From IMG/VR virus record IMGVR_UViG_3300015371_000009, positions 23,983 through 87,982 of that record: a stretch of 64,000 bases of DNA. One strand, 5' to 3'. The notes beneath the pieces were generated by a model. It was not told the DNA's origin. It was given only the letters and a program-made list of their open reading frames with translations, and did not search any database. Below are positions 1 to 64,000 of the stretch, in pieces. This DNA comes from a virus. The position numbers were made by a program, and so were the translations under genes. Positions within the stretch are counted from its first letter, which is position 1, and every line of letters begins with the position of its first letter.

Positions 1-111
1 GTCAGCGGTCGCAAGGTAAAGCTCTAAGCTGACTTTTTGCTATCGATTCAACGCCGCGCCGGGGTTCGCCCCTGCGTGCGCGGCATCCTATTACCGTCAG
101 GGAGCACATGC

Positions 112-501
112 ATGGCGCGTGCCACGGGGTCAAACCAGTTCGACGCTGAGCAGATCAGCCGGTTCCTTGATGCCATCGATCGCGAAGATGACACGCTGTT
201 GACGCTGGCCAGCGACCACATGGCCAAGTGCAAGGGCCCGCGGGCGCGGATTCGCGACACCATGAAAGCGGCCAAAGAGGCCGGCCTGAACATGGCGAGC
301 TTTCGCACCGTGGTCGCCCAGCACCGCAGCGAGCGCAAGATCGAGGAAAAAATCGCCAAGCTCGAGGAGGACGATCACGCCGATTTCCTTCAGATGAAAG
401 AGGCGCTCGGCGAATTCCTCGACACACCGTTGGGCCAGGCGGCGGTCGATCGCCATCCGGCGGCGCGCAGCGAAGACCTCGACAACTTGAGCAGCGGCTA
501 A
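112..501 (+). CDS. GapR/DUF2312-like nucleoid-associated DNA-binding protein
   Basis: ATG at 112 after GGAG. The helical pattern (QISRFLDAIDR...RIRDTMKAAKEAGLNMASFRTVV...EALG) and the C-terminal DTPLGQAA resemble phage GapR-like proteins. Confidence 0.55.
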   Translation: MARATGSNQFDAEQISRFLDAIDREDDTLLTLASDHMAKCKGPRARIRDTMKAAKEAGLNMASFRTVVAQHRSERKIEEKIAKLEEDDHADFLQMKEALGEFLDTPLGQAAVDRHPAARSEDLDNLSSG

Positions 502-505
502 GCTG

Positions 506-928
506 ATGATCCCCGACGAGCGCCGACCGACGTGTCCGAGTTGCGGGCAGCTGCTGACCGCCTACCGGCTTGGCGTGCGCTTGGGCCCGCTGCGGGCGCG
601 GCTGTTCGATTGCATCAAGCGCGCCGGGCCTGACGGTATCGCCGCCGCGGATTTGTTCGAGCTGATTTTCGCCAGCCGCAACGTCGGTCGCCAAGCGCTC
701 AAGGCCCACGTGTGGGCGATCAACATGCTGTTGCAGGACACCGACTGGAAGATCGGCAGCAACCGCGGCCGCGCGTACTGCCGCTACTGGATTGAACGCC
801 GCACCATGAAAAGGGGACACCATGGACCAGACCACGCCCACGCGCGACCTCGACAAGGCCAGAAAATTTCGCGAACTCGCCGAAGCGCGAGTATCGGCGA
901 CGATATGGCGAATTCGGCAAATCGGTAA
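506..928 (+). CDS. Hypothetical protein, CxxC plus possible winged-helix DNA-binding domain
   Basis: CPSCGQ knuckle followed by an LKAHVWAINMLL helix; tightly packed in the operon. Confidence 0.45.
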   Translation: MIPDERRPTCPSCGQLLTAYRLGVRLGPLRARLFDCIKRAGPDGIAAADLFELIFASRNVGRQALKAHVWAINMLLQDTDWKIGSNRGRAYCRYWIERRTMKRGHHGPDHAHARPRQGQKISRTRRSASIGDDMANSANR

Positions 929-1088
929 GCTCGCCCGCCGTACCAGCTACGCCTTCAATCAAGAGCAGCTCGAGGCGATTTTCAAAGCGCTGCGCGACGA
1001 AGTCGACGCCGCCGAAAAAGCCTTCGCGCCGCCGCCGCCCAAGGAAAAGTTCGGCCGCCAGCACACGTTGTTCAAGCTGGAGGACTGA
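822..1088 (+). CDS. Hypothetical phage protein
   Basis: RBS AGGGGA before the ATG; helical KFRELAEARV... sequence. Confidence 0.6.
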   Translation: MDQTTPTRDLDKARKFRELAEARVSATIWRIRQIGKLARRTSYAFNQEQLEAIFKALRDEVDAAEKAFAPPPPKEKFGRQHTLFKLED

Positions 1089-1091
1089 GCC

Positions 1092-1310
1092 ATGGCCGCG
1101 GAAGCGCTCGACCGCATGCTGGTGCGGCGCTGGGTGACGTTTGCGATGACGCTGCGCTGCGACCATTGCGGCATCGCCATGTTCGAAGACGAAGCGCCGG
1201 CCCGCAAGGCCGCCGAGTCATTGATCCGCGACGGCCAGACCGATCCGTTGATCATGCGGGAATATCACATGCTGTGCGTCGAGTGCGAAGACGATGAGGC
1301 GATCGTATGA
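1092..1310 (+). CDS. Small zinc-finger-like protein
   Basis: GGAGGA RBS; CDHC...CVEC motifs. Confidence 0.55.
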   Translation: MAAEALDRMLVRRWVTFAMTLRCDHCGIAMFEDEAPARKAAESLIRDGQTDPLIMREYHMLCVECEDDEAIV

Positions 1311-1471
1311 GCGAGCTGGCCAAGGCGATCAAAAAGATTCGCGCCGACCTGGTCTGGCGCGGACCGACCGGCCGTCAGGCCGGCGTGATCGTGCTCGATC
1401 GCGCCATGGCGGAGGTGGTGCTGGAAGCGCTGGAGAAAAAGCAAAAGCAACCGGAGCCGGTCAAAGCATGA
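1307..1471 (+). CDS. Small hypothetical protein (54 aa, not in the ORF track)
   Basis: MSELAKAIKKIRADLVW...; ATGA overlaps with both neighbours. Confidence 0.55.
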   Translation: MSELAKAIKKIRADLVWRGPTGRQAGVIVLDRAMAEVVLEALEKKQKQPEPVKA

Positions 1472-2493
1472 ATGCGGCCACGCTGTTTTCCGGAATCGGT
1501 GCGCCAGAGGTTGCCATGCCGCATTGGCGCTGGCTGTGGCATGCCGAAGTCGAGCAATTTCCGAACGCGGTGCTGTGCTTGCGGCATCCGCAATCGATCA
1601 ACCTCGGAGATGTCAACGCCCATGACTTCACGCAAAGGGCCGAAGCCGTCGGACGGCCAGACATCATTGTTTTCGGAAGCCCCTGCCAGTCATTCAGCAT
1701 CGCCGGAGAACGTCTTGGCCTGGATGATCCGCGCGGTAACTTGGCGCTCATCGCCCTGGGAATTGTTGACCGACTTAAACCCGCTTGGTTCGCCTTTGAG
1801 AATGTGCCCGGACTCCTGTCATCAGGAGATGGACGGGACTTTGGTGCCTTTGTCCGGACGGTGGATGAACTCGGGTATTCTGGCGCATGGGCAAGCCTGG
1901 ACGCGCAATGGACCGGAGTGGCGCAGCGGCGCGAGCGTCTGTTTTTTGTCGGACACCTTGGAGACTGGCGACGTGTCGCCGCGGTACTTTTTGAGCCGGA
2001 AAGCTTGTGCGGGCATCATCCGCCGCGCCGCCAGCCGGGGCAAGGAGCTGCCGCGGCAATTGCAGGCGGCGCTGCAGGCGGGAGCGAATGCGACGGCGTG
2101 ACCGCCGACGTGGCCGACCCGATCAGCGCCAACGAAGCCAAGACCTACACCCACGAAGGCACCAACAATTTCCGCATGCACAATTTGGTGTTCGGCGGCA
2201 ACAACACCGTCGGGCCGATTGACGTGGCGACGGCTTGTCGCGCCAAGGGCGGCAGCGGCCATTTCGATTTCGAAAGCGAGAGCTTTGTCGCCACGGTCGG
2301 CACCGGCATGGTGCGGCGGCTGACGCCGCGCGAGTGCGAGCGGCTGCAGGGCTTCCCCGACGATTACACGCTGGTGAATTATCGCGGCCGGCCGGTTTCC
2401 GACGGCCCGCGCTACAAGGCGCTGGGCAATTCGATGGCGGTGCCGGTGGTGCGCTGGATACTCAGCCGGATCGAAGCGGTGGAGCAATTATGA
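1468..2493 (+). CDS. DNA (cytosine-5) methyltransferase
   Basis: Motifs I (LFSGIG), IV (GSPCQSFS), VI (ENVPG), VIII (QRRERLFFVG), IX (RRLTPRECERLQGFP) and X (LGNSM). Confidence 0.93.
   Translation: MNAATLFSGIGAPEVAMPHWRWLWHAEVEQFPNAVLCLRHPQSINLGDVNAHDFTQRAEAVGRPDIIVFGSPCQSFSIAGERLGLDDPRGNLALIALGIVDRLKPAWFAFENVPGLLSSGDGRDFGAFVRTVDELGYSGAWASLDAQWTGVAQRRERLFFVGHLGDWRRVAAVLFEPESLCGHHPPRRQPGQGAAAAIAGGAAGGSECDGVTADVADPISANEAKTYTHEGTNNFRMHNLVFGGNNTVGPIDVATACRAKGGSGHFDFESESFVATVGTGMVRRLTPRECERLQGFPDDYTLVNYRGRPVSDGPRYKALGNSMAVPVVRWILSRIEAVEQL
1610..2101 (+). CDS. Possible overlapping +1-frame polypeptide inside the methyltransferase gene
   Basis: Open +1 frame ending in the protein-like LSDTLETGDVSPRYFLSRKACAGIIRRAASRGKELPRQLQAAL; start uncertain. 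Confidence 0.45.
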   Translation: MSTPMTSRKGPKPSDGQTSLFSEAPASHSASPENVLAWMIRAVTWRSSPWELLTDLNPLGSPLRMCPDSCHQEMDGTLVPLSGRWMNSGILAHGQAWTRNGPEWRSGASVCFLSDTLETGDVSPRYFLSRKACAGIIRRAASRGKELPRQLQAALQAGANATA

Positions 2494-2510
2494 AACGCTC
2501 TGCCGCAGCA

Positions 2511-2756
2511 TCAGCTCCCGGTGTGCGCCGCGCGGCGCAGCACCTCATCGATCATTTCCTCGGTCGCCATGTCGGCGTCGGATATGTCGATGCCAAGCTC
2601 GCGGGCGAAGATGTGAAAGGCTTCCTCCGCCGCGGCTTGCCGATCGGAGCCCCAGTCATCGCCGCCGTCGCGCTCGCGATTGCCGGGCGGAAAGATCGGC
2701 TGGGGGCGCGCCGCCTCGGCGAGCGCGTGCAGCTTTTTGCGCTGTTCGTCGGTCAT
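2511..2756 (-). CDS. Hypothetical protein (minus-strand island 1)
   Basis: Operon-like spacing and RBS. Confidence 0.65.
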   Translation of the reverse strand: MTDEQRKKLHALAEAARPQPIFPPGNRERDGGDDWGSDRQAAAEEAFHIFARELGIDISDADMATEEMIDEVLRRAAHTGS

Positions 2757-2759
2757 GGT

Positions 2760-3149
2760 TCAGCTCCCGGCGCGCGCCGCGCGGTCGACAACGGCCTCGG
2801 TGTTGTAGGGATATTTCTTGATGAACGCGGGAATGTCGTGCTCGGCCTCGCCGGCAAGCCTGATGATGCCCTTGAGGTCCTTGGCCTCGGTGCAAGCAAC
2901 CTCGCAGAATTCGGCATCGTAGACGCCGATCATGTACGGCTCATCGAGCCGCTCGCCCAGCTCGACGCCGTCAAGAACGGTGATCCAAACACAATAGCCG
3001 TTGATGACGCGCTCCCAGGCAAGGCAGCCGCCGCCGGTGTGGCGCACTTCAAAGCCGGCGCGCGTCATGCGCTTGCCGACCGTGCTGCGGTAGGCCGCGG
3101 CCTCGGTCCGCTCCAGCCAATTGAAAAACCGATCGGTGTCGCTTGTCAT
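2760..3149 (-). CDS. Hypothetical protein (island 1)
   Basis: Operon spacing; HTGGGC motif. Confidence 0.7.
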   Translation of the reverse strand: MTSDTDRFFNWLERTEAAAYRSTVGKRMTRAGFEVRHTGGGCLAWERVINGYCVWITVLDGVELGERLDEPYMIGVYDAEFCEVACTEAKDLKGIIRLAGEAEHDIPAFIKKYPYNTEAVVDRAARAGS

Positions 3150-3152
3150 GAT

Positions 3153-3596
3153 TCAGCGCTCCACGATGTCCCAGCGCCGGCAGAAGTCCCGCAGCCACGC
3201 GTGCTGCGCCTCGGTCAGGCTTTCGTCGAACAGATGTTCGTCGGCGGAGCCCAAGTTGAGGCCCTGCGATTCGTTCCATTGCTGATATTCGTCGATCAGC
3301 GAATCCAGCGCCTTATCGTCGGCGTAGCCGGCCGACATGGCGAAATCAAAAAGCTCGCGCTCCAGTTTTTCCAGGTCATCGCTGATCCATTCGTCGCGGC
3401 CGATCATCAGATACCACTGGCCGCGGGCGCGGGCGTTGTTCGGCCAATCCGGCCGCACCTCTTCGATGTAGAGCGCGCCGAGATAGAGCAAGCCGCTGGC
3501 CGGCGATTTGTCCTCTTCCCATCGTGCATCATCGAGCGCTTTGCCCAGGTCGGCGCATGGCCGGCGGGTTGCCTGAAACTGTTCGAACGTCATCAT
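3153..3596 (-). CDS. Hypothetical protein (island 1)
   Basis: Strong RBS GAGGAGA directly downstream of the promoter at 3616-3645. Confidence 0.75.
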   Translation of the reverse strand: MMTFEQFQATRRPCADLGKALDDARWEEDKSPASGLLYLGALYIEEVRPDWPNNARARGQWYLMIGRDEWISDDLEKLERELFDFAMSAGYADDKALDSLIDEYQQWNESQGLNLGSADEHLFDESLTEAQHAWLRDFCRRWDIVER

Positions 3597-3615
3597 CGAT
3601 TTCTCCTCTCCGCTC

Positions 3616-3645
3616 TATATAGGTCATTCTGGCCGCTGCGTCAAG
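3616..3645 (-). promoter_or_regulatory. Sigma70-type promoter with palindromic box (copy 1)
   Basis: Minus strand reads CTTGAC-N5-GGCCAGAATGACC-TATATA. Confidence 0.8.
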
Positions 3646-3678
3646 CTGCCGAAATCGCCGGTATTTCAGGGGGTTGCC

Positions 3679-4194
3679 ATGTATGACGGGCCGACCCCGA
3701 TCGTGGTCACTCTGACCTATGCGCAAATCAGCATGGCCGCGCACGTGGCGGTGATGCGCTTGACCAGCAACATGAAAGCCGGCCGCAAGCCGCGCAACGG
3801 CGCCAGCCGGATATGGGACATGGACGTCAACGGCGCCTGCGGCGAGCTGGCGACGGCGCTCTGGCTCAATCTGTTCTGGTGCGGCGCGCTGAACAATTTC
3901 GAGGCGCGCGATGTCGGTGGCCTGATCGACGTGCGGGCCGGCTCGAAAGCCGACTACCGGCTGATCCTGCACGACGATGATCCGGATGACGTGCCGTTCG
4001 TCAACGCCTGGGTCGAGCTGCCGATCGTCAAGCTGGCCGGCTGGGCGTTTGCGCATGAAGGCAAGCGTCGCGAGTTCTGGCAGGACCCGCTGGGTTTTCG
4101 GCCGGCGTATTTCATGCCGAACAAGTTGCTCCACCCAATGGCAGAGCTGCGCCAGTGGGTGGAGCGCGTGGGGGTGATGGAGGTCAGCACATGA
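3679..4194 (+). CDS. Hypothetical phage protein, possibly PD-(D/E)XK-like
   Basis: GELA...DVGGLIDVR pattern; function uncertain. Confidence 0.55.
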   Translation: MYDGPTPIVVTLTYAQISMAAHVAVMRLTSNMKAGRKPRNGASRIWDMDVNGACGELATALWLNLFWCGALNNFEARDVGGLIDVRAGSKADYRLILHDDDPDDVPFVNAWVELPIVKLAGWAFAHEGKRREFWQDPLGFRPAYFMPNKLLHPMAELRQWVERVGVMEVST

Positions 4195-5705
4195 GCGGCT
4201 TTCTTGCCTCGATCGTGCAGCGTTGGCACCGCCTGCTATTGATATTCCGTCGCCGGCCGCTGCCGGCGCCGCCACCGCCGGCCGTGGTTGAGGCGCCACC
4301 GCCGCCGCCACTGCCACCGGCAACGCCGTTGCCGCCGGCCGACGCGGATTTGCGGGATGATGACCAGGTGGTGCTGCGCTACGACGATGTGCCGCAAAAA
4401 GTGCGGCGCAAGCCGGATGTCTGGTTGCCGGGCCGTGCGCCGAAAAAGCGTGAGCGCAAACCGCGCGATCCCAATGTGCCGGCAGCGCCGCCACGCCCGC
4501 GCCGGGCCAAACAACAAGTTGCCACGGCTGGCGCCGGTGCGGTGTGGGATATGAGCCGGGCTGGCGTCGAGGAGGCCGGCACGTTCTATTTCCGCGGCGC
4601 GCTGCTCAACGATCTGCCGCGGTATTTCCGGTCGTTGCGCCGGCTGCGCGGCGCCGATCCGAATTCTTATCATCTGTGCTCGACCATCGGCATGAGCCTG
4701 ATGCCGGTGCGGATGATCGGTTTCATCGGCGAGCTGCCGGTATGGTGGCATGATGCCAGCAAGCGACCGAATTTCGGCGCGGCGTCGTTTGCCGATCACG
4801 ACCTGGATGAGGGCAACACGCTGCGGCTGACCTACTTCCAGCACGTGGCGATTCCGTCGGCGGACGTCGAGCCGACCAGCGGTCAGGTCTATCGCGTCAC
4901 ATGCTACTTCGACGATTTCAATACAGAGCAACATCCGACCAGGCGGCGCGCGCCGAAATGGCTGCGCAAGCACGGCGTTTGCCTTTGCTATTACGTCAGC
5001 GTTGACGTTGCCAGCAAGGTCAGGGTGCTGAGGCAGCTGCAGCTGCGCTATCAGCATGTCAGCTATCGCAGCGGCCAGCATTCGCCCAGCAACCGGCCCA
5101 GCAGCTCGAACGGCAGCCGCACCCGCAAAATGCGGTTCACCCACTCGATTCCGATGAAGCTATGGGACTATCCGGAATTCATGCGTGACTGGTATCGCGA
5201 GCGGTTTGACGATCGCAACGACCCGCGCACCAAGGACGATGAGCAGATGGCGCGGCACTTCGCGCGCACATTCATTTGCATCACCAGCTTTGCCAACGCC
5301 AACGACACCGGTGTGCGCGTGGCCATCACCGCCCGCGATGGCCTGTGCGCCAGCTTTGCCTTGGACATGAAACGGTCGGCGTATTTTTTCAAGGACCGCG
5401 ACGTGGTGCTGACCGCGCAAGGCAAGCGGGCACGGGTGTTTCACGTGGTGCGGCCGCACATCCGGCATCTGCAGGATGGCCGCGAGCTGCCGCTGAAAAT
5501 GCACTTCCGGGGTTTGCGCAAATTCCCGTGGGGCGAATACCAAGTGCACATCACCGTGCCTGGTTTGCATCACTCGCCGCTGATCGAGCTGATGCCGGAG
5601 CTGTACGACTACAAGACCGCGCTCGGCCTCGGCCACGATGAGAAAGACCTGATGACCACCAAGGCCGCCGCCAAGGAAATCCGCGAATATCTGGAGCAGT
5701 CGTAG
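4191..5705 (+). CDS. Large hypothetical phage protein
   Basis: Long ORF with a Pro-rich N-terminus and C-terminal HVVRPHIR / HFRG motifs. Confidence 0.7.
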   Translation: MSGFLASIVQRWHRLLLIFRRRPLPAPPPPAVVEAPPPPPLPPATPLPPADADLRDDDQVVLRYDDVPQKVRRKPDVWLPGRAPKKRERKPRDPNVPAAPPRPRRAKQQVATAGAGAVWDMSRAGVEEAGTFYFRGALLNDLPRYFRSLRRLRGADPNSYHLCSTIGMSLMPVRMIGFIGELPVWWHDASKRPNFGAASFADHDLDEGNTLRLTYFQHVAIPSADVEPTSGQVYRVTCYFDDFNTEQHPTRRRAPKWLRKHGVCLCYYVSVDVASKVRVLRQLQLRYQHVSYRSGQHSPSNRPSSSNGSRTRKMRFTHSIPMKLWDYPEFMRDWYRERFDDRNDPRTKDDEQMARHFARTFICITSFANANDTGVRVAITARDGLCASFALDMKRSAYFFKDRDVVLTAQGKRARVFHVVRPHIRHLQDGRELPLKMHFRGLRKFPWGEYQVHITVPGLHHSPLIELMPELYDYKTALGLGHDEKDLMTTKAAAKEIREYLEQS

Positions 5706-5714
5706 GTTAGGCTG

Positions 5715-6161
5715 ATGGCAAAAAACAATATTGCAGACCGAATGTTGGATTGGGTTGAACCAGCTTCAAACCTGATCTGGAAGCAATTGAAGATTAAAAA
5801 TATCGAGGCGCTGTGCAGTCAGTGTGATCGGGAGTTTGACGAAAACGATCTGGCGGCAGCAAGTGTGGTTGCAACGTCGCGCGCCAATTTCAGTGTTGTG
5901 GCGGATAAGATCAGCTCTCGGCGATCCTTCGCTGTGGGGAAGGAGATTGAGACTAGCATTGCGAAGATTCAGAAAAAGCTTGCACGAGAGATTGGAAACG
6001 ACAAAGCAGAGCGCACGATGGCCGCTGCGATCGGTTTTGTGAACTGCAGGATGCTGGTCAACATCATTGTCATGCGTTCGGTCACGAAAGAAATCGAACG
6101 AATTATCGAGGAGGAGGACGAAAAGGATCGCCGTAAGAAGATCGGGGCTAGGCAACCATGA
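5715..6161 (+). CDS. Hypothetical protein, lower GC than its neighbours
   Basis: Open frame; its stop overlaps the next start (ATGA). Confidence 0.55.
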   Translation: MAKNNIADRMLDWVEPASNLIWKQLKIKNIEALCSQCDREFDENDLAAASVVATSRANFSVVADKISSRRSFAVGKEIETSIAKIQKKLAREIGNDKAERTMAAAIGFVNCRMLVNIIVMRSVTKEIERIIEEEDEKDRRKKIGARQP

Positions 6162-6724
6162 CCGACATTCTGGCCCTCGACATTGCGACGGTGACCGGCT
6201 GGGCCCGCGGCCGCGTCGGCGAGGAGCCGCGTTGCGGTTCGATTCGATTCTCGACCAAGGGTGCGTCACAGCTGGCGATCTGCGGCCGCGCACTCGACTG
6301 GATGATTCAGACGCTGAAGCCGCCGCTGCCCGACGTGGTGGCGATCGAGGGCTTGCTGCCGCCGCACACCATCAAGAAGCAATCGAATGTCGATCATGAC
6401 TTGCTGGCGCAGTTGCACGGAATTGTGCTCGGCGTCTGCTTCATGCGCGGCATCTACAAAGTGAATCGGCACGCGCTGCCCAGCATCCGCGCGCACTTCA
6501 TTAACGGTCCGTGCGCCAAGGGTCAGGCCAAGCGCATGGTGATCGAGCGGTGTCGTTGGCTCGGCTGGCTGGAGGCAGCCGACGATGACGCTGCCGATGC
6601 GTTGGCCGTCTGGAGTTATCAGGCGGCGCTGATCGACCCCGAACAGACGATCCGGATTTCCCCATTATTCCGCAAAAATTTTTTGACGAAAAAGCTTGGA
6701 TTGGCTGCAGACACAAAGGCTTAG
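6158..6724 (+). CDS. RuvC-like Holliday junction resolvase
   Basis: ILALDIATVTGWA, VAIE and DDAADALAV acidic catalytic motifs. Confidence 0.8.
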   Translation: MTDILALDIATVTGWARGRVGEEPRCGSIRFSTKGASQLAICGRALDWMIQTLKPPLPDVVAIEGLLPPHTIKKQSNVDHDLLAQLHGIVLGVCFMRGIYKVNRHALPSIRAHFINGPCAKGQAKRMVIERCRWLGWLEAADDDAADALAVWSYQAALIDPEQTIRISPLFRKNFLTKKLGLAADTKA

Positions 6725-6735
6725 GAAGGTGACCC

Positions 6736-8874
6736 GTGGCGACCATTTCCGACGCTGGTCATGCCCTTGCGGCGCTGATCGAGCCCGTAGCGCGCCTGCT
6801 GCTGGGCGAGCCGAACACGCGGCTGTCATCCGATCATGAACTTCGTTACGGCAGCCGCGGCAGTTTTTCGATCGATCTGCAAAAAGGTGTTTGGCACGAC
6901 CACGAAACCGGCGAAGGCGGTGGCGTGCTCGATCTGGTGCAACGTGAGACTGGGCTGACCGAAGCGCGCCGTTGCGTGCAGTGGCTGGAAGAGGCCGGCT
7001 TTGATCTTGAGCGCGAGCAGCCGCCGCGCAAGGGCAAGCCCAAGCCCAAGGACAAAGATAACGGCAAGGGCTCGCACTTCAACATCGTTGCCACCTATGA
7101 CTACACCGACGAAATCGGTCATCTGCTGTTTCAGGTTTGTCGGCTCGATCCGAAAGATTTCCGCCAGCGCAAGCCTGATCATGGTGGCTGGTCGTGGTCG
7201 GTGCGCGGCGTGCGCAACGTGCCATACCGATTGCCGGAGCTGCTTGAGCAATTGGCGGAGCAGCATGTTGTGTTCGTGGTCGAGGGTGAAAAGGACGCCA
7301 ACAATCTTTGGCAGCTCGGCATTCCGGCGACCACCAATGCCGGCGGCGCCGGCAAGTGGCGTGCGGAGCTGAACGAATTTTTTTCCGGCGCCGACGTGGT
7401 GATCATCGAAGACAACGACCCACAGAAAAAACATCCGAAGACCGGCGAGCTGATGTTTCATGACGATGGCCGGCCGATCCTGCCCGGCCAGGATCACGCG
7501 CAAGCGGTGGCCGCGGCGCTCGACGGCATCGCCACACGGGTGCGGGTGCTGAAGCTCGTGCAATTTTGGCCGGCGATGCCGCTCAAGGGCGACGTTTCCG
7601 ATTGGCTCGAGCACGGCGGCGGTTCGCCCGAGATGCTGTTCGAAATTATCGAGCAGCTGCCGGATTGGCGGCCACCGGCCAAGCCACCAGAGCAGCAACC
7701 ACCGCCGCCCGAATGGGGCGAGCTGCCCGCGGTCAGCGATCTGCCGCCGCTCGACGTCATGGATTTGGTGGCGCTGCAGGGCGTGCCGGTGCCGCTGCAG
7801 CGCTGGCAAGTGCCGGGACTGGTGCCGTCCTGCAATGTCAGCCTGCTGTCAGGCGACGGCGGCATCGGCAAAACATTGCTGATGCAACAGCTCGCGGTCG
7901 CCACCGTGCTCGGTCGTGACTGGATCGGATTGTTGCCTGAACCAGGTCCGGTGCTGCTGATTTCAGCGGAGGATGACGTCAACGAAATTCATTTTCGGCT
8001 GGACAAAATTATCCGCCGCTATGGTGCGAGCTGGACCGACCTCAAAGACCTCCACATTATTTCGCTGGCCGGCAAGGACGCAGCGTTCGCGGTCGCCGGC
8101 AACAATCACATCGTCAAACCCACATTGCTCTGGTTTGCGATCTGTGAACTGGCCCGGCGTATCCGACCGAAAATGATCGGCATCGATACCGCGGCCGACG
8201 TGTTCTTGGTCGAGGAGCGCGATCGCGCGCAAGCCCGGCAATGCATCTCGCTGTTGCGCGGCCTCAGCATGGAAGTCAACGCCGCAACGCTGCTGCTGTC
8301 ACATCCAAGTTTGCACGGCATTCAATCGGGCAGTGGCCAGAGCGGCTCAACCGGATGGAATAATTCGGTGCGCTCGCGGCTCTACCTCTACACGCCGCAG
8401 GATGACGAAATCGCGACAAGCAAAGACATTCGCGTGCTCGAAACCAAAAAAGCCAACTACACCGCGCACGGCCAACAGGTCCGGTTGAAATGGAATGAAG
8501 GCCTGTTCGAGCTTGAGAGCAGCGGGCAACCGCAAACCGCCTACGACAAGGCGTCGGTCGAACAACGCGCGCTGTCAATTTTCAAGGCGCTGCTCAACGT
8601 CCACAACAACGGCGACATCCCGGTCAGCGCCACCATGGGCGCCCGCAATTACGCGCCAACGGTGTTCGCCAGAATGGATCAAGCAAAGCTGCTGGCACCC
8701 AATCACAAGGGACGAATGAACCTCCTGCGCGACGCAATGTACGCCCTGCTGAAGACCGGCGAGGTGGCCAACGGCCAGGGTCCAGCCTGGAAACCGCCCT
8801 CAAAACAGACCGCGTGCCTCTACACGGTGAAGTTGCCGGAGCCTGAATTTATCCAGGAGGAGTTGAAAATATGA
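6736..8874 (+). CDS. Primase-helicase (TOPRIM plus RepA/AAA_25 helicase)
   Basis: VEGEKDA and EDND TOPRIM motifs; Walker A GDGGIGKT; LISAED; HPS...SGSTGWNNSVRSR. Confidence 0.9.
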   Translation: MATISDAGHALAALIEPVARLLLGEPNTRLSSDHELRYGSRGSFSIDLQKGVWHDHETGEGGGVLDLVQRETGLTEARRCVQWLEEAGFDLEREQPPRKGKPKPKDKDNGKGSHFNIVATYDYTDEIGHLLFQVCRLDPKDFRQRKPDHGGWSWSVRGVRNVPYRLPELLEQLAEQHVVFVVEGEKDANNLWQLGIPATTNAGGAGKWRAELNEFFSGADVVIIEDNDPQKKHPKTGELMFHDDGRPILPGQDHAQAVAAALDGIATRVRVLKLVQFWPAMPLKGDVSDWLEHGGGSPEMLFEIIEQLPDWRPPAKPPEQQPPPPEWGELPAVSDLPPLDVMDLVALQGVPVPLQRWQVPGLVPSCNVSLLSGDGGIGKTLLMQQLAVATVLGRDWIGLLPEPGPVLLISAEDDVNEIHFRLDKIIRRYGASWTDLKDLHIISLAGKDAAFAVAGNNHIVKPTLLWFAICELARRIRPKMIGIDTAADVFLVEERDRAQARQCISLLRGLSMEVNAATLLLSHPSLHGIQSGSGQSGSTGWNNSVRSRLYLYTPQDDEIATSKDIRVLETKKANYTAHGQQVRLKWNEGLFELESSGQPQTAYDKASVEQRALSIFKALLNVHNNGDIPVSATMGARNYAPTVFARMDQAKLLAPNHKGRMNLLRDAMYALLKTGEVANGQGPAWKPPSKQTACLYTVKLPEPEFIQEELKI

Positions 8875-8876
8875 CT

Positions 8877-9012
8877 GCCGCACCTTCCGCACCCCCTGCC
8901 GCACCCCCTGCTTCACCGGGTGTCGCACCCCCTGCCGTACCCCCTGCCGCACGTCGAAAAAGCTGCCGCACCCCCTGCCGCACCCCCTGTGCCTCTGTCC
9001 CCTTATATATCC
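8877..9012. repeat. Iteron-like repeats, candidate replication origin
   Basis: Six (C/T)ACCCCCTG copies at 8890, 8902, 8926, 8938, 8969 and 8981, followed by TTATATAT, immediately after the primase-helicase gene. Confidence 0.6.
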
Positions 9013-9148
9013 TAGCGCGTTCGCTACGGCGTAACGCGCGCCTCATAGAGGCGCACGCCTTGCTCACGCTGCATTGCGGTAGATCGGTCAGTGATGCTGA
9101 CCGTTATGAACTAACCCCGACGATTGTTCATAACGGCGAGGTGCGATC

Positions 9149-9454
9149 ATGACCCGCCGCACCCTGCCGCAGCGCCGGCATGCCGAAACTTTTGAATTGA
9201 AGTTCGGCGCCAATCAAACCGTCTTCCAGGTCACGCTGGGACGCTACGCCAACGGCGACCTTGGCGAGGTCTTCATCAGCAACGCCAAAGCTGGCAGTGA
9301 GCTGGATGCAATCGCTCGAGATGCTGCGGTGTTGTTGTCGATCGCGATCCAATTCGGAATTCCGCTCGACGTCATGCGCCATGCGATCACGCGCGAAGCA
9401 AGCGGTGCCGCCTCCACGATTATCGGCACGCTGCTCGATCGGCTGGAGGCGTGA
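9149..9454 (+). CDS. Stand-alone TSCPD-like domain (NrdJ C-terminal-like)
   Basis: RRTLPQRR...GEVFI...KAGS...LLSIAIQFGIPL pattern. Confidence 0.7.
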   Translation: MTRRTLPQRRHAETFELKFGANQTVFQVTLGRYANGDLGEVFISNAKAGSELDAIARDAAVLLSIAIQFGIPLDVMRHAITREASGAASTIIGTLLDRLEA

Positions 9455-9455
9455 C

Positions 9456-9641
9456 GTGAAGATCATCCAGCACCCAGCGATGAAACCGGGACTCGTCGCG
9501 CTGCGACGTCGACACAAAATCGTTTGGATGGGTCCGCTGTCGCTGGCAGCACCGTGGACCAAGGTCGAGTGCGACGCCATCATCGTGTCGCCAGAAGACT
9601 ACGCCAAAATAAAACAGCTCGCCGAAGAGGACATGCAATGA
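9456..9641 (+). CDS. Small hypothetical protein
   Basis: GTG start after GGAGG; stop overlaps the next start. Confidence 0.5.
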   Translation: MKIIQHPAMKPGLVALRRRHKIVWMGPLSLAAPWTKVECDAIIVSPEDYAKIKQLAEEDMQ

Positions 9642-9841
9642 CCTGGTTTGGGTATCGGCTTTCGATGTGGGGCCCGCCGCTCGCGTTCAAAACCGAAGTG
9701 CAGCCGTCGGCCAATCTCACACCGGTCACGCGATACGATCACGAATATCCCAATCGACAAATTCGCAAGCTCACTGATGCCGACGCGGCGTTGACGATCG
9801 ATGCGTTGAAGCAAAAATTTCCGTACGTGAGGGAAGCATGA
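9638..9841 (+). CDS. Small hypothetical protein
   Basis: GAGGA RBS; ATGA overlaps at both ends. Confidence 0.55.
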   Translation: MTWFGYRLSMWGPPLAFKTEVQPSANLTPVTRYDHEYPNRQIRKLTDADAALTIDALKQKFPYVREA

Positions 9842-10308
9842 GCTACTGGGCCGTTGCTCAGACCGAACCGCAGCGCGAGCACATCGCGCGAGTGTTCCTG
9901 ATGCGTCACGGCTATGAGACTTACGCGCCGAGAGTCAAAATTCAGGGACGTGTGGCGCGGCTGTTCCCGACCTATATTTTCATCCGGATAGTCGACCGCT
10001 GGTATCCCGCGCGGTGGTCCATCGGCATCCAACGGATTCTGATGGCCGGTGAGGTCCCGGCAAAAGTCCCGGAGCGCGTCTTGAAGGATTTACGCGAGCG
10101 CGACAGCGGTGGCTTCGTGAAGCTGCCGCCAGCGAACAGATTGCGCATTGGCGCAAAAATGCGCGTCCTGCGCGGACCGTTTGCGGGCCACATCGGCCTT
10201 CACGACGGAATGTCCGGAGCTGACCGGCAACGCGTGCTGCTCGAGCTTTTGGGCCAGCACGTCAGCGTGGAAATGCCGGCGCGCGATATTGTGCCGTTGC
10301 CGTATTGA
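9838..10308 (+). CDS. NusG/RfaH-family antitermination protein (candidate late-gene regulator)
   Basis: NGN domain (YWAVAQT...LFPTYIF) and KOW domain (RVLRGPFAG...RVLLELLG). Confidence 0.88.
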   Translation: MSYWAVAQTEPQREHIARVFLMRHGYETYAPRVKIQGRVARLFPTYIFIRIVDRWYPARWSIGIQRILMAGEVPAKVPERVLKDLRERDSGGFVKLPPANRLRIGAKMRVLRGPFAGHIGLHDGMSGADRQRVLLELLGQHVSVEMPARDIVPLPY

Positions 10309-10319
10309 GCCCACCGCCG

Positions 10320-10349
10320 CTTGCGTCTGCAACGGTCTTGCGCTACTAG
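10320..10349 (+). promoter_or_regulatory. Candidate late promoter
   Basis: TTGCGT-N17-TACTAG just after the NusG-like gene. Confidence 0.45.
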
Positions 10350-10355
10350 CGAAAC

Positions 10356-10570
10356 ACCCAACCGAAAAAAATGGCTTTGCTGCTCAAGCGGATGGCTCGA
10401 AAACCGAGTCCCGCCGGTGTGCAGCGCGTTCGCTCCCGTAGCGGTTTTTCGGTTGGGTAGTTTACCGCTGCGGCTCTCGGTGCTAGGCGCCTTGTCCTCC
10501 CTCCTCCGACCCAGCTCGCGGCAAAGTCCCCCGATTTTTCCCGCATGCGCGGTCATTGGCGCCTAGCACC
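10356..10570 (+). ncRNA. Structured leader RNA or ncRNA candidate with two long stem-loops
   Basis: Perfect 14-bp inverted repeat (10356-10369 / 10445-10458) and perfect 13-bp inverted repeat (10479-10491 / 10558-10570). Confidence 0.5.
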
Positions 10571-10678
10571 AATTTTCCCAGTTTGTTCTCGGTGCCCGGA
10601 TTTTCGGGTAATTTCATATCCACGGTCGGGTTGCTGTTCCGTTCACGCCTGCCGATTTAATTTCCACTGGGGCGGACC

Positions 10679-10993
10679 ATGTTCGGACGAAAGCCCCCTC
10701 ACGATGAGTGGTACGGCACGGCCCGCTGGAAAAAGCGCCGTCGTGCGCAGCTGCTCCGTGAACCGCTGTGCGCCATGTGTTTGGCCAAGGCTTTGGTGGT
10801 GCCGGCGGAGGTGGCCGACCACGTCATCCCCCACAGGGGTGACCCGAAACTGTTTTGGTTTGGGAAGCTCCAGTCCCTATGCGCCAACCATCACAACAGC
10901 GCTAAAAAGGAAATGGAAACAAGGGGTTATGCCTCAGACATTGGCATAGATGGGTATCCTATCGATCCCATGCACCCTGCAAATCGTGTTTAG
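10679..10993 (+). CDS. HNH endonuclease (HK97 gp74-like terminase cofactor)
   Basis: EPLCAMC...ADHVIPHRGD...LQSLCANHHN; located just before terS. Confidence 0.9.
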   Translation: MFGRKPPHDEWYGTARWKKRRRAQLLREPLCAMCLAKALVVPAEVADHVIPHRGDPKLFWFGKLQSLCANHHNSAKKEMETRGYASDIGIDGYPIDPMHPANRV

Positions 10994-11099
10994 GAACAAG
11001 GACTTACACCTACAACCCTGCCGTGCTGGCCTATATACGTGCACAGTGTTGACACAATCCCACAACCTAGAGTTCTAAGGGGTTCCGAGTGCGCAACTT

Positions 11100-11420
11100 T
11101 ATTTCGAGGTCATTTTGACCGTTGCAAGCCATTGATTTGATTGAGGAAATAGCGCTGCGTTTTCGGGAAAAAGATTGAACAATATCAATGGGTTACAAAG
11201 TGGGTTTGGGTCCATTCAATAGGAAGGGCGTGGGTGAGCTGTAATCGCGACCCATTCCCTTCCTTCGTCCAGGGGGGCCGGGCCGCATGGGCGGCCAGCT
11301 GCGGCCAGCTGGCAAGGCATGGGGCCGGGGGGGATGTCCAAATTAAAATAGATAGGACAGAATTCCAGCGCGGCGGCGCTGCAAAATTTCCATTTCACAA
11401 AGGGGGTCGTTTGGGGTTTT
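11100..11420. promoter_or_regulatory. Candidate cos/packaging region with two inverted IHF consensus sites
   Basis: Non-coding gap between HNH and terS. WATCAANNNNTTR matches at 11125-11137 (-) and 11183-11195 (+). G-run GGGGCCGGGGGGGA near 11321-11335. Palindromic box at 11108-11120. Confidence 0.55.
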
Positions 11421-11450
11421 TTCTTCCAAAGTTCCAACAATGAGGCGCAA

Positions 11451-12266
11451 ATGCGGCACAAGCCTAAAAAGGGCATACGACAGGTTGCAAAGGGTTGTGC
11501 CGGGGAACCCGAGGAACTTGGTCTGCAACCTGTAGCATACACTGCGGAACTTCCTGGCGATCGCCCGCCCGCCCCGGAATGGTTTGAGGCTGACGAACGC
11601 GCCGAATGGACTGCCATTGTCGACCGCATGCCTTCGGGCTGGTTTACGCGCGAGACACATCAATTGCTTGCCGAGTTGTGCACGTTGACGTGCCTGTCCC
11701 GGAAGGTGACCGAGGAGTTGCAGGCGGTTCGGCAGAGGTCGCTTTCGATCCCCGCGCACATGGCTGACTTCGGTCGGCTGACCACGATGAAAATCCGGCT
11801 GACCAGCGCGATGGCGAACGTCGCGTCGAAGCTGCGCCTGACCCATCGAAGCCGCTACGACGCGAGAGCCGCAGCCGATGCCGAAAAGAAGGGCACTCGA
11901 CACCAAAAACCGTGGGAGCTTGGGCGCGGAGATAATCCAATGGATCGAAGCCGCGTGCTTCGTCCCGGAGGGCGCGCTAGTTGGCCAGCCGCTGATTCTG
12001 GCGCCGTGGCAGCGCCGCGAGATAATCAGAATCTACGACAACCCCGCGGGGACCAGGCGCGCGATCCTGTCGTTCGGCCGCAAGAATGGCAAAACCGCGC
12101 TGGCCGCGCTGCTGATGCTGGTGCACTTGCTGGGCCCGTGCCGGCGGATCAACAGCCAACTATTCAGCACGGCTCAGAGCCGCGACCAGGCGGCGCTGAT
12201 CTTTCGGCTGGCAGCGAAAATTGTGCGCATGTCGCCGATATTGTCGGCGGCGACCGTGATCCGTGA
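11451..12266 (+). CDS. terS: Terminase small subunit
   Basis: RPPAPEW...EW..IV...LRLTHRSR...KPWE pattern and position; the frame extends into terL. Confidence 0.75.
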   Translation: MRHKPKKGIRQVAKGCAGEPEELGLQPVAYTAELPGDRPPAPEWFEADERAEWTAIVDRMPSGWFTRETHQLLAELCTLTCLSRKVTEELQAVRQRSLSIPAHMADFGRLTTMKIRLTSAMANVASKLRLTHRSRYDARAAADAEKKGTRHQKPWELGRGDNPMDRSRVLRPGGRASWPAADSGAVAAPRDNQNLRQPRGDQARDPVVRPQEWQNRAGRAADAGALAGPVPADQQPTIQHGSEPRPGGADLSAGSENCAHVADIVGGDRDP

Positions 12267-13425
12267 AGGATCGAAGCAGCTGATCTGCGAGGAGGTTGGC
12301 AGCGTCTATCGCGCACTGAGTGCCGAGGTGCCGACCGCGTTCGGCTTGTCGCCAAGCTTCACGATCCACGATGAGCTGGGCCAAGTCCGCGGTCCGCGCT
12401 ACGCGCTGTACGAAGCGCTCGAGACAGCGACCGGCGCGCAGTCCGATCCACTCTCAATCATCATCAGCACGCAAGCGCGCACCGACGCGGATTTGCTTTC
12501 GATCCTGATCGATGACGCGTTGCGCGGCGACGATCCCTCGACCGTGGTTTCGCTTTACACCGCCCCGATGGATGCCGATCCGTTTGCGCTCGAGACACTG
12601 CGGCTGGCGAACCCGGCGCTGGGCAACTTTCTCAACCCACGTGAGGTCATGGCGATGGCCGAGGATGCACGCCGCATGCCCGCGCGCGAACCGGAATTCC
12701 GCAATCTGATTCTCAATCAACGCGTGGAGGCCAACAATCCATTCGTCAAGCCGGCACTCTGGAAAGCTTGCGCCGGCGAGCCGGTCGATCTGCGCGGCCG
12801 CGAAATTTATGCCGGCCTCGATTTGTCGGAGACTTCCGACCTGACCGCGCTGGTGATCATCGGCAAGATCGACAAGGTCTGGCGCGTCCAGCCGACGTTC
12901 TGGCTGCCGGGCGTCGGCCTCGCCGACAAGGCTCGAGCCGATCGCGTGCCGTACGACACCTGGGCCAACAAAGGCTTCCTGCTGACGACGCCGGGCAAGT
13001 CGGTGGACTACGAGTTTGTTGCGCACTTCCTACGCAACGAATTGTTTGAAAAATACAAGGTCAAAAAAATTGCGTTCGATCGCTGGAATTTCAAACATCT
13101 CAAACCGTGGTTGCTCAACGCCGGGCTGAGCGAAAAGCTTGTCACTGACACGTTCGTCGAGTTCGGTCAGGGCACGCAGTCCATGTCACCGGCGCTGCGC
13201 GAGTTGGAGTCGATGATCCTTGAGCGGCAAATCCAACATCCGGATAACCCCGTGCTCAACATGTGCGCCAGCAACGCGGTCGTGGAAGGCAACGACAGCT
13301 CGAACCGCAAGCTTTCAAAGAAGCGCTCAAGCGGCCGGATCGACGGCATGGTTGCGCTTGCGATGGCCGTCGGCGTGGCGCCGCTGAAGGCGAAGGCGAT
13401 CGACATCTCGGCGCTCATTGGCTGA
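11878..13425 (+). CDS. terL: Terminase large subunit
   Basis: GRKNGKT Walker A, IHDELG Walker B, GLDLSETSDLTA and RIDGMVAL nuclease motifs. Confidence 0.95.
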   Translation: MPKRRALDTKNRGSLGAEIIQWIEAACFVPEGALVGQPLILAPWQRREIIRIYDNPAGTRRAILSFGRKNGKTALAALLMLVHLLGPCRRINSQLFSTAQSRDQAALIFRLAAKIVRMSPILSAATVIREGSKQLICEEVGSVYRALSAEVPTAFGLSPSFTIHDELGQVRGPRYALYEALETATGAQSDPLSIIISTQARTDADLLSILIDDALRGDDPSTVVSLYTAPMDADPFALETLRLANPALGNFLNPREVMAMAEDARRMPAREPEFRNLILNQRVEANNPFVKPALWKACAGEPVDLRGREIYAGLDLSETSDLTALVIIGKIDKVWRVQPTFWLPGVGLADKARADRVPYDTWANKGFLLTTPGKSVDYEFVAHFLRNELFEKYKVKKIAFDRWNFKHLKPWLLNAGLSEKLVTDTFVEFGQGTQSMSPALRELESMILERQIQHPDNPVLNMCASNAVVEGNDSSNRKLSKKRSSGRIDGMVALAMAVGVAPLKAKAIDISALIG

Positions 13426-13431
13426 CGTCGG

Positions 13432-13932
13432 TCACTCAGCCGCGACCAGACGCGGGCGGAACGGCTCGGCTGGCTGCTCGGGCTCGGCTTCCGGTTTGGG
13501 CTTCCGCAGCCGCTTGAGCCGTGATGCCGAGATTTCCCGCGACCGTTTCAACTGGCGCCGTAGCTCGGTGTTCTGTTCTTCGAGATGCCTGTAGCTTTGG
13601 TCGGTCGGGTTGCCCCGCAATACAACATCGAGAGCCTTGCTGGCCCATGCAAACAGGTTGTCGCGGGGCTGTAACGGCTCGACCTGCCAACTGTGGTTCA
13701 AGAAATACTCAGGCACCGTGACTTCGCCGCAGACATGGCTGTGTCCGACTTGCTCGGCCTTGGGAAATCGAAAGCACCAGCCTTCAAGCCTGCCGTGATT
13801 TTTGACGTACTGAACCCACGTGTATTGATCCCAGTCGTCGCCGCATAACCCTTCACATCGGCCAGCTTCACGATCGGCCTTGTGCTGTGGCGGCTCGGTT
13901 GCTCGGAAGTAGCGGCAGATCAAACATGGCAT
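13432..13932 (-). CDS. Hypothetical Cys-containing protein (moron-like insertion)
   Basis: AGGAGG RBS; flanked by a duplicated terL 3' end. Confidence 0.7.
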   Translation of the reverse strand: MPCLICRYFRATEPPQHKADREAGRCEGLCGDDWDQYTWVQYVKNHGRLEGWCFRFPKAEQVGHSHVCGEVTVPEYFLNHSWQVEPLQPRDNLFAWASKALDVVLRGNPTDQSYRHLEEQNTELRRQLKRSREISASRLKRLRKPKPEAEPEQPAEPFRPRLVAAE

Positions 13933-13956
13933 GGTCGTTTCCTCCTAACGCTCACG

Positions 13957-13989
13957 AAGGCGATCGACATTTCCGCGCTGATCGGATGA
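13957..13989 (+). repeat. Second, synonymously recoded copy of the terL 3' end
   Basis: Encodes KAIDISALIG*, as does 13393-13425. Confidence 0.85.
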
Positions 13990-14120
13990 TACCGGCCGGG
14001 CACACCGGATGTGGGCGTCACCTGACCATTGGCCCGGCCGGTATCCTGGGGTCGGAGGGCAACAGCGCCGTGGATGACATGCATCGCTTGGCCACACCGA
14101 CCTTGCGCAGATCGTAACCC

Positions 14121-14369
14121 ATGAGTGAGCTAGAAATCAAAGCTGTCGAAATCGCGAAGCTGCAGCTGGCGCCCGGCGACATCGTGCTGCTGAAGGTCAA
14201 CGAAATTCTAGCGGCGGATCAAGTCGATCATTTGCGCAAGATGATGCTGCCGCTGCTGCCCAACGACGTGCGCTGTCTGGTGCTGAGCCGCGGCATGGAC
14301 GTTTCGGTCTTGACCAAAGCCGAGGTCGAGCGCATGGCCGACACCGGCATCGCCAACGGTTGCGACTGA
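14121..14369 (+). CDS. Hypothetical protein
   Basis: Protein-like ORF (LQLAPGDIVLLKV). Confidence 0.6.
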   Translation: MSELEIKAVEIAKLQLAPGDIVLLKVNEILAADQVDHLRKMMLPLLPNDVRCLVLSRGMDVSVLTKAEVERMADTGIANGCD

Positions 14370-14371
14370 CC

Positions 14372-14647
14372 ATGAGCATGACCACCGCCAATCTTGCCGC
14401 CGTGTTAACGGCGCCGAAGGCTCTCAGCGCCGCCGACGTGGCGCGCCTCAAGCGCGAATGGGAGCGCTGCTACACTGGCAAAGGCCACCGCGTGGCGATC
14501 CTTACTGAGCCGCGCGCATCGACGCGCCGTTATGATCCGTACTTCTGGCAGGCGCCGCCGCTGGTGATCCGCAGCGCCACGGAATTGCTGATGCAAGCAA
14601 CCGTCATCGGCGGCACCGCGACAGCGCTGCTGGCGCTGTTGTTCTGA
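14372..14647 (+). CDS. Hypothetical protein with C-terminal hydrophobic segment
   Basis: Operon spacing. Confidence 0.5.
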   Translation: MSMTTANLAAVLTAPKALSAADVARLKREWERCYTGKGHRVAILTEPRASTRRYDPYFWQAPPLVIRSATELLMQATVIGGTATALLALLF

Positions 14648-14648
14648 A

Positions 14649-15212
14649 ATGCTGCCGACCGTCAAGCTCGAGGCGCCGCCGATCGCCGGCCCGTTCAGTC
14701 AGTATTTGAACGCGCGCGAAACGTCGGTGCTCGTGCACCTGGTCGGCCGGGTCAACCCGTGCACCATGATCGAGTTTGGCTGCAACGTCGGCCGCACCGC
14801 GTGTCGCGTGCTCGACAACGTGCCGTCGATCGAGACTTACGTTGGCATCGACGTGCCGACGTTGTTTCGGCCGGTGCTGCATTGCCAGCGCAATGAGGTG
14901 CCGGCGCGCGCCGGGATCGAGGCCAGCGATCGCGACAATTTCTATCTGCTCGAGTGTCCCGGCGGCGCCACCGAATTGCTGGAAAACGACCTTGAGCGCT
15001 GCGAGGCAGTGTTCATCGATGGCTGCCATAGCGAATACGGCGTGCTGGCCGATAGCCGGCTGGCCCGCGCACTGCTCAAGCCCGGCGGCGTCATCGTCTG
15101 GCACGATTACGCCAATCCCGGCGTCGAGGTGACGCGCGCGCTCGACCAGCTGCACGCGCAAGGCTGGCCGCTGCAGCACGTCGAAGGCACTTGGTTGGCG
15201 TTCATGCACTGA
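14649..15212 (+). CDS. Class I SAM-dependent methyltransferase (Methyltransf_24-like)
   Basis: IEFGCNVGRT, VFIDGCHSEY and LLKPGGVIVWHDY motifs. Confidence 0.85.
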   Translation: MLPTVKLEAPPIAGPFSQYLNARETSVLVHLVGRVNPCTMIEFGCNVGRTACRVLDNVPSIETYVGIDVPTLFRPVLHCQRNEVPARAGIEASDRDNFYLLECPGGATELLENDLERCEAVFIDGCHSEYGVLADSRLARALLKPGGVIVWHDYANPGVEVTRALDQLHAQGWPLQHVEGTWLAFMH

Positions 15213-15364
15213 GTTGGGGGGTTTTGAAGTTGCTTCAAAACCCAGGTCAGACTTCAAGGCGCGCGGTTCTGCCGTGCCCCGCGCTCCGATCCCGGAGCGA
15301 AGCCACTCCGGGCTTTTTCGGTAATTTATTCCAACGGAATAAATCAAAAATCTGGAGGCCGCCC

Positions 15365-15748
15365 ATGTCGTCGCTGCAAATCATCACCGGTCCGGTGATC
15401 GAAGCCGGCGAAAGCCTGTCGGACGCAATCGACTGCGGCAATGGCGAGATGGTTCGCATCACCATGCCGGCGGATTGGAGCGGCGGCGTGCTGACGTTTG
15501 CAATCTCAACCGACGGCGAAGGCTTCAACGACGTCTACAGCTTCGACGGCGACGAAGTCGCGATCAACGTGGTGCGCGGCTCGGCAGTGTTTGTGCCGCA
15601 GGCCATGGGACGCGCGGTCAAGTTCATCAAGTTTCGGTCTGGCACCAGCAAAAATCCGCAGCCGCAAGAGCAGCGCCGCGAATTCGCGGTGGCGGTCGAG
15701 CAGGGCGGCGGCGCCGACATTGAAGTAACGCCGCAGCGTCGCTCCTGA
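15365..15748 (+). CDS. Hypothetical beta-rich phage protein
   Basis: GGAGG RBS; SLSDAIDC...MPADW...LTFAISTDG. Confidence 0.7.
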   Translation: MSSLQIITGPVIEAGESLSDAIDCGNGEMVRITMPADWSGGVLTFAISTDGEGFNDVYSFDGDEVAINVVRGSAVFVPQAMGRAVKFIKFRSGTSKNPQPQEQRREFAVAVEQGGGADIEVTPQRRS

Positions 15749-15896
15749 TCGAGATTGACAACGATCGCGATTGAGGAAAAATTAAAACCGCCTTCAGTCG
15801 GGGTCGTTGAGGGCGCCTCACAACTTGCAACGACATTTACCCGCGGTGATGTCGGCCATCCTGGCCGGCACACCTAAACTGAAAGGACATAGCGTT

Positions 15897-16493
15897 ATGG
15901 CACGAGCAAGTCTGGCCTATATCATTCTGCTCGAGGATAGTGGCGGCGGCTCGCCGCCCGGCATTTGGGGCGGGCCGCCGTTGTATCCCGACCAAGGTCT
16001 GCCGGGATGGCAGCCGCGTCCCTCGCATCCGATTGCACCCGGTGGTCAGCCTCCCTATCCATCTCAGGGTCCGGGCTTTCCTACCCATCCCATCGCTCCG
16101 GGTGGTCAGCCTCCCTATCCATCTCAGGGTCCAGGCTTTCCGACGCATCCGATCGCACCGGGCGGCAAGCCTCCAGGCATTTGGGGCGGCCCACCGCTCT
16201 ACCCTGACCAAGGCCTTCCTGGTCCGCAACCAACGCCGACTCCGCCGATCTATCTGCCGCCTGGGACTATACCGGGGCATCCTTCGCATCCGATCTACAT
16301 CCCGCCATCGATCTGGCCGTCGCCGGGCGTTCCCACGCATCCGATCGTGCTGCCGCCGGAAGGTTCGGGCGACAAGCCGGAGGTGCTGGAAAACTGGGAG
16401 GTGAAAACCGCGTGGTCGCCGAATAGCGGCTGGGTAGTTGCCATCGTACCTTCGGAGGAGCATCCGGGCGTGCCAACGCCGTCAGAAAAATGA
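15897..16493 (+). CDS. Proline-rich repeat protein
   Basis: AAGGA RBS; repeats PPGIWGGPPLYPDQGLPG and P(T/S)HPI. Confidence 0.75.
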   Translation: MARASLAYIILLEDSGGGSPPGIWGGPPLYPDQGLPGWQPRPSHPIAPGGQPPYPSQGPGFPTHPIAPGGQPPYPSQGPGFPTHPIAPGGKPPGIWGGPPLYPDQGLPGPQPTPTPPIYLPPGTIPGHPSHPIYIPPSIWPSPGVPTHPIVLPPEGSGDKPEVLENWEVKTAWSPNSGWVVAIVPSEEHPGVPTPSEK

Positions 16494-16506
16494 CGTCGCA
16501 ACACTA

Positions 16507-16547
16507 GCGCGGCCCGTTTCGAATTGGCCTTCGTTGGCGGGCCGCGC
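16507..16547 (+). terminator. Hairpin after the Pro-rich gene
   Basis: GCGCGGCCCG...CGGGCCGCGC inverted repeat. Confidence 0.45.
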
Positions 16548-16705
16548 CAAAGACTCACCGAACTGCGTCGACTGGTGGGGTTCAAGCCGGACAAGCCTGC
16601 TTTACCAGCAAATTGATGCTTCCCCTCGGTGAGGGCGGCGGCGCCTAGCCCGCACGCAAGGTGCCGCCGCCACAAATTTCAGGGGATCGCAGTGTGACCC
16701 GACCG

Positions 16706-16885
16706 ATGAACGACTGGCGCCCGATCGACAGCGCGCCGCGTGACGGCACGGAAGTCTACTTGCATTTGAATTTTCCGAACGGCGTCCCGGCCTACTGGGA
16801 CCGTGAGCTGAAGACTTGGGTTTTGTGTCGGCCGCTGCACATCGAGTCGCTGCGCGAGCCGAAAGCCTGGAGGCCTAAGCCATGA
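16706..16885 (+). CDS. Small phage protein (WxPIxxAPxDG type)
   Basis: [12 protein letters not shown] motif. Confidence 0.65.
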
Positions 16886-17502
16886 TCGTCTGGCTGCTGA
16901 CTGTCACGCTCAAAGCCAACGCGGTGCTCGGGCTCGGCGGCATCGCCACCGAAGCCGAATGCAAACGGCTGGCGCCGCTGATCGAGCAAGGTGCCCCCTA
17001 CACTTGCATCCAGTACGATGCCGCAAATCTCGGCGCCGGCATGCAAGGCCCGCCCGGTCCGCAAGGCCCCGCCGGTCCGCCCGGTCCGACCGGCACAACC
17101 GGCGCTCGCGGTGCCACCGGTCCGGCCGGTCCAACCGGTCCCACTGGAACTGCTGGGCCTGTCGGTCCCGAAGGTGATCCCGGTCCGCAAGGCATCGCCG
17201 GCCCGGTTGGTCCCAAGGGCAACACCGGCGCGACCGGTCCCGCCGGTTCTGTCGGGCCGATCGGTCCGCAAGGCGTCGCTGGCGCGAAGGGTGATGTCGG
17301 GCCCGTTGGTCCAGTTGGTCCGATGGGGCCGCAAGGTCCGGAAGGGCCGCAGGGTCCGCCGGGTCCTGCCGGCAGCGGCACCGGCGCGAGCTTGCCGGCG
17401 CAGCCGAAAGCCGAATGTCTCTGGAGTGGCACGGCCTGGGTCTGCAAGGAAACAGCTCAATACCTGACCGACGAACCAACGCCACCACCGCCAGCAAAAT
17501 GA
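16882..17502 (+). CDS. Collagen-like protein
   Basis: Continuous Gly-X-Y run flanked by Cys-containing ends. Confidence 0.85.
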
Positions 17503-18185
17503 CCGAGACTCTGCTTGGCAATCTCTCGCCGGTGGAGCGCCTCGAGCTGAAGGTCGCCGTTGCGCGCGCCTATCTTGCCGGCAAGCCGGTGAACGAATTC
17601 ATGGTCGAGCATGCCGACTGCTCGATGCCACGCTGGCTGATCCAAAAGCTCTACCGCAAATGTTTCGACGTCGACGGCGACAAGGCGCCGCGCTGCCGGC
17701 ATTGTCCGGACAAGCACGTCGGTCACAAAGGCGTTTGCCGGGTCGCGCGGCCAGCGCCGCCGGAGCCGCCGCCGCTGCCGGATCAATACGTCAGCACCGC
17801 TTGCCCATGTTGCGGCAACGAACTCGGACGCGAAACGCTGGCGATCGACATCAACAGCAACCGCATGGCCTACCGCGGCCAGCATTGGAAATTGCAGCCG
17901 CAAGTCGCGGTATTTATGCAGACCGTCGCGCAAGCTTGGCCGAAGCCGGCCGATGCCGCTTCGTTGCAATTCGCCCTATGGGGCGCCGCCGATGGCCCGC
18001 GTTGCGCCGATACCACGCTGAAAACGTATGCCAGCAAGCTGCGCGGGCTGCTGGCCGGCACGGGTGTCGAATTACATACCGGCAACCGCCCCGGTTCCTA
18101 TTTGCTATGGCTGCCGGAAGGCCAGTCCGTGCATGCCGCCTGCACGGAACCCAGTCCAAAAAATAATAGTGCGATCGCGGCTTGA
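17499..18185 (+). CDS. Putative regulator with C-terminal winged helix
   Basis: LW...[13 protein letters not shown]...G.Y.L (OmpR-C-like) plus Cys clusters. Confidence 0.6.
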
Positions 18186-18357
18186 CTCGGAGGTCCAAAA
18201 AACGAATCGTTCTCGCTTCAGCATCCCGCTCCAGAGCACAAGATGGCGCAGGAATTCTGAAAATCGCAATGCTGGTTGGGCCGGGTGGAAGCGCGCTCTG
18301 ACCACGTTTTCGGAAAGGCTCGGCAATCCTGCCGGCCTGTGTAGGAGGCTTGTTCCT

Positions 18358-19179
18358 ATGAAGCGAGCACTCGCGTTACTGCTCTTGCTATCGGCCGCGT
18401 TCATCGGCCCTGCCAAGGCGGACCTGGTTTTGTCCGACTTGGTGTTTCGTGACCTCGGAGCCACCGGATTCGGCAGCGCCCCCAGGCTGTTGACCCTGCA
18501 AAATGATCCACTTGAAAGCGGCGGCACCATTGCCGGCGCTGGCGGCACCACGACGTTCTTTTACGGCGGCGTGCCAACCGTGACGCAGACCACGTGCACC
18601 AGCAACGGCACGTGTGGAGCAGCTGGCGGCGGCACCCGCACCGGCACCAACGAGTCACTGGTCTACAGCGTCGGCGCGCTCGGCTGGCTCTCCGGTGCCC
18701 AGGTCGGCATCGGTCTTGACACCAACCAGACCGGCAATTCCGGTCCGCTGAGCTTCAACACGTTGACGTTGACGCTCTACAACTCGGCCGGCACCGCGCT
18801 CGGGTCATTCTCGGGCAACTCGCCAGTCGACATCAGCGAGGCACTGCTCGCGGCCCAGCAGGGCAACGGCAACAGCGTGTTCGACATCCGACTCGATGCC
18901 GCACAGCAAGCCCAGTACGACGCAATCCTCGCCGCCAACGGCGGCGCATTCAACGTGTTCGAAGGCCTGCGAGCCTCATTCGGCTGCGGCGCATTCGGAC
19001 CATCGGTCTGCGGCACGACCGGCAACTTCTCGTCAAACGACGGCGCGGAAAGCTTCCTCGCATTCCAGGCCGCGGCAGTGCCCGGCCCGATCGCTGGCGC
19101 CGGTCTGCCCGGCATCATCGGAGCAATGTCGTTTGGCCTTGTCTGGCTGAACCGGAGGCGCCGGCAGCTTCTCGCTTGA
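18358..19179 (+). CDS. Exported protein with PEP-CTERM-like C-terminal sorting signal
   Basis: AGGAGG RBS; signal peptide ending AKA; Thr/Ser/Gly-rich body; AVPGPIAGAGLPG, then a TM segment, then RRRR. Confidence 0.8.
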   Translation: MKRALALLLLLSAAFIGPAKADLVLSDLVFRDLGATGFGSAPRLLTLQNDPLESGGTIAGAGGTTTFFYGGVPTVTQTTCTSNGTCGAAGGGTRTGTNESLVYSVGALGWLSGAQVGIGLDTNQTGNSGPLSFNTLTLTLYNSAGTALGSFSGNSPVDISEALLAAQQGNGNSVFDIRLDAAQQAQYDAILAANGGAFNVFEGLRASFGCGAFGPSVCGTTGNFSSNDGAESFLAFQAAAVPGPIAGAGLPGIIGAMSFGLVWLNRRRRQLLA

Positions 19180-19183
19180 TGCC

Positions 19184-19396
19184 ATGCGCCTCTACATTCC
19201 GGTTTGGCTCGACGACTGGCTAAACCGCGACGTCTACCGGCGAGTACGCAGAATTGATATTTTTCTCGTGCTCGCCGGCATCGGCTGCGTCGCGTGGTAC
19301 GGACACTCCTACGGCATCCGCGGTGCGGTCGCCGGCTTCGTCGCCTACGTGGCGATGTTGTGGGTCGGCTTGTTTATGCGGAGCCAGTCCGAATAA
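19184..19396 (+). CDS. Small membrane protein
   Basis: Two hydrophobic segments. Confidence 0.55.
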   Translation: MRLYIPVWLDDWLNRDVYRRVRRIDIFLVLAGIGCVAWYGHSYGIRGAVAGFVAYVAMLWVGLFMRSQSE

Positions 19397-19518
19397 CGAA
19401 GTTGGCGGGGCGCCGGAAATGCCCCCAGCCCCCACTGAGAAATCCGGCGCAACGCCGGGCCGCGGCCGGGACCACCATCTCGGCCGCGGTTCAATTTTTC
19501 CCAGGGCTGGCTGATGGT

Positions 19519-19770
19519 CTAGTCCGCTTGCTTCTCCTCTGAGCGAACAAAGGCCATCAGCCCCTCTGGAATCGAATCGACGGTGCCGAATTCCTCGCCA
19601 GCGAGGTGCACGGTGTAGCGCCCGGTCCAGCGGTGCCGCTCCGTCACCGCCCAGCCGCGGCGCTTCACCGCTGCCGGCATTTCGCGATCGAGCCATCCGA
19701 GAATTTCGCGGCCGCGCATGACGTAGACGCGATCGCCCGCGCGCTCGGTTCGAATGTCGGTCGTGTTCAT
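19519..19770 (-). CDS. Hypothetical protein (island 2)
   Basis: GGAGG RBS; start overlaps the upstream stop. Confidence 0.6.
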   Translation of the reverse strand: MNTTDIRTERAGDRVYVMRGREILGWLDREMPAAVKRRGWAVTERHRWTGRYTVHLAGEEFGTVDSIPEGLMAFVRSEEKQAD

Positions 19771-20153
19771 GCTGCTTGCCTCCGTTGCTCGGCTTGGCGC
19801 TTTTCGGCCATCGCCGCGGCGTACATGGCGCGCCACTGCTCGGGCGTGCGGTTGCTGCGGTCGCGCATGGCGGCGGCGTTCTGCCGGCGCCGGTTCTGCT
19901 CGCGGATCGCGCGTTCGATGTCGGCGGCATTGTTGTGGAACGTGCCGCTCGCGCAGTTCGGTTTCGGCAGCGGCGTTTCGCTCCTCGGCCGCTTGGCGCG
20001 GATCGCGGCCTCGACGGCTTCGGCGTAAGCCCGCCGATGCTGCGGCAACATTTTGCTGATGCTGCCGACATGCCGCGCGAGCGCGCGATACTTGCGCAAC
20101 GCCGGGCTGTCCAGGTTGTAGGCCGGGCCGAACTGTTCGACGATGTTTGCCAT
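19767..20153 (-). CDS. Hypothetical basic protein (island 2)
   Basis: Operon packing. Confidence 0.6.
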   Translation of the reverse strand: MANIVEQFGPAYNLDSPALRKYRALARHVGSISKMLPQHRRAYAEAVEAAIRAKRPRSETPLPKPNCASGTFHNNAADIERAIREQNRRRQNAAAMRDRSNRTPEQWRAMYAAAMAEKRQAEQRRQAA

Positions 20154-20158
20154 GGCGC

Positions 20159-20416
20159 TCACCAATGCACGACGAAATCGAGGAGGGCACCGCCGCGGGT
20201 GGTGCCGCCGTACATGTCATAGAGCCAGCTAAAGCGCGGCTCTTGCGGTTCGCCGTCGGCATCGCGCACCACGTCGACCACGGTCATGCCGTCGCTGGCG
20301 AGGCCCGCGATGGCCTTTCGGCAGGCGGCATCGTCCGCCGCCTCAAGACCGGAGAAGTCGCCATTGACCAGCGCTGACGCCCAGTCGGCGGGCAGGGTTA
20401 CGGTAGAGACTTTCAT
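20159..20416 (-). CDS. Hypothetical protein (island 2)
   Basis: LPADWASALVNGDFSGL; GGAG RBS. Confidence 0.7.
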   Translation of the reverse strand: MKVSTVTLPADWASALVNGDFSGLEAADDAACRKAIAGLASDGMTVVDVVRDADGEPQEPRFSWLYDMYGGTTRGGALLDFVVHW

Positions 20417-20417
20417 T

Positions 20418-20945
20418 TCAAGCTCCCACTGTTGCGCGGGCTTCGCGGCCCGACTCGTAATACGACTTGGAGGAGGGAACGCCGCGGCACATGCGGGCCG
20501 AATTGTCGGCGCAGATGCTATGGGCGATGTCCCAGCGCGCGACGGTCTTGCCGTTGCTCCGAACGTGGAGATAGAGCACGTCAGCGTGCAAGCCGGCAGC
20601 GGCGACGTAGCCGTTGCTATGGCCGTCGGGATAGAACGAAAAGCGGAGTTCATCGCCGACCCGCAGCGACTTCAGCGCCGAAGACACGGGCGTATGCTGG
20701 TCGTGGTAGATGCCGGCCATCGCGAAACACTCGACCTTGCCGGCCTTGGCTAGCTCGCGATGCTCCCAGTTTTCGAAATCGACCTCAGCCGGCAGCACGT
20801 GCTCCGTGTCGACGGCGAACGGGTCGCGCTCCGTGATCCGCTTGCGCTTGATCAATCGCACCAGCCCCTCGGGATGGCGCGCGCCGAAATGGACGCAGAT
20901 GTCGTTAGCGGCGCGGATGGCAGCAATGTCGAGCTTGGTTAGCAT
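20418..20945 (-). CDS. Hypothetical protein (island 2)
   Basis: AAGGA RBS; globular-looking ORF. Confidence 0.7.
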   Translation of the reverse strand: MLTKLDIAAIRAANDICVHFGARHPEGLVRLIKRKRITERDPFAVDTEHVLPAEVDFENWEHRELAKAGKVECFAMAGIYHDQHTPVSSALKSLRVGDELRFSFYPDGHSNGYVAAAGLHADVLYLHVRSNGKTVARWDIAHSICADNSARMCRGVPSSKSYYESGREARATVGA

Positions 20946-20963
20946 GGTCAGGGTTCCTTTCGT

Positions 20964-21131
20964 TCAGCCGTCAATTTCGACGGCATACCGGACCGCGCCG
21001 TCGGCGCGTTTGCGGCTTTTGATTTCGGGGTGCTCGCACTCGGCGACTTCGCCGGTTGCGAAATAGTCCTCCAGGGCGCGCTCGGCGGCCGCACGGGACT
21101 TGTGGCTGGAGTAGGCAAAACGAACGGTCAT
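20964..21131 (-). CDS. Small hypothetical protein (island 2)
   Basis: AAGGAAG RBS directly below promoter copy 2. Confidence 0.65.
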   Translation of the reverse strand: MTVRFAYSSHKSRAAAERALEDYFATGEVAECEHPEIKSRKRADGAVRYAVEIDG

Positions 21132-21153
21132 GGCAGGGCTTCCTTTCACCCTG

Positions 21154-21189
21154 TATATAGGCCAATTTGGCATACCGGTCAAGATGGCC
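21154..21189 (-). promoter_or_regulatory. Promoter with palindromic boxes (copy 2)
   Basis: CTTGAC-N5-TGCCAAATTGGCC-TATATA; second box GGTCAAGATGGCC (21177-21189) lies over the -35. Confidence 0.8.
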
Positions 21190-21196
21190 GGTGTAA

Positions 21197-21814
21197 TTAT
21201 TTTCGGTGCTGTTTCAGCCGATCCAGGGCGTTAACCATGGGTTCCGCCAGTCTGGCGCCCTCGGCCGGATCGAGCTGCTGGCCATGGCGCCAATATTCGA
21301 CCTTGCGATAGGGCTTGCGCGGCTGGAGGTGGCGCACGACGGGAATGCCGGCGACGAAGTCGTTGATCCAGCGCGGTTGGCCTATGAACATCACCGCGAC
21401 AAACAGCTCCGGCCGGGTCGGGTCCATGGTCTGGTCGAATAGCAGGCCGGCGGCCTTGCGCGCCTCGGGGGTCAGCGTCTTATCGTCGATCCGCCTGCTG
21501 TAACTCGGCGCCGCAAGATACGGGCAGGCCTGCAGCGCGTAATGCACGCATTCGTCATGCATCGGCGGGTCGATATAGGCGCCGCGCGCGTGGAACGCCG
21601 AACCCGGTCCGCCGACCAGCCAGCGGCCGCGCAACAGCCGCTGGCCGCAGATCGGACAGCGGTCCTGCACGATGACCCGCTGGCGCGCCGCTTCGTTGTT
21701 GATGGTGAAGTGCGGCCGGCCGTCGGTGCCGCGCAGCACGGTCACCGGAATCGGATAGCCGCGGGCGTCGCGCTCCAGCTTAGCCATGCGGTCGGGAATG
21801 CGGATGGCGGTCAT
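21197..21814 (-). CDS. Conserved-looking phage protein with Cys/His motifs (island 3)
   Basis: RGYPIP...CPICG...PPMHDEC...ACPYL. Confidence 0.75.
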   Translation of the reverse strand: MTAIRIPDRMAKLERDARGYPIPVTVLRGTDGRPHFTINNEAARQRVIVQDRCPICGQRLLRGRWLVGGPGSAFHARGAYIDPPMHDECVHYALQACPYLAAPSYSRRIDDKTLTPEARKAAGLLFDQTMDPTRPELFVAVMFIGQPRWINDFVAGIPVVRHLQPRKPYRKVEYWRHGQQLDPAEGARLAEPMVNALDRLKQHRK

Positions 21815-22047
21815 GGCCGATTGCAAAGGCCGGCGGCCTTGCTGACTTCGTCCCAGGAGGCATCCCACAGCGCGCGGGCGCCGTTGCGGTCCTCCTCCAG
21901 CTCGACGCGGCGCACGCGGCCGCCGCTGTAGCTGATGCCGTCGCGGGCGTATTCCATCGCCGCGGTGTAGGTGTGGAACGACGTGTCACGGTCGACGGAG
22001 CCGTTGGCGAAATGCACGGCGATGACGTAGCGCTTGCGGTGGATCAT
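21811..22047 (-). CDS. Hypothetical protein (island 3)
   Basis: ATGA overlaps. Confidence 0.6.
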   Translation of the reverse strand: MIHRKRYVIAVHFANGSVDRDTSFHTYTAAMEYARDGISYSGGRVRRVELEEDRNGARALWDASWDEVSKAAGLCNRP

Positions 22048-22259
22048 GGCTTCACCAGCGACGCGATTGCCACTAGGCCGATGAACTTGCCTTCAAGGCT
22101 CTCGACAAAGCAGTGGCCCATGGCGCCGATCGGCGGGCAGCCGTAGGGCGTGCAGACCCGCACCTTGGTGCCATTGGCCGGAGTGTTGGACTTGCGATCG
22201 CAGATGTCCCAGCCGGAGGCCTTGAACGTCCAGACCGATCCTTTGCGCGGCTTTTTCAT
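22044..22259 (-). CDS. Hypothetical protein (island 3)
   Basis: GAGGAG RBS; PYGCPP...MGHC. Confidence 0.7.
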   Translation of the reverse strand: MKKPRKGSVWTFKASGWDICDRKSNTPANGTKVRVCTPYGCPPIGAMGHCFVESLEGKFIGLVAIASLVKP

Positions 22260-22284
22260 TTCGGATTCTCCTCTGTTCACCTCC

Positions 22285-22348
22285 TATATAGGCCAAACGG
22301 GCAGATAGGTCAATATGGCCGGTGTAATAAATTCAGGCCAGAATGGCC
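22285..22348 (-). promoter_or_regulatory. Promoter (copy 3) with three palindromic boxes in a divergent region
   Basis: ATTGAC-N5-box-TATATA; perfect boxes at 22308-22320 and 22336-22348. Confidence 0.8.
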
Positions 22349-22365
22349 TTTATGTTGAATGGCTT

Positions 22366-23841
22366 GTGGCCAGGGAACTGGCGGAGCGCACGCTGGCGCG
22401 GCTGCGCGAGAAGTTCGATCCGAACCAGCCGCGCGACGAAGACGGCAAATGGACCGACTCCGGAGGCGGCGGTGGCGGTGGCAAGCCGCCGCCGCAGGGC
22501 GAGCTATTCCCCGGCAAGTTTCCGCCGATCCCGGAGCCGGGCAAGCCGGTCAAAGATGACGACTTCAAAGACAAGGTGAAGCTCAGCAGCCGGCTCAGCG
22601 ATGAGAAAAAGCAGCGACTTTTCCAGGAATGGAATACGCGGGTGAAGGAGCCGCCGGAGGAATTCCGCCGCGAGTTCATGGGCGGGCTCGACGGCACGAT
22701 GACGATCGGACTCGGTCCCGAAGATGAATGGGTGATCGAAGGCAAGATCACCGATGCCGCCGGCAACACCATCGGCACCTACAGTCGCGAAATCAATTTC
22801 GAGCGCGGCCAGGCGGAGAGCGCGTACTTCAAATTGAACGCCGACCAGACCGGCAAGGACGTCGGCAAGAAAATGTTGGCGGCCAACGTCGCCAAATATC
22901 AGGAGCTGGGACTGACCGAGGTCAGGGTGCACGCCAACATCGATGTCGGCGGTTATGCCTGGGCAAAATACGGCTACGTGCCAGACGAAGGTTCGTGGCG
23001 CGATCTATCGTCGGAATTGTCCGACAAGCTCGGCGGCGGTGGCGGCTACAAGCCGGAGAGCTGGGACGAAATCTCGAGCGATCAGCAGGATGCGATCTAT
23101 CGCGCTTGGCGCGACTCGACCTACGACGAATTCTATGACAGCGAAGTCGAAAGCTGGCGCGACAGCGACCAGCCGCTCGAGGACATGAAAAAGAAGCTGG
23201 CCGAGGACTTCGACAAGGGCGATGCCTGGGCGGTTGCGGCGGTGCAAGCGTGGCGCGAAAGCCGGCCGGCTGATCGGCCGCCGCTGACTCTCAGCAACGA
23301 TGAAATCCTCAACGCCACCGATGTCAGCTATGAGCCGGCGCGCAGCTCGACACGGGTCGGCCAGAATGATCCGGACATTTACGTCAAGGAGAACATCACG
23401 CCGACGTTGACCGATGACGATCGCGCCGAGATTTCCGACAAGCTGGTCGACGCGTTCAATGCCAAGGCCGAGGCCGACGCGCCCGACATGGACCCGCCGG
23501 ATTACGTGGCCGAAGGCGTCGCCGATCGACAGAGCGAATACTGGGATTCAATGCGGGACCGCGACAAGTATCGCTGGGCCGATGACAACGGTTACGTCGA
23601 GGAAACCGAGAGCGACAGCGACATCGAAAACGCCGACGAGCTGCGCGATCTGATCGACAGCAGCGATCCGAAAGCGATTTGGGCGATCGCCGATACACCG
23701 GGCGGCAAGGAATTGCTGCTCGGCACCGACTGGAACGGCACGATCGATCTGACCGACAAAGAAACCATGGCGCGGTTCAATGCCTACATCGGCAAAGCCA
23801 AGCAAAGCGAGCGAGCTGTTCCAAGCCAATCCGCGGCGTGA
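22366..23841 (+). CDS. Putative virion effector 1: PRD tag plus GNAT-like domain with acidic insert
   Basis: KFDPNQPRDEDGKWTDSGGGG tag; FKLNADQTGKDVGKK...ANIDVGGYAWAKYG. Start uncertain (GTG 22366 or ATG 22315). Confidence 0.65.
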   Translation: MARELAERTLARLREKFDPNQPRDEDGKWTDSGGGGGGGKPPPQGELFPGKFPPIPEPGKPVKDDDFKDKVKLSSRLSDEKKQRLFQEWNTRVKEPPEEFRREFMGGLDGTMTIGLGPEDEWVIEGKITDAAGNTIGTYSREINFERGQAESAYFKLNADQTGKDVGKKMLAANVAKYQELGLTEVRVHANIDVGGYAWAKYGYVPDEGSWRDLSSELSDKLGGGGGYKPESWDEISSDQQDAIYRAWRDSTYDEFYDSEVESWRDSDQPLEDMKKKLAEDFDKGDAWAVAAVQAWRESRPADRPPLTLSNDEILNATDVSYEPARSSTRVGQNDPDIYVKENITPTLTDDDRAEISDKLVDAFNAKAEADAPDMDPPDYVAEGVADRQSEYWDSMRDRDKYRWADDNGYVEETESDSDIENADELRDLIDSSDPKAIWAIADTPGGKELLLGTDWNGTIDLTDKETMARFNAYIGKAKQSERAVPSQSAA

Positions 23842-25003
23842 CGCGGAGCTGCACGAATCGATCCTTGAGGCCGGCGACGCCGACGCGGCGACCGCGGTCG
23901 GCCAGGCGGTGGCGGCAAGATTGCTCGGGCCGGAGCGCGCCGCGCGATTGTTCGGCAAGCAGCCGGCGAAGGCCAAGGCGTGGAGCCAAAAAGAAACCAA
24001 CGCCCACACCGACTGGATGAACGAATGCGTTCCCAAGCTGATGGGTTTTGGCAAGGAGCAGGATGTTGCGATTGCCGCTTGCTTGAACATGTGGCGCGAC
24101 GCCTGGGAGGAAGCACACCCCGACGGCGCTCCCGATCCAGGACCGTCGCCGCCGCAGGCGGATGAGAAAACCCACGCCATCGCCCAGCAGCTGCTCAAGG
24201 CCTACGACGAGTCAGAACATCCGCGCGACGATCACGGCCGCTGGACCGATGCCGGCGGCGGTGGTGGAGCTGAGGCGGCGCCCGCCGTCGGCATGAGCCA
24301 CGAAAAGATTCAGGCGGCGATCAAAAACGTCGCCAAGTATCACGACTTTGATCCTGGCCGCATCGAAATCAGTGATGGCGAGCACAACTTCGAACTTGGC
24401 GGGACCGCGCGCAGCGCGGCTGGTGTTGCCTATACCAGCAAGGTTACGTCATATGGCACGCAGCGGCCGGGCGACACGCTGATCACGATTTACAGTCGAC
24501 ACGTCACGCCGGAAACCGTCGAAGGCGTGATTTCGCATGAGATTGAGCACATCAAATTTCAGCACGCGTTGAAGCGCCACAAGCTCGAATGGAATGCGGT
24601 CAATGCGCTGGCTGTGCCGACTGATGACCTGATGTACGCCGATGGCCGGCTGAAGCCGCCATACGATGAAAAATATCCGGCCTATCAGGCGATCGAGACT
24701 GCTTTTTATATGCCCAGCACTGAGCAATTTGCTGCGGCCGATGGCGTGTCGAATTACAGCTACGATTGGTGGCTCGAGCAGCGCGCCAACAACGCGACCA
24801 AAGTCCAGACGGCTCACGAAACGCTCGCGGAGATGGCGCGGATCAAATACGAGAGCGGCAAATTTCCGGATCACATGGGTGAACGGATTCTCTCCTGGCG
24901 CGGCGAGGACAACAAACCATCCCAGGCTGAGATTGCCGCCAACGCCAAACTCTGGCGCGACCTTTACCGCGCGGTCGACAAGGTTTGGAAAATGCCGCCA
25001 TGA
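23780..25003 (+). CDS. Putative virion effector 2: Cys domain, PRD tag and zincin metallopeptidase
   Basis: KAYDESEHPRDDHGRWTDAGGGG tag; HEIEH at 24536-24550; VSNYS...HETLAE. Confidence 0.7.
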   Translation: MPTSAKPSKASELFQANPRRDAELHESILEAGDADAATAVGQAVAARLLGPERAARLFGKQPAKAKAWSQKETNAHTDWMNECVPKLMGFGKEQDVAIAACLNMWRDAWEEAHPDGAPDPGPSPPQADEKTHAIAQQLLKAYDESEHPRDDHGRWTDAGGGGGAEAAPAVGMSHEKIQAAIKNVAKYHDFDPGRIEISDGEHNFELGGTARSAAGVAYTSKVTSYGTQRPGDTLITIYSRHVTPETVEGVISHEIEHIKFQHALKRHKLEWNAVNALAVPTDDLMYADGRLKPPYDEKYPAYQAIETAFYMPSTEQFAAADGVSNYSYDWWLEQRANNATKVQTAHETLAEMARIKYESGKFPDHMGERILSWRGEDNKPSQAEIAANAKLWRDLYRAVDKVWKMPP

Positions 25004-26631
25004 TCGAAACCACCACGGTCAACGGCCGGCCGGCGCACGTCGCCTATATCGATGACAAGCATCAGCCGGTCGAGCCGGCGAAGGCGACGCTGATCAAGGT
25101 GCTGTTCGCTGACGAACAAGGTGGCATCGTTTACCTGGTTGGCGACGGCGCCCGTCCAGAAAAGGCGAATGGCAAGGCCGGTCATGTTGGCCTATATAAC
25201 AAGGCTGCGTGGGATGAAAACGAGCACCCGCGCGCGCCAGCCGGTTCGCCGGATGGCGGGCAATTCGTAGGAGGTGGCGGTGCCGGTGGAGGACAAGGAA
25301 CTGGAAGCCAAGCTTCGAAGCCTGACGCCGCGGCAACAGGAGCTGGTGCGCGAGGTCATGCAGGACCACCCGACTCTTACGTTCGAGGAAGCCCTGGAGA
25401 TGCTGAAAAGCGCGGGCATGTAGTCGCGGTCTACACGCCGTCGGCGGCGCAGCTCGCCGCCGCCAAGCAAGCCCAACGCACCCCGCAGACATTCCACGCG
25501 CTGGCGCCCGCAGGCGCCGACAAGTTCTACGCCGCCATCACCGAAGCCAAAGCCGCCGACACCAAATACGGCTCATCGGTGCACGTCTACGACGCCGAAG
25601 CCTACAAGGGCATGAGCCTGTTCCTGACGGCCGACGGCAAGTCGGGATTTGCGCTCAAAGGCAACGACATCGTGTCGTGCTTCAAGCACCCGGCCTCGAC
25701 TGCCGAAGGCTTTGCCGACGAAGCGCTCGGACTGGCGACGCAGCTCGGCGGCCGCACCCTCGACGCCTTCGATACCGTGCTGCCGCAGCTCTACAGCAAG
25801 AGCGGTTTCCGCGCGGTGGCGCGCATCCCGTGGAACGACGAACACAAGCCCGACGGCTGGAATTACGACGCCTACAAGAAATTCAAGGATGGCCGGCCAG
25901 ACGTCGTGTTCATGATCTACGACCCGGCCAACGCCAAGCGCTACAAGCCGGGCGATGGTCGCACTTACGGCAGCTACGATGACGCGTCACGCGCCCAGCA
26001 TCGCGCGCTTGATGACGTGGCGGTCAACACCGCGGTCACCTCGACCAAAGAACGCTGGTACTCGGCATCGCCGTTCAAGGGCAACCTTGCCGGCGCGATG
26101 GCCGCGGCGCCGGTGGCGCAAGCGCAGCTGGGCCCGGTCGGTGAGGCGATCGCCAAAAAGTACGGCGTGGTGTTCAAAAATCCCGGCGTCAAAAAGGACG
26201 TCGCGCGCATCCAGCAAAAGGTCGCCGATCGCGGCGGCGTCGAGCGCGTCACCGATCTAGCGCGCGCCACGTTCCTGATCCGGACACCGGAGCAAGCCGA
26301 AGCGATCGCCACCGAACTCGGCAAGCATTTCGAGGTGGCGGTCGAGCCGTGGCGCATCACCGACGTCAACTACGCCGATCGCGCAATCCAGGTCAGATTC
26401 AAGGGCGGGCTGATTGGTGAGGTGCTGGTAATGGACGCCGACATGGCGCACGCCAAGTCACCGGATGGCGGCGGCGGCCATGACCTCTACGTCGAGCAGC
26501 GCAAGCTTGATCCGGTGAAAGATGCAAAGCGCTGGCAGGAGCTGCACAAGCAGCAGCAAGCGCTCTACGGCCACGTGCTGGACAATTATTCGCGGCCCTG
26601 GAAAGCCGCCTTGGGCATCGAAGGCAGCTGA
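25000..26631 (+). CDS. Putative virion effector 3: HPR tag, GNAT-like domain and RelA/SpoT-like synthetase
   Basis: KAAWDENEHPRAPAGSPDGGQF tag; GGRTLDAFDTVLPQLYSKSGF; VKK..RI..K...DLARA...NYAD...GEV...AK...GHDLY. Confidence 0.7.
   Translation: MIETTTVNGRPAHVAYIDDKHQPVEPAKATLIKVLFADEQGGIVYLVGDGARPEKANGKAGHVGLYNKAAWDENEHPRAPAGSPDGGQFVGGGGAGGGQGTGSQASKPDAAATGAGARGHAGPPDSYVRGSPGDAEKRGHVVAVYTPSAAQLAAAKQAQRTPQTFHALAPAGADKFYAAITEAKAADTKYGSSVHVYDAEAYKGMSLFLTADGKSGFALKGNDIVSCFKHPASTAEGFADEALGLATQLGGRTLDAFDTVLPQLYSKSGFRAVARIPWNDEHKPDGWNYDAYKKFKDGRPDVVFMIYDPANAKRYKPGDGRTYGSYDDASRAQHRALDDVAVNTAVTSTKERWYSASPFKGNLAGAMAAAPVAQAQLGPVGEAIAKKYGVVFKNPGVKKDVARIQQKVADRGGVERVTDLARATFLIRTPEQAEAIATELGKHFEVAVEPWRITDVNYADRAIQVRFKGGLIGEVLVMDADMAHAKSPDGGGGHDLYVEQRKLDPVKDAKRWQELHKQQQALYGHVLDNYSRPWKAALGIEGS
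25169..25198 (+). promoter_or_regulatory. Intragenic copy of the promoter/box motif
   Basis: GGTCATGTTGGCC-TATATA at 25180-25198; the -35 is degenerate. Confidence 0.55.
25280..25423 (+). CDS. Nested +1-frame 47-aa helical protein (candidate antitoxin)
   Basis: AGGAGG-N5-GTG; MPVEDKELEAKLRSLTPRQQELVREVMQDHPTLTFEEALEMLKSAGM. Confidence 0.65.
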   Translation: MPVEDKELEAKLRSLTPRQQELVREVMQDHPTLTFEEALEMLKSAGM

Positions 26632-26798
26632 GGATAGCTGGCGCGGAAGTTGGCTTCCGACATCGGTCGAACGAACTGGGTGACTTCGGCGAGGTTCAGC
26701 TGGCGCCAACCTTCGCCGCGATCGAACGTCACCCAGGCCTCACGATCGTCGTAGACGCAAGGGTGACCCTCGAACGTGCCGTAGTTTTGCGTGGTCAT
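26586..26798 (-). CDS. Small protein overlapping the 3' end of effector 3 (candidate immunity)
   Basis: AGGAAG RBS; convergent 46-nt overlap with the synthetase gene. Confidence 0.6.
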   Translation of the reverse strand: MTTQNYGTFEGHPCVYDDREAWVTFDRGEGWRQLNLAEVTQFVRPMSEANFRASYPQLPSMPKAAFQGRE

Positions 26799-26833
26799 GT
26801 TCATCTTCCTGGACGATCCATAGTAGCAGACCA

Positions 26834-36744: not shown

Positions 36745-37043
36745 CTGATCAAACAACCGCTCCTAGCGAGCGGAAAAAGCAGCTCGACGCCCGGCGCAAG
36801 CTGATCGCCGATCGGATGCCGAAGGTTGAGCGCGTGCGTGTCACGCCCGCGACCGATGACATTCGCAGAGTGCTGACGCATCCCAGCAACGGCACAAAAT
36901 TCCCGGAAAGCGGCTCGGTCGAATGGCCGCTCGACAATTTCACGAAGCGCCGCCTGCGCGACGGCAGCGTGGTCCGTGAGCAAGCCCAACCGCAGCCAGC
37001 CCGCGAGCAACCGCGCAAGCCGGCACCGGCGCGCAGCGAGTAA
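36741..37043 (+). CDS. Mu gp38/DUF2635-like protein
   Basis: HP...P..G...F.KRRLRDGSV immediately before the sheath gene. Confidence 0.65.
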   Translation: MTDQTTAPSERKKQLDARRKLIADRMPKVERVRVTPATDDIRRVLTHPSNGTKFPESGSVEWPLDNFTKRRLRDGSVVREQAQPQPAREQPRKPAPARSE

Positions 37044-37076
37044 TTCCGAAACAATCCGAACAGCGGAGACACAATC

Positions 37077-38648
37077 ATGCCTATCTCGTTTTCTCAGATT
37101 CCCGCCAACATCAAGGTCCCGCTTTATTGGGTGGAAGTAGACCCATCGAAGGCGGGACTGCCAGTGATCAAGCTGCCGGCGCTACTGGTCGGCACCATGA
37201 TCGACGCTGGCGATGCCACGCCCGACGTGCCGATTGCGATCGGCAGTCAGGCGCAAGCCGATGCACATTTCGGCCAAGGCTCCGAACTGTCGCGCATGTT
37301 CAAAGCGTTTTTTGCCAACAACTTCGCAAATGAAGTGTGGGGCTTGGGCGTCGCCGAACCCGGCGCGGCTGTGGCTGGTTCCGGCACCATCACGATCACG
37401 ACGGCGCAGACCGAAGCCGGCACCGTGCATCTCTACATCGGCGGCGAGCACGTGCCGGTGAATGTCGGCGCAACCGACACTACCGACCAGGTTGCCACCG
37501 CCATTGCGGCAGCGATCAACAGCAACATGTCGCTGCCGGTGACGGCCGCGGCGACCACCAACGCGGTGACGCTGACCGCTGCGTGGAAGGGCGTCGGCGG
37601 TAACGAAATCCGCGTCGACCTCAACTACTACGGCAGCATCGGCGGCGAGCGCTTGCCGCCCGGCATGGTGATCACTCTCCCGGCCACCGGCTTCCTGACT
37701 GGCGGCACCGGCGTTCCGGTGTTCGACACCGCCATCAGCAACCTGGGCGAACACGAGTTCGAATACGTGGCAATGCCATTCACCGACTCGACCTCGCTGT
37801 TTGACTGGGAGCAGGAATACGGCTTCAGCGATACCGGCCGCTGGGGCTGGCAGCGCCAGCATTTTGGCCACGTGTTCTCGGCCAAGCGCGGGCTCTACAG
37901 CGACTTGCTCACGTTCGGTCAGACCCGCAACAGCGGCGTGATGTCGATCCTCGGGTTCGAGGTGGCAAGCCCGTCGCCAGCGTTCGAGTGGGCCGCGGCC
38001 TACACGGCGAAGGCACAACGGGCCTTGATCAATGATCCGGCGCGACCGCTGCAGACGCTGTCGCTCAATCAGATCAAGCTCGCACCGCTCGACCAGCGTT
38101 TCAATTTCATCGAATTGAATTCGCTGGCGCTCAGCGGCATCGCCATCCAAAAGGCCGGCTCGGACAATCAGCCGATGCTCGCTCGAGAGCAGACGACATA
38201 TCAGCTGAACTTGTACGGGCAGCCGGATGACGCCTACGAGCTGGTCACCACGCTGGCGACGCTGGCCAAGGTGCTGCGCAATCAGCGCCAAGCCATCACG
38301 TCGAAATTCCCGCGCCACAAACTGGCCAACGACGGCACGCGGTTCGGTCCCGGTCAGGCGATCGTCACGCCCGGCATCGCCAAGGCCGAACTGATCGCCC
38401 AGTACCGGATGGACGAATATAACGGCCTTGTCGAGGACACGCGCAACTTCAAAAAGAACTTGCTGGTCGAGCGTGATCCCAACGACCCGAACCGGCTGAA
38501 CGTGCTCTATCCGCCAGACCTGATCAACCAGCTCCGCATCTTCGCGGTGCTGGCGCAATTCCGTCTGCAGTACGACCGCGGCATCGACACCGAAATCGCG
38601 GCCGGTGCCAACCTCGGCGTGACCGGACGGTTGCCGCTCACGGCGTAA
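37077..38648 (+). CDS. Contractile tail sheath (Mu gpL-like)
   Basis: ISFSQIPANIKVPL, FGQGSELSRM, DPARPLQTL, KFPRHKLANDG and RLNVLYPPDLINQLRIFA. Confidence 0.95.
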   Translation: MPISFSQIPANIKVPLYWVEVDPSKAGLPVIKLPALLVGTMIDAGDATPDVPIAIGSQAQADAHFGQGSELSRMFKAFFANNFANEVWGLGVAEPGAAVAGSGTITITTAQTEAGTVHLYIGGEHVPVNVGATDTTDQVATAIAAAINSNMSLPVTAAATTNAVTLTAAWKGVGGNEIRVDLNYYGSIGGERLPPGMVITLPATGFLTGGTGVPVFDTAISNLGEHEFEYVAMPFTDSTSLFDWEQEYGFSDTGRWGWQRQHFGHVFSAKRGLYSDLLTFGQTRNSGVMSILGFEVASPSPAFEWAAAYTAKAQRALINDPARPLQTLSLNQIKLAPLDQRFNFIELNSLALSGIAIQKAGSDNQPMLAREQTTYQLNLYGQPDDAYELVTTLATLAKVLRNQRQAITSKFPRHKLANDGTRFGPGQAIVTPGIAKAELIAQYRMDEYNGLVEDTRNFKKNLLVERDPNDPNRLNVLYPPDLINQLRIFAVLAQFRLQYDRGIDTEIAAGANLGVTGRLPLTA

Positions 38649-38771
38649 ATGAAAAGCGGGACCGGCCGGGCAGAGCTGGTTTGGGTGACACGAATCTTTC
38701 GGCCCGACCGGTCCCTGTGGTGCCTCACGGCAGCACACTGAAATCCTAATCCCCAAAAACAGGAGAAGACA

Positions 38772-39137
38772 ATGGCTCAGCGGTTTGCTGGCATCGCATA
38801 CATCATGGTCGACGGCACTCAGTGGCCGCTCCGCGGCAACTTCACAGTGTCGCCAAGCGCGGTCGAGCGCACGATGATCGCAGGACAAGACGGCGTGCAC
38901 GGCTATCAGGAATTGCCGCGCGTCCCGTATATCGAGGGAGACATCTCCACGACACCGGAAGTCAGCCTTGAGGACCTCGAGGCGCAAACCGATGTCACGG
39001 TCGTGGCACAGCTCGCGAATGGCATGCAGTACACGCTGGCCGGCGCGACGTGCAAAGCCGCACTGGAAGCAAACACCCGCGACGGCCAAGCCCGCGTTCG
39101 CTGGGAGGGCATCTGGTGCGAAGAACTCGCGCTCTGA
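38772..39137 (+). CDS. Tail tube (Mu gpM-like)
   Basis: AGIAYIMVDG...GQDGVHGYQE.P..PYIEG...LANG..Y.L. Confidence 0.92.
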   Translation: MAQRFAGIAYIMVDGTQWPLRGNFTVSPSAVERTMIAGQDGVHGYQELPRVPYIEGDISTTPEVSLEDLEAQTDVTVVAQLANGMQYTLAGATCKAALEANTRDGQARVRWEGIWCEELAL

Positions 39138-39145
39138 GGTAGCCA

Positions 39146-39565
39146 ATGAACAAGCCGCAAAAACGAGAAGGCTTCATCACGGATGAGCCGCCAGAAAAGC
39201 CGCGGACAGTGCCGCAGCAAATCGACGCGCGCCCAATCGAGGAACCAGCCGCACCAGAGCCGCCGCAGGAGACTTGGCCGGTCAAGGTCAAGCTTCTGCA
39301 TCGGCCAATCAAAAACAATATCGGCGAGGAAGTGCGCGAGCTGATTTTCCGCGAGCCAACCGGCGGCGACATCAACCGCCATGGCAATCCAGTGCGGATC
39401 GATCAGTACGGCGAAGTGCTCATTGATGAGCGCAAGATGACGCTGATCATGGGGGCACTCAGCGGGATTCTGTCGCCGCTGCTCGAGCGGATGGACCCGC
39501 GCGATTGGAATTCCTGCGCTTATCGGTTGCGCAGTTTTTTTCTGCCCGATCCAGCGGCATGGTAG
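39146..39565 (+). CDS. Tail assembly chaperone (Mu gp41-like)
   Basis: ELIFREPTGGD...MDPRD; followed by a T7 slippery run. Confidence 0.85.
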   Translation: MNKPQKREGFITDEPPEKPRTVPQQIDARPIEEPAAPEPPQETWPVKVKLLHRPIKNNIGEEVRELIFREPTGGDINRHGNPVRIDQYGEVLIDERKMTLIMGALSGILSPLLERMDPRDWNSCAYRLRSFFLPDPAAW

Positions 39566-39735
39566 GCGACGAAAGCAATATCATTCTCGACTGCTACCGA
39601 CTGGCGCGCTGGTATCACCAATCCCCCGAAGTGTTCCTGGCCATGCCGCTGGGCGAGGTGCGCATTCACCTGGAGCGCACGATCGAGTTGGCGCGTCTGA
39701 TGGATCGGGAAACGAGTAGCAGCGACGATGGCTGA
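39535..39735 (+). CDS. -1 frameshift extension of the tail assembly chaperone (gpE'/gpT-like)
   Basis: T TTT TTT at 39535-39541 with the -1 frame open to 39735 (SPEVFLAMPL.E). Confidence 0.65.
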   Translation, partial: FFSARSSGMVGDESNIILDCYRLARWYHQSPEVFLAMPLGEVRIHLERTIELARLMDRETSSSDDG

Positions 39736-42439
39736 GTTCGAAGAACTTAAACTTGTCGTTAGCCTGTCCGACAACGCAACGGCCGGGCTGAAAGCACTGA
39801 ACGCAGAGCTGGAGCGGCTCGGCGGCATTTCGCAGAAAAACACCACGCAGCTGGCGCAAGCGACGCGTGGCGTATCGCAAATGGGCGCTGCCTCGCGCAC
39901 GGCAGCGCGCGAAATGAGGGAGTTGGAGCAACGGTTCGAAGGCCTTGGCAAGGGCATCGGCCAACTGGTCCTGCAGACCGGTTTGTTCACGTCAACGCCA
40001 GTGGCCAGCGCGCTGGGCGGCATGGCGATGTCGTTCGGCGGCGTCACTACCGGTGTGCTGGCACTCGGCGCGGCCTTTATCGGCATTGATGTTGCGCTGG
40101 CGGCGTTCAGCCGTCGGATGATTGACCTGGGCGACAAGTCGCGCGGCGCGGCGCTGTTGCCCGATCAATTCAAAAACCTCGCATCACAGCTGGAGCACGT
40201 CGGCTATACGGCGGAGCAGGCCGAACAGGAAGTCGGCAACTTCATGCGGACGATGGCGGAGGTTTCCCGCCCCGGCACGCCCGAATTCCGCAGGATGTTC
40301 CAGCAGTCGGGTGGCAGCGCCATCCCGGTCATCAATGCGATACAGCAGGAAATCCGCAGCGGCCAAGCCGGCCGCGCCATCACCACAGCGGTCCGCGAAG
40401 CGCAGGCGATTTTCGCTCGCGAGATGCAACGACCCGGCGGCGATCGCGGCGAGGCCACGCGGCAAGCTGAAGCGTTCTTGTCGAATGTCGGGCTGTCGTT
40501 GCGAGCGCTTGATGTCGGCGATGTGTTCGATCGGATCGCTGGCGATCCGGTGAAGTGGCAGCGACGCATCGATGCCTCGAAAGAATTCAACAAGGAGTGG
40601 GTCAAGCTCAAGGACACCGGCGAGGAGATATTGGCGTCGCTGCAGGAGGAGCTGCTGCCGGTCTTCAAAGACATCAACAGCGAAATTGCCAAGATCGGCG
40701 ACGGCTGGGTCAAGGGTTTCGGCGCCGTCATCAAGACCACGATTGAAGAGTTGAAGTGGCTTTGGAGTCTGCTGGAGCGAATCGACAAATGGCTGGGCGG
40801 TAAGCGGCCGGATGTCGCGCTCGCGAATTACTTGCTCGGCAATGAGGGGGGCAATCTCGGACCGGCGGCGGCCGCCGCTTACGAAAGTGGCTCACAGCCC
40901 GGCGGCACACCTTACGCGCCGACGGCAGCGCCAAAGGGCTGGAGCGGTGGCGCTCCGGCTGGTGCACCACCCGGCACTGCGGCCGGCGCACCACCGGGCA
41001 CCGCGGCCGAGGCGCCCGCTGGTACGGCCACGCCGCAAGGTTGGGGCGGCGGTGCTGGCACCGCAACACCGCAAGGCTGGGGCGGCGGCGCAACGCCTGG
41101 GTCGTACACCCCCGGCGGCGGCGCAACGCCTGGGTCGTACACCCCCGGCGGCGGCGCAACGCCGATGTCGTACGCCCCTGGTGGTGGCGGCGGCGGTGGT
41201 GGTGGCGGCGGCGCACCGACTGGCGAGGGCGCGCCGGCTGCAGCTCCTGGTGCGGCGCCTCCTGGCGTTGGTGCGCCGCCGCGCGCCGATCAGACTGGCG
41301 GCGAGCTTGGGCCGCAGGCCGCGCTGGCGCTGGCACGGACGCATCTCGGCGAGCACGAAATCCGCGACCAGGGCAAGCTGCAGGAATTTTTCGACAGGAA
41401 TAACGTCAAGGTCAATCCGAAGACCACTGCGTGGTGCGCGGGCTTCGTCAACGCCAATCTGGCGGCGGCCGGCGTCAAAGGCACCGGCTCGCTGGCGGCC
41501 GGCTCATTCACCAGCTGGGGGCGTGGCGTCAAGGGCGACGAAGCGGTGCAAGCCGGCGATGTCGGTGTCGTGCGCGGTACATCGCCTCGCACCGGTGTAG
41601 AGGGTCGGCACGTCGGCATGCTCACCGGCCGGGTCGATCCGAAGACCGGCCGTGTGGAGATGATTGCCGGCAACGAAAAGGATCAAGTCGCGACCACGTG
41701 GCGCGATCCGAGTACGCTGCACATTCGGCGCGCCACCGAGAAGGAATTTTTGCCGGGCAGTAGCGTTCCTGGTGTGGCTGGCGGTAGCGTTCCTGGTGTG
41801 GCCGGCGCTGGTCCGAAGTCGGCGGCAAGCCTTGCCGAGGCCCGCGCCCAGTATGCCGAGGAGCTGAAGGACCCGGCGGTGCGCGACCGCCTGATGGCCT
41901 ACACCAAGGCCGAGGTCGGCAACCAAGGTCCGGAAGCGCAACAAGCGTTTATGGAAACCACGTTGAACCGCGCGGCGTCGCGCGGCATGAGCATCAAGCA
42001 GACGCTATCAGGCGGTTATTTCCCGGCGGTCACCCACGCCCGCGCCGCTGCTGGCCTGGATGACGCGACCCGCACCCAATACGGACCGATGGTCGACCAA
42101 GTGATGGGCGGGTCGAACATCTCTGGTTATGCGACCGGCAACGCGTCGGGCTCGGTCGGTTTCGGCGGCGGACCGCAGACGTTCAAGGCCGGCGGTGAGC
42201 GCTTCGGCATCGAGCAGGCCGATCGTTCTTACATGGACGCGATGATGAAAAGAGAAATCAACGCGCGGGTCGAGGGCACCGGCAAAATCCAGGTCGACGT
42301 CAACGCGCCGCCGGGCACGCGTGTCGACGCCCAGGGTGGCGGCTTGTTCAAGGAAGTCGAAATGAACCGGCAGATGCAAATGGCGCCGGCCGCGTCCGGT
42401 CCGCCGACCGACATCAGCGGCGATGGATTGAATCTCTGA
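39728..42439 (+). CDS. Tape measure protein with C-terminal peptidoglycan hydrolase-like domains
   Basis: Helical N-terminus, G/P/A linker, TTAWCAGFVN...HVG (CHAP/NlpC-like) and AEVG...ETTLNR (lytic transglycosylase-like). Confidence 0.85.
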   Translation: MAEFEELKLVVSLSDNATAGLKALNAELERLGGISQKNTTQLAQATRGVSQMGAASRTAAREMRELEQRFEGLGKGIGQLVLQTGLFTSTPVASALGGMAMSFGGVTTGVLALGAAFIGIDVALAAFSRRMIDLGDKSRGAALLPDQFKNLASQLEHVGYTAEQAEQEVGNFMRTMAEVSRPGTPEFRRMFQQSGGSAIPVINAIQQEIRSGQAGRAITTAVREAQAIFAREMQRPGGDRGEATRQAEAFLSNVGLSLRALDVGDVFDRIAGDPVKWQRRIDASKEFNKEWVKLKDTGEEILASLQEELLPVFKDINSEIAKIGDGWVKGFGAVIKTTIEELKWLWSLLERIDKWLGGKRPDVALANYLLGNEGGNLGPAAAAAYESGSQPGGTPYAPTAAPKGWSGGAPAGAPPGTAAGAPPGTAAEAPAGTATPQGWGGGAGTATPQGWGGGATPGSYTPGGGATPGSYTPGGGATPMSYAPGGGGGGGGGGGAPTGEGAPAAAPGAAPPGVGAPPRADQTGGELGPQAALALARTHLGEHEIRDQGKLQEFFDRNNVKVNPKTTAWCAGFVNANLAAAGVKGTGSLAAGSFTSWGRGVKGDEAVQAGDVGVVRGTSPRTGVEGRHVGMLTGRVDPKTGRVEMIAGNEKDQVATTWRDPSTLHIRRATEKEFLPGSSVPGVAGGSVPGVAGAGPKSAASLAEARAQYAEELKDPAVRDRLMAYTKAEVGNQGPEAQQAFMETTLNRAASRGMSIKQTLSGGYFPAVTHARAAAGLDDATRTQYGPMVDQVMGGSNISGYATGNASGSVGFGGGPQTFKAGGERFGIEQADRSYMDAMMKREINARVEGTGKIQVDVNAPPGTRVDAQGGGLFKEVEMNRQMQMAPAASGPPTDISGDGLNL
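41079..41185 (+). repeat. 33-bp tandem repeat in the tape-measure linker
   Basis: GGGATPGSYTP x2 plus a GGGATPMSYAP variant. Confidence 0.8.
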
Positions 42440-42440
42440 C

Positions 42441-43076
42441 ATGAGCAAGATCAGCGACCTTGCGTACAAGTACGACGCCGAAGGCAACAAGCTGGTTGCC
42501 AATCAATGGCGCCATGATCTGATGCCGGCGTCGTTTCGCAACGCCTATTTTCACGTTCAGGTCGGCGCCAAGGAGAACGGCCGCCGGATTGTGCTGCACG
42601 AATTCCCCAAGCGTGAGGAGCCTTATAGCGAAGACATGGGCCGCATTGCGTTTGCGTTCACCGTGCGCGGCTATTGCGTCTGCTATCCGTTCGACGCCAA
42701 CGAATTGTTCAACACCGATTACCGCATCTCTCGCGATCTGCTGCTTGCCGAATTGGAGCGCGAAGGCTCCGGCGTGCTGCAGCTGCCGACCTTGCCGCCG
42801 ATGGATGTCGTTTGCCGCGGCTATCGGCTGACCGAAGAGGATCGGCTGGGCGGCTACTGCGCATTCGACATGCAATTTGTCGAGCAAGGCAAGTCGCCGT
42901 TCGCGCCGGAGCGCAGCACCGAACAGACCGTCGAGGACGTTGCGCAATCGCTTGAGGATCGCGCCGTCGATGTCATGAGCGGCATCTACGAGAACATCCC
43001 AGGCTTTGCCGGCGCCAGTCCGGACGCGCCGATTGGCTCGGTCGAAATCAACGAAGCCGAAGTCGAAATCAATTAA
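42441..43076 (+). CDS. Mu gpN-like DNA circularisation protein, N-terminal part
   Basis: PASFR...F.V...GRR...HEFP.R...EDMGR...FVE.G. Confidence 0.88.
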   Translation: MSKISDLAYKYDAEGNKLVANQWRHDLMPASFRNAYFHVQVGAKENGRRIVLHEFPKREEPYSEDMGRIAFAFTVRGYCVCYPFDANELFNTDYRISRDLLLAELEREGSGVLQLPTLPPMDVVCRGYRLTEEDRLGGYCAFDMQFVEQGKSPFAPERSTEQTVEDVAQSLEDRAVDVMSGIYENIPGFAGASPDAPIGSVEINEAEVEIN

Positions 43077-43082
43077 GCCCCA

Positions 43083-43751
43083 ATGGAACGCAAGCACGCC
43101 ATCGAAGCGGCGCCGATCATGATCCGCGCGCTGCGCATGCTGTTGTCGGCGGCACCGACCCGCGGCCGGCCGGGCTCCGATTTGCGCACGGCATGCAATG
43201 ACCTGATCGTGCGCGCGGAAGAGATGTTGCAGAAGGACGTCGCCGGTCCGCCACTTGCGGCGTGCTTCAATTTGGCGCGCGACTGCAACACCAGCTATCC
43301 GCAGATTGCGGTGGTGCGCAACAACACCGAGGCCGAAACGCCGAATCTGGTCGGCGCCAAGATGGTCAAGGACGCGATCATCCAGCTGTGCCTAGCGTGC
43401 GAGAGCCGCATTGTCGCTGATTTGGATTTCAGCAGTCGCGACCAGGTCGACAGCATCAAGCTTGAGATGGCCGCCGGCTTCGATGGCGCCGAGGAACAAG
43501 CCGCCAACGAGATGGACCAGGAAACCTACCGCGCCCTAGTCAAGATGCACGGCGCGATCATCGACCATCTGACCGACACCGCGCGGCCATTGCCACGCAT
43601 GCTGCGCTTTCGGTTTGGCAAGCCGGCGCCGACGCTCACCATGGCACAACGGCTGTACTACGACGCCAGCCGCGCCGACGAACTGCGCGCCGAGAATAGC
43701 GTCGTGCATCCGGCCTTCATGCGGCCGACCGGGAGGGCGCTAAGTGCCTAA
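43083..43751 (+). CDS. Mu gpN-like C-terminal part
   Basis: P.L.MAQRLYYDASRADELRAENSVVHPAFM. Confidence 0.8.
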   Translation: MERKHAIEAAPIMIRALRMLLSAAPTRGRPGSDLRTACNDLIVRAEEMLQKDVAGPPLAACFNLARDCNTSYPQIAVVRNNTEAETPNLVGAKMVKDAIIQLCLACESRIVADLDFSSRDQVDSIKLEMAAGFDGAEEQAANEMDQETYRALVKMHGAIIDHLTDTARPLPRMLRFRFGKPAPTLTMAQRLYYDASRADELRAENSVVHPAFMRPTGRALSA

Positions 43752-44886
43752 CCCGCGTGAGGTGGCAACGCTGATCGTCGGCGGCTTTGAATTCAGGGAT
43801 TGGGAAACAGTGTGGGTGCAACACCGCGCAACCGAATCCCATCCGCTGTTTCGTTTCACGTGCGCAGAGCGTGAGCCGTTCGCCAATCGCTGGCAGGCGC
43901 TGCGGTTTCGGCCCGGCGATAAATGCACGATCCTGCTTGGCGGCCAGCTGGCGGTCACCGGCTACATCACCACGCGGCAAGTTGCCTACGATGCCAGGAA
44001 CCACGGCGTGCAGCTCGACGGCCGCGGCAACACTTACTGGGCCGCGAAATCGAGTGTGGAAAGCAAGACGCATAGCTTCGACAAGATGCCGTTTACGGCC
44101 ATCGCCGAAAGCGTGCTGAAGCCTTACGGCTGCGAAGTCCGAACCATCGGCAGTCCTGACAACACGCCCTATGTTCGATGCCAAGCCAATCCGGGAGAAA
44201 CCACTTGGGATTTCCTCGAGCGCATCGCGCGCCCGCGCGGCATCGTGCTGGGCAGCGATCATCTCGGCAACTTTCTGGTCATCGGTGATCGTACGGCGCC
44301 GATCGTCGATCAACTGGTCGAAGGCCAGAACATTCTGAAATGCCAGTGCATCATCACCAATGACCCGATGTTCCAAAAGTATTCGTCGACGTCGCAGACC
44401 GCTGGCGGCTCCTCCGACGGCGGCGGCGAGAAAATGTTTACCGACGCCAGCGAGCAATTCCAGACCGCACCCGAAGGCGGCACCGCACCGGTCTACAGCC
44501 ATCTGATCGTGCCGTCAGAACAGCCGGTGTGGAACGCGGCAGAGCTGATGAAGCGCGCTCAGCACGAGCGGCTGTGGCATGAGGGCTGGGAGGTCACCGC
44601 CCATATCACCGTGCAGGGTTGGCTGCGCAGCGACGGCGCGCTGTGGCAAACCCGCGACGTGGTCGAGGTCTATTCGCCGATGGCGCTGCTGAACTATCCG
44701 CTGGCGATCGAGGAAGCCACGTTTACCCAGGATCGCAACTCCGGCACGCTGACCACGCTGAAGCTGGTGCGGCCTGATCTGCTGAAGGTCACGCAGAAAT
44801 ACACCGCCACCAATGTCCCGCTGCCGGGCCGACCACGCGGCGCGGACGCAGAGCAGCCACCGATCAGACCGAAGACAGAGCACTAA
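43744..44886 (+). CDS. Baseplate hub (Mu gpP/gp44-like)
   Basis: GET.WDFLERIARPRG...LVEGQNI...TVQGW...G.LW. Confidence 0.88.
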   Translation: MPNPREVATLIVGGFEFRDWETVWVQHRATESHPLFRFTCAEREPFANRWQALRFRPGDKCTILLGGQLAVTGYITTRQVAYDARNHGVQLDGRGNTYWAAKSSVESKTHSFDKMPFTAIAESVLKPYGCEVRTIGSPDNTPYVRCQANPGETTWDFLERIARPRGIVLGSDHLGNFLVIGDRTAPIVDQLVEGQNILKCQCIITNDPMFQKYSSTSQTAGGSSDGGGEKMFTDASEQFQTAPEGGTAPVYSHLIVPSEQPVWNAAELMKRAQHERLWHEGWEVTAHITVQGWLRSDGALWQTRDVVEVYSPMALLNYPLAIEEATFTQDRNSGTLTTLKLVRPDLLKVTQKYTATNVPLPGRPRGADAEQPPIRPKTEH

Positions 44887-44888
44887 AG

Positions 44889-47800
44889 ATGCACCGCGCC
44901 ACTCCGCTCAACAGTTCGTTCCGCGCCTACTCGGCCGGCGGCAGCCGTTCCGTCGTGCACGAAGTCGACGACAGCAAGTTGATGCAGGAGAGCAAATCAA
45001 ACTTCATGGCCAACGAGACTCGCGAGAAGATCGAGTCGCCGCAGAATTACGGTTTCACGTCGGTGACCGCCGACGGCGAGAAGGGCCAGGACGGCAAGCT
45101 CAGCAAGGGGCCCGAAGCCTTCATGAGCTTCATAGGGGGCAATCGCTCGCACCCGATTGCCTCGATCATGGATGATCGCCGGCACCGGTTGTTCAATCTG
45201 ATCAAGGACGCTGCCAAAGGCTCGACCGCGATGTTCGGCCTCAAGGAGTGGGGCCAGCAGCTGCTCAACACCGACCTTGGCTGGTTTTTGACCGGCAACA
45301 TTGAAAAGAAAATTCGTTTGCAGCTGGTCAAAAATCAGAACGGCCAGCAGCAGACCCAGCAGGGCGGCCAGCCCAAATTGGCCCGCACGTTCCGCTCACC
45401 GCATTCCGGCGTCGAATTCGAAATTGAGACATTCGAAATTGCGGAGGAGCTTGCAACGCCAAAGGCAACCAACGGCGGCGGCACTGGCACAAGCAACGGC
45501 AGCGGCCAGCAAGGCACCAGCAAGCCGACCGGCCAGAAGACCCTGCACAAGGAAGAAAGCAAAGTTTACGTCGAACTCACCAAGAGCGCGACCACCATCA
45601 AAACGGATGGGCAGACGCAGTTTCAAGCCGCCAAGCATGCTCGGATTGGGCCGACCTACCGTGATGGCGATACCTACACTAAAGGTATTGAGCATGCGAT
45701 TGATCATGTCGCTGGCGGTAGTGCCAGCGTAACGCCGACTGGTGACTGGAGTGCAAGCGGGACACCCGGCAATGTTTCCTTGCTCGATGTTGGTCAGCGG
45801 GTTGCTGCCCTTGAGGCTGGTGGCGGGGGCGGAGGCGGTGGCGGCACGGTGACCGGCGCGACCCCGCCACTGGCGATCAGTGGCGACGGCACCAGCATGT
45901 CGCTCGCCATGGTGGCGCCGCTCTACGTCAACGGCAGCAACCAGCAGGCGGTGGCGATCGACGGATCGAGCATCGTCATCAACGGCAGCAATCAGCTCGC
46001 CGCGACGCCGCCGTGGACCAGCATCAGCGGCAAGCCGTCGACGTTCCCGCCGTCGCCGCACACCCATCCGTCGACCGACATCACCGACTTTGCTGAGGCG
46101 GTGGATGACCGGGTCGGCGGATTGATCGTCGGCGGCACCAACATCGCGCTGTCGTACAACGACGCGGCCAACACGCTGACCATCAACTCGACTGCGATCG
46201 GCCTGACTGACGGCGACAAGGGCGACATCATCGTTTCGAGCGGTGGGGCGACATGGCTGTTCGATCCCGCCGTGGTCACCAGCGCCGGCCGCGCGCTGAT
46301 CGATGACGCTGACGCGACTACCCAGCGCACGACGCTCGGGCTCGGCAACGTCGACAACACCAGCGACCTGAACAAGCCGGTTTCGACGGCAACCCAAACC
46401 GCGCTCAACACCAAGGAGGACAAGACCAACAAGGGCATCGCCAACGGCTACGCGTCGCTTGACTCCGGCGCCAAGGTGCCGGCCGCACAGCTGCCAAGCT
46501 ATGTCGACGATGTGCAGGAGTTCGCCAACCTCGCCGCGTTCCCGGCGACCGGTTCGACCGGCATCATCTATGTCGCGTTGGACACCGGCAAAATCTATCG
46601 CTGGTCGGGCTCGGCCTATGTCGAAATTTCACCGTCACCTGGTTCAACCGACTCGGTGCCGGAGGGCTCGACCAATCTCTACTTCACCAACGAGCGCGTG
46701 GACGATCGGGTCGCGGTGCTGGTCCAGAACGGCACCGGCATCACCTGGACCTACAACGACGCATCGAACACGTTCACGCCGACGGTCACGCTCGCGCCGT
46801 TCTCCACTACGAACTTGGCCGAGGGCGCAAACCTTTACTACACCGACGCGCGGGTGGCGGCGGCTCCGGGCGTAGTCAACAAGCAACCGCTCGACAGCAC
46901 GCTGACAGCGCTCGCTGGGCTCGACGCCACGACGGGACTGGTCGAGGAAACCGGCGCCGACACCTTCGCCAAGCGCGCGATCGGGGTTGCGGCCGGCACC
47001 AGCATCCCGACGCGCGCGGACGCGGACGCGCGCTACGCGGCCACGGTCCACACCCATGTCGCCGCCAACATCACGGATTTTTCCGAGGCCGTGGACGATC
47101 GCGTCGGCTCGTTCCTGGTCGCCGGCAGCAACGTCACGCTGACCTATGACGACGCCGCAAATACGCTGACGATCAGCTCGACGGCGAGCGGTGGTGGTGC
47201 CGCCACCGCGATCGCCGATACGCCGCCCGGTAGCCCTACGGCGGGGCAGCTGTGGTGGGAGTCGGACAGCGGCGTTCTGTGGATTTACTATACCGACGCC
47301 AATTCATCGCAGTGGGTCCAGGTCGCCGGCAACAGCGTTACAAAAACCTATGTGGACGCCCAGGACGCGCTGAAGCTCAACCTGACCGGCGGGACGCTGA
47401 CCGGAAAATTGAATCTGCCGGCAAGCACAACGAGTGCCGCGCCGCTCAATTTGGGGCAAGGCAACGCGCCGACCACTCCGGTCAACGGTGATCTGATTTC
47501 GACCACCGGCGGCAAATTGATTCATCGCACCAACAATGTGACGTACAACATCGCGTTCGAAAGCTATGTCGATGCCGGCGATGCCAACTTGGCCAACAGC
47601 AGGGTCGCCAAGGCCGGTGACACGATGACCGGCAATCTGCAAATCAGCAACACGCAACCGACGCTGACGCTCAACAAAGCAGCGAGCGGGCAATACAATC
47701 TGATCGCCGGTCTTACCAACGGCACTTATCGTTGGCGGATTGATCTTGGCGACGGCAACGCCGAGAGCGGCAGCAATGCCGGGTCGCATTTCGCGATCAA

Positions 47801-48548
47801 TCGTTGCGCTGACAATGGAAATTTGATTGACGCGCCGCTCTCGATCAATCGCACGAATGCCGCCGCGACGTTAACTGGCACTCTGACGGTCAATGGCAAC
47901 GTACTCTACATGGCCAGCGGCGCCCGCTACCTACAGTGGGACGGCACTTATTTCAATTTCAACGGGCACGTTCGTGCGCAAGGCGCCAATTTCTACGGCG
48001 GTGGTTTGATCGAGGTCACCACGACGATCAACACTAGTCTCGGCGCGTATCGCGCAAACTACGCGAACTTTGGTCCCGCGCCATCATGGGCTGGTTCGGT
48101 CACGACCAGGTGGGACAGCGCATCCAGTCAGGCCGGCATGTCGTTTCACGACATCCAGGGCGGCCTAGCGATCTACACTATGTTTCTTGGTTCATCGGGC
48201 AGCCAGCTTGGCTACATCGCTGGCAATGGCACTGGAATTACATACGCAACTGCCAGCGATTTGCGGCTCAAGGACAACGCGCAGCCGTTTGATGCCGGTC
48301 CGCTGATCGACGCACTAAACCCGGTCCATCACAACTGGAAAGAACACCCCGACGTTTGGGACTACGGCTTGATGGCGCAAGAGGTCAACGAAGTGCTGCC
48401 GCGCGCCGTTGAACCGCCGCGCAAAAGTCCGGACGGCGAGAGCGAAAGCCCGTGGATGCTCGACTACAGCAAGTTCGTGCCGCTGCTGCTGCAAGAGGTG
48501 AAGGACTTGCGGGCGCGAGTTGCCGCGCTTGAGGCCGCCAGACACTGA
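44889..48548 (+). CDS. Baseplate spike (Mu gp45-like) fused to a long fibre with C-terminal S74-like intramolecular chaperone
   Basis: QNYGFTS...GGNRSH...DDRRHR N-terminus; internal repeats; SDLRLKDN...GLMAQEV...LDYSKFVPLL. Confidence 0.82.
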   Translation: MHRATPLNSSFRAYSAGGSRSVVHEVDDSKLMQESKSNFMANETREKIESPQNYGFTSVTADGEKGQDGKLSKGPEAFMSFIGGNRSHPIASIMDDRRHRLFNLIKDAAKGSTAMFGLKEWGQQLLNTDLGWFLTGNIEKKIRLQLVKNQNGQQQTQQGGQPKLARTFRSPHSGVEFEIETFEIAEELATPKATNGGGTGTSNGSGQQGTSKPTGQKTLHKEESKVYVELTKSATTIKTDGQTQFQAAKHARIGPTYRDGDTYTKGIEHAIDHVAGGSASVTPTGDWSASGTPGNVSLLDVGQRVAALEAGGGGGGGGGTVTGATPPLAISGDGTSMSLAMVAPLYVNGSNQQAVAIDGSSIVINGSNQLAATPPWTSISGKPSTFPPSPHTHPSTDITDFAEAVDDRVGGLIVGGTNIALSYNDAANTLTINSTAIGLTDGDKGDIIVSSGGATWLFDPAVVTSAGRALIDDADATTQRTTLGLGNVDNTSDLNKPVSTATQTALNTKEDKTNKGIANGYASLDSGAKVPAAQLPSYVDDVQEFANLAAFPATGSTGIIYVALDTGKIYRWSGSAYVEISPSPGSTDSVPEGSTNLYFTNERVDDRVAVLVQNGTGITWTYNDASNTFTPTVTLAPFSTTNLAEGANLYYTDARVAAAPGVVNKQPLDSTLTALAGLDATTGLVEETGADTFAKRAIGVAAGTSIPTRADADARYAATVHTHVAANITDFSEAVDDRVGSFLVAGSNVTLTYDDAANTLTISSTASGGGAATAIADTPPGSPTAGQLWWESDSGVLWIYYTDANSSQWVQVAGNSVTKTYVDAQDALKLNLTGGTLTGKLNLPASTTSAAPLNLGQGNAPTTPVNGDLISTTGGKLIHRTNNVTYNIAFESYVDAGDANLANSRVAKAGDTMTGNLQISNTQPTLTLNKAASGQYNLIAGLTNGTYRWRIDLGDGNAESGSNAGSHFAINRCADNGNLIDAPLSINRTNAAATLTGTLTVNGNVLYMASGARYLQWDGTYFNFNGHVRAQGANFYGGGLIEVTTTINTSLGAYRANYANFGPAPSWAGSVTTRWDSASSQAGMSFHDIQGGLAIYTMFLGSSGSQLGYIAGNGTGITYATASDLRLKDNAQPFDAGPLIDALNPVHHNWKEHPDVWDYGLMAQEVNEVLPRAVEPPRKSPDGESESPWMLDYSKFVPLLLQEVKDLRARVAALEAARH

Positions 48549-48558
48549 AGGGTGAACC

Positions 48559-48852
48559 ATGCCGCTCGACTACGCCGCTTCTGCTGATCTGATGAAGGAC
48601 ATGGAGTTTCAGGGCCGAATCAAATGCGCCTGCCTGAAATATGCGACGTACATCACCGACGAGGCGTCATCGACGCCGGCGCACAACACGCGGCTGCGAT
48701 GGGCGAGCGACACGCTGGCCGCGCCCGACGTGGCCGCCGCCCGCATTGCGCCGGCCGTGGTGATGGATGCGCAAGTGCAGCAGGACGGCTCGGCGATCAG
48801 CGACGCGACATTGCAAACCGTGGTCGAAAACGTCGTCAACAAGATGCTGTAG
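48559..48852 (+). CDS. Tail-associated hypothetical protein
   Basis: Position; clean ORF. Confidence 0.7.
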   Translation: MPLDYAASADLMKDMEFQGRIKCACLKYATYITDEASSTPAHNTRLRWASDTLAAPDVAAARIAPAVVMDAQVQQDGSAISDATLQTVVENVVNKML

Positions 48853-48854
48853 CG

Positions 48855-50189
48855 ATGGCGTTCGATTTTCCAAGCTCGCCGACCGTTGGTCAGACCTACA
48901 CTTCCGGCCCGGCCAGTTTTGTCTGGAACGGCTACGGCTGGGAGCAGGGCAGCAATGTCATCACCGCTGATGGTGACAAGGGCGACATTGTTGTTTCCGG
49001 TGGCGGTGCGAGTTGGATGTTGGACTCATCCGTCGCGACCGCTGCCGGTCGCGCCGTGCTTGATGATCCTGATGCGGCGGCACAACTGACAACGCTCGGC
49101 GCGGTCGGCTACGGGACCGCGCAATCACTGACCACCGCGCAGCAAGAGCAAGCGCGCAAGAATGTGTACGCCGCGCCGTTCGATGCGCTGGGTTACTACG
49201 GCCTGCAGACCAACGGTTCGGCTGTCCTCAATCAAGGAGCAGAAGGCTTTTCAACTGCAATCGACACTGGCGGCTATATTTGCGATGGCTGGACAGGAGT
49301 CACGGCTGGCACAGCCAACAAGATTGACATCCTGCAACAGACATCCGGGCCAGTCGGCATTCCAGGCTCGGTCTTTCTGAGGGCAGGAGCAGCCATCACG
49401 TTTGCTGCTGGCGGTTATGCCTTGCTCGGCACAAACATCGAAGGCTATCGCTGGATGCGCTTGCAGTATGGCGTCGCGAACGCGCAGCCGGTCACGGTGG
49501 CGTTTTGGGTTTATGCGTCGATCACAGGCACGGCCGCGTTTGTTGTGAGAAATGCCGCCGCCAATCGATCCTATGTCGCGACGTTCACCGTCAACGCAGC
49601 CAACACTTGGGAATATAAAACGATCACGGTCCCCGGCGACGTGACTGGCACTTGGCCGCTCGATAATAACTGGTCCGCATATCTGTGGTTCTGCGCCGGC
49701 ATCGGCACGACCTACGCGGCGCCGACGCTCAACACCTGGCTCGGCGCAAACTATTTGGGCGCCAGCGGTCAGACCAATTTCCTCGCGACGCTCAATAACG
49801 TGTTCTACATCAGCGGTTTGATGGTGCTGCCGGGCAATGAAGCGCCACCGCAGGCGCGAGCAAGTTTCATCCAGCGTCCGGTGGAGCAGGAGTTGCTGCT
49901 GGCGCAGCGGTACTATTGGGCGGACACCAACCCGACCTGGATTTTTGCCGACGCCGTGTCGGCCGGTCCGTCGGCCGCCTATTTGATGCAGCCGGTCTAT
50001 CACCCGGCGACGATGCGGATTGCGCCAACAATTGGTTTGCCGACATTCAACCTTGGTAGCGTTGGAGCGGTCGGCGCGAACGGTGGCAACCCGAGGGGGT
50101 TTTTGCTGCAAGCTCTGCACAACGCTGCGGCTGGTCAGCGGGTCTATTTCAACTACGCAAGCGGCAAACTAACTGTTTCGGCGCGATGA
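48855..50189 (+). CDS. Tail fibre / receptor-binding protein
   Basis: FDFPSSPTVGQ start; ANTWEYKTITVPGD; ELLLAQRYY...MRIAPT. Confidence 0.8.
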   Translation: MAFDFPSSPTVGQTYTSGPASFVWNGYGWEQGSNVITADGDKGDIVVSGGGASWMLDSSVATAAGRAVLDDPDAAAQLTTLGAVGYGTAQSLTTAQQEQARKNVYAAPFDALGYYGLQTNGSAVLNQGAEGFSTAIDTGGYICDGWTGVTAGTANKIDILQQTSGPVGIPGSVFLRAGAAITFAAGGYALLGTNIEGYRWMRLQYGVANAQPVTVAFWVYASITGTAAFVVRNAAANRSYVATFTVNAANTWEYKTITVPGDVTGTWPLDNNWSAYLWFCAGIGTTYAAPTLNTWLGANYLGASGQTNFLATLNNVFYISGLMVLPGNEAPPQARASFIQRPVEQELLLAQRYYWADTNPTWIFADAVSAGPSAAYLMQPVYHPATMRIAPTIGLPTFNLGSVGAVGANGGNPRGFLLQALHNAAAGQRVYFNYASGKLTVSAR

Positions 50190-50190
50190 C

Positions 50191-50694
50191 ATGACTGACA
50201 TCCGGCTGGTTCAGCAGGGCGAGTTTCCCTATCAGACCGAGGTGTCGGTCGATTGGTTGCTGCGCGGCGACGGCACGCTCGACGATACTGAATCGCTGGC
50301 CACCTCGGTGATTGTCGCGCTCGGCACCGACCGCCTGGCCGATCGCAATGACGTGCTTCCCGATCCGGATTCGACCGATCGGCGCGGCTGGTGGGGCGAC
50401 CTCGACGCCGAAGAAATCTGGCGCGGCTGGCCGATCGGCACGCGGCTGTGGCTGTTGCGACGCGCCAAGATCACCGGCCCGGAGGCGTTCGAAGGCTCGA
50501 CGCTGGTGCGCATCGAGCACTACATCCGCGAAGCGATTCAGCCGTTCATCGATCTGAAGGCCGCGTCGCGCATGAGCGTTCAGGTTCAGCGCGTCGACCG
50601 GCAACGCATCGATGCATTGATCCAGCTCTACCGCGGCCCGACGCTGGCGGTTGATCTGCGCTACCAAATCTTGTGGGCGGACATTGTCGAGTGA
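50191..50694 (+). CDS. Baseplate protein (Mu gp46-like)
   Basis: L.TDR.A...RRGWWGD...IGTRLWLL.RAK. Confidence 0.9.
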   Translation: MTDIRLVQQGEFPYQTEVSVDWLLRGDGTLDDTESLATSVIVALGTDRLADRNDVLPDPDSTDRRGWWGDLDAEEIWRGWPIGTRLWLLRRAKITGPEAFEGSTLVRIEHYIREAIQPFIDLKAASRMSVQVQRVDRQRIDALIQLYRGPTLAVDLRYQILWADIVE

Positions 50695-50697
50695 CGC

Positions 50698-50790
50698 ATG
50701 CCGACTGACCGCGAAGCGATGATCATCGTCATGGTCACCGGCATCATTCTGATCGCAGTGTTTATCGTCATCCTGACGCTGCTGTACTAA
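50698..50790 (+). CDS. 30-aa single-TM peptide
   Basis: MPTDREAMIIVMVTGIILIAVFIVILTLLY fills the gp46-gp47 gap. Confidence 0.4.
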   Translation: MPTDREAMIIVMVTGIILIAVFIVILTLLY

Positions 50791-50805
50791 CCCCGGAAAA
50801 TCGAA

Positions 50806-51897
50806 ATGCCTTGGAACACCCCGACTTTGCGGGAGGTGCGAAGCCTTGTCCGCGATGCCATTCGCGGCAGCCTGCCCGGCGCCGACGCGTCGGTTCCGAA
50901 CAGCGTGCTGCGTGTCCTGTCCGATAATCAGGGGGCGTTGTGCCATCTGACGCTGCAATATGTTGACTGGTTGTCCAGGCAGCTCATGCCGGATTTAGCG
51001 GAGGCCGAGTGGCTCGATCGGCATGGCGACATCTGGCTGACCAACGCCGACGCCACCACCGGCCGCAAGGTGGCGACGCTGGCCAGTGGCACCGCGTCGT
51101 TTGAGGGTACGCCGCTGCTGACCGTCCCGACCGGCACGCAGCTCAACGCACAAGACCAAGCCTTTGAGACTACGGCCGACATCATCATCGGTGACACTGC
51201 GACCGAAGGCCCGATCCGTGCGCTCGATCCCGGCAGCGCCGGCAATTTGCTGCCCGGCGTGGCGCTATCGTCTGACCTCGACGGCCTGACCGGCGCCACG
51301 GTGGTGAGCCTGGACGGCGGCACCGATACCGAAACCGACGATCAGCTGCGCGAACGGGTGCTCCGGAGAATTCGCCAGCCGCCGATGGGCGGCGCCGCCC
51401 ACGATTACGAGGCTTGGGTTTTGGCCGTGCCCGGCGTCACCCGCGCGTGGTGCGGCCCGCTCGAGATGGGCATCGGCACGGTCACGACGCGATTCATGAT
51501 GGACGATTTGCGCGCGTCGAATGCCGGCTTCCCGACCGCGTTCGATGTGCAGACCGTGACCGAATATCTCAACACGGTGCGGCCGGTTGCGGTCAAAGAC
51601 TTCTTTGTCGCCGCGCCGATCCCGCAGCGGGTCGATGTCTACATCGAAAACCTGACCCCCGACTCGACTTCGATTCGCGCCGGCATTCAGGCCAGCCTGG
51701 AGGACATGCTGCGAACGCGCAGCGAGCCGGGCGGCACCGTGTTCGCGGCCTGGAAATACCACGCGATCATGGAAGCGCCCGGCGTCACTTCGTTCGATCT
51801 GCGAGTCGTTGATGATGACGTGATGCAATCACCCGGTCACCTCGCTGTCTTAGGTGACGTCGTCTACACAGTCGCCTTCGATGCCAGCGCCAGTTGA
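50806..51897 (+). CDS. Baseplate J-like protein (Mu gp47)
   Basis: GSAGN...GGTDTETDDQLRERVL...GGAAHDYEAW...VPGVTRAW. Confidence 0.92.
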   Translation: MPWNTPTLREVRSLVRDAIRGSLPGADASVPNSVLRVLSDNQGALCHLTLQYVDWLSRQLMPDLAEAEWLDRHGDIWLTNADATTGRKVATLASGTASFEGTPLLTVPTGTQLNAQDQAFETTADIIIGDTATEGPIRALDPGSAGNLLPGVALSSDLDGLTGATVVSLDGGTDTETDDQLRERVLRRIRQPPMGGAAHDYEAWVLAVPGVTRAWCGPLEMGIGTVTTRFMMDDLRASNAGFPTAFDVQTVTEYLNTVRPVAVKDFFVAAPIPQRVDVYIENLTPDSTSIRAGIQASLEDMLRTRSEPGGTVFAAWKYHAIMEAPGVTSFDLRVVDDDVMQSPGHLAVLGDVVYTVAFDASAS

Positions 51898-52573
51898 TCG
51901 CGATCGGCATATCCGACGCTCGGGCGACGATTACGCGCAAGCGTTTCTCAGCCTGTTGCCGCAGGGTCAGGCTTGGCCGCGAACGATCGGCTCGACGCTC
52001 GAGCGCGTCTGCAACGGGCTCGCGCAATATTGGGGCTCGGTCGACAACCGCGCTGGCGAGCTGCTCGAGGTCGAAAGCGATCCGCGCATCACGGCTGAGA
52101 TGCTCGACTGGTGGGAGCGGGCATGGGGCTTGCCCGATCCGTGCTGGACCACTGAGCAGACGCTGACCGCTCGCCGCACGATGCTGATGCTGCGCTACAC
52201 GATGATCGGCGCGCAGTCGCGCGCATGGTTCATCGAAATCTCGGCGCTGCTCGGCTACACGATCGAAATCAGCGAGCTGGCGCCGTACATGTGCGGCATC
52301 AGCAAATGCGGCGGCCAGCTCGACGAAATGGGCTTGCCGCGCTGGCAGCTCGGTCCGCCGGAGCTGCGGTTTTACTGGAAGGTCCACGTTCACGACGCGC
52401 CGCTGCATTGGTTTCGCGTCACGCAAAGCGAGTGCGGCGTCGATCCGCATCTGCGCATCGGGTTTGCCGAAGACCTCGAATGCATCCTGCGGCGATGGAA
52501 GCCCGCGCACACCGAAATCGTTTTCGACTACTCGGGATACATTCCCGGCGACCCGATGGCTGGAACACCGTAG
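51881..52573 (+). CDS. Baseplate protein (Mu gp48/YmfQ-like)
   Basis: LLPQGQAW...WERAWGLPD.C...LEC......PAHT. Confidence 0.9.
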   Translation: MPAPVDRDRHIRRSGDDYAQAFLSLLPQGQAWPRTIGSTLERVCNGLAQYWGSVDNRAGELLEVESDPRITAEMLDWWERAWGLPDPCWTTEQTLTARRTMLMLRYTMIGAQSRAWFIEISALLGYTIEISELAPYMCGISKCGGQLDEMGLPRWQLGPPELRFYWKVHVHDAPLHWFRVTQSECGVDPHLRIGFAEDLECILRRWKPAHTEIVFDYSGYIPGDPMAGTP

Positions 52574-52585
52574 CGAGGACTCAAC

Positions 52586-54202
52586 ATGAAATATCAACCA
52601 CCGTATGGCTCACCCGGCGCTGATGATCCTTACGTCAACGGCGATCCGACAATCGCGCGCCAAGGGTCGATCATCCCGGCGCAGGCGGTGGAGCATCCGC
52701 AGCGGGAAATCGTCGAGCTGATCGAGAAGTCGGGCATTGCCCCCGCCGACACCGAACTCAATCAACTGACGTACGCCGCACGCCGGCAGTTCATCAATTT
52801 CTGCGTTGACAGCGGCGCCGCCAACGCCATGTCGGTCGCGCTCGATCCGCCGCTGAATTCCTATTCGCAGGGCATGCCGCTGCGCGTGCTGGTGGCGCAC
52901 AACAACACCGGTCCGACAACCATCAATGTCAATTCGGTCGGCAACCGTCCGGTGGTGCGCGCCGATGGCGCCCAGCTGCAGCCCAACGATTTGCGCGCCG
53001 GCATGATCGCGCTGCTCGTGGATGACGGCACCAAATTCCAAATGGTGAACTTCCAGGGCTTCAACTCCAACACCATCACGACCAACACCTACACGATCCA
53101 CATTCCCTACGTTCAAGACACCGGCAGCCCGAACGCGCTGGTCGCAAATTTTTCGCCAGCGATCACGACGTTCAACAACGGCGACCTGATCCTGGTGCGT
53201 GTCGCCTATGCCAACACCGGCGGTGTTTTGATTTCGATCAACGCTACGGGCAACTACAACCTGTTGCGGAACGACGGACAGCCGCTGCAAAGCAAGGACC
53301 TGATTCCCGGCGAATGCATCCTGCTCGAGTGGAATATCAACTACTGGCAGATGATGCACATGGTGCGGTCGCAAGTTTACATGAAGCTGACCGCCGACCT
53401 GACGCTCTACATTCGCACCGACGGCAACGACGCCAACGACGGCTCGCAAAACGACGCGGCGCACGCCTTCCTGCACATTCAGGCCGCAGTCGAATACGTC
53501 AGGCGCAGCTTTCTAATCTCTGGCCGCACCGTGGTGCTGCAGCTTGGAATTCCGGGCACCTACAGCGGTCCCGGCAACAACTCGCTATCGGGAAATTGCT
53601 CGATTGAAATCAGCAATCTGCCGGGCAGCATTGTCATCAAGGGCGACGACAACAACCCAAGCTCATACATCTTGATGGGCTCAACCAACGCCCAAACCTC
53701 ATATCCGTCGTGCATCGCCATCAGCGGCTCCGGCACCGATGTCACTTGCGCCGGCGTGACGTTCTCAAACCAATCAGACAACAATCACGTCGTGCAATGT
53801 TTCGCCAACGCGACGATCCGGATCAACAACTGCAACTGGTCCGGGCTTGGCACGATCGGCGCTCACGTCGCCACCTTCAACGGCGCGGCCTGGCTCTACG
53901 GATATTTCCACACCTACTCGCAGGCCTCGGCCTTCCTCAGCTCGATGGGCGGCGATGTTCACTTGCCGGCGTGGTTCTCACTGACCAACACGCACGGCAT
54001 CAATTTTTCGCGGGCGTTCATCGATCTGTTCAACGCCTACGGCGAAGTCGATTACGGCTTTGCCGGCTTCACCGGTGGCGCCAGCGGGCCGCACTTCAAC
54101 ATCGTCGCCAATTCGGTGCTGCTCACCAACGGCCCGCAAGATTTCTTGCCTGGCAACCAGCCCGGCCAGTCCGATAGCAGCAGCGTCTATTACGGCACCT
54201 AG
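52586..54202 (+). CDS. Tail fibre / tailspike protein
   Basis: QREIV..IE..GI N-terminus; duplicated NTG..TIN module; YIRTDGNDANDG; beta-helix-like C-terminus. Confidence 0.8.
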   Translation: MKYQPPYGSPGADDPYVNGDPTIARQGSIIPAQAVEHPQREIVELIEKSGIAPADTELNQLTYAARRQFINFCVDSGAANAMSVALDPPLNSYSQGMPLRVLVAHNNTGPTTINVNSVGNRPVVRADGAQLQPNDLRAGMIALLVDDGTKFQMVNFQGFNSNTITTNTYTIHIPYVQDTGSPNALVANFSPAITTFNNGDLILVRVAYANTGGVLISINATGNYNLLRNDGQPLQSKDLIPGECILLEWNINYWQMMHMVRSQVYMKLTADLTLYIRTDGNDANDGSQNDAAHAFLHIQAAVEYVRRSFLISGRTVVLQLGIPGTYSGPGNNSLSGNCSIEISNLPGSIVIKGDDNNPSSYILMGSTNAQTSYPSCIAISGSGTDVTCAGVTFSNQSDNNHVVQCFANATIRINNCNWSGLGTIGAHVATFNGAAWLYGYFHTYSQASAFLSSMGGDVHLPAWFSLTNTHGINFSRAFIDLFNAYGEVDYGFAGFTGGASGPHFNIVANSVLLTNGPQDFLPGNQPGQSDSSSVYYGT

Positions 54203-54205
54203 CCC

Positions 54206-54619
54206 ATGAGCAATCTGCTTGCGCTTCCGTTCGTGCAGATGTCGGTGCAAACCGGCAACAACGAAGACTGGATCGACGCGCTCAAATACGTGTCGCCGCC
54301 GACCGGTATGGACCCGGAAGACCCGGCTGCGCCGCAGACCGACTTGCGCGGCATCACCTTCGAAATGGAAGTGCGCCGCTCGCGCGATGACCACGAAGTG
54401 ATCATCAGCGCAACCACCGCCGACGGCTCGCTGTCGGTCGGCGCCGCGCCGAATTACGGTTACTTGATCTTCAGCATCAGGTCGGAGGTGATGAGGTCAA
54501 AACGCGCTGGTGACTACGTCGCCGACGTGGTCGGCCGTGACGATCAGTACGCGCGCAGAGTCATCGACATGGACCTGACGATCGTTGAAGGGGTCACCAA
54601 ATGGCCATCACCAGCATAA
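54206..54619 (+). CDS. Tail fibre adaptor-like protein
   Basis: DLRG..F.MEVR...Y..D.V...IVEGVT pattern. Confidence 0.6.
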
Positions 54620-56076
54620 CCAGCGCGATTGAAGGCGGGAGCGGCGTCGCCGTTATCGCCTGCGCGCCGCTCGCGCCAGCCGGGCCGATCATCGCCGGCA
54701 CCTCGATCACGTCGATCGACATCGGGCTCGGCAGCAAGGGCCTGATCATGCAGCAATTCGGACTCGGCTTTCAGCCGGGCATCCGCGTGCGCGCGTCGGC
54801 CGACATCAATCACTGGATGGAAGGGCCGGTCACTTCGTTCACCGATCAGCAGCTGATCATCAACGTCGACCTGATCTACGGCACCGGCACCTTTGCCTCA
54901 TGGTCGGTCACCGTCGCCGGCCAGCCCGGCCAGCAGGGACCAGCCGGGCCGCAAGGTCCGCAAGGCACGCCGGGCGGGCCGGAGGGGCCGCCGGGACCAA
55001 CCGGCGCGCAAGGGCCGCAGGGTGTGAGTGGTCCTGCCGGGGCAACCGGGCCGCAGGGCATCGATGGGCCAGTTGGGCCGCAGGGGCCTCCCGGCGTCGA
55101 CGGTCCGCCTGGGCCAACCGGTCCTGCCGGCACACCGGGAGGGCCTCCAGGTCCGACGGGGCCAGTCGGGCCTGCAGGGCCGGCCGGGCCAGCCGGGCCA
55201 ACTGGACCGCAAGGCATCCAAGGCGTGCCGGGCCCAGCGGGCACCGCGTCCTATCCGCTGCAGATCATCAGCGGCAATATCTCGCTGCGCTACGGCAACC
55301 CGTTCACGGTCGACGGCTCGAACAACCTGATCATTCCAAACGGCGTCTACGTCAGGGTGACCGGCGACGTGATGACCGGTGCGCTCTCGGTCGGCGCTGG
55401 CGCGGTGCCGGCAAACGCTGCCAACAACCAGCTTTTCACCAGCACCTGGTCTGGCAACAATCTGGCGTTCAACAATTATTTGAACGCCGGCGGCGCCTGG
55501 ATCGCCACCACGACGAACTTTGCTGGGTTGCTGTCGTTCGATGCAAACGCAGGCCAACTTAATGTTTGGATGGGCGACAAAACAACGGCCGGTCAGGGTA
55601 TCACGCAGTATCAGAATCCATTTCAATTTCGGCAGAACGGAATCTTTTGGGCGAATGGCGGCTATGCTGACATCAACGGCTACGGCGTTCGTTTCAGCTA
55701 CAATACTGGCAACGGGATACTGCAGCACTCGAGCGCAGGCGCGTCGTTCCAGACGATTTGGGACGGCAGCTCGGTCAAGACCGGATTGGCCGGCAGCGGC
55801 TACATCAAATTTCCGAATGGCGTGATCCTGCAGTGGGGTTCGGTTGGCGGCGCGGTGGACGATCAGGTTGTGTATTTCCCGACGGTGTTTCCAAGCGGCG
55901 TCTGGTCGATCGTCGGCAGCGTCTTTAATAGCCCTGATTACACTCAGGCGCTGACCTTCCACGTGCGCAGCGATTTCACCAACGCTTACTTCGTTGGCGC
56001 AATTCGCAGCATCGTCAACGGTGGCTTGGTCAACCATCACGACAGCCCGTACTTCTGGATGGCCATAGGGGTCTGA
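54601..56076 (+). CDS. Collagen-containing tail fibre
   Basis: Gly-X-Y tract and C-terminal [14 protein letters not shown]...FP..FP...WMAIG. Confidence 0.82.
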
Positions 56077-56077
56077 C

Positions 56078-56386
56078 ATGAACGATGTGACCTATCGCGC
56101 CGTGCTGGGCAAAAACGGCGAGCCGCGCGGCTTCTATCCGTCCGACATTTTTCCTCCTGGCGAGGACGGCAAAAGCAATCCGAAGGTGCCGCGTGAGGCC
56201 GTTGAAATCAGCGCAGAAGTCTATCGCGCGCTGATCGAAAACCAGTCGCGCGCCCGCTACATCAACGGCAAAGTTGAGATGCGCGAGCCAATCGCAGCGC
56301 CGCCGGCACCGAACACAATACCGACGCCACCGAACCCGCTGGACGCAATCCTCGAGCGGCTCGAGCGACTTGAAAAACGGAGATGA
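56078..56386 (+). CDS. Tail fibre assembly-like protein
   Basis: GFY...P.EAVEIS.E.Y..L, directly after the fibre gene. Confidence 0.7.
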   Translation: MNDVTYRAVLGKNGEPRGFYPSDIFPPGEDGKSNPKVPREAVEISAEVYRALIENQSRARYINGKVEMREPIAAPPAPNTIPTPPNPLDAILERLERLEKRR

Positions 56387-56826
56387 TCATGGCCGACAAG
56401 ACCACACCGCCCGCGCCGGAGCAGCGCGCGCCGGAGCAACGCACCATCACCCCGCCCGCAGACTTGCCGCCGGAGTTCGTTGCCGATTACCCCGAGGCAC
56501 CGACCCGCCAAATTACGCCGGTGACCTACGCCACCGAAAGAGAATCCTGGGCGTGGTCGTGCAACGTGTCGCGAAATTTGATTGATGCATGGACAGCGTC
56601 GACGGGCGCGATGGCGCACCGCGGAACGGGCATTCCGGGAAAGGCTCCGACGCCCGGAAATGTCACGTTGAACGTGCCGCACGGCACGCACGTCGACGTG
56701 GTCGAGCAGAATCAACAGCCGCAGAACCAGGCGGCGGCGCAAACGAAAGCGCCGCCATTGCCGCCGATGCAACCGCTGCGCATGGGCGCGCCAACGCCAT
56801 CACCAGCACCGAAACCGAAACCCTAA
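56383..56826 (+). CDS. Pro-rich hypothetical protein
   Basis: GGAGA RBS; operon packing. Confidence 0.6.
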   Translation: MIMADKTTPPAPEQRAPEQRTITPPADLPPEFVADYPEAPTRQITPVTYATERESWAWSCNVSRNLIDAWTASTGAMAHRGTGIPGKAPTPGNVTLNVPHGTHVDVVEQNQQPQNQAAAQTKAPPLPPMQPLRMGAPTPSPAPKPKP

Positions 56827-56840
56827 AAGAGGAGGTTTCC

Positions 56841-57140
56841 ATGGCCTGCTTGTCACTCGCATTCTGGTATGACGTGTTCGTCTATGTCGTTGTGCTGGTC
56901 GCAGTGTGCGCGTTGCTGCGGCTGCTGGTCATGGCGTTGGGTGGCGCGTCAGGGCCATTCTGGCCGCCGACGTTCATGCCGCCAGCCGGCGCTGCCAACA
57001 GCCTGCCCGGCTTCATCGCTGCAGCCTTGAATATTATTATTTGGGCGATCATCGTCCTGTTCATTTTGTGGCTGATCTTCATGTTGATCGGTTGCCTTGT
57101 CGGCGGGGGAGGCTGGCCGCTTCGTTTCCCTCGGCCGTAG
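56841..57140 (+). CDS. Two-TM membrane protein (holin candidate)
   Basis: GAGGAGG RBS; two hydrophobic helices near the endolysin. Confidence 0.55.
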   Translation: MACLSLAFWYDVFVYVVVLVAVCALLRLLVMALGGASGPFWPPTFMPPAGAANSLPGFIAAALNIIIWAIIVLFILWLIFMLIGCLVGGGGWPLRFPRP

Positions 57141-57225
57141 GCGGCGGCGAGAGTCAGGTCGCGCCGCTGCCGCCCTACCCACCGGCGCCGCCGCCGATCT
57201 GCCGGAACTGCTGAAATGAAATGCC

Positions 57226-57576
57226 ATGATCCGATGGCTGATCTGGTTTGCGTTTGTTGTTGCGCTGGCGGCGATCGTCAGTGACAGCCTGTCGCAGAAG
57301 GTGACCCACCCGTACAATCCGTTGGCGCATCCAGTCCAACCGATCCTGCCGACCTACTGCATGGACGAAGCATCGCGCGAGAAGCTGCGGGTGATCATGT
57401 TCAAGGCCATCGACGAAGCGCTGGAGAAGCATATCGAGCTGTTGTGGGAAACATGGATGAAAGACTTGCGCGACAAGAACCAACCGGCGCGCGCCCGCGC
57501 TGGCATTCATCACGGCATGGGCATTTATTTGCATTCGATGGTGGCGGTGACGCAGTGGAGCCCGCCGCAATGCTGA
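57226..57576 (+). CDS. Membrane-anchored hypothetical protein
   Basis: N-terminal hydrophobic segment; lysis region. Confidence 0.55.
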   Translation: MIRWLIWFAFVVALAAIVSDSLSQKVTHPYNPLAHPVQPILPTYCMDEASREKLRVIMFKAIDEALEKHIELLWETWMKDLRDKNQPARARAGIHHGMGIYLHSMVAVTQWSPPQC

Positions 57577-57664
57577 AGTGGCGGCAAAGCCCGAAGCGTG
57601 GTCACGCTGTGAACAGTTCGGTAGCCGGGAAGGGACGCCCGGCCCGCCACCGGAGAAAAATGTC

Positions 57665-58786
57665 ATGAAATTTGTGCTGTCCAGTGGCCACGGCAAGCTG
57701 GTACGCGGCGCCAGCGGCATTCTTGATGAAGTCAACGAAGCGCGCCGCGTGGTCGACCAGGTCGCGGAGCTGCTTCGCCAGCTCGAGGTCGAGGTGGTGA
57801 CGTTCCACGATGACACCTCGACCAGCCAGAACGAGAATCTCAACGCCATTGTCGATTTTCACAATGCGCAGGAGCGCGATGGCGACATCAGCGTGCATTT
57901 CAACGCGTATGAAGACACGTCGAAGCCGATGGGCACTGAGGTGCTTTACAGCACGCAATCGGAGGCGGCCGCCATCGTGTCCGATGCCATCGCCAGTGCT
58001 GGCATGTTCATTGATCGCGGCGCGAAGTACCGCAGCGACCTATTTTTTCTCAACCAGACAGAAAAGCCGGCGATCCTGATCGAGGTCTGCTTTGTCGACA
58101 GCGAAGCCGACGCCGAACTTTATAACGATCGGTTCGACGACATTTGCCGGGCGATCGCCGAAACCATCGGCGATGTGGCGATCGAGGAGGAGGAAATCGA
58201 AATCGAGCCGGAGCCCGACGTCGACCTGACCGGTGATAACTGGGTCGACATCAACAGCAGCGTGCATGGCAATATCACGGTGATTGTCAACGGCAACATC
58301 GTGCGCCGCGGCACCGGCGATAACCTGGTCGACCTGGAGATTGCGTTGCACGGCGACGTGACGCTGCGGATCAATGGCGAGGATTTCCACTCAAAGCCGA
58401 CCATCCCGCCGAACCAGCAAAACATCACCGCCAGCGTGTTCGGCGGCGAGAGCGACTACAACGTCAGCGCTTACGACGAAACCAAGGTGCTGAATGATAC
58501 GGACTTGTACGTGGCGCTGCCCGATCGGTTCGAAGGCGAGCGGCCGCGGGTGACGGTGCACAATCGCGCCACCGGCCTATTTGCCACGGCCGAGATTTGG
58601 GACGTCGGGCCCTGGAATATTGATGACCCCTACTGGGAAACCGGGCAGCGCCCGCAGGCGGAAAGCGGCACCGACATGAGCGGCCGCGAAACCAATAGCG
58701 CCGGCATCGATCTATCGCCAGCGTTGGCCAAGGCGATCGGCATCGATGGCATGGGCACGGTCGATTGGACGTTCGTGCCCGACTAG
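57665..58786 (+). CDS. Endolysin: Amidase_3 plus C-terminal DPBB/RlpA-like domain
   Basis: SSGHG...E, ISVHFNA, GTEV and PAILIEVCFVD; then VALP...WDVGPW...GIDLS. Confidence 0.88.
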   Translation: MKFVLSSGHGKLVRGASGILDEVNEARRVVDQVAELLRQLEVEVVTFHDDTSTSQNENLNAIVDFHNAQERDGDISVHFNAYEDTSKPMGTEVLYSTQSEAAAIVSDAIASAGMFIDRGAKYRSDLFFLNQTEKPAILIEVCFVDSEADAELYNDRFDDICRAIAETIGDVAIEEEEIEIEPEPDVDLTGDNWVDINSSVHGNITVIVNGNIVRRGTGDNLVDLEIALHGDVTLRINGEDFHSKPTIPPNQQNITASVFGGESDYNVSAYDETKVLNDTDLYVALPDRFEGERPRVTVHNRATGLFATAEIWDVGPWNIDDPYWETGQRPQAESGTDMSGRETNSAGIDLSPALAKAIGIDGMGTVDWTFVPD

Positions 58787-58814
58787 CCGTGTTAATTTTT
58801 GCCGTCACAATCGA

Positions 58815-58845
58815 GAGCCCCGGCTAACGCCGGGGCTTTTTTTTG
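58815..58845 (+). terminator. Intrinsic terminator ending the late operon
   Basis: AGCCCCGGC-TAAC-GCCGGGGCT followed by a T-run. Confidence 0.85.
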
Positions 58846-59084
58846 CCTTGCGATCGGCGCTCGCTGAAACGACCTCGGAAAATGAAATCCAGGTCGGCGC
58901 CCCAAGCATCGCAGGCCCGGCAAGCAGTTTCGATCGATGGTCGGTTGATGCCGCGTTCGATGTCGTTCCAGGCGGTCGCGGAGATTTTGCAGACCTGGGC
59001 GGCTTGACGTTGGGTCAGCCCATTCAGCTCGCGCAGCATTCGCATGCGCAGGCCGGTTTCGGCGTGCGGTCTGGTGGAGGCCAT
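58824..59084 (-). CDS. XRE-family HTH protein
   Basis: LRELNGLTQRQAAQ...WNDIERG...PS...DLDFIFRG. Confidence 0.85.
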   Translation of the reverse strand: MASTRPHAETGLRMRMLRELNGLTQRQAAQVCKISATAWNDIERGINRPSIETACRACDAWGADLDFIFRGRFSERRSQGKKKPRR

Positions 59085-59121
59085 AGCATTTTCCTTTGTT
59101 GGGTCATCGCTTGGTCCTCTT

Positions 59122-59610
59122 TCACGTCAGCAGGCCGACCATTCGGCCCTTCGAATATTCCGCCGCGTCATTCCGTTTGAACGGCGCCAATGTTGCCTTG
59201 CCGTGCTCTGGCCGCAGGATCGGATAGAACCCGGTCAAGCAGCGCTGTTTGTCTTCGGCTTGCACGGCGACAACCTCGCGCCGATCGGGATGGTGCTCCA
59301 GCGATTTGCCGGCGTGCGCAGCTCGCAGCACAGCAGCCTCCGACGAGTCTCTTGACTGGAGAATCCAAGCCTCCGTCATAAACGAATAGCGCACGACGCC
59401 GCGCTCTTTGAAAATTGCGCGGACCGCTGCGACGGCCTGATCCTTGTCTTCGGCGGTTTTGAATTGCTCCGGCATGATCGACACCAACTCATCGATGGCG
59501 GTGTGACCCATCCACATGGGCGCGATGACGCCGCGCGCGTTGAAGGTCTGCCGCGCCACCTTGGCGGCGTGCGCGAAAATTTCCTCCAGTGTCAGGACTT
59601 GGACCATCAC
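59122..59610 (-). CDS. Hypothetical protein (island 5)
   Basis: EAW...HPDRREV motif. Confidence 0.7.
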   Translation of the reverse strand: MMVQVLTLEEIFAHAAKVARQTFNARGVIAPMWMGHTAIDELVSIMPEQFKTAEDKDQAVAAVRAIFKERGVVRYSFMTEAWILQSRDSSEAAVLRAAHAGKSLEHHPDRREVVAVQAEDKQRCLTGFYPILRPEHGKATLAPFKRNDAAEYSKGRMVGLLT

Positions 59611-59807
59611 AGCGGCCCACTTTCGCGGATTTGCTTGGCGATATTTTCGAGCAGCTCTGGCAGCAACAGCGTGGTCTGCAAGTCGGCCTGACAGGAAAAG
59701 CCAACACCGCGCGTGCCGTTAATCACAATCACCAGCGCGCCGTCAGCCTTGGCCTGCTCGCGCACATAGGTGCACAGATCATCATATTTGCCGGGACCGA
59801 GTGCCAT
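59607..59807 (-). CDS. Small hypothetical protein
   Basis: GPGKYDDLCT; coupled start and stop. Confidence 0.65.
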   Translation of the reverse strand: MALGPGKYDDLCTYVREQAKADGALVIVINGTRGVGFSCQADLQTTLLLPELLENIAKQIRESGPL

Positions 59808-60016
59808 CAGGGCGTCTGTTCGAGAATGCGCAAGCGGGCGCGGATTGCATGAAAGTCCTGCACCAGCTCCGCCACACTCGCGTCCAATCGACGGACGATG
59901 CCACTCAGCACGCCGATGTCATCGCGGATGCTGCGCATCTCTTCGCGCATACTGCGCTGTTCGTCCTGGATGGCGCGCAGCTGCTCGGCAATGAATTCGA
60001 GGGTGACGTCGGCCAT
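59807..60016 (-). CDS. Small coiled-coil protein
   Basis: Heptad pattern; coupled to its neighbour. Confidence 0.6.
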   Translation of the reverse strand: MADVTLEFIAEQLRAIQDEQRSMREEMRSIRDDIGVLSGIVRRLDASVAELVQDFHAIRARLRILEQTP

Positions 60017-60019
60017 AGG

Positions 60020-60205
60020 TCAACCGAGAATTTTCATGAACGCAGCGCCGGCAGCAAATAGCGCGGCGCCAGCGGTGAGCCCCGACATTCCGACAATCAG
60101 CGGATACCAAGCTATCTCCTGCCGCTTGCGATCATGGTCGGCCAGCATTTGATCGATGTGCGCCAACTTCTCGCGCACGTCGAGCGTTTCGGAGTCGACG
60201 GGCAT
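60020..60205 (-). CDS. Small membrane protein
   Basis: C-terminal TM segment. Confidence 0.55.
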   Translation of the reverse strand: MPVDSETLDVREKLAHIDQMLADHDRKRQEIAWYPLIVGMSGLTAGAALFAAGAAFMKILG

Positions 60206-60465
60206 CAGTCTTCGTCCTTGAAGCGCCGATCGCCGAACCCGACTGCGGGCGGCTTGGTGCCGGCGAGCTTCAGGATTTCGGCCGGCGTGATCTTGTATTT
60301 GACCATCACCCGCAGCAGCGCCTCGACCGAAAACGGAATGTGCGCCTCGCCCGATGCGAACCGCCGCACCGTGCGCTCGCCGGATTTCAGCATGTGCCGC
60401 GCGCTGGTGATGGTCATGCCCAGCGCGTCGAGGTGCTCGCGATATTCTTTTGGCTTCATGGTCAT
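60205..60465 (-). CDS. Cro/XRE-like HTH regulator (candidate binder of the palindromic box)
   Basis: YREHLDALGMT...ERTVRRFASGEAHIP; perfect box at 60468-60480 abuts the start. Confidence 0.7.
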   Translation of the reverse strand: MTMKPKEYREHLDALGMTITSARHMLKSGERTVRRFASGEAHIPFSVEALLRVMVKYKITPAEILKLAGTKPPAVGFGDRRFKDED

Positions 60466-60505
60466 CCGGCCAATATGGCCGAATTCATCCACGGGTTCAA
60501 GAGGG

Positions 60506-60787
60506 TCAGCCGCGGCGACGGTCTTCGCGGATTTCATCGGCATAGCGTTTGTTGAAGTCGGCGTTGAACTTGCGCAGCGCCTGGAACGCGACGTCGTAGA
60601 GCCGGCGGGCCTCTTTCCATTCCGGCGTTCGCTTGATGTGATCCGGGGTTAGCCCCATGACGCCGCGCTCGGTGCCGCGGATTTCGTCGAGCCGGGCGCT
60701 GGCCTCACGCGTCGCGCGCTCCAGCTCGATTTTGGTGGCTCTGGCGATGGTGTAGGCGTCCATGATTCGGCGATCCAGCGCGTTCAT
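60506..60787 (-). CDS. Hypothetical protein
   Basis: GAGGAGG RBS; MGLTPD..K.TPEW. Confidence 0.7.
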   Translation of the reverse strand: MNALDRRIMDAYTIARATKIELERATREASARLDEIRGTERGVMGLTPDHIKRTPEWKEARRLYDVAFQALRKFNADFNKRYADEIREDRRRG

Positions 60788-61179
60788 TTCGCACCTCCTC
60801 GCGGCCGGTAGCCGGCGGCGAATGCCTTGCGCGCAAATTCGAGTGCGCAGCGCAATGTGCAAAACGGCTTGTAGCCGCCCCACCAGCTTTCACCGTCCCA
60901 AATCCAGCGCGTGGTGACCATGTAGCTTTGCTCCGGCATCTTCGCGACGTCGGCCTCCGCACGTGCTCGTATTTCTGGATTGCTGGTTGCCGCCACTGCG
61001 GCCGCCAAGGCGGCGCGGCTGGTGGTTCGGTATGGCTCGCCGGTTTTCACCACGACACCATTGCCGCGGTACTCCGGCATCTGCTCGCCCACGGGCCAGC
61101 GGACTTGCTCCGAATCAACGGCGCGCTGGCCGTAGGCCTTGCCGCAGTGACCGCACACCGGACGTTTGGATTGTGCCAT
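60784..61179 (-). CDS. Zn-finger-like hypothetical protein
   Basis: CGHCG...FCTLRCA. Confidence 0.7.
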   Translation of the reverse strand: MAQSKRPVCGHCGKAYGQRAVDSEQVRWPVGEQMPEYRGNGVVVKTGEPYRTTSRAALAAAVAATSNPEIRARAEADVAKMPEQSYMVTTRWIWDGESWWGGYKPFCTLRCALEFARKAFAAGYRPRGGAK

Positions 61180-61189
61180 GGCGCCCTCT

Positions 61190-61834
61190 TCAATCGTTGA
61201 ACAGGGCGCGCATGACCCGGTCGAACTGCGCCGGGCTGAGCGTGCCCATGCGATCGATCGACACCGTGCCGTCAGCGTAGACGCTGCCGGAAACGTAGGG
61301 GCCGTCGCCGTTGCGATAGATCGATCCGGAGTAGGTCGAGCCGTCGGCGACCTTCACCTCAAGCCCAGGGTGCGCAGCGCGCAGCTTGGCGGCGACGTCG
61401 ACCAGACTGTTGGCGCGCCGCTTCAGCTCCGCGGCATGCTCGCGCCGCTTGGCGATCGGCGCCTTGGCCGGATCGATCACGCGGCGCTTGACGTCGGCGA
61501 CCAGCCGGTTCATCGGCTTGGACACTGACATGCTGGCGCGCGGCAGCTTGTACTCCTCGCCGCGTGGCGTGTCGTTGTAGCCAAGCGTGCAATTGGCCGG
61601 GGCAATGTTGAACGTGACCTTGTCGCTGTTGCGGTTTTCCCAGCCGCGGGTGATGCCGATGTCGCAATCGTCGACGATGATGTGCGCGTAGCGCTCACCG
61701 GCGCCCATGTCGTTGGGCTTCGGCGCGACGTAGGTGCCGCCCAGTGCCTTGGCGAGGTCGGCCGCAAACTTCTGCACGTCCATGACGCGCTCGACCCGGC
61801 CGTAGCTTTCCTTTTCGATGAAATAGTCGCTCAT
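61190..61834 (-). CDS. Hypothetical protein
   Basis: AGGAGA RBS below promoter copy 5. Confidence 0.72.
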   Translation of the reverse strand: MSDYFIEKESYGRVERVMDVQKFAADLAKALGGTYVAPKPNDMGAGERYAHIIVDDCDIGITRGWENRNSDKVTFNIAPANCTLGYNDTPRGEEYKLPRASMSVSKPMNRLVADVKRRVIDPAKAPIAKRREHAAELKRRANSLVDVAAKLRAAHPGLEVKVADGSTYSGSIYRNGDGPYVSGSVYADGTVSIDRMGTLSPAQFDRVMRALFND

Positions 61835-61895
61835 TGTTCCGTTCTCCTGGGCATCGACCGCCCTCGGCGGGCCCGACCATTCGGGCCACAACGGA

Positions 61896-61940
61896 TATAT
61901 AGGTCAAGCTGACCGGATTGTCAAGTAGGCCGTTTTGGCC
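61896..61940 (-). promoter_or_regulatory. Promoter with palindromic box (copy 5)
   Basis: CTTGAC-N5-GGTCAGCTTGACC-TATATA; imperfect second box at 61928-61940. Confidence 0.8.
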
Positions 61941-61961
61941 GGATGGGCGGCGGAAGCGGGC

Positions 61962-62501
61962 CTATTTGAGCTGTGCCCATTGCATCGCCTCGACCACGGC
62001 TTTGACGGTCGCGGCCAGCGTGTCAGCGTCGACGTAATTGGAAATCGGCTTCAGCGCTTCGGCAGCTTTCGCCTCAAGCGCAGCCAGCGCCTCCTGCTCG
62101 TGCTTTTCGTTCTGCACGCGCATGTGCTCAAGCAGCTCCTGCCGCTCGCGCAGCACGACCTTGGGATCGCGCAGCAAGCCCTCGGCGATCAGCGCCTTGG
62201 TTTCGGCCATCAGCCGATCGGGCAGCGATGCCGGCTTTTCGTCAGGCCCTTCGCCGCGGCCGCGATAGGGTTTGCTGGAGCTGCGCACCTTCACTTCGCG
62301 CGGCTTGCCGTTGGCGTCGGCGCGGTGGATCATCCCGTCACCGCCGACTTGGGTGAACCAGTAGCTCGTGCCCCAGCAGCCGTGTCGATCCATGTTGATC
62401 ACGCCCCAGCGCACGCCGTCGACCACGATCGCCTTGCGACCGGGGAAGCGATTGCCCCAGGTTTCCATCTGCGGGAACGGCTCAATCGAAATGTTCATCA
62501 C
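61962..62501 (-). CDS. Hypothetical protein (island 6)
   Basis: GGAG RBS; clean ORF. Confidence 0.7.
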   Translation of the reverse strand: MMNISIEPFPQMETWGNRFPGRKAIVVDGVRWGVINMDRHGCWGTSYWFTQVGGDGMIHRADANGKPREVKVRSSSKPYRGRGEGPDEKPASLPDRLMAETKALIAEGLLRDPKVVLRERQELLEHMRVQNEKHEQEALAALEAKAAEALKPISNYVDADTLAATVKAVVEAMQWAQLK

Positions 62502-62517
62502 TGGCTCCGTGAAAGTT

Positions 62518-62856
62518 TCAACGTCGATCGCACGAGCGGCCGCAGACCTTGACGATTTTGACGATCGTGCGCACGCCGTTCACTGGTTCAGCCTTCACTC
62601 GATCGCTACCTTCGACCGGTAGATTGATGTCGCAAAAATCTCCGATCGTGCATTTTGCCAGTACGCGCCGACCAAGATCAGAATTCAGCTGGACTCGGCA
62701 TGGCGGGGTCTTCGGCGTTGATTGCATGTCATCGTCTAAGGTGACGTGAACCCATTCGGCATCCGTGGAAATGGTGCCTTGGCAGAGATTGTCGCCAGCT
62801 ATTGCCGGGCTCGCTAGGGCGACAAGTGCAGCGACTGCGATCAGTAGCTTTTTCAT
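62518..62856 (-). CDS. Small exported Cys-containing protein
   Basis: GGAGG RBS; signal peptide MKKLLIAVAALVALASPAIA. Confidence 0.72.
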   Translation of the reverse strand: MKKLLIAVAALVALASPAIAGDNLCQGTISTDAEWVHVTLDDDMQSTPKTPPCRVQLNSDLGRRVLAKCTIGDFCDINLPVEGSDRVKAEPVNGVRTIVKIVKVCGRSCDRR

Positions 62857-63059
62857 TTGGTCACCTCCAGGGCTGCACCGCACTCAACGTCTTTAGTGCA
62901 GGCCCAAACAAGGGCAGCGATCCAACCAATGAAGGTCCAGCCTGCAAACACATTGAGCACCGTAATAGCCATGCGATTGCGATGCTTCCGCAAGGTCGCG
63001 ACGATGGCTGGCACGAAATAGCAAACAAGGATCAGAACTAGCACGTCATGATGGTCCAT
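62853..63059 (-). CDS. Superinfection immunity protein (T4 Imm-like)
   Basis: YFVPAIVA..RKH.N...I.VLN...GWTFIGWIAALVWA. Confidence 0.9.
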   Translation of the reverse strand: MDHHDVLVLILVCYFVPAIVATLRKHRNRMAITVLNVFAGWTFIGWIAALVWACTKDVECGAALEVTK

Positions 63060-63088
63060 CTTTATTCTCCTTTTGAACGCCAGCCATA

Positions 63089-63217
63089 TATATAGGCCAA
63101 TCTGGCCGCTACGTCAAGAGCCAAAAACCCCTGTATTTTGATGGGCTTGACGGGTCCACTTGACAGCGGTCATTCTGGCATGGTTGTTCCATCTGGCATA
63201 AGTCGGCCATTTCGGCC
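63089..63217. promoter_or_regulatory. Promoter copy 6 (minus strand) and divergent plus-strand control region
   Basis: CTTGAC-N5-GGCCAGATTGGCC-TATATA at 63089-63118; plus-strand CTTGAC at 63159 with imperfect boxes at 63168 and 63205. Confidence 0.78.
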
Positions 63218-63242
63218 GCTTTTTTGAAGGGAGTAAATCCGA

Positions 63243-63380
63243 ATGCGAATCCTGAAAATTGCGCTGACCGCGCTCGCTCTGTCGACATCGGTCCTGCCGG
63301 CCTTCGCGGCCTGCCCGGCCGGCACGTCGTACCAGTGCACCCAGGGCTACAACGGCAAAGTCATCTGCGGCTGCCGCTAA
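63243..63380 (+). CDS. 45-aa secreted four-cysteine peptide (not in the ORF track)
   Basis: AAGGGAG RBS; MRILKIALTALALSTSVLPAFA-ACPAGTSYQCTQGYNGKVICGCR. Confidence 0.7.
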   Translation: MRILKIALTALALSTSVLPAFAACPAGTSYQCTQGYNGKVICGCR

Positions 63381-63450
63381 GCCAATCGCGCCGGAGGCCG
63401 TCGCACCACGGCGGCCTTCCGGCCATCAGAAAAAACGGGAAACCCCAACC

Positions 63451-63897
63451 ATGAGACTATTACCTATCACCGCGGCGATCGCGTTCGGCCTTGCGCTGAC
63501 GCCAGCATTCGCGCAATGGACCGCCGAGGAGATTGCCTCGGGCGTGCAAAAGCAGGAATTCACCCGGCACGTTCTGAAAGGTCAAAAACTGTTGATCAAG
63601 GTGGGCGCCAGCCTGCAGGTCGATTGCACGCCGACCGAGGGCGCCGAGGTCAAGATCACCAAGGACCCGGAGCACGGCTCGCTCGACATCTCGAAAGGTC
63701 TTGATTTCCCCTACTACCCAAAGGAAAACCCGCGTTCCAAGTGCAACGAAAAAAAGACGCCGCGATTCCTGATCACCTACAAGCCCGAGAACGGCTACAG
63801 CGGAGTCGACAGTTTCGAATATGTGAGCCTCGCGGCTGATGGTTTCGCCCAAGAGATTACCATCAACGTCAACGTGCGCAGCGGGGGCAAGAAATGA
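63451..63897 (+). CDS. Exported protein with Ig/cadherin-like domain
   Basis: Signal peptide; ITKDPEHGSL...TYKPENGYSGVDSFEY. Confidence 0.75.
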   Translation: MRLLPITAAIAFGLALTPAFAQWTAEEIASGVQKQEFTRHVLKGQKLLIKVGASLQVDCTPTEGAEVKITKDPEHGSLDISKGLDFPYYPKENPRSKCNEKKTPRFLITYKPENGYSGVDSFEYVSLAADGFAQEITINVNVRSGGKK

Positions 63898-64000
63898 GCC
63901 GGGCCCTTGCCCTCACGCTGGCGCTCGCGCTCACGTGCGTCAGCGCACACGCGCAAACCCAGCAGCGGTTTTATGATCCGCGCGGCAACAGTGTCGGCAC

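Follow-up and report, generated by a model that had tools for sequence, protein, structure and literature searches.

Three coupled genes share a conserved header

What purpose does a short peptide serve that recurs in three overlapping phage genes, each time ahead of an enzyme-like domain? This question was raised by a locus in the window analyzed here (the whole 64-kb stretch of DNA under study), which belongs to the genome of a complete phage of 88 kb (87,982 bp). The three ORFs lie on the + strand at positions 22315-23841 (gene 1; protein P0001, 508 aa), 23780-25003 (gene 2; P0002, 407 aa) and 24985-26631 (gene 3; P0003, 548 aa from a TTG codon). Genes 1 and 2 overlap by 62 bases, and genes 2 and 3 by 19 or 4 bases depending on the start chosen for the latter. 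The ATG at 25000, which overlaps the stop codon of gene 2 as ATGA, is the more likely start of gene 3, rather than the TTG at 24985. Programmed frameshifting joining the three ORFs was also considered and rejected, as the gene 2 homologues P0004 and P0007 start independently at the same point; these independent starts, together with the ATGA overlap, indicate three separate, coupled genes. A promoter and terminator scan of positions 21500-29300 yielded nothing above shuffled sequences, and neither megablast of positions 22000-32000 nor tblastn of genes 1 and 2 returned a match among GenBank phages.

The peptide, hereafter the header tag, is found at 22411-22482 (KFDPNQPRDEDGKWTDSGGGGGGG), 24197-24268 (KAYDESEHPRDDHGRWTDAGGGGG) and 25201-25281 (KAAWDENEHPRAPAGSPDGGQFVGGGG), all on the + strand, where it scored 57.7, 71 and 44.9 bits, respectively, with a tag profile. 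The initial annotation had placed one tag in each of the three overlapping genes, and both its sequences and its coordinates were confirmed exactly. The consensus header of about 25 residues usually consists of a Lys, followed by [FYW]-(D/S)-x2-4-[QH]-P-R-x3-8-G-x-[WF]-(T) and a Gly-rich run, after which the enzyme module comes next. The third copy is a long variant, also present in proteins P0009, P0074 and P0120. Asp, Glu and His residues are abundant in the tag.

The tag motif is real and non-random. In the six frames of the window, the regular expression [FYW]D.{2,5}[QH]PR.{2,10}G.[WF] matched three times, at the three copies inside the array ORFs, compared to a mean of 0.01 and a maximum of 1 in 200 mononucleotide shuffles. 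With the tag profile, only the same three sites were matched in the whole 87,982-bp genome. No model in Pfam, PHROG or NCBIfam covers the tag, a profile search of PDB sequences gave only a chance match (E 1.9), and the motif is apparently undescribed as far as our literature search shows. We also asked whether the tags are mainly recombination sites; this was set aside, as their DNA identity is only what the peptide requires (68% on average, with no long identical tract).

The tag is widespread. Among 8,000 scored candidates, 1,337 proteins were matched at E <= 1, and a profile search of 1.84 billion entries recovered 3,617 cluster representatives at E <= 0.001, 655 at <= 1e-10 and 44 at <= 1e-30, the maximum number of tags being 20 copies in one protein of 7,334 aa. 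Elsewhere the modules that follow it are likewise the size of domains and include ART, zeta toxin, Acb1, topoisomerase IB and others. The earlier claim that the tag is portable was thus borne out by the profile catalogue, in which it precedes many unrelated enzyme modules. Three variants of the tag occur within this one genome and a single protein can combine the HPR-type header with a GHxFHGNQ[YW] header, which implies that any reader of the header must be tolerant. A tblastn search with the tag region and the N-terminally tagged protein P0011 against 50,697 GenBank phage records (E <= 10) retrieved no tag, BLAST being weak on short motifs, and consequently no cultured model phage was identified.

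Predicted folds of the encoded proteins

Gene 1 encodes a 33-aa leader, the header tag, a Gly run and a GNAT-like domain into which a large helical segment is inserted. Its AlphaFold2 model (pLDDT 84.2) matched GNAT proteins throughout in Foldseek (3f0a, E 9.4e-4), and the best 50 matches of a VIA-wide search were all acetyltransferases (4ua3_B, 143 aligned residues, rmsd 4.0 and a middling Z of 8.8). Gene 3 (25000-26631, or from 24985 if the TTG is used) comprises a leader of about 70 aa, the long tag, a GNAT-like module (25378-25920; Foldseek 2zw4_A, E 1.8e-4, and 1ghe_B, E 1.0e-3) and a RelA/SpoT-homologue module of the small alarmone synthetase or Tas1-like type (25975-26613). Neither gene 1 nor gene 3 matched a Pfam family at E <= 0.1, and hence no GNAT model; on the basis of the predicted structures, a GNAT fold is present in both.

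The gene 3 model (pLDDT 91.2) gave 39 PDB matches at E <= 0.001, mostly SAS/Rel proteins and some GNAT chains. The C-terminal module aligned with 6ox6_A (Tas1; E 5.1e-8, TMt 0.66, 23% identity) and also with 8vx3, 6fgj and 5ded, so that the predicted fold is that of an RSH synthetase of the nucleotidyltransferase type. A T-D-x-A-R-x-x-F-type motif was found in nine of ten homologous synthetase modules and E-[VI]-Q in seven of them, the copy in the window reading G-E-V-L-V at that place; both are candidate catalytic motifs of RSH synthetases. The cargo proposed earlier, GNAT-like in gene 1 and GNAT-like plus RelA/SpoT-like in gene 3, therefore agrees with AlphaFold2 modelling and fold searches.

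Gene 2 encodes a leader (residues 1-60), an N-terminal motif of the prohead-protease type, a Pro-rich stretch, the header tag and a zincin-like domain with a HEIEH metal-binding motif (residues 253-257; 24536-24550, + strand). The HExxH signature is conserved in all 13 homologous modules. The module matched Peptidase_M48 weakly (E 0.028, below the family cut-off) and LoiP with an E of 0.0012, which is far below the cut-off for that family, and its structural neighbours in the Atlas were of the M48, M56 and Mx1 types, under the Atlas bar. The HEXXH zincin cargo assigned to gene 2 in the initial annotation was upheld in this form, with a conserved signature and weak zincin neighbours.

The N-terminal motif of gene 2 contains Cys (AHTDWMNECVPKLMGFGKEQDVAIAACLNMWRD, residues 75-107; 24002-24100, + strand) and has its counterpart at the N-terminus of a protease-capsid fusion encoded downstream (29147-29248, + strand). 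The two segments share 18 of 34 residues (BLASTP, E 2e-11) and are the only copies in the window; a further 57 database proteins begin with the motif, and almost all of these are fusions of S78 protease and capsid protein.

We also compared the modular composition of the array with that of other tag-bearing proteins. All seven segments into which the three proteins were divided recur, shuffled, in such proteins (7/7), and the matched proteins, of 600-2,000 aa, also hold ART-PolyVal, zeta toxin, DUF7178 and other domains. Two enzyme folds are found in gene 3, one in gene 1, and one plus the N-terminal domain in gene 2. Taking at least two effector domains as the mark of a polyvalent protein, this composition is found in the three-gene array, and only partly in the single proteins. 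The GNAT-like module of gene 3 is about 50% identical to the C-terminus of gp4, a 'minor capsid protein' of Microbacterium phage UtzChips whose gene adjoins the portal gene, and a homologue of it (E 3e-70) occupies residues 62-292 of P0120, which also contains an S78 protease and a capsid domain. Gene 3 additionally matched a 3,125-aa polyvalent protein of Limnohabitans phage DC33, which has a homologous module and lacks the tag, indicating that members of the class can do without it.

Position of the header and of the preceding lysine

The tag behaves as a header. In 126 of 127 proteins the last tag ends at least 68 aa before the C-terminus, in 69 of the 127 no more than 60 aa separate the N-terminus from the start of the first tag, and the spacing between tags has a median of 242 aa (n=296). 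Further, 31 tags begin inside the first 13 residues, and four stand-alone ORFs preceded by a Shine-Dalgarno-like GGA(C)GG stretch start with M-A-(N/D)-F-D-E-S-K-H-P-R, which places the tag at residue 4.

These positions bear on whether the header is only a processing site, where the prohead protease or a co-travelling zincin (MPTase-like) module would split polyproteins into modules, the stand-alone copies being relics of the origin of the cassettes. Tags lie between modules already tethered to a portal, MuF or protease, which would need no address. In 553 of 847 tags the residue directly before the aromatic one is Lys or Arg, compared to 22% expected, and the zincin module with its invariant HExxH recurs in the clade of the window (the window itself, L007, L008, L019 and L022). 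Processing of polyvalent proteins by MPTase domains has, moreover, been proposed by Iyer et al. 2017 (PMC5512222). Against this, the 31 tags located within 13 residues of the N-terminus, and the tag at residue 4 of four stand-alone proteins, leave nothing useful to remove, a cleavage site alone would hardly call for a conserved core of about 14 residues, and a zincin homologue was found in only about 7 of 41 loci, many of which are fragments. We regard processing as the sole function of the header as unlikely.

The basic residue itself does not single out internal junctions. Lys or Arg is equally frequent before very N-terminal tags (21/31) and internal ones (532/816), and thus looks like part of the motif and not like a junction marker; the idea that the Lys marks internal junctions only was rejected on these grounds. 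Some stand-alone proteins begin with M-A-N-F-D-E-S-K-H-P-R, without the Lys and with nothing removable upstream. Judging from these sequences, N-terminal tags lacking the Lys would fit an address better than a tag that needs exposure. The Lys-containing strings noted earlier in the head proteins, FSQK-AATA (residue 431 of the protease-capsid fusion) and LVAK-AAEG (residue 14 of the portal protein), are indeed present, and cleavage at them is putative.

Genomic context and fusion partners

The array is encoded in a portal-terminase phage, among late or head genes. A fusion of prohead protease (S78), scaffold and major capsid protein (P0134, 752 aa), a candidate reader or carrier for the cargo, is encoded at 29120-31378, and the portal protein follows the capsid gene at 31748-33199 (PF04860, E 3.6e-64), in the same order as in L007 and L019. 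The TerL gene (11878-13425) is located on the same + strand. Owing to the presence of an integrase in the genome, the phage is probably temperate. The tag was found neither in the protease-capsid fusion nor in the portal protein of this phage, and its absence from the former indicates that the capsid protein's own maturation does not use it.

The absence of MuF from this locus, already remarked upon in the initial annotation, held for the whole genome: PF04233 found nothing at E <= 1 in six-frame translation, while the same search was positive in 8 of 14 control genomes, and no MuF match was obtained with Pfam at E <= 0.1 in the three array proteins. Between the array and the head genes lie about 2.5 kb with opposite-strand ORFs, among them a gene for a small HD-domain protein resembling the hydrolase half of SpoT/RelA (28108-28548, - strand; phrog_990, E 7e-28; TIGR00691 positions 2-68, E 1.1e-8). 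This gene is situated 1.5 kb downstream of gene 3 on the other strand, and homologues of its product occur in L015 and L022, both of which also have a synthetase-like module. Going by this co-occurrence in sequence, the HD-domain protein is a possible antidote to the synthetase module of gene 3.

In the close relatives L007, L019 and L028, the gene for the same protease-capsid fusion immediately follows the tagged genes. Of 20 scanned loci, 15 hold a head or packaging gene, while the other 5 showed no recognizable head gene within the stretch fetched. At least two consecutive tagged genes were present in 15 of 41 loci, and a search of genome contigs for the protease-capsid fusion returned one distant fragment.

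Next to these neighbours, the tag is also fused directly to head proteins. In the five tag-bearing portal fusions (P0040, P0095, L024, L018 and L032), the tags are always C-terminal to the portal domain. In P0120, they are N-terminal to the S78 protease and capsid domain; L013 has a tag at its start and an end like the capsid protein of this phage; and P0133 is an HK97-type protease with tags on both sides. Seven proteins carrying regular-expression tags are MuF fusions. In other phages, the header thus recurs along giant polyvalent proteins joined to the C-terminus of the portal, to MuF, to HK97-type proteases or to the N-terminus of the capsid protein. That portal C-termini and capsid-protein N-termini are the ends fused points to ends facing the head interior. 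Fusion partners drawn from portal, MuF, S78 protease and capsid proteins tie the tag to head assembly.

It could still be argued that the three proteins are cytoplasmic late enzymes and not virion components, the header acting as a hinge, as a peptide for metal binding or regulation, or as a signal for degradation. The opposite-strand stretch does separate the array from the head genes here, and a tag of this Asp/Glu/His-rich composition could bind metal. Nevertheless, the repeated fusions to interior-facing portal and capsid ends, to the prohead protease and to MuF, the homologue of the gene 3 module inside a protease-capsid polypeptide, and the protease-type N-terminal motif of gene 2 all argue against this possibility, which we consider very improbable.

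A second alternative is that the header is a docking peptide only, which would remain uncut. Its partner would be a conserved surface, located either on the scaffold or inside HK97-fold shells, and it would work much like encapsulin cargo-loading peptides or the capsid-targeting sequences of T4 and P1. The design of the cassettes, in which a flexible Gly linker joins a short conserved peptide to variable cargo, and the N-terminal tags on small stand-alone proteins are in keeping with it, and the T4 CTS and P1 DarB provide precedents in the account given in PMC9024508. However, docking would not explain why tethered polyproteins, which have up to 20 tags, carry one for each module; the portal and protease families of tagged phages differ, so that a single docking surface is not evident; and the PDB sequences searched by profile include no solved structure with a tag. 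Docking without cleavage appears decidedly unlikely to us, if not to the same degree as a cytoplasmic role.

A proposed route for the array proteins

With somewhat better than even confidence, we favor the interpretation that the three genes represent a split, MuF-less, phage-type polyvalent protein, i.e., an array of capsid-interior cargo enzymes in which the header marks proteins for the prohead interior. The header probably marks them for processing as well. In the proposed sequence of events, the header, in gene 2 together with the prohead-protease-type motif, would bring the protein into the assembling prohead through a putative reader. The HK97-type protease fused to the capsid protein would then trim or separate the modules at or near the header. 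The freed enzymes would stay with the DNA inside the virion and enter the host upon injection, where candidate targets could be modified by acetylation, proteolysis and nucleotide pyrophosphorylation. By analogy, the cargo classes (Tas1-like fold, RelA-like, metallopeptidase, ART) would fit delivered effectors, and the cargo types, as stated in the initial annotation, correspond to those described for MuF toxins and for polyvalent proteins.

A broader and more tentative proposal, which we think possible but rather doubtful, is that the HPR-type header and its GHxFHGNQ[YW] relative constitute a near-universal capsid-cargo code of tailed phages. This code would be read by a conserved feature of the HK97-fold prohead or the maturation protease, would suffice by itself to bring any stand-alone enzyme into the head, with no need for a MuF or portal fusion, and would set the release point. 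If it holds true, polyvalent proteins, MuF toxins and split arrays would all be built from the same tagged cassettes, and the tag could programme protein delivery by phages.

Phages inject proteins along with their DNA, and large polyvalent and MuF-fused effectors have so far been thought to enter by tethering. A conserved header on thousands of clusters, found in tethered polyproteins and on free enzymes, would change this picture. It would also serve as a sequence-level marker for the injected proteome of uncultured phages, including anti-defence modules (Acb1) and toxin-like enzymes. The header would further provide a testable hypothesis for the loading and release of cargo and a candidate portable tag for phage protein delivery. 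The window is a conveniently small system for such tests, as the complete 88-kb phage has just three tags, lacks MuF and encodes a single protease-capsid fusion, and the folds of its cargo are defined.

Comparison with known systems

Encapsulin cargo-loading peptides and the capsid-targeting tail of the HK97 protease address enzymes into an HK97-fold shell and are mostly C-terminal. The header resembles them in pairing a short peptide with a flexible linker, and differs in sequence and position; its targeting role is putative. The C-terminal module of gene 3 shares its predicted fold with Tas1 and small alarmone synthetases (PDB 6ox6, 8vx3 and 5ded), with only 23% identity to Tas1.

A likeness in design is offered by the T4 internal proteins and Alt and by P1 DarB, in which, as outlined in PMC9024508, a short N-terminal peptide likewise precedes unrelated cargo. 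According to the same outline, foreign proteins can be brought into capsids with the T4 CTS or with the first 30 residues of P1 DarB, and in T4 the targeting peptide is removed by the prohead protease after incorporation. The T4 and P1 signals are specific to one phage, in contrast to the array header, whose targeting is putative and which is conserved over thousands of clusters and repeated inside polyproteins.

MuF toxins commonly carry RelA-like, metallopeptidase and ART domains, as reported by Jamet et al. 2017 (PMC5576092), and MuF-linked (p)ppApp synthetases, the Apk2 toxins, have been characterized (PMC12226406). The array has in common with them a RelA-like or (p)ppApp-synthetase-like and a metallopeptidase cargo, a probably temperate phage and a possible hydrolase-type antidote nearby. 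Unlike in MuF toxins, the array cargo is stand-alone, with no MuF in the genes or the genome; the main text of Jamet et al. 2017 (PMC5576092) does not contain the terms 'motif', 'cleav' or 'linker'.

Phage-type polyvalent proteins, described by Iyer et al. 2017 (Iyer, Burroughs, Anand, de Souza and Aravind; PMC5512222), are likewise predicted to be packaged and injected. Like those described there, the array encodes effector modules (GNAT, metallopeptidase) together with portal-terminase head genes. Its relatives add ART, zeta toxin, topoisomerase IB and 2'-5' ligase modules, as polyvalent proteins do, and these modules are also found within proteins 1,000-7,000 aa in length. In contrast to polyvalent proteins, the array is divided among three coupled genes, each encoding one or two modules, and its module sets are headed by a conserved peptide, whereas the main text of PMC5512222 contains none of the words 'linker', 'glycine' or 'signature'.

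Three overlapping genes share a peptide header

Three plus-strand genes, hereafter genes 1, 2 and 3 (P0001, 22315-23841; P0002, 23780-25003; P0003, 24985/25000-26631), overlap one another, the start of gene 3 being an ATGA start/stop overlap. Each was found to carry, once and exactly at the coordinates given in the initial annotation, a tag of about 25 residues that precedes its enzyme module. A regular expression for the tag matched three times in the six-frame translation of the window, compared to an average of 0.01 across 200 shuffled sequences, and a profile of the tag detected these three places, and no others, in the whole genome. The array had been described as lacking MuF, and, in line with this, no MuF domain was detected genome-wide at E <= 1; the identical search was positive in 8 of 14 control genomes.

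Predicted folds of the cargo modules

Neither gene 1 nor gene 3 showed a Pfam family at E <= 0.1 and, therefore, both were modelled from alignments of homologous modules. The model of gene 3 (residues 106-548; pLDDT 91.2, pTM 0.77) comprised two domains. The N-terminal domain resembled GNAT acetyltransferases (2zw4_A, E 1.8e-4; 1ghe_B, E 1.0e-3), and the C-terminal domain resembled RelA/SpoT-homologue synthetases, the best match being the type VI effector Tas1 (6ox6_A; E 5.1e-8, TMt 0.66, 23% identity), followed by the exported small alarmone synthetase 8vx3 and then SAS1/SAS2. For gene 1 (residues 58-508; pLDDT 84.2), all structural matches were GNAT proteins (Foldseek, 3f0a, E 9.4e-4), and acetyltransferases occupied all 50 best rows of the VIA-wide search (4ua3_B, Z 8.8). 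Within the modelled part of gene 1 (22486-23838), the aligned range spans model residues 39-432, yet only about 110-145 residues were aligned, so that a helical insertion of about 230 residues seems to interrupt the GNAT-like fold. Gene 2 contains HEIEH at residues 253-257, and all 13 homologous modules retain HExxH. Profile and Atlas searches gave weak matches to M48/M56-type zincins. The GNAT-like and RelA/SpoT-like assignments first made for genes 1 and 3 are thus confirmed by the predicted models and fold searches, and a zincin in gene 2 is likely.

Past the Tas1-like module, at a distance of 1.5 kb downstream, the minus strand encodes a small HD protein (28108-28548). It matched SpoT/RelA at their hydrolase end (TIGR00691, E 1.1e-8), contains an LLHDVIEDT motif and has homologues in two other viral loci (L015 and L022), both of which also encode a Tas1-like module. 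It may be an alarmone-hydrolase antidote that protects the producing cell.

The header belongs to a large family with variable cargo

When residues 118-172 of gene 2 were used in a word-indexed search, 11 other proteins were retrieved among 92 candidates; in these, the tag was followed by a GNAT, an ADP-ribosyltransferase, an FAD oxidoreductase, a different zincin or the Tas1-like module also seen in gene 3. With an alignment of 14 tags (A2), 1,337 of 8,000 candidates scored matched at E <= 1. When all 1.84 billion representatives were searched exhaustively with HMMER, cut-offs of E <= 0.001, <= 1e-10 and <= 1e-30 yielded 3,617, 655 and 44, respectively, with up to 20 tag stretches in one protein (7,334 aa). 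Precomputed Pfam families on the matches included ART-PolyVal, ADPrib_exo_Tox, zeta toxin, 2'-5' RNA ligase, topoisomerase IB, GNAT, NUDIX, ParB, DUF7178 and PF23474 (Acb1), which, by sequence, is the repertoire of polyvalent proteins. The 3,617 representatives and their varied Pfam families bear out the proposal that the tag is portable and its cargo variable.

The tag was not covered by any Pfam, PHROG, NCBIfam or PDB entry searched. Likewise, no description of the header was found in the openly accessible literature searched, peptide strings included. The words 'linker', 'glycine' and 'signature' do not occur in the main text of Iyer et al. 2017 (PMC5512222), nor do 'motif', 'cleav' and 'linker' in that of Jamet 2017 (PMC5576092). 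The tag belongs to a large family, which appears to be undescribed.

Tag anatomy was determined from 426 regular-expression tags in 130 proteins, 127 of them from outside the window. At least 68 residues separated the last tag from the C-terminus in 126 of these 127, the first tag started within 60 residues of the N-terminus in 69, and successive tags lay a median of 242 residues apart (n=296). Based on these positions and this spacing, the tag is a header, one before each domain-sized module. Three core forms, all used in the window, were distinguished: K-Y-S-P/D-D-Q-P-R-D-x-x-G-R-W-T, K-[FWY]-D-E-S-E/K-H-P-R-D-x-x-G-R-[WF]-T and the longer H-P-R-x-P-x-G-S-P-x-G-G-Q-F. A basic residue stood one or two places before the tag aromatic in 553 of 847 tags, compared to 22% expected, at the same rate N-terminally (21/31) and internally (532/816). 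In 3 of 224 proteins (P0188, P0041 and P0050), HPR-type headers alternate with a second type, GD-V-x-G-H-x-F-H-G-N-Q-[YW]. By our reading, both share the outline H-P-x...G-x-x-[WY]-T; they appear to be interchangeable and are perhaps homologous.

The shortest architectures were minimal proteins of about 130-175 aa consisting of tag and cargo (L031:9983-10516, L033:9983-10468, L034:2810-3205 and L038:9977-10375). In all four, a Shine-Dalgarno-like sequence is followed by M-A-(N/D)-F-D-E-S-K-H-P-R-D-D-D-G-K-F, and the C-terminal parts differ.

Modules are shuffled among tagged proteins and lie near head genes

All seven segments into which the three window proteins were divided recur, reordered, in other tag-bearing proteins. 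A homologue of the GNAT-like module of gene 3 occupies residues 62-292 of P0120 (E 3e-70), and the same module was recognized, at about 50% identity, at the C-terminus of the 'minor capsid protein' gp4 of Microbacterium phage UtzChips, whose gene adjoins the portal gene. It is also present in Limnohabitans phage DC33, within a 3,125-aa protein without the tag.

Among the 41 viral loci retrieved by tag, 37 contained a tagged ORF and 15 contained runs of 2-7 consecutive tagged genes. A Pfam scan of 214 ORFs from 20 of these loci detected a terminase, portal, MuF, scaffold, protease or capsid gene in 15 and none in the other 5. In three closely related loci (L007, L019 and L028), TerL is followed by tagged cargo genes and these directly by a protease-capsid fusion, which is 54-67% identical to that of the window; the portal comes next in L007 and L019.

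Headers are fused to interior-facing head proteins

MuF, portal, S78 protease and capsid families were all represented among the tag-profile matches. The interior of the prohead is faced by the portal C-terminus and by the N-terminal extension of the capsid protein. In all five tag-bearing portal fusions (P0040, P0095, L024, L018 and L032), the tags were C-terminal to the portal domain. P0120 has an S78 protease and a capsid domain, N-terminal to which lie two tags and an oxidoreductase, and P0133 contains an HK97-family protease (108 bits vs. a cut-off of 59) flanked on both sides by tags. Further, a fusion of the protease-capsid type (L013:1408-4266, about 950 aa) begins M-A-E-P-G-A-K-D-W-D-E-G-K-H-P-R, its header starting near residue 9 and leading into an additional module and then the Cys-containing motif described below, and ends in the C-terminal sequence of the window phage's capsid protein; here, as read from sequence, cargo is joined directly to the capsid polyprotein. 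The postulated link to the head was thus confirmed, with tags fused to the interior-facing ends of portal and capsid protein and also to the prohead protease. In many phages, the conserved and portable header of modular enzymes is physically connected to head proteins that face the interior, and the portal and capsid fusions therefore place tagged modules inside the head.

An anti-CBASS Acb1 domain (PF23474, E ~1e-34) was observed in two tag-bearing polyvalent proteins (L018:1407-6218 and L047:5630-10840), one of which is also fused to portal and MuF. An anti-CBASS nuclease may, in these cases, travel into the host with the DNA.

A second peptide is shared with the protease-capsid fusion

The window encodes a 752-aa fusion of S78 prohead protease, scaffold and HK97-type major capsid protein (P0134, 29120-31378). 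Residues 10-43 of this fusion and residues 75-107 of gene 2 were 53% identical over 34 residues (E 2e-11). The shared Cys-containing motif, D-[FW]-M-x-x-C-V-P-x-[LM]-M-G-x-G-K...D-x-A-[VI]-A-A-C-x-x-M-[FW]-R-D, occurs in the window only in these two copies, in the gene 2 N-domain (24002-24100) and at the fusion N-terminus (29147-29248). A looser second copy, EEFMADC...CKLIW, was noticed further along the fusion. As a database query, fusion residues 1-60 retrieved 57 other proteins of 61 candidates, headed by this motif and almost all of them S78 protease and/or capsid fusions; one is a ClpP-type and one an XkdF-type protease. Gene 2 thus looks to have, upstream of its tag, an N-terminal signature of prohead proteases. 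The motif may be a prohead-entry element, and its presence in gene 2 is an independent hint of prohead entry.

Genome context of the array

The source record is a complete uncultured virus genome of 87,982 bp with direct terminal repeats, of which the window covers bases 23983-87982. Since it encodes a tyrosine integrase (PF00589, 48 bits; G000:C1:13359-13874 in whole-genome coordinates, outside the window), the phage is probably temperate. Proteins sharing the N-terminus of the fusion are assigned by their source names to Bradyrhizobium, Rhizobiales (some entries being prophages) and Xanthobacteraceae, which suggests an alphaproteobacterial host.

The order of the head genes (11878-33199) is unusual: the large terminase (11878-13425, in a locus that also encodes a methyltransferase) is separated from the protease-capsid fusion by the cargo array, preceded by accessory genes that take up several kb, and the portal (31748-33199) comes last, an unusual placement 3' of the fusion. 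A stretch of about 2.5 kb with opposite-strand ORFs intervenes between the array and the protease-capsid fusion, and the order terminase, cargo array, protease-capsid, portal is kept in relatives (L007 and L019). Two collagen-repeat proteins are encoded (16882-17502 and 32961-34631), one of which (556 aa) overlaps the portal 3' end in another frame, as it does in L019. The window also encodes a contractile tail whose baseplate is Mu-like. In a 1,219-aa protein (44889-48548), an N-terminus like that of the Mu gp45 baseplate spike is joined to fibre-like repeats, and an S74 intramolecular chaperone domain forms the C-terminus.

A proposed role for the header

The interpretation of the initial annotation is partly supported: portability, variable cargo, the head link and the absence of MuF were observed, and loading, cleavage and ejection remain proposals. 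We infer that the header would draw stand-alone cargo into the prohead and mark the points at which modules are separated, and that the enzymes would travel with the DNA. The prohead protease would be the most plausible cutter at the headers. According to the initial annotation, the HK97 protease cuts after Lys. The presumed maturation site of the capsid protein, [KR]-A-[AP]-[ST]-A-P-A-M-T, is conserved in three relatives and bears no tag. The zincin module is a rival candidate for module separation; MPTase domains have been proposed, in the main text of Iyer et al. 2017 (PMC5512222), to process polyvalent proteins.

Tags within already tethered polyproteins argue for a processing role, and a tag that starts at residue 4, as in the small stand-alone proteins that have a ribosome-binding site of their own, argues for an address role. 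A combined address and processing role would fit both observations, by analogy with the capsid targeting sequence of T4, for which such a combined role is described in PMC9024508.

Follow-up and report, generated by a model that had tools for sequence, protein, structure and literature searches.

A conserved +1-frame gene nested in the linker before the GNAT-like domain of a phage effector

Effector 3 and the reading frame inside it

The gene called effector 3 (25000..26631, plus strand) lies just upstream of the protease-capsid gene in the window, which is the whole 64,000-nt stretch of viral DNA analysed here. It encodes a protein of 543 residues (P0001), whose layout was drawn from an AF2 model, Foldseek, a PDB sequence profile and full-length homologues. 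Residues 1–123 are predicted by the model to be disordered and comprise a leader, a tag of the form W-D-x3-HPR...GGQF and a G/A/S/P linker, with residues 90–122 rich in these four amino acids. The tag, WDENEHPRAPAGSPDGGQF (25210..25266, plus strand), has variant forms in effector 2 (nt 24203) and effector 1 and is conserved in the alignment of homologues (A1). Residues ∼353–543 form a Tas1-like RelA/SpoT-type domain that matches Tas1 (6ox6_A) both by fold (Foldseek, E 5.3e-8, 24 per cent identity) and by PDB sequence profile (E 4.4e-7).

Between these parts, at residues ∼124–340, sits a domain that as modelled has a GNAT fold. It is structured from about residue 124 (strand 127–130, helix 134–138, strand 141–147; block pLDDT 73 to 95), and its Foldseek matches are 2zw4_A (E 8.6e-4), 3dr8_A (2.3e-3) and 1ghe_B (3.0e-3). 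A PDB sequence profile gave no match for this domain, and no Pfam family, GNAT and MuF included, was found in P0001 at E ≤0.1. Among homologues of the domain there are fusions to ADP-ribosyltransferase (ART), to Zeta-toxin and to other domains, as well as to a ‘minor capsid protein’ in Microbacterium phages, and the domain occurs in the middle of very different polyvalent proteins. The GNAT-like domain is a widespread phage effector module, and effector 3 itself is probably carried in the phage head.

A second reading frame runs through the end of the linker, wholly within 25000–26631, on the same strand and in the +1 frame. The first-pass annotation, made from the sequence without database searches, had proposed a hidden 47-residue gene at 25280–25423 preceded by AGGAGG at 25269–25274. 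Both are present, and the ribosome-binding sequence extends by one base to a Shine-Dalgarno AGGAGGT (25269..25275, plus strand) that ends 4 nt before a GTG at 25280 and 10 nt before another at 25286. Because a third +1-frame GTG is found at 25274, the nested gene (25274..25423, plus strand; product P0002) may have 49, 47 or 45 codons. It ends with the TAG at 25421–25423 and is shut just upstream by the TAG at 25268–25270. The core of the encoded peptide reads L..L.P....L(V/I)..(V/L)...HP.LT..EAL.ML..AG(M)-stop. Its position directly before the GNAT-like domain, also part of the original proposal, holds in the sense that the nested frame terminates within the first strand-helix-strand of that domain. 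Over 25366..25423 (plus strand) the two frames form a doubly constrained core, in which the inner frame reads HPTLTFEEALEMLKSAGM-stop and the outer frame reads PPDSYVRGSPGDAEKRGHV, the first strand and helix of the GNAT-like domain; this outer-frame motif is conserved in alignment A1.

Codon composition changes across the same interval. The outer-frame linker had been described as using codons that end in A or T, and over 25274–25423 the outer-frame GC1/2/3 is indeed 0.82/0.74/0.32, as against a downstream GC3 of 0.826; in the inner frame the corresponding values are 0.755/0.327/0.816. A scan of the three effector genes in 90-nt steps of sequence finds GC3 below 0.5 only in 25225–25360. In effectors 1 and 2 the Gly linkers stay at a GC3 of 0.73–0.83, and Gly-richness alone therefore cannot account for the drop.

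An independent contig spans 24900–25545 with 0 differences, although its run (X1) may be the sample from which the window came. Contigs of four DNA runs, a single one of which spans the nested frame, show no indels or variants in 25169–25423, and a look-up of RNA runs for the stretch listed none. An assembly frameshift can be rejected, given that the outer frame is continuous in 116/120 relatives. Public data already include a gene call for the identical 49-residue frame, in which the first residue is given as M, and on a public 3,549-bp contig of identical sequence the outer frame is split into calls of 49 and 350 residues.

Upstream of the nested frame the outer gene contains a promoter-like element (25169..25198, plus strand) that encodes GHVGLYN in the outer frame, with five of the seven codons ending in A or T. 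It consists of a weak −35 (ATGGCA/TGGCAA, 25169–25175), an operator-like near-palindrome GGTCATGTTGGCC (25180–25192) and a −10 (TATATA, 25193–25198). The phage's operator-bearing promoters were defined as a −35 TTGAC, a 17-nt spacer with GGCCA-N3-TGGCC and a −10 TATATA; the element has the operator and the −10, while its −35 is weak beside the cTTGAC of six clear copies. GGCCTATATA with at most one mismatch occurs nine times in the window (0.31 expected), and the 19-mer of operator plus TATATA with at most three mismatches occurs three times (0.01 expected). The same operator is borne by the phage's reverse-oriented accessory cassettes. A sigma-70 consensus scan did not list the site at 25193, because its rule requires the −10 to end in T, and TATATA ends in A. 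Three relatives (L001, L005 and L086, the last a prophage of Bradyrhizobium sp. SRL28) retain the element at the homologous spot, with rare codons, and their −35 is TTGCAA, TTGAAA or TTGCGC at 15–16 nt.

Judged by its sequence, the internal operator plus TATATA is a true copy of the repeated promoter motif of the phage. The annotated ‘perfect operator plus TATATA’ at 25180–25198 stands as a site with its TATATA, and ‘perfect’ gives way to membership in a variable family, GGYCA-N3-TGRCC. As for the further claim that the nested gene has its own promoter, membership in the phage family and retention in three relatives speak for it and the weak −35 speaks against it; activity and inactivity of this promoter appear equally probable.

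Conservation of both frames among related loci

The comparison used 120 distinct loci whose GNAT-like domain is at least 40 per cent identical. In 116 of these the outer frame runs over 300 nt without a stop, in 115 there is an inner frame of at least 40 codons, and 112 combine the two, with the inner frame ending just ahead of the domain. Open frames of 40 codons are common in this GC-rich DNA, as the third-frame control shows (58/120), and the case accordingly rests on conservation and not on openness.

The conservation is specific to place and frame. The first-pass annotation had suggested tBLASTn of the peptide as a check on co-occurrence with this GNAT family, and a search of 81 sources (80 viral loci and the window) gave matches just upstream of the domain in 46, every one in the +1 frame. 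An iterated peptide profile matched 66 of 21,747 six-frame open reading frames (1.06 Mb), 65 of them at that spot in the +1 frame; the last is a separate copy in locus L007. Each locus gives one match, and effectors 1 and 2 of the window give no match at all. A second, actinobacterial peptide family gave 33 matches upstream in the +1 frame, 1 in another frame and 3 elsewhere; several peptide families occupy the same slot before the GNAT-like domain. When loci were sought from the peptide side, five of five had the GNAT-like domain downstream; the +1 frame was computed for the two new ones (L084 and L085), and the other three are contigs of loci counted already (L021, L016 and L018). Phyla that keep the peptide include Proteobacteria, Actinobacteria, Acidobacteria, Chloroflexi and Cyanobacteria, among others. 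Since related phages and prophages of many phyla share this layout, the nested frame is best regarded as a real gene that routine annotation has overlooked.

Locus L007 is informative in another way. Its peptide gene lies 1.7 kb from the domain as a free-standing frame with its own ATG, at the head of the effector array and directly after a 385-codon open reading frame. The linker of its GNAT-like domain has no inner frame and nevertheless keeps the outer-frame motif. The overlap is therefore not obligatory. A comparison of alignment A1 with the first effector of L007 (hhalign) gave no domain match.

The pattern of variation and the start signals also favour the inner frame. When nucleotide entropy is broken down by inner codon position (1/2/3), it comes to 1.34/1.04/1.48 across 28 loci and 0.82/0.70/1.02 across 27 actinobacterial loci; the minimum at inner position 2 means that the third codon position of the outer frame is the least variable. 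Across the 28 loci ATG occurs 52 times in the inner frame and 11 and 7 times in the other two, a 5–7 fold enrichment, and 27 of the 28 have at least one inner-frame ATG. Many of the 27 actinobacterial copies listed carry a GGAGG/AAGGA-type sequence ∼6–9 nt before the ATG (L088, L091, L096, L097, L100, L103, L109 and L113 among them), and there Shine-Dalgarno and ATG come shortly after an inner-frame stop. In nearly every actinobacterial copy the stop codon stands 92 or 95 nt ahead of the domain. Most proteobacterial-type copies have no clear Shine-Dalgarno before the ATG, and in many it is weak or absent. Upstream of residue ∼124 the outer frame is a low-complexity linker of variable length among homologues; substitutions in the inner peptide follow, across phyla, the pattern expected of helices. 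As far as sequence comparison can, these data show a nested gene that is under purifying selection in its own frame, separately started and physically tied to the GNAT-like domain across many phyla. It is very probably a real, translated gene.

The peptide and its possible role

The peptide is modelled as three helices (residues 5–16, 19–31 and 37–46) with no strand (pLDDT 77), consistent with the helical product that had been proposed. Its profile matches 568 public protein clusters at E ≤1e-3, mostly of 45–130 residues and with the match at the C-terminus; two public proteins (P0135 and P0136), as well as L093, carry tandem copies. Eight matches fell in longer proteins, and none of these is an in-frame fusion to the GNAT-like domain. 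Pfam and PHROGs searches of P0002 and eight relatives gave sub-threshold matches only and no family, the Pfam UBA_N4BP1_C hit (E 0.0017) lying below its family cutoff, and Pfam detected no RHH/DUF1778 in the same set. No antitoxin or immunity family matched in Pfam, PHROGs or the PDB sequence profile, the last of which returned nothing below E 0.1. Foldseek against the PDB gave nothing at E ≤1e-3, and an ESM Atlas search gave no usable match. The best VIA structural match, the UBA structure 1wj7 (Z 5.0, rmsd 3.3, 48 residues aligned), is not significant.

The region is very probably dual-coding. The outer frame would supply a flexible linker and the first strand-helix of the GNAT-like domain, and the +1 frame would supply a separate three-helix protein of 45–49 residues, translated from AGGAGGT and a GTG on the late mRNA. 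In this phage the peptide may also be made from a short transcript off the internal sigma-70-type promoter. The peptide could then serve as a dedicated partner of the GNAT-like domain, most likely as its inhibitor or immunity protein, which would hold the acetyltransferase silent in lysogens or producing cells and might weaken copies that arrive with related phages. With the partner overprinted on the linker of the domain itself, the two could not be separated when domains are shuffled between effector genes. We put the probability of this explanation as a whole, with dual coding, a separate start and a dedicated partner, at roughly one half. The inhibitory or immunity role is the more tentative part, with the odds somewhat against it. 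The peptide may be the antidote of the GNAT-like domain, as the first-pass annotation had it, but because it lacks an RHH/DUF1778 signature and a significant structural match this is a reasonable hypothesis and not a result.

The strongest competitor accepts the nested gene and gives its product another task, which might be to chaperone folding or assembly, to act as an adaptor that loads the effector into the head, or to serve as a small regulator. The comparative evidence is identical for both, and a three-helix, UBA-like shape suits many protein–protein contacts. A general helper would also fit the tandem copies and the L007 peptide gene standing alone at the head of an effector array, while the toxicity of a domain that turns up mid-protein in such different polyvalent proteins is putative. 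Yet the peptide tracks one domain, matching once in each locus and nowhere in effectors 1 and 2, and a promoter of the accessory-cassette type suits protection better than assembly, which would be needed only late. A non-inhibitory role is possible though doubtful.

An improbable account dispenses with a separate start altogether and supposes that some ribosomes undergo a programmed +1 frameshift within the Gly-rich stretch, which would yield a truncated protein of leader, tag and three-helix tail beside the full-length effector. Shine-Dalgarno-like sequences within coding sequence stimulate +1 shifting in prfB, and here an AGGAGG lies within the coding sequence, the inner frame is +1 to the outer in every case, and many proteobacterial-type copies have no clear Shine-Dalgarno before the ATG. 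However, the TAG at 25268–25270 shuts the inner frame in the window and so confines any shift site to a handful of Gly codons that include neither a stop nor a slow codon, and no conserved slippery motif was seen. Shifting has no need of the enriched inner-frame ATGs, of the Shine-Dalgarno and ATG that follow the inner-frame stop in actinobacterial copies, or of the separate ATG of the L007 copy. The converse −1 shift, from the inner into the outer frame, was rejected on the conserved structured outer motif inside the overlap, with no slippery site visible by eye.

Least probable is that the inner frame is untranslated and its apparent conservation a by-product of outer-protein or DNA/RNA constraints in GC-rich sequence: long open frames are common, as the third-frame control attests, and in its 3′ third the overlap also specifies a structured segment of the outer protein that is conserved, but selection on the outer protein alone should not leave its third codon position the least variable class, nor does it fit helix-like substitutions opposite a variable-length low-complexity linker, the enrichment of ATG and Shine-Dalgarno sequences, or the fixed position of the stop.

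On the favoured reading of dual coding, gene callers and curated libraries miss the nested gene; the outer frame swallows it or is wrongly split by it. Over ∼54 nt of the locus structure is encoded in both frames, which makes it a clean natural example of long-lived dual coding, and a dedicated partner protein would be a handle for studying the GNAT-like effector module. If the peptide is the inhibitor of the domain, the arrangement would be a new packaging of a toxin-like module with its antidote and would explain how phages shuffle dangerous enzyme domains safely. A broader and more speculative proposal, which we consider unlikely as it stands, is that head-carried or polyvalent effectors carry hidden, domain-specific antidote microgenes on the linkers before their enzyme domains, so that enzyme and inhibitor would form one recombination-proof unit. 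In temperate phages such as this one, these microgenes would also be driven by a lysogenic or early accessory-regulon promoter, guarding the lysogen against leaky expression and superinfecting effectors.

Comparison with known systems

GNAT toxins are usually paired with small upstream antitoxins, as in the type II toxin–antitoxin pairs TacA–TacT, AtaR–AtaT and KacA–KacT. The first-pass idea of a neutralising small product derives from this family. As in those pairs, a small gene directly precedes, and is inherited together with, a domain that is modelled with a GNAT fold. The present peptide differs in being predicted all-helical with no RHH/DUF1778 match, the GNAT-like domain has no Pfam GNAT match (E ≤0.1) and is embedded in a larger effector, and the small gene is fully nested instead of overlapping by a few bases.

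To our knowledge, the immunity genes of phage polymorphic toxin systems lie downstream and are not overprinted upstream. Polyvalent proteins and MuF-type polymorphic toxins are described, in the portions of the two papers covered, as products of head-region phage genes with shuffled enzyme domains that include GNAT, RelA/SpoT, ART and zincin, and immunity proteins are expected for their toxic domains (Iyer et al. 2017, PMC5512222; Jamet et al. 2017, PMC5576092). Effector 3 resembles them in its variable C-terminal domain, which is Tas1-like here and ART, Zeta-toxin or others in homologues, and departs from MuF toxins in having a short tag and Gly linker instead of a MuF domain. The same portions of Iyer et al. 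(2017) and Jamet et al. (2017) make no mention of ‘frameshift’ or overlapping genes. Nested genes in such effectors are not described in the literature searched, which comprised abstracts and parts of PMC5512222, PMC5576092 and PMC12226406; the domain tables of Iyer et al. might name the GNAT family.

The C-terminal domain of P0001 is like Tas1, the T6SS (p)ppApp synthetase effector (PDB 6ox6), by fold and by profile. This likeness concerns the downstream domain and not the nested gene, and the delivery route would be a phage particle instead of a T6SS.

The closest parallels for the gene arrangement are overprinted phage genes nested on the same strand, such as lambda Rz1 (in Rz) and phiX174 E (in D). 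Here the host gene is no lysis gene but encodes an effector of several domains that is probably carried in the head, and the nested peptide contains neither a lipobox nor a membrane segment. The nested gene spans a disordered linker together with the opening strand of an enzyme domain, moves with this domain from one unrelated effector architecture to another, and shares its slot with several peptide families. What these cases have in common with effector 3 is a small +1-frame gene with its own start, which a larger gene on the same strand encloses completely, with both frames under selection and two products expected to act jointly.

An out-of-frame gene in the linker of effector 3

Within the linker of P0001, the product of the outer gene and the third of three tagged effectors, lies a second ORF (25274-25423), shifted to +1 against the outer frame. 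It is preceded by a promoter-like element (GGTCATGTTGGCC TATATA, 25180-25198, +) and a Shine-Dalgarno sequence, AGGAGG(T), at 25269-25275 (+), and it offers GTG starts at 25274, 25280 and 25286 (+) before a TAG stop at 25421-25423 (+); the first-pass annotation had named operator-TATATA, AGGAGG and ORF, and had located each of them correctly. Over this interval the outer frame has GC contents at codon positions 1/2/3 of 0.82/0.74/0.32, against a GC3 of 0.83 in the remainder of the gene, and the inner frame has 0.755/0.327/0.816, a normal coding pattern. Given that a Gly/Ala/Pro-rich outer frame by itself makes inner GC1 and GC3 high, the outer GC3 is the informative figure. As a control from inside the locus, every 90-nt window across the three effector genes was compared: GC3 drops below 0.5 only in 25225-25360, and effectors 1 and 2 keep 0.73-0.83 in their Gly linkers, which bears out the earlier remark that the linker codons atypically end in A or T. 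On a public 3,549-bp contig with the same sequence, the called genes include a 350-aa protein from GTG 25579 (25579-26631) and the 49-aa inner ORF (25274-25423), whose first residue is given as M, so that one gene caller favoured the inner ORF and cut the outer gene in two.

In a viral sample of 80 loci carrying the GNAT-like domain of P0001 plus the window (81 sources), tblastn with the 49-residue peptide found a match directly upstream of the domain in 46, all 46 in +1 relative to it; many of these matches are near-duplicates, and 28 distinct peptides were aligned. Another 33 viral loci, although lacking a tblastn match, also have +1-frame ORFs with helical-looking tails (such as ...GMSDAEAEEYLRTL-stop and ...KGITKEAARAELRHWV-stop) that end shortly upstream of the domain. 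Among 79 further loci from bacterial genomes (including Bradyrhizobium, Nocardia, Rhodococcus, Microbacterium, Klebsiella, and MAGs labelled Chloroflexia, Terriglobales, Acidobacteriota, cyanobacteria, Brachyspira and others), 12 matched the profile of the peptide, every one in +1. When 120 distinct upstream regions with a domain identity of 40% or more were pooled, the outer frame was open over 300 nt in 116, a +1-frame ORF of at least 40 codons ended within 250 nt in 115, and both held in 112, and since the third-frame control reached 58/120, openness alone is weak evidence in such GC-rich DNA. Both features were found in 0 of 14 distant homologues (<40% identity; Streptomyces, Saccharimonas and others).

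An iterated profile run against 21,747 six-frame ORFs (1.06 Mb of collected loci) gave 66 matches, of which 65 lie directly upstream of the domain in +1 and the last is a separate copy in the related viral contig L007. Searching from the peptide side returned three viral loci already counted (contigs of L021, L016 and L018) and two new metagenome loci; the domain is downstream in all five, and the +1 frame was computed for both new ones. The out-of-frame gene proposed for the effector 3 linker is, on these sequence comparisons, real with high probability.

The actinobacterial loci (L088-L127; Nocardia, Rhodococcus and Microbacterium genomes) have a different peptide, M..EPMTQERREAFWRQYGWSPDLPE..R..IE..W.D..IEEAEALGF-stop, in the same slot directly upstream of the domain, with its stop 92 or 95 nt ahead of the domain in almost all loci; the first-family profile does not link the two at E 1e-3. 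Further peptide variants occur in other loci, and a tandem pair of peptide modules is found in called proteins P0135 and P0136 and in one Terriglobales locus (L093, 2531-2884). Run against 1.84 billion proteins, the 28-peptide profile reached E 1e-3 or better for 568 clusters (representatives at 50% identity) and 1e-10 or better for 12 of these; most of the 568 are 45-130 aa long with the match C-terminal. Neither Pfam nor PHROG gave a family match for the peptide; its model consists of three helices (pLDDT 77), for which Foldseek returned no match at E 1e-3 or better and the nearest structures, UBA/CUE-type domains, score insignificantly (Z 5.0).

Selection on the inner frame can be read from a codon alignment. 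Over a 31-column core in 28 distinct loci, nucleotide entropy at inner positions 1/2/3 is 1.34/1.04/1.48 bits, and in 27 actinobacterial loci 0.82/0.70/1.02. The inner second position, the most constrained class, is the outer third position, which would be expected to be the freest under outer-protein constraint alone, and this argues for selection on the inner frame. The outer frame nonetheless stays open: from about residue 124 it codes for the strand-helix-strand with which the folded domain begins in the AlphaFold2 model, and the effector 3 homologue of L007 (2995-5367, within an array of three consecutive tagged effector genes at 1340-6262) has a linker without the nested ORF yet still keeps the outer-frame motif. 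About 54 nt (25366-25423) are therefore under constraint in both frames. In L007 the peptide gene stands instead at the head of the array (1479-1676, ATG, 65 codons), where it overlaps the first effector ORF at its 5' end, in +1; this is one case of the gene having moved inside its own cluster.

The internal promoter-like element and its family

The sequence GGCCTATATA occurs nine times in the window at one mismatch or fewer, against 0.31 expected. Six minus-strand copies (3616-3625, 21154-21163, 22285-22294, 28991-29000, 61896-61905 and 63089-63098) combine cTTGAC, a 17-nt spacer containing the near-palindrome GGCCA-N3-TGGCC, and TATATA, and are followed after 19-29 nt (61 nt at 61896) by the ATG of a small reverse-oriented gene, mostly with a GGAG-type RBS; the genes have 147, 55, 71, 37+103, 214 and 68 codons. 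These promoters look like a single regulon in which accessory cassettes share one operator. Two of the cassette products resemble membrane peptides. The promoter at 28991 heads a cassette containing a weakly HD_4-like hydrolase gene; the gene of this weakly HD_4/HD-like protein (28108-28680, -; Pfam E 7e-4 and 1.7e-3, under the cutoffs), a candidate alarmone hydrolase in the first-pass reading, lies 1.5 kb away from the Tas1-like domain (26056-26628, +) and on the other strand.

The nested gene may have its own promoter. The copy at 25180-25198, 75-87 nt upstream of the nested start, combines the near-palindrome and -10 with a -35 that is only TGGCAA/ATGGCA. Elements at the homologous place are kept in three relatives, namely L001 (TTGAAA..GGTCAAAACGGCC TATATA), L005 (TTGCAA..GGCCAAAGTGGCC TATATA) and L086 from Bradyrhizobium sp. 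SRL28 (TTGCGC..GGACAAAATGACC TATATA), where the outer frame reads G-Q-(N/S)-(G/D)-L-Y-(K/R) with codons CAA, CTA, TAT and AGA. Because these codons end in A or T, against a GC3 of about 0.8 in the window's outer gene, selection on the DNA motif is indicated. The internal promoter is conserved among close kin and its activity is plausible; we would put that activity at even odds.

The effector domains and the role of the peptide

The window belongs to a virus record. The P0001 gene (25000-26631, +, 543 codons), whose ATG shares bases with the stop codon of the gene before it (ATGA, 25000-25003), is the third in a row of three genes with a common short tag, aromatic-D-x3-(H/Q)PR...G-x-(W/F), and then a Gly-rich linker, located upstream of a fused prohead protease-major capsid gene (29120-31378, a single 752-codon ORF; Peptidase_S78 and Phage_capsid). 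In a wider form that also covers L007 and the metagenome locus L084, aromatic-D-x3-(H/E/Q)PR-x2-5-G-x-(W/F) followed by poly-Gly, the tag stands ahead of the enzyme part in each effector (window 24203 and 25210; effector 1 residues 25-48). Public full-length homologues (41-56% identity, 550-610 aa) keep the tag and, in the outer frame, the stretch F-S-R-E-S-P-S-D-A-E-R-S-R-D-V-V-A-V-Y; the inner frame reads the corresponding nucleotides as HP.LT..EAL.ML..AGM-stop.

Pfam gave no family for any of the three tagged proteins of the window, and for P0001 nothing at E 0.1 or better. In the AlphaFold2 model (19 homologues as input, mean pLDDT 78) residues 1-123 are disordered, with a folded domain from about residue 124 and a second from about residue 350. 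The latter matches the T6SS (p)ppApp synthetase Tas1 (Foldseek, 6ox6_A, E 5.3e-8, 24% identity; also by sequence profile, E 4.4e-7) and small alarmone synthetases, and the central domain matches GNAT acetyltransferases (Foldseek, 2zw4_A 8.6e-4, 3dr8_A 2.3e-3, 1ghe_B 3.0e-3), so the labels GNAT-like and RelA/SpoT-like are valid at the level of fold. A contig from metagenome run X1 is diverged over a 78-nt stretch of unchanged length inside the Tas1-like domain (window 26352-26431), and this suggests that a variant of the phage occurs alongside it.

There is reason to think that the peptide is a dedicated partner of the GNAT-like domain, the interpretation that fits best. It is strictly tied to one domain family regardless of other effector content, its gene overlaps the N-terminal element of the very domain it accompanies, and it is absent from distant stand-alone homologues of that domain; the occasional tandem copies, the relocation in L007 and, in this phage, the membership of its promoter in the accessory-cassette family have to be accounted for as well. 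The promoter type, together with the analogy to upstream antitoxins of GNAT toxins and to immunity genes of polymorphic toxins, makes an inhibitor or immunity protein a good but tentative hypothesis (probability roughly 0.35-0.4). RHH/DUF1778 is the hallmark of known GNAT-toxin antitoxins, and the peptide has no RHH/DUF1778 match in Pfam, which counts against an antidote. The main rival, somewhat less likely, is that the peptide acts as a chaperone or loading adaptor.

Translation start and comparison with known nested genes

A separate start is suggested by the distribution of ATG codons: in a 45-codon region where a start yields a 35-80-residue peptide, the inner frame has 52 and the other two frames 11 and 7, and 27 of 28 loci have at least one in the inner frame. 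Many actinobacterial copies have a GGAGG/AAGGA-type sequence about 6-9 nt upstream of the ATG, often soon after an inner-frame stop, and in the window AGGAGGT lies 4 nt upstream of GTG 25280 with the inner frame shut just upstream by TAG 25268-25270. In several loci it is the outer-frame codons of the tag that supply the nested ATG (..G ATG .. within R-D-G). A clear Shine-Dalgarno sequence is missing from many proteobacterial-type copies, the main weakness of this case. A programmed +1 frameshift into the inner frame would account for the constant frame but would leave both the ATG and Shine-Dalgarno enrichment and the free-standing L007 copy unaccounted for, and is very improbable.

Effectors of the polyvalent and MuF types that carry GNAT and RelA/SpoT domains have been described (PMC5512222, PMC5576092), and in the accessible portions of these two papers the word 'frameshift' is absent and overlapping genes are unmentioned. 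Full-text literature searches, within the text they cover, gave no account of nested genes in such effectors. The placement, the breadth and the probable enzyme-partner logic were thus not found in the literature searched, in the portions available, and the overprinting architecture itself is familiar. Nested +1-frame phage genes are already known from Rz1 in Rz, and it is in being such a gene that the peptide gene resembles Rz1.
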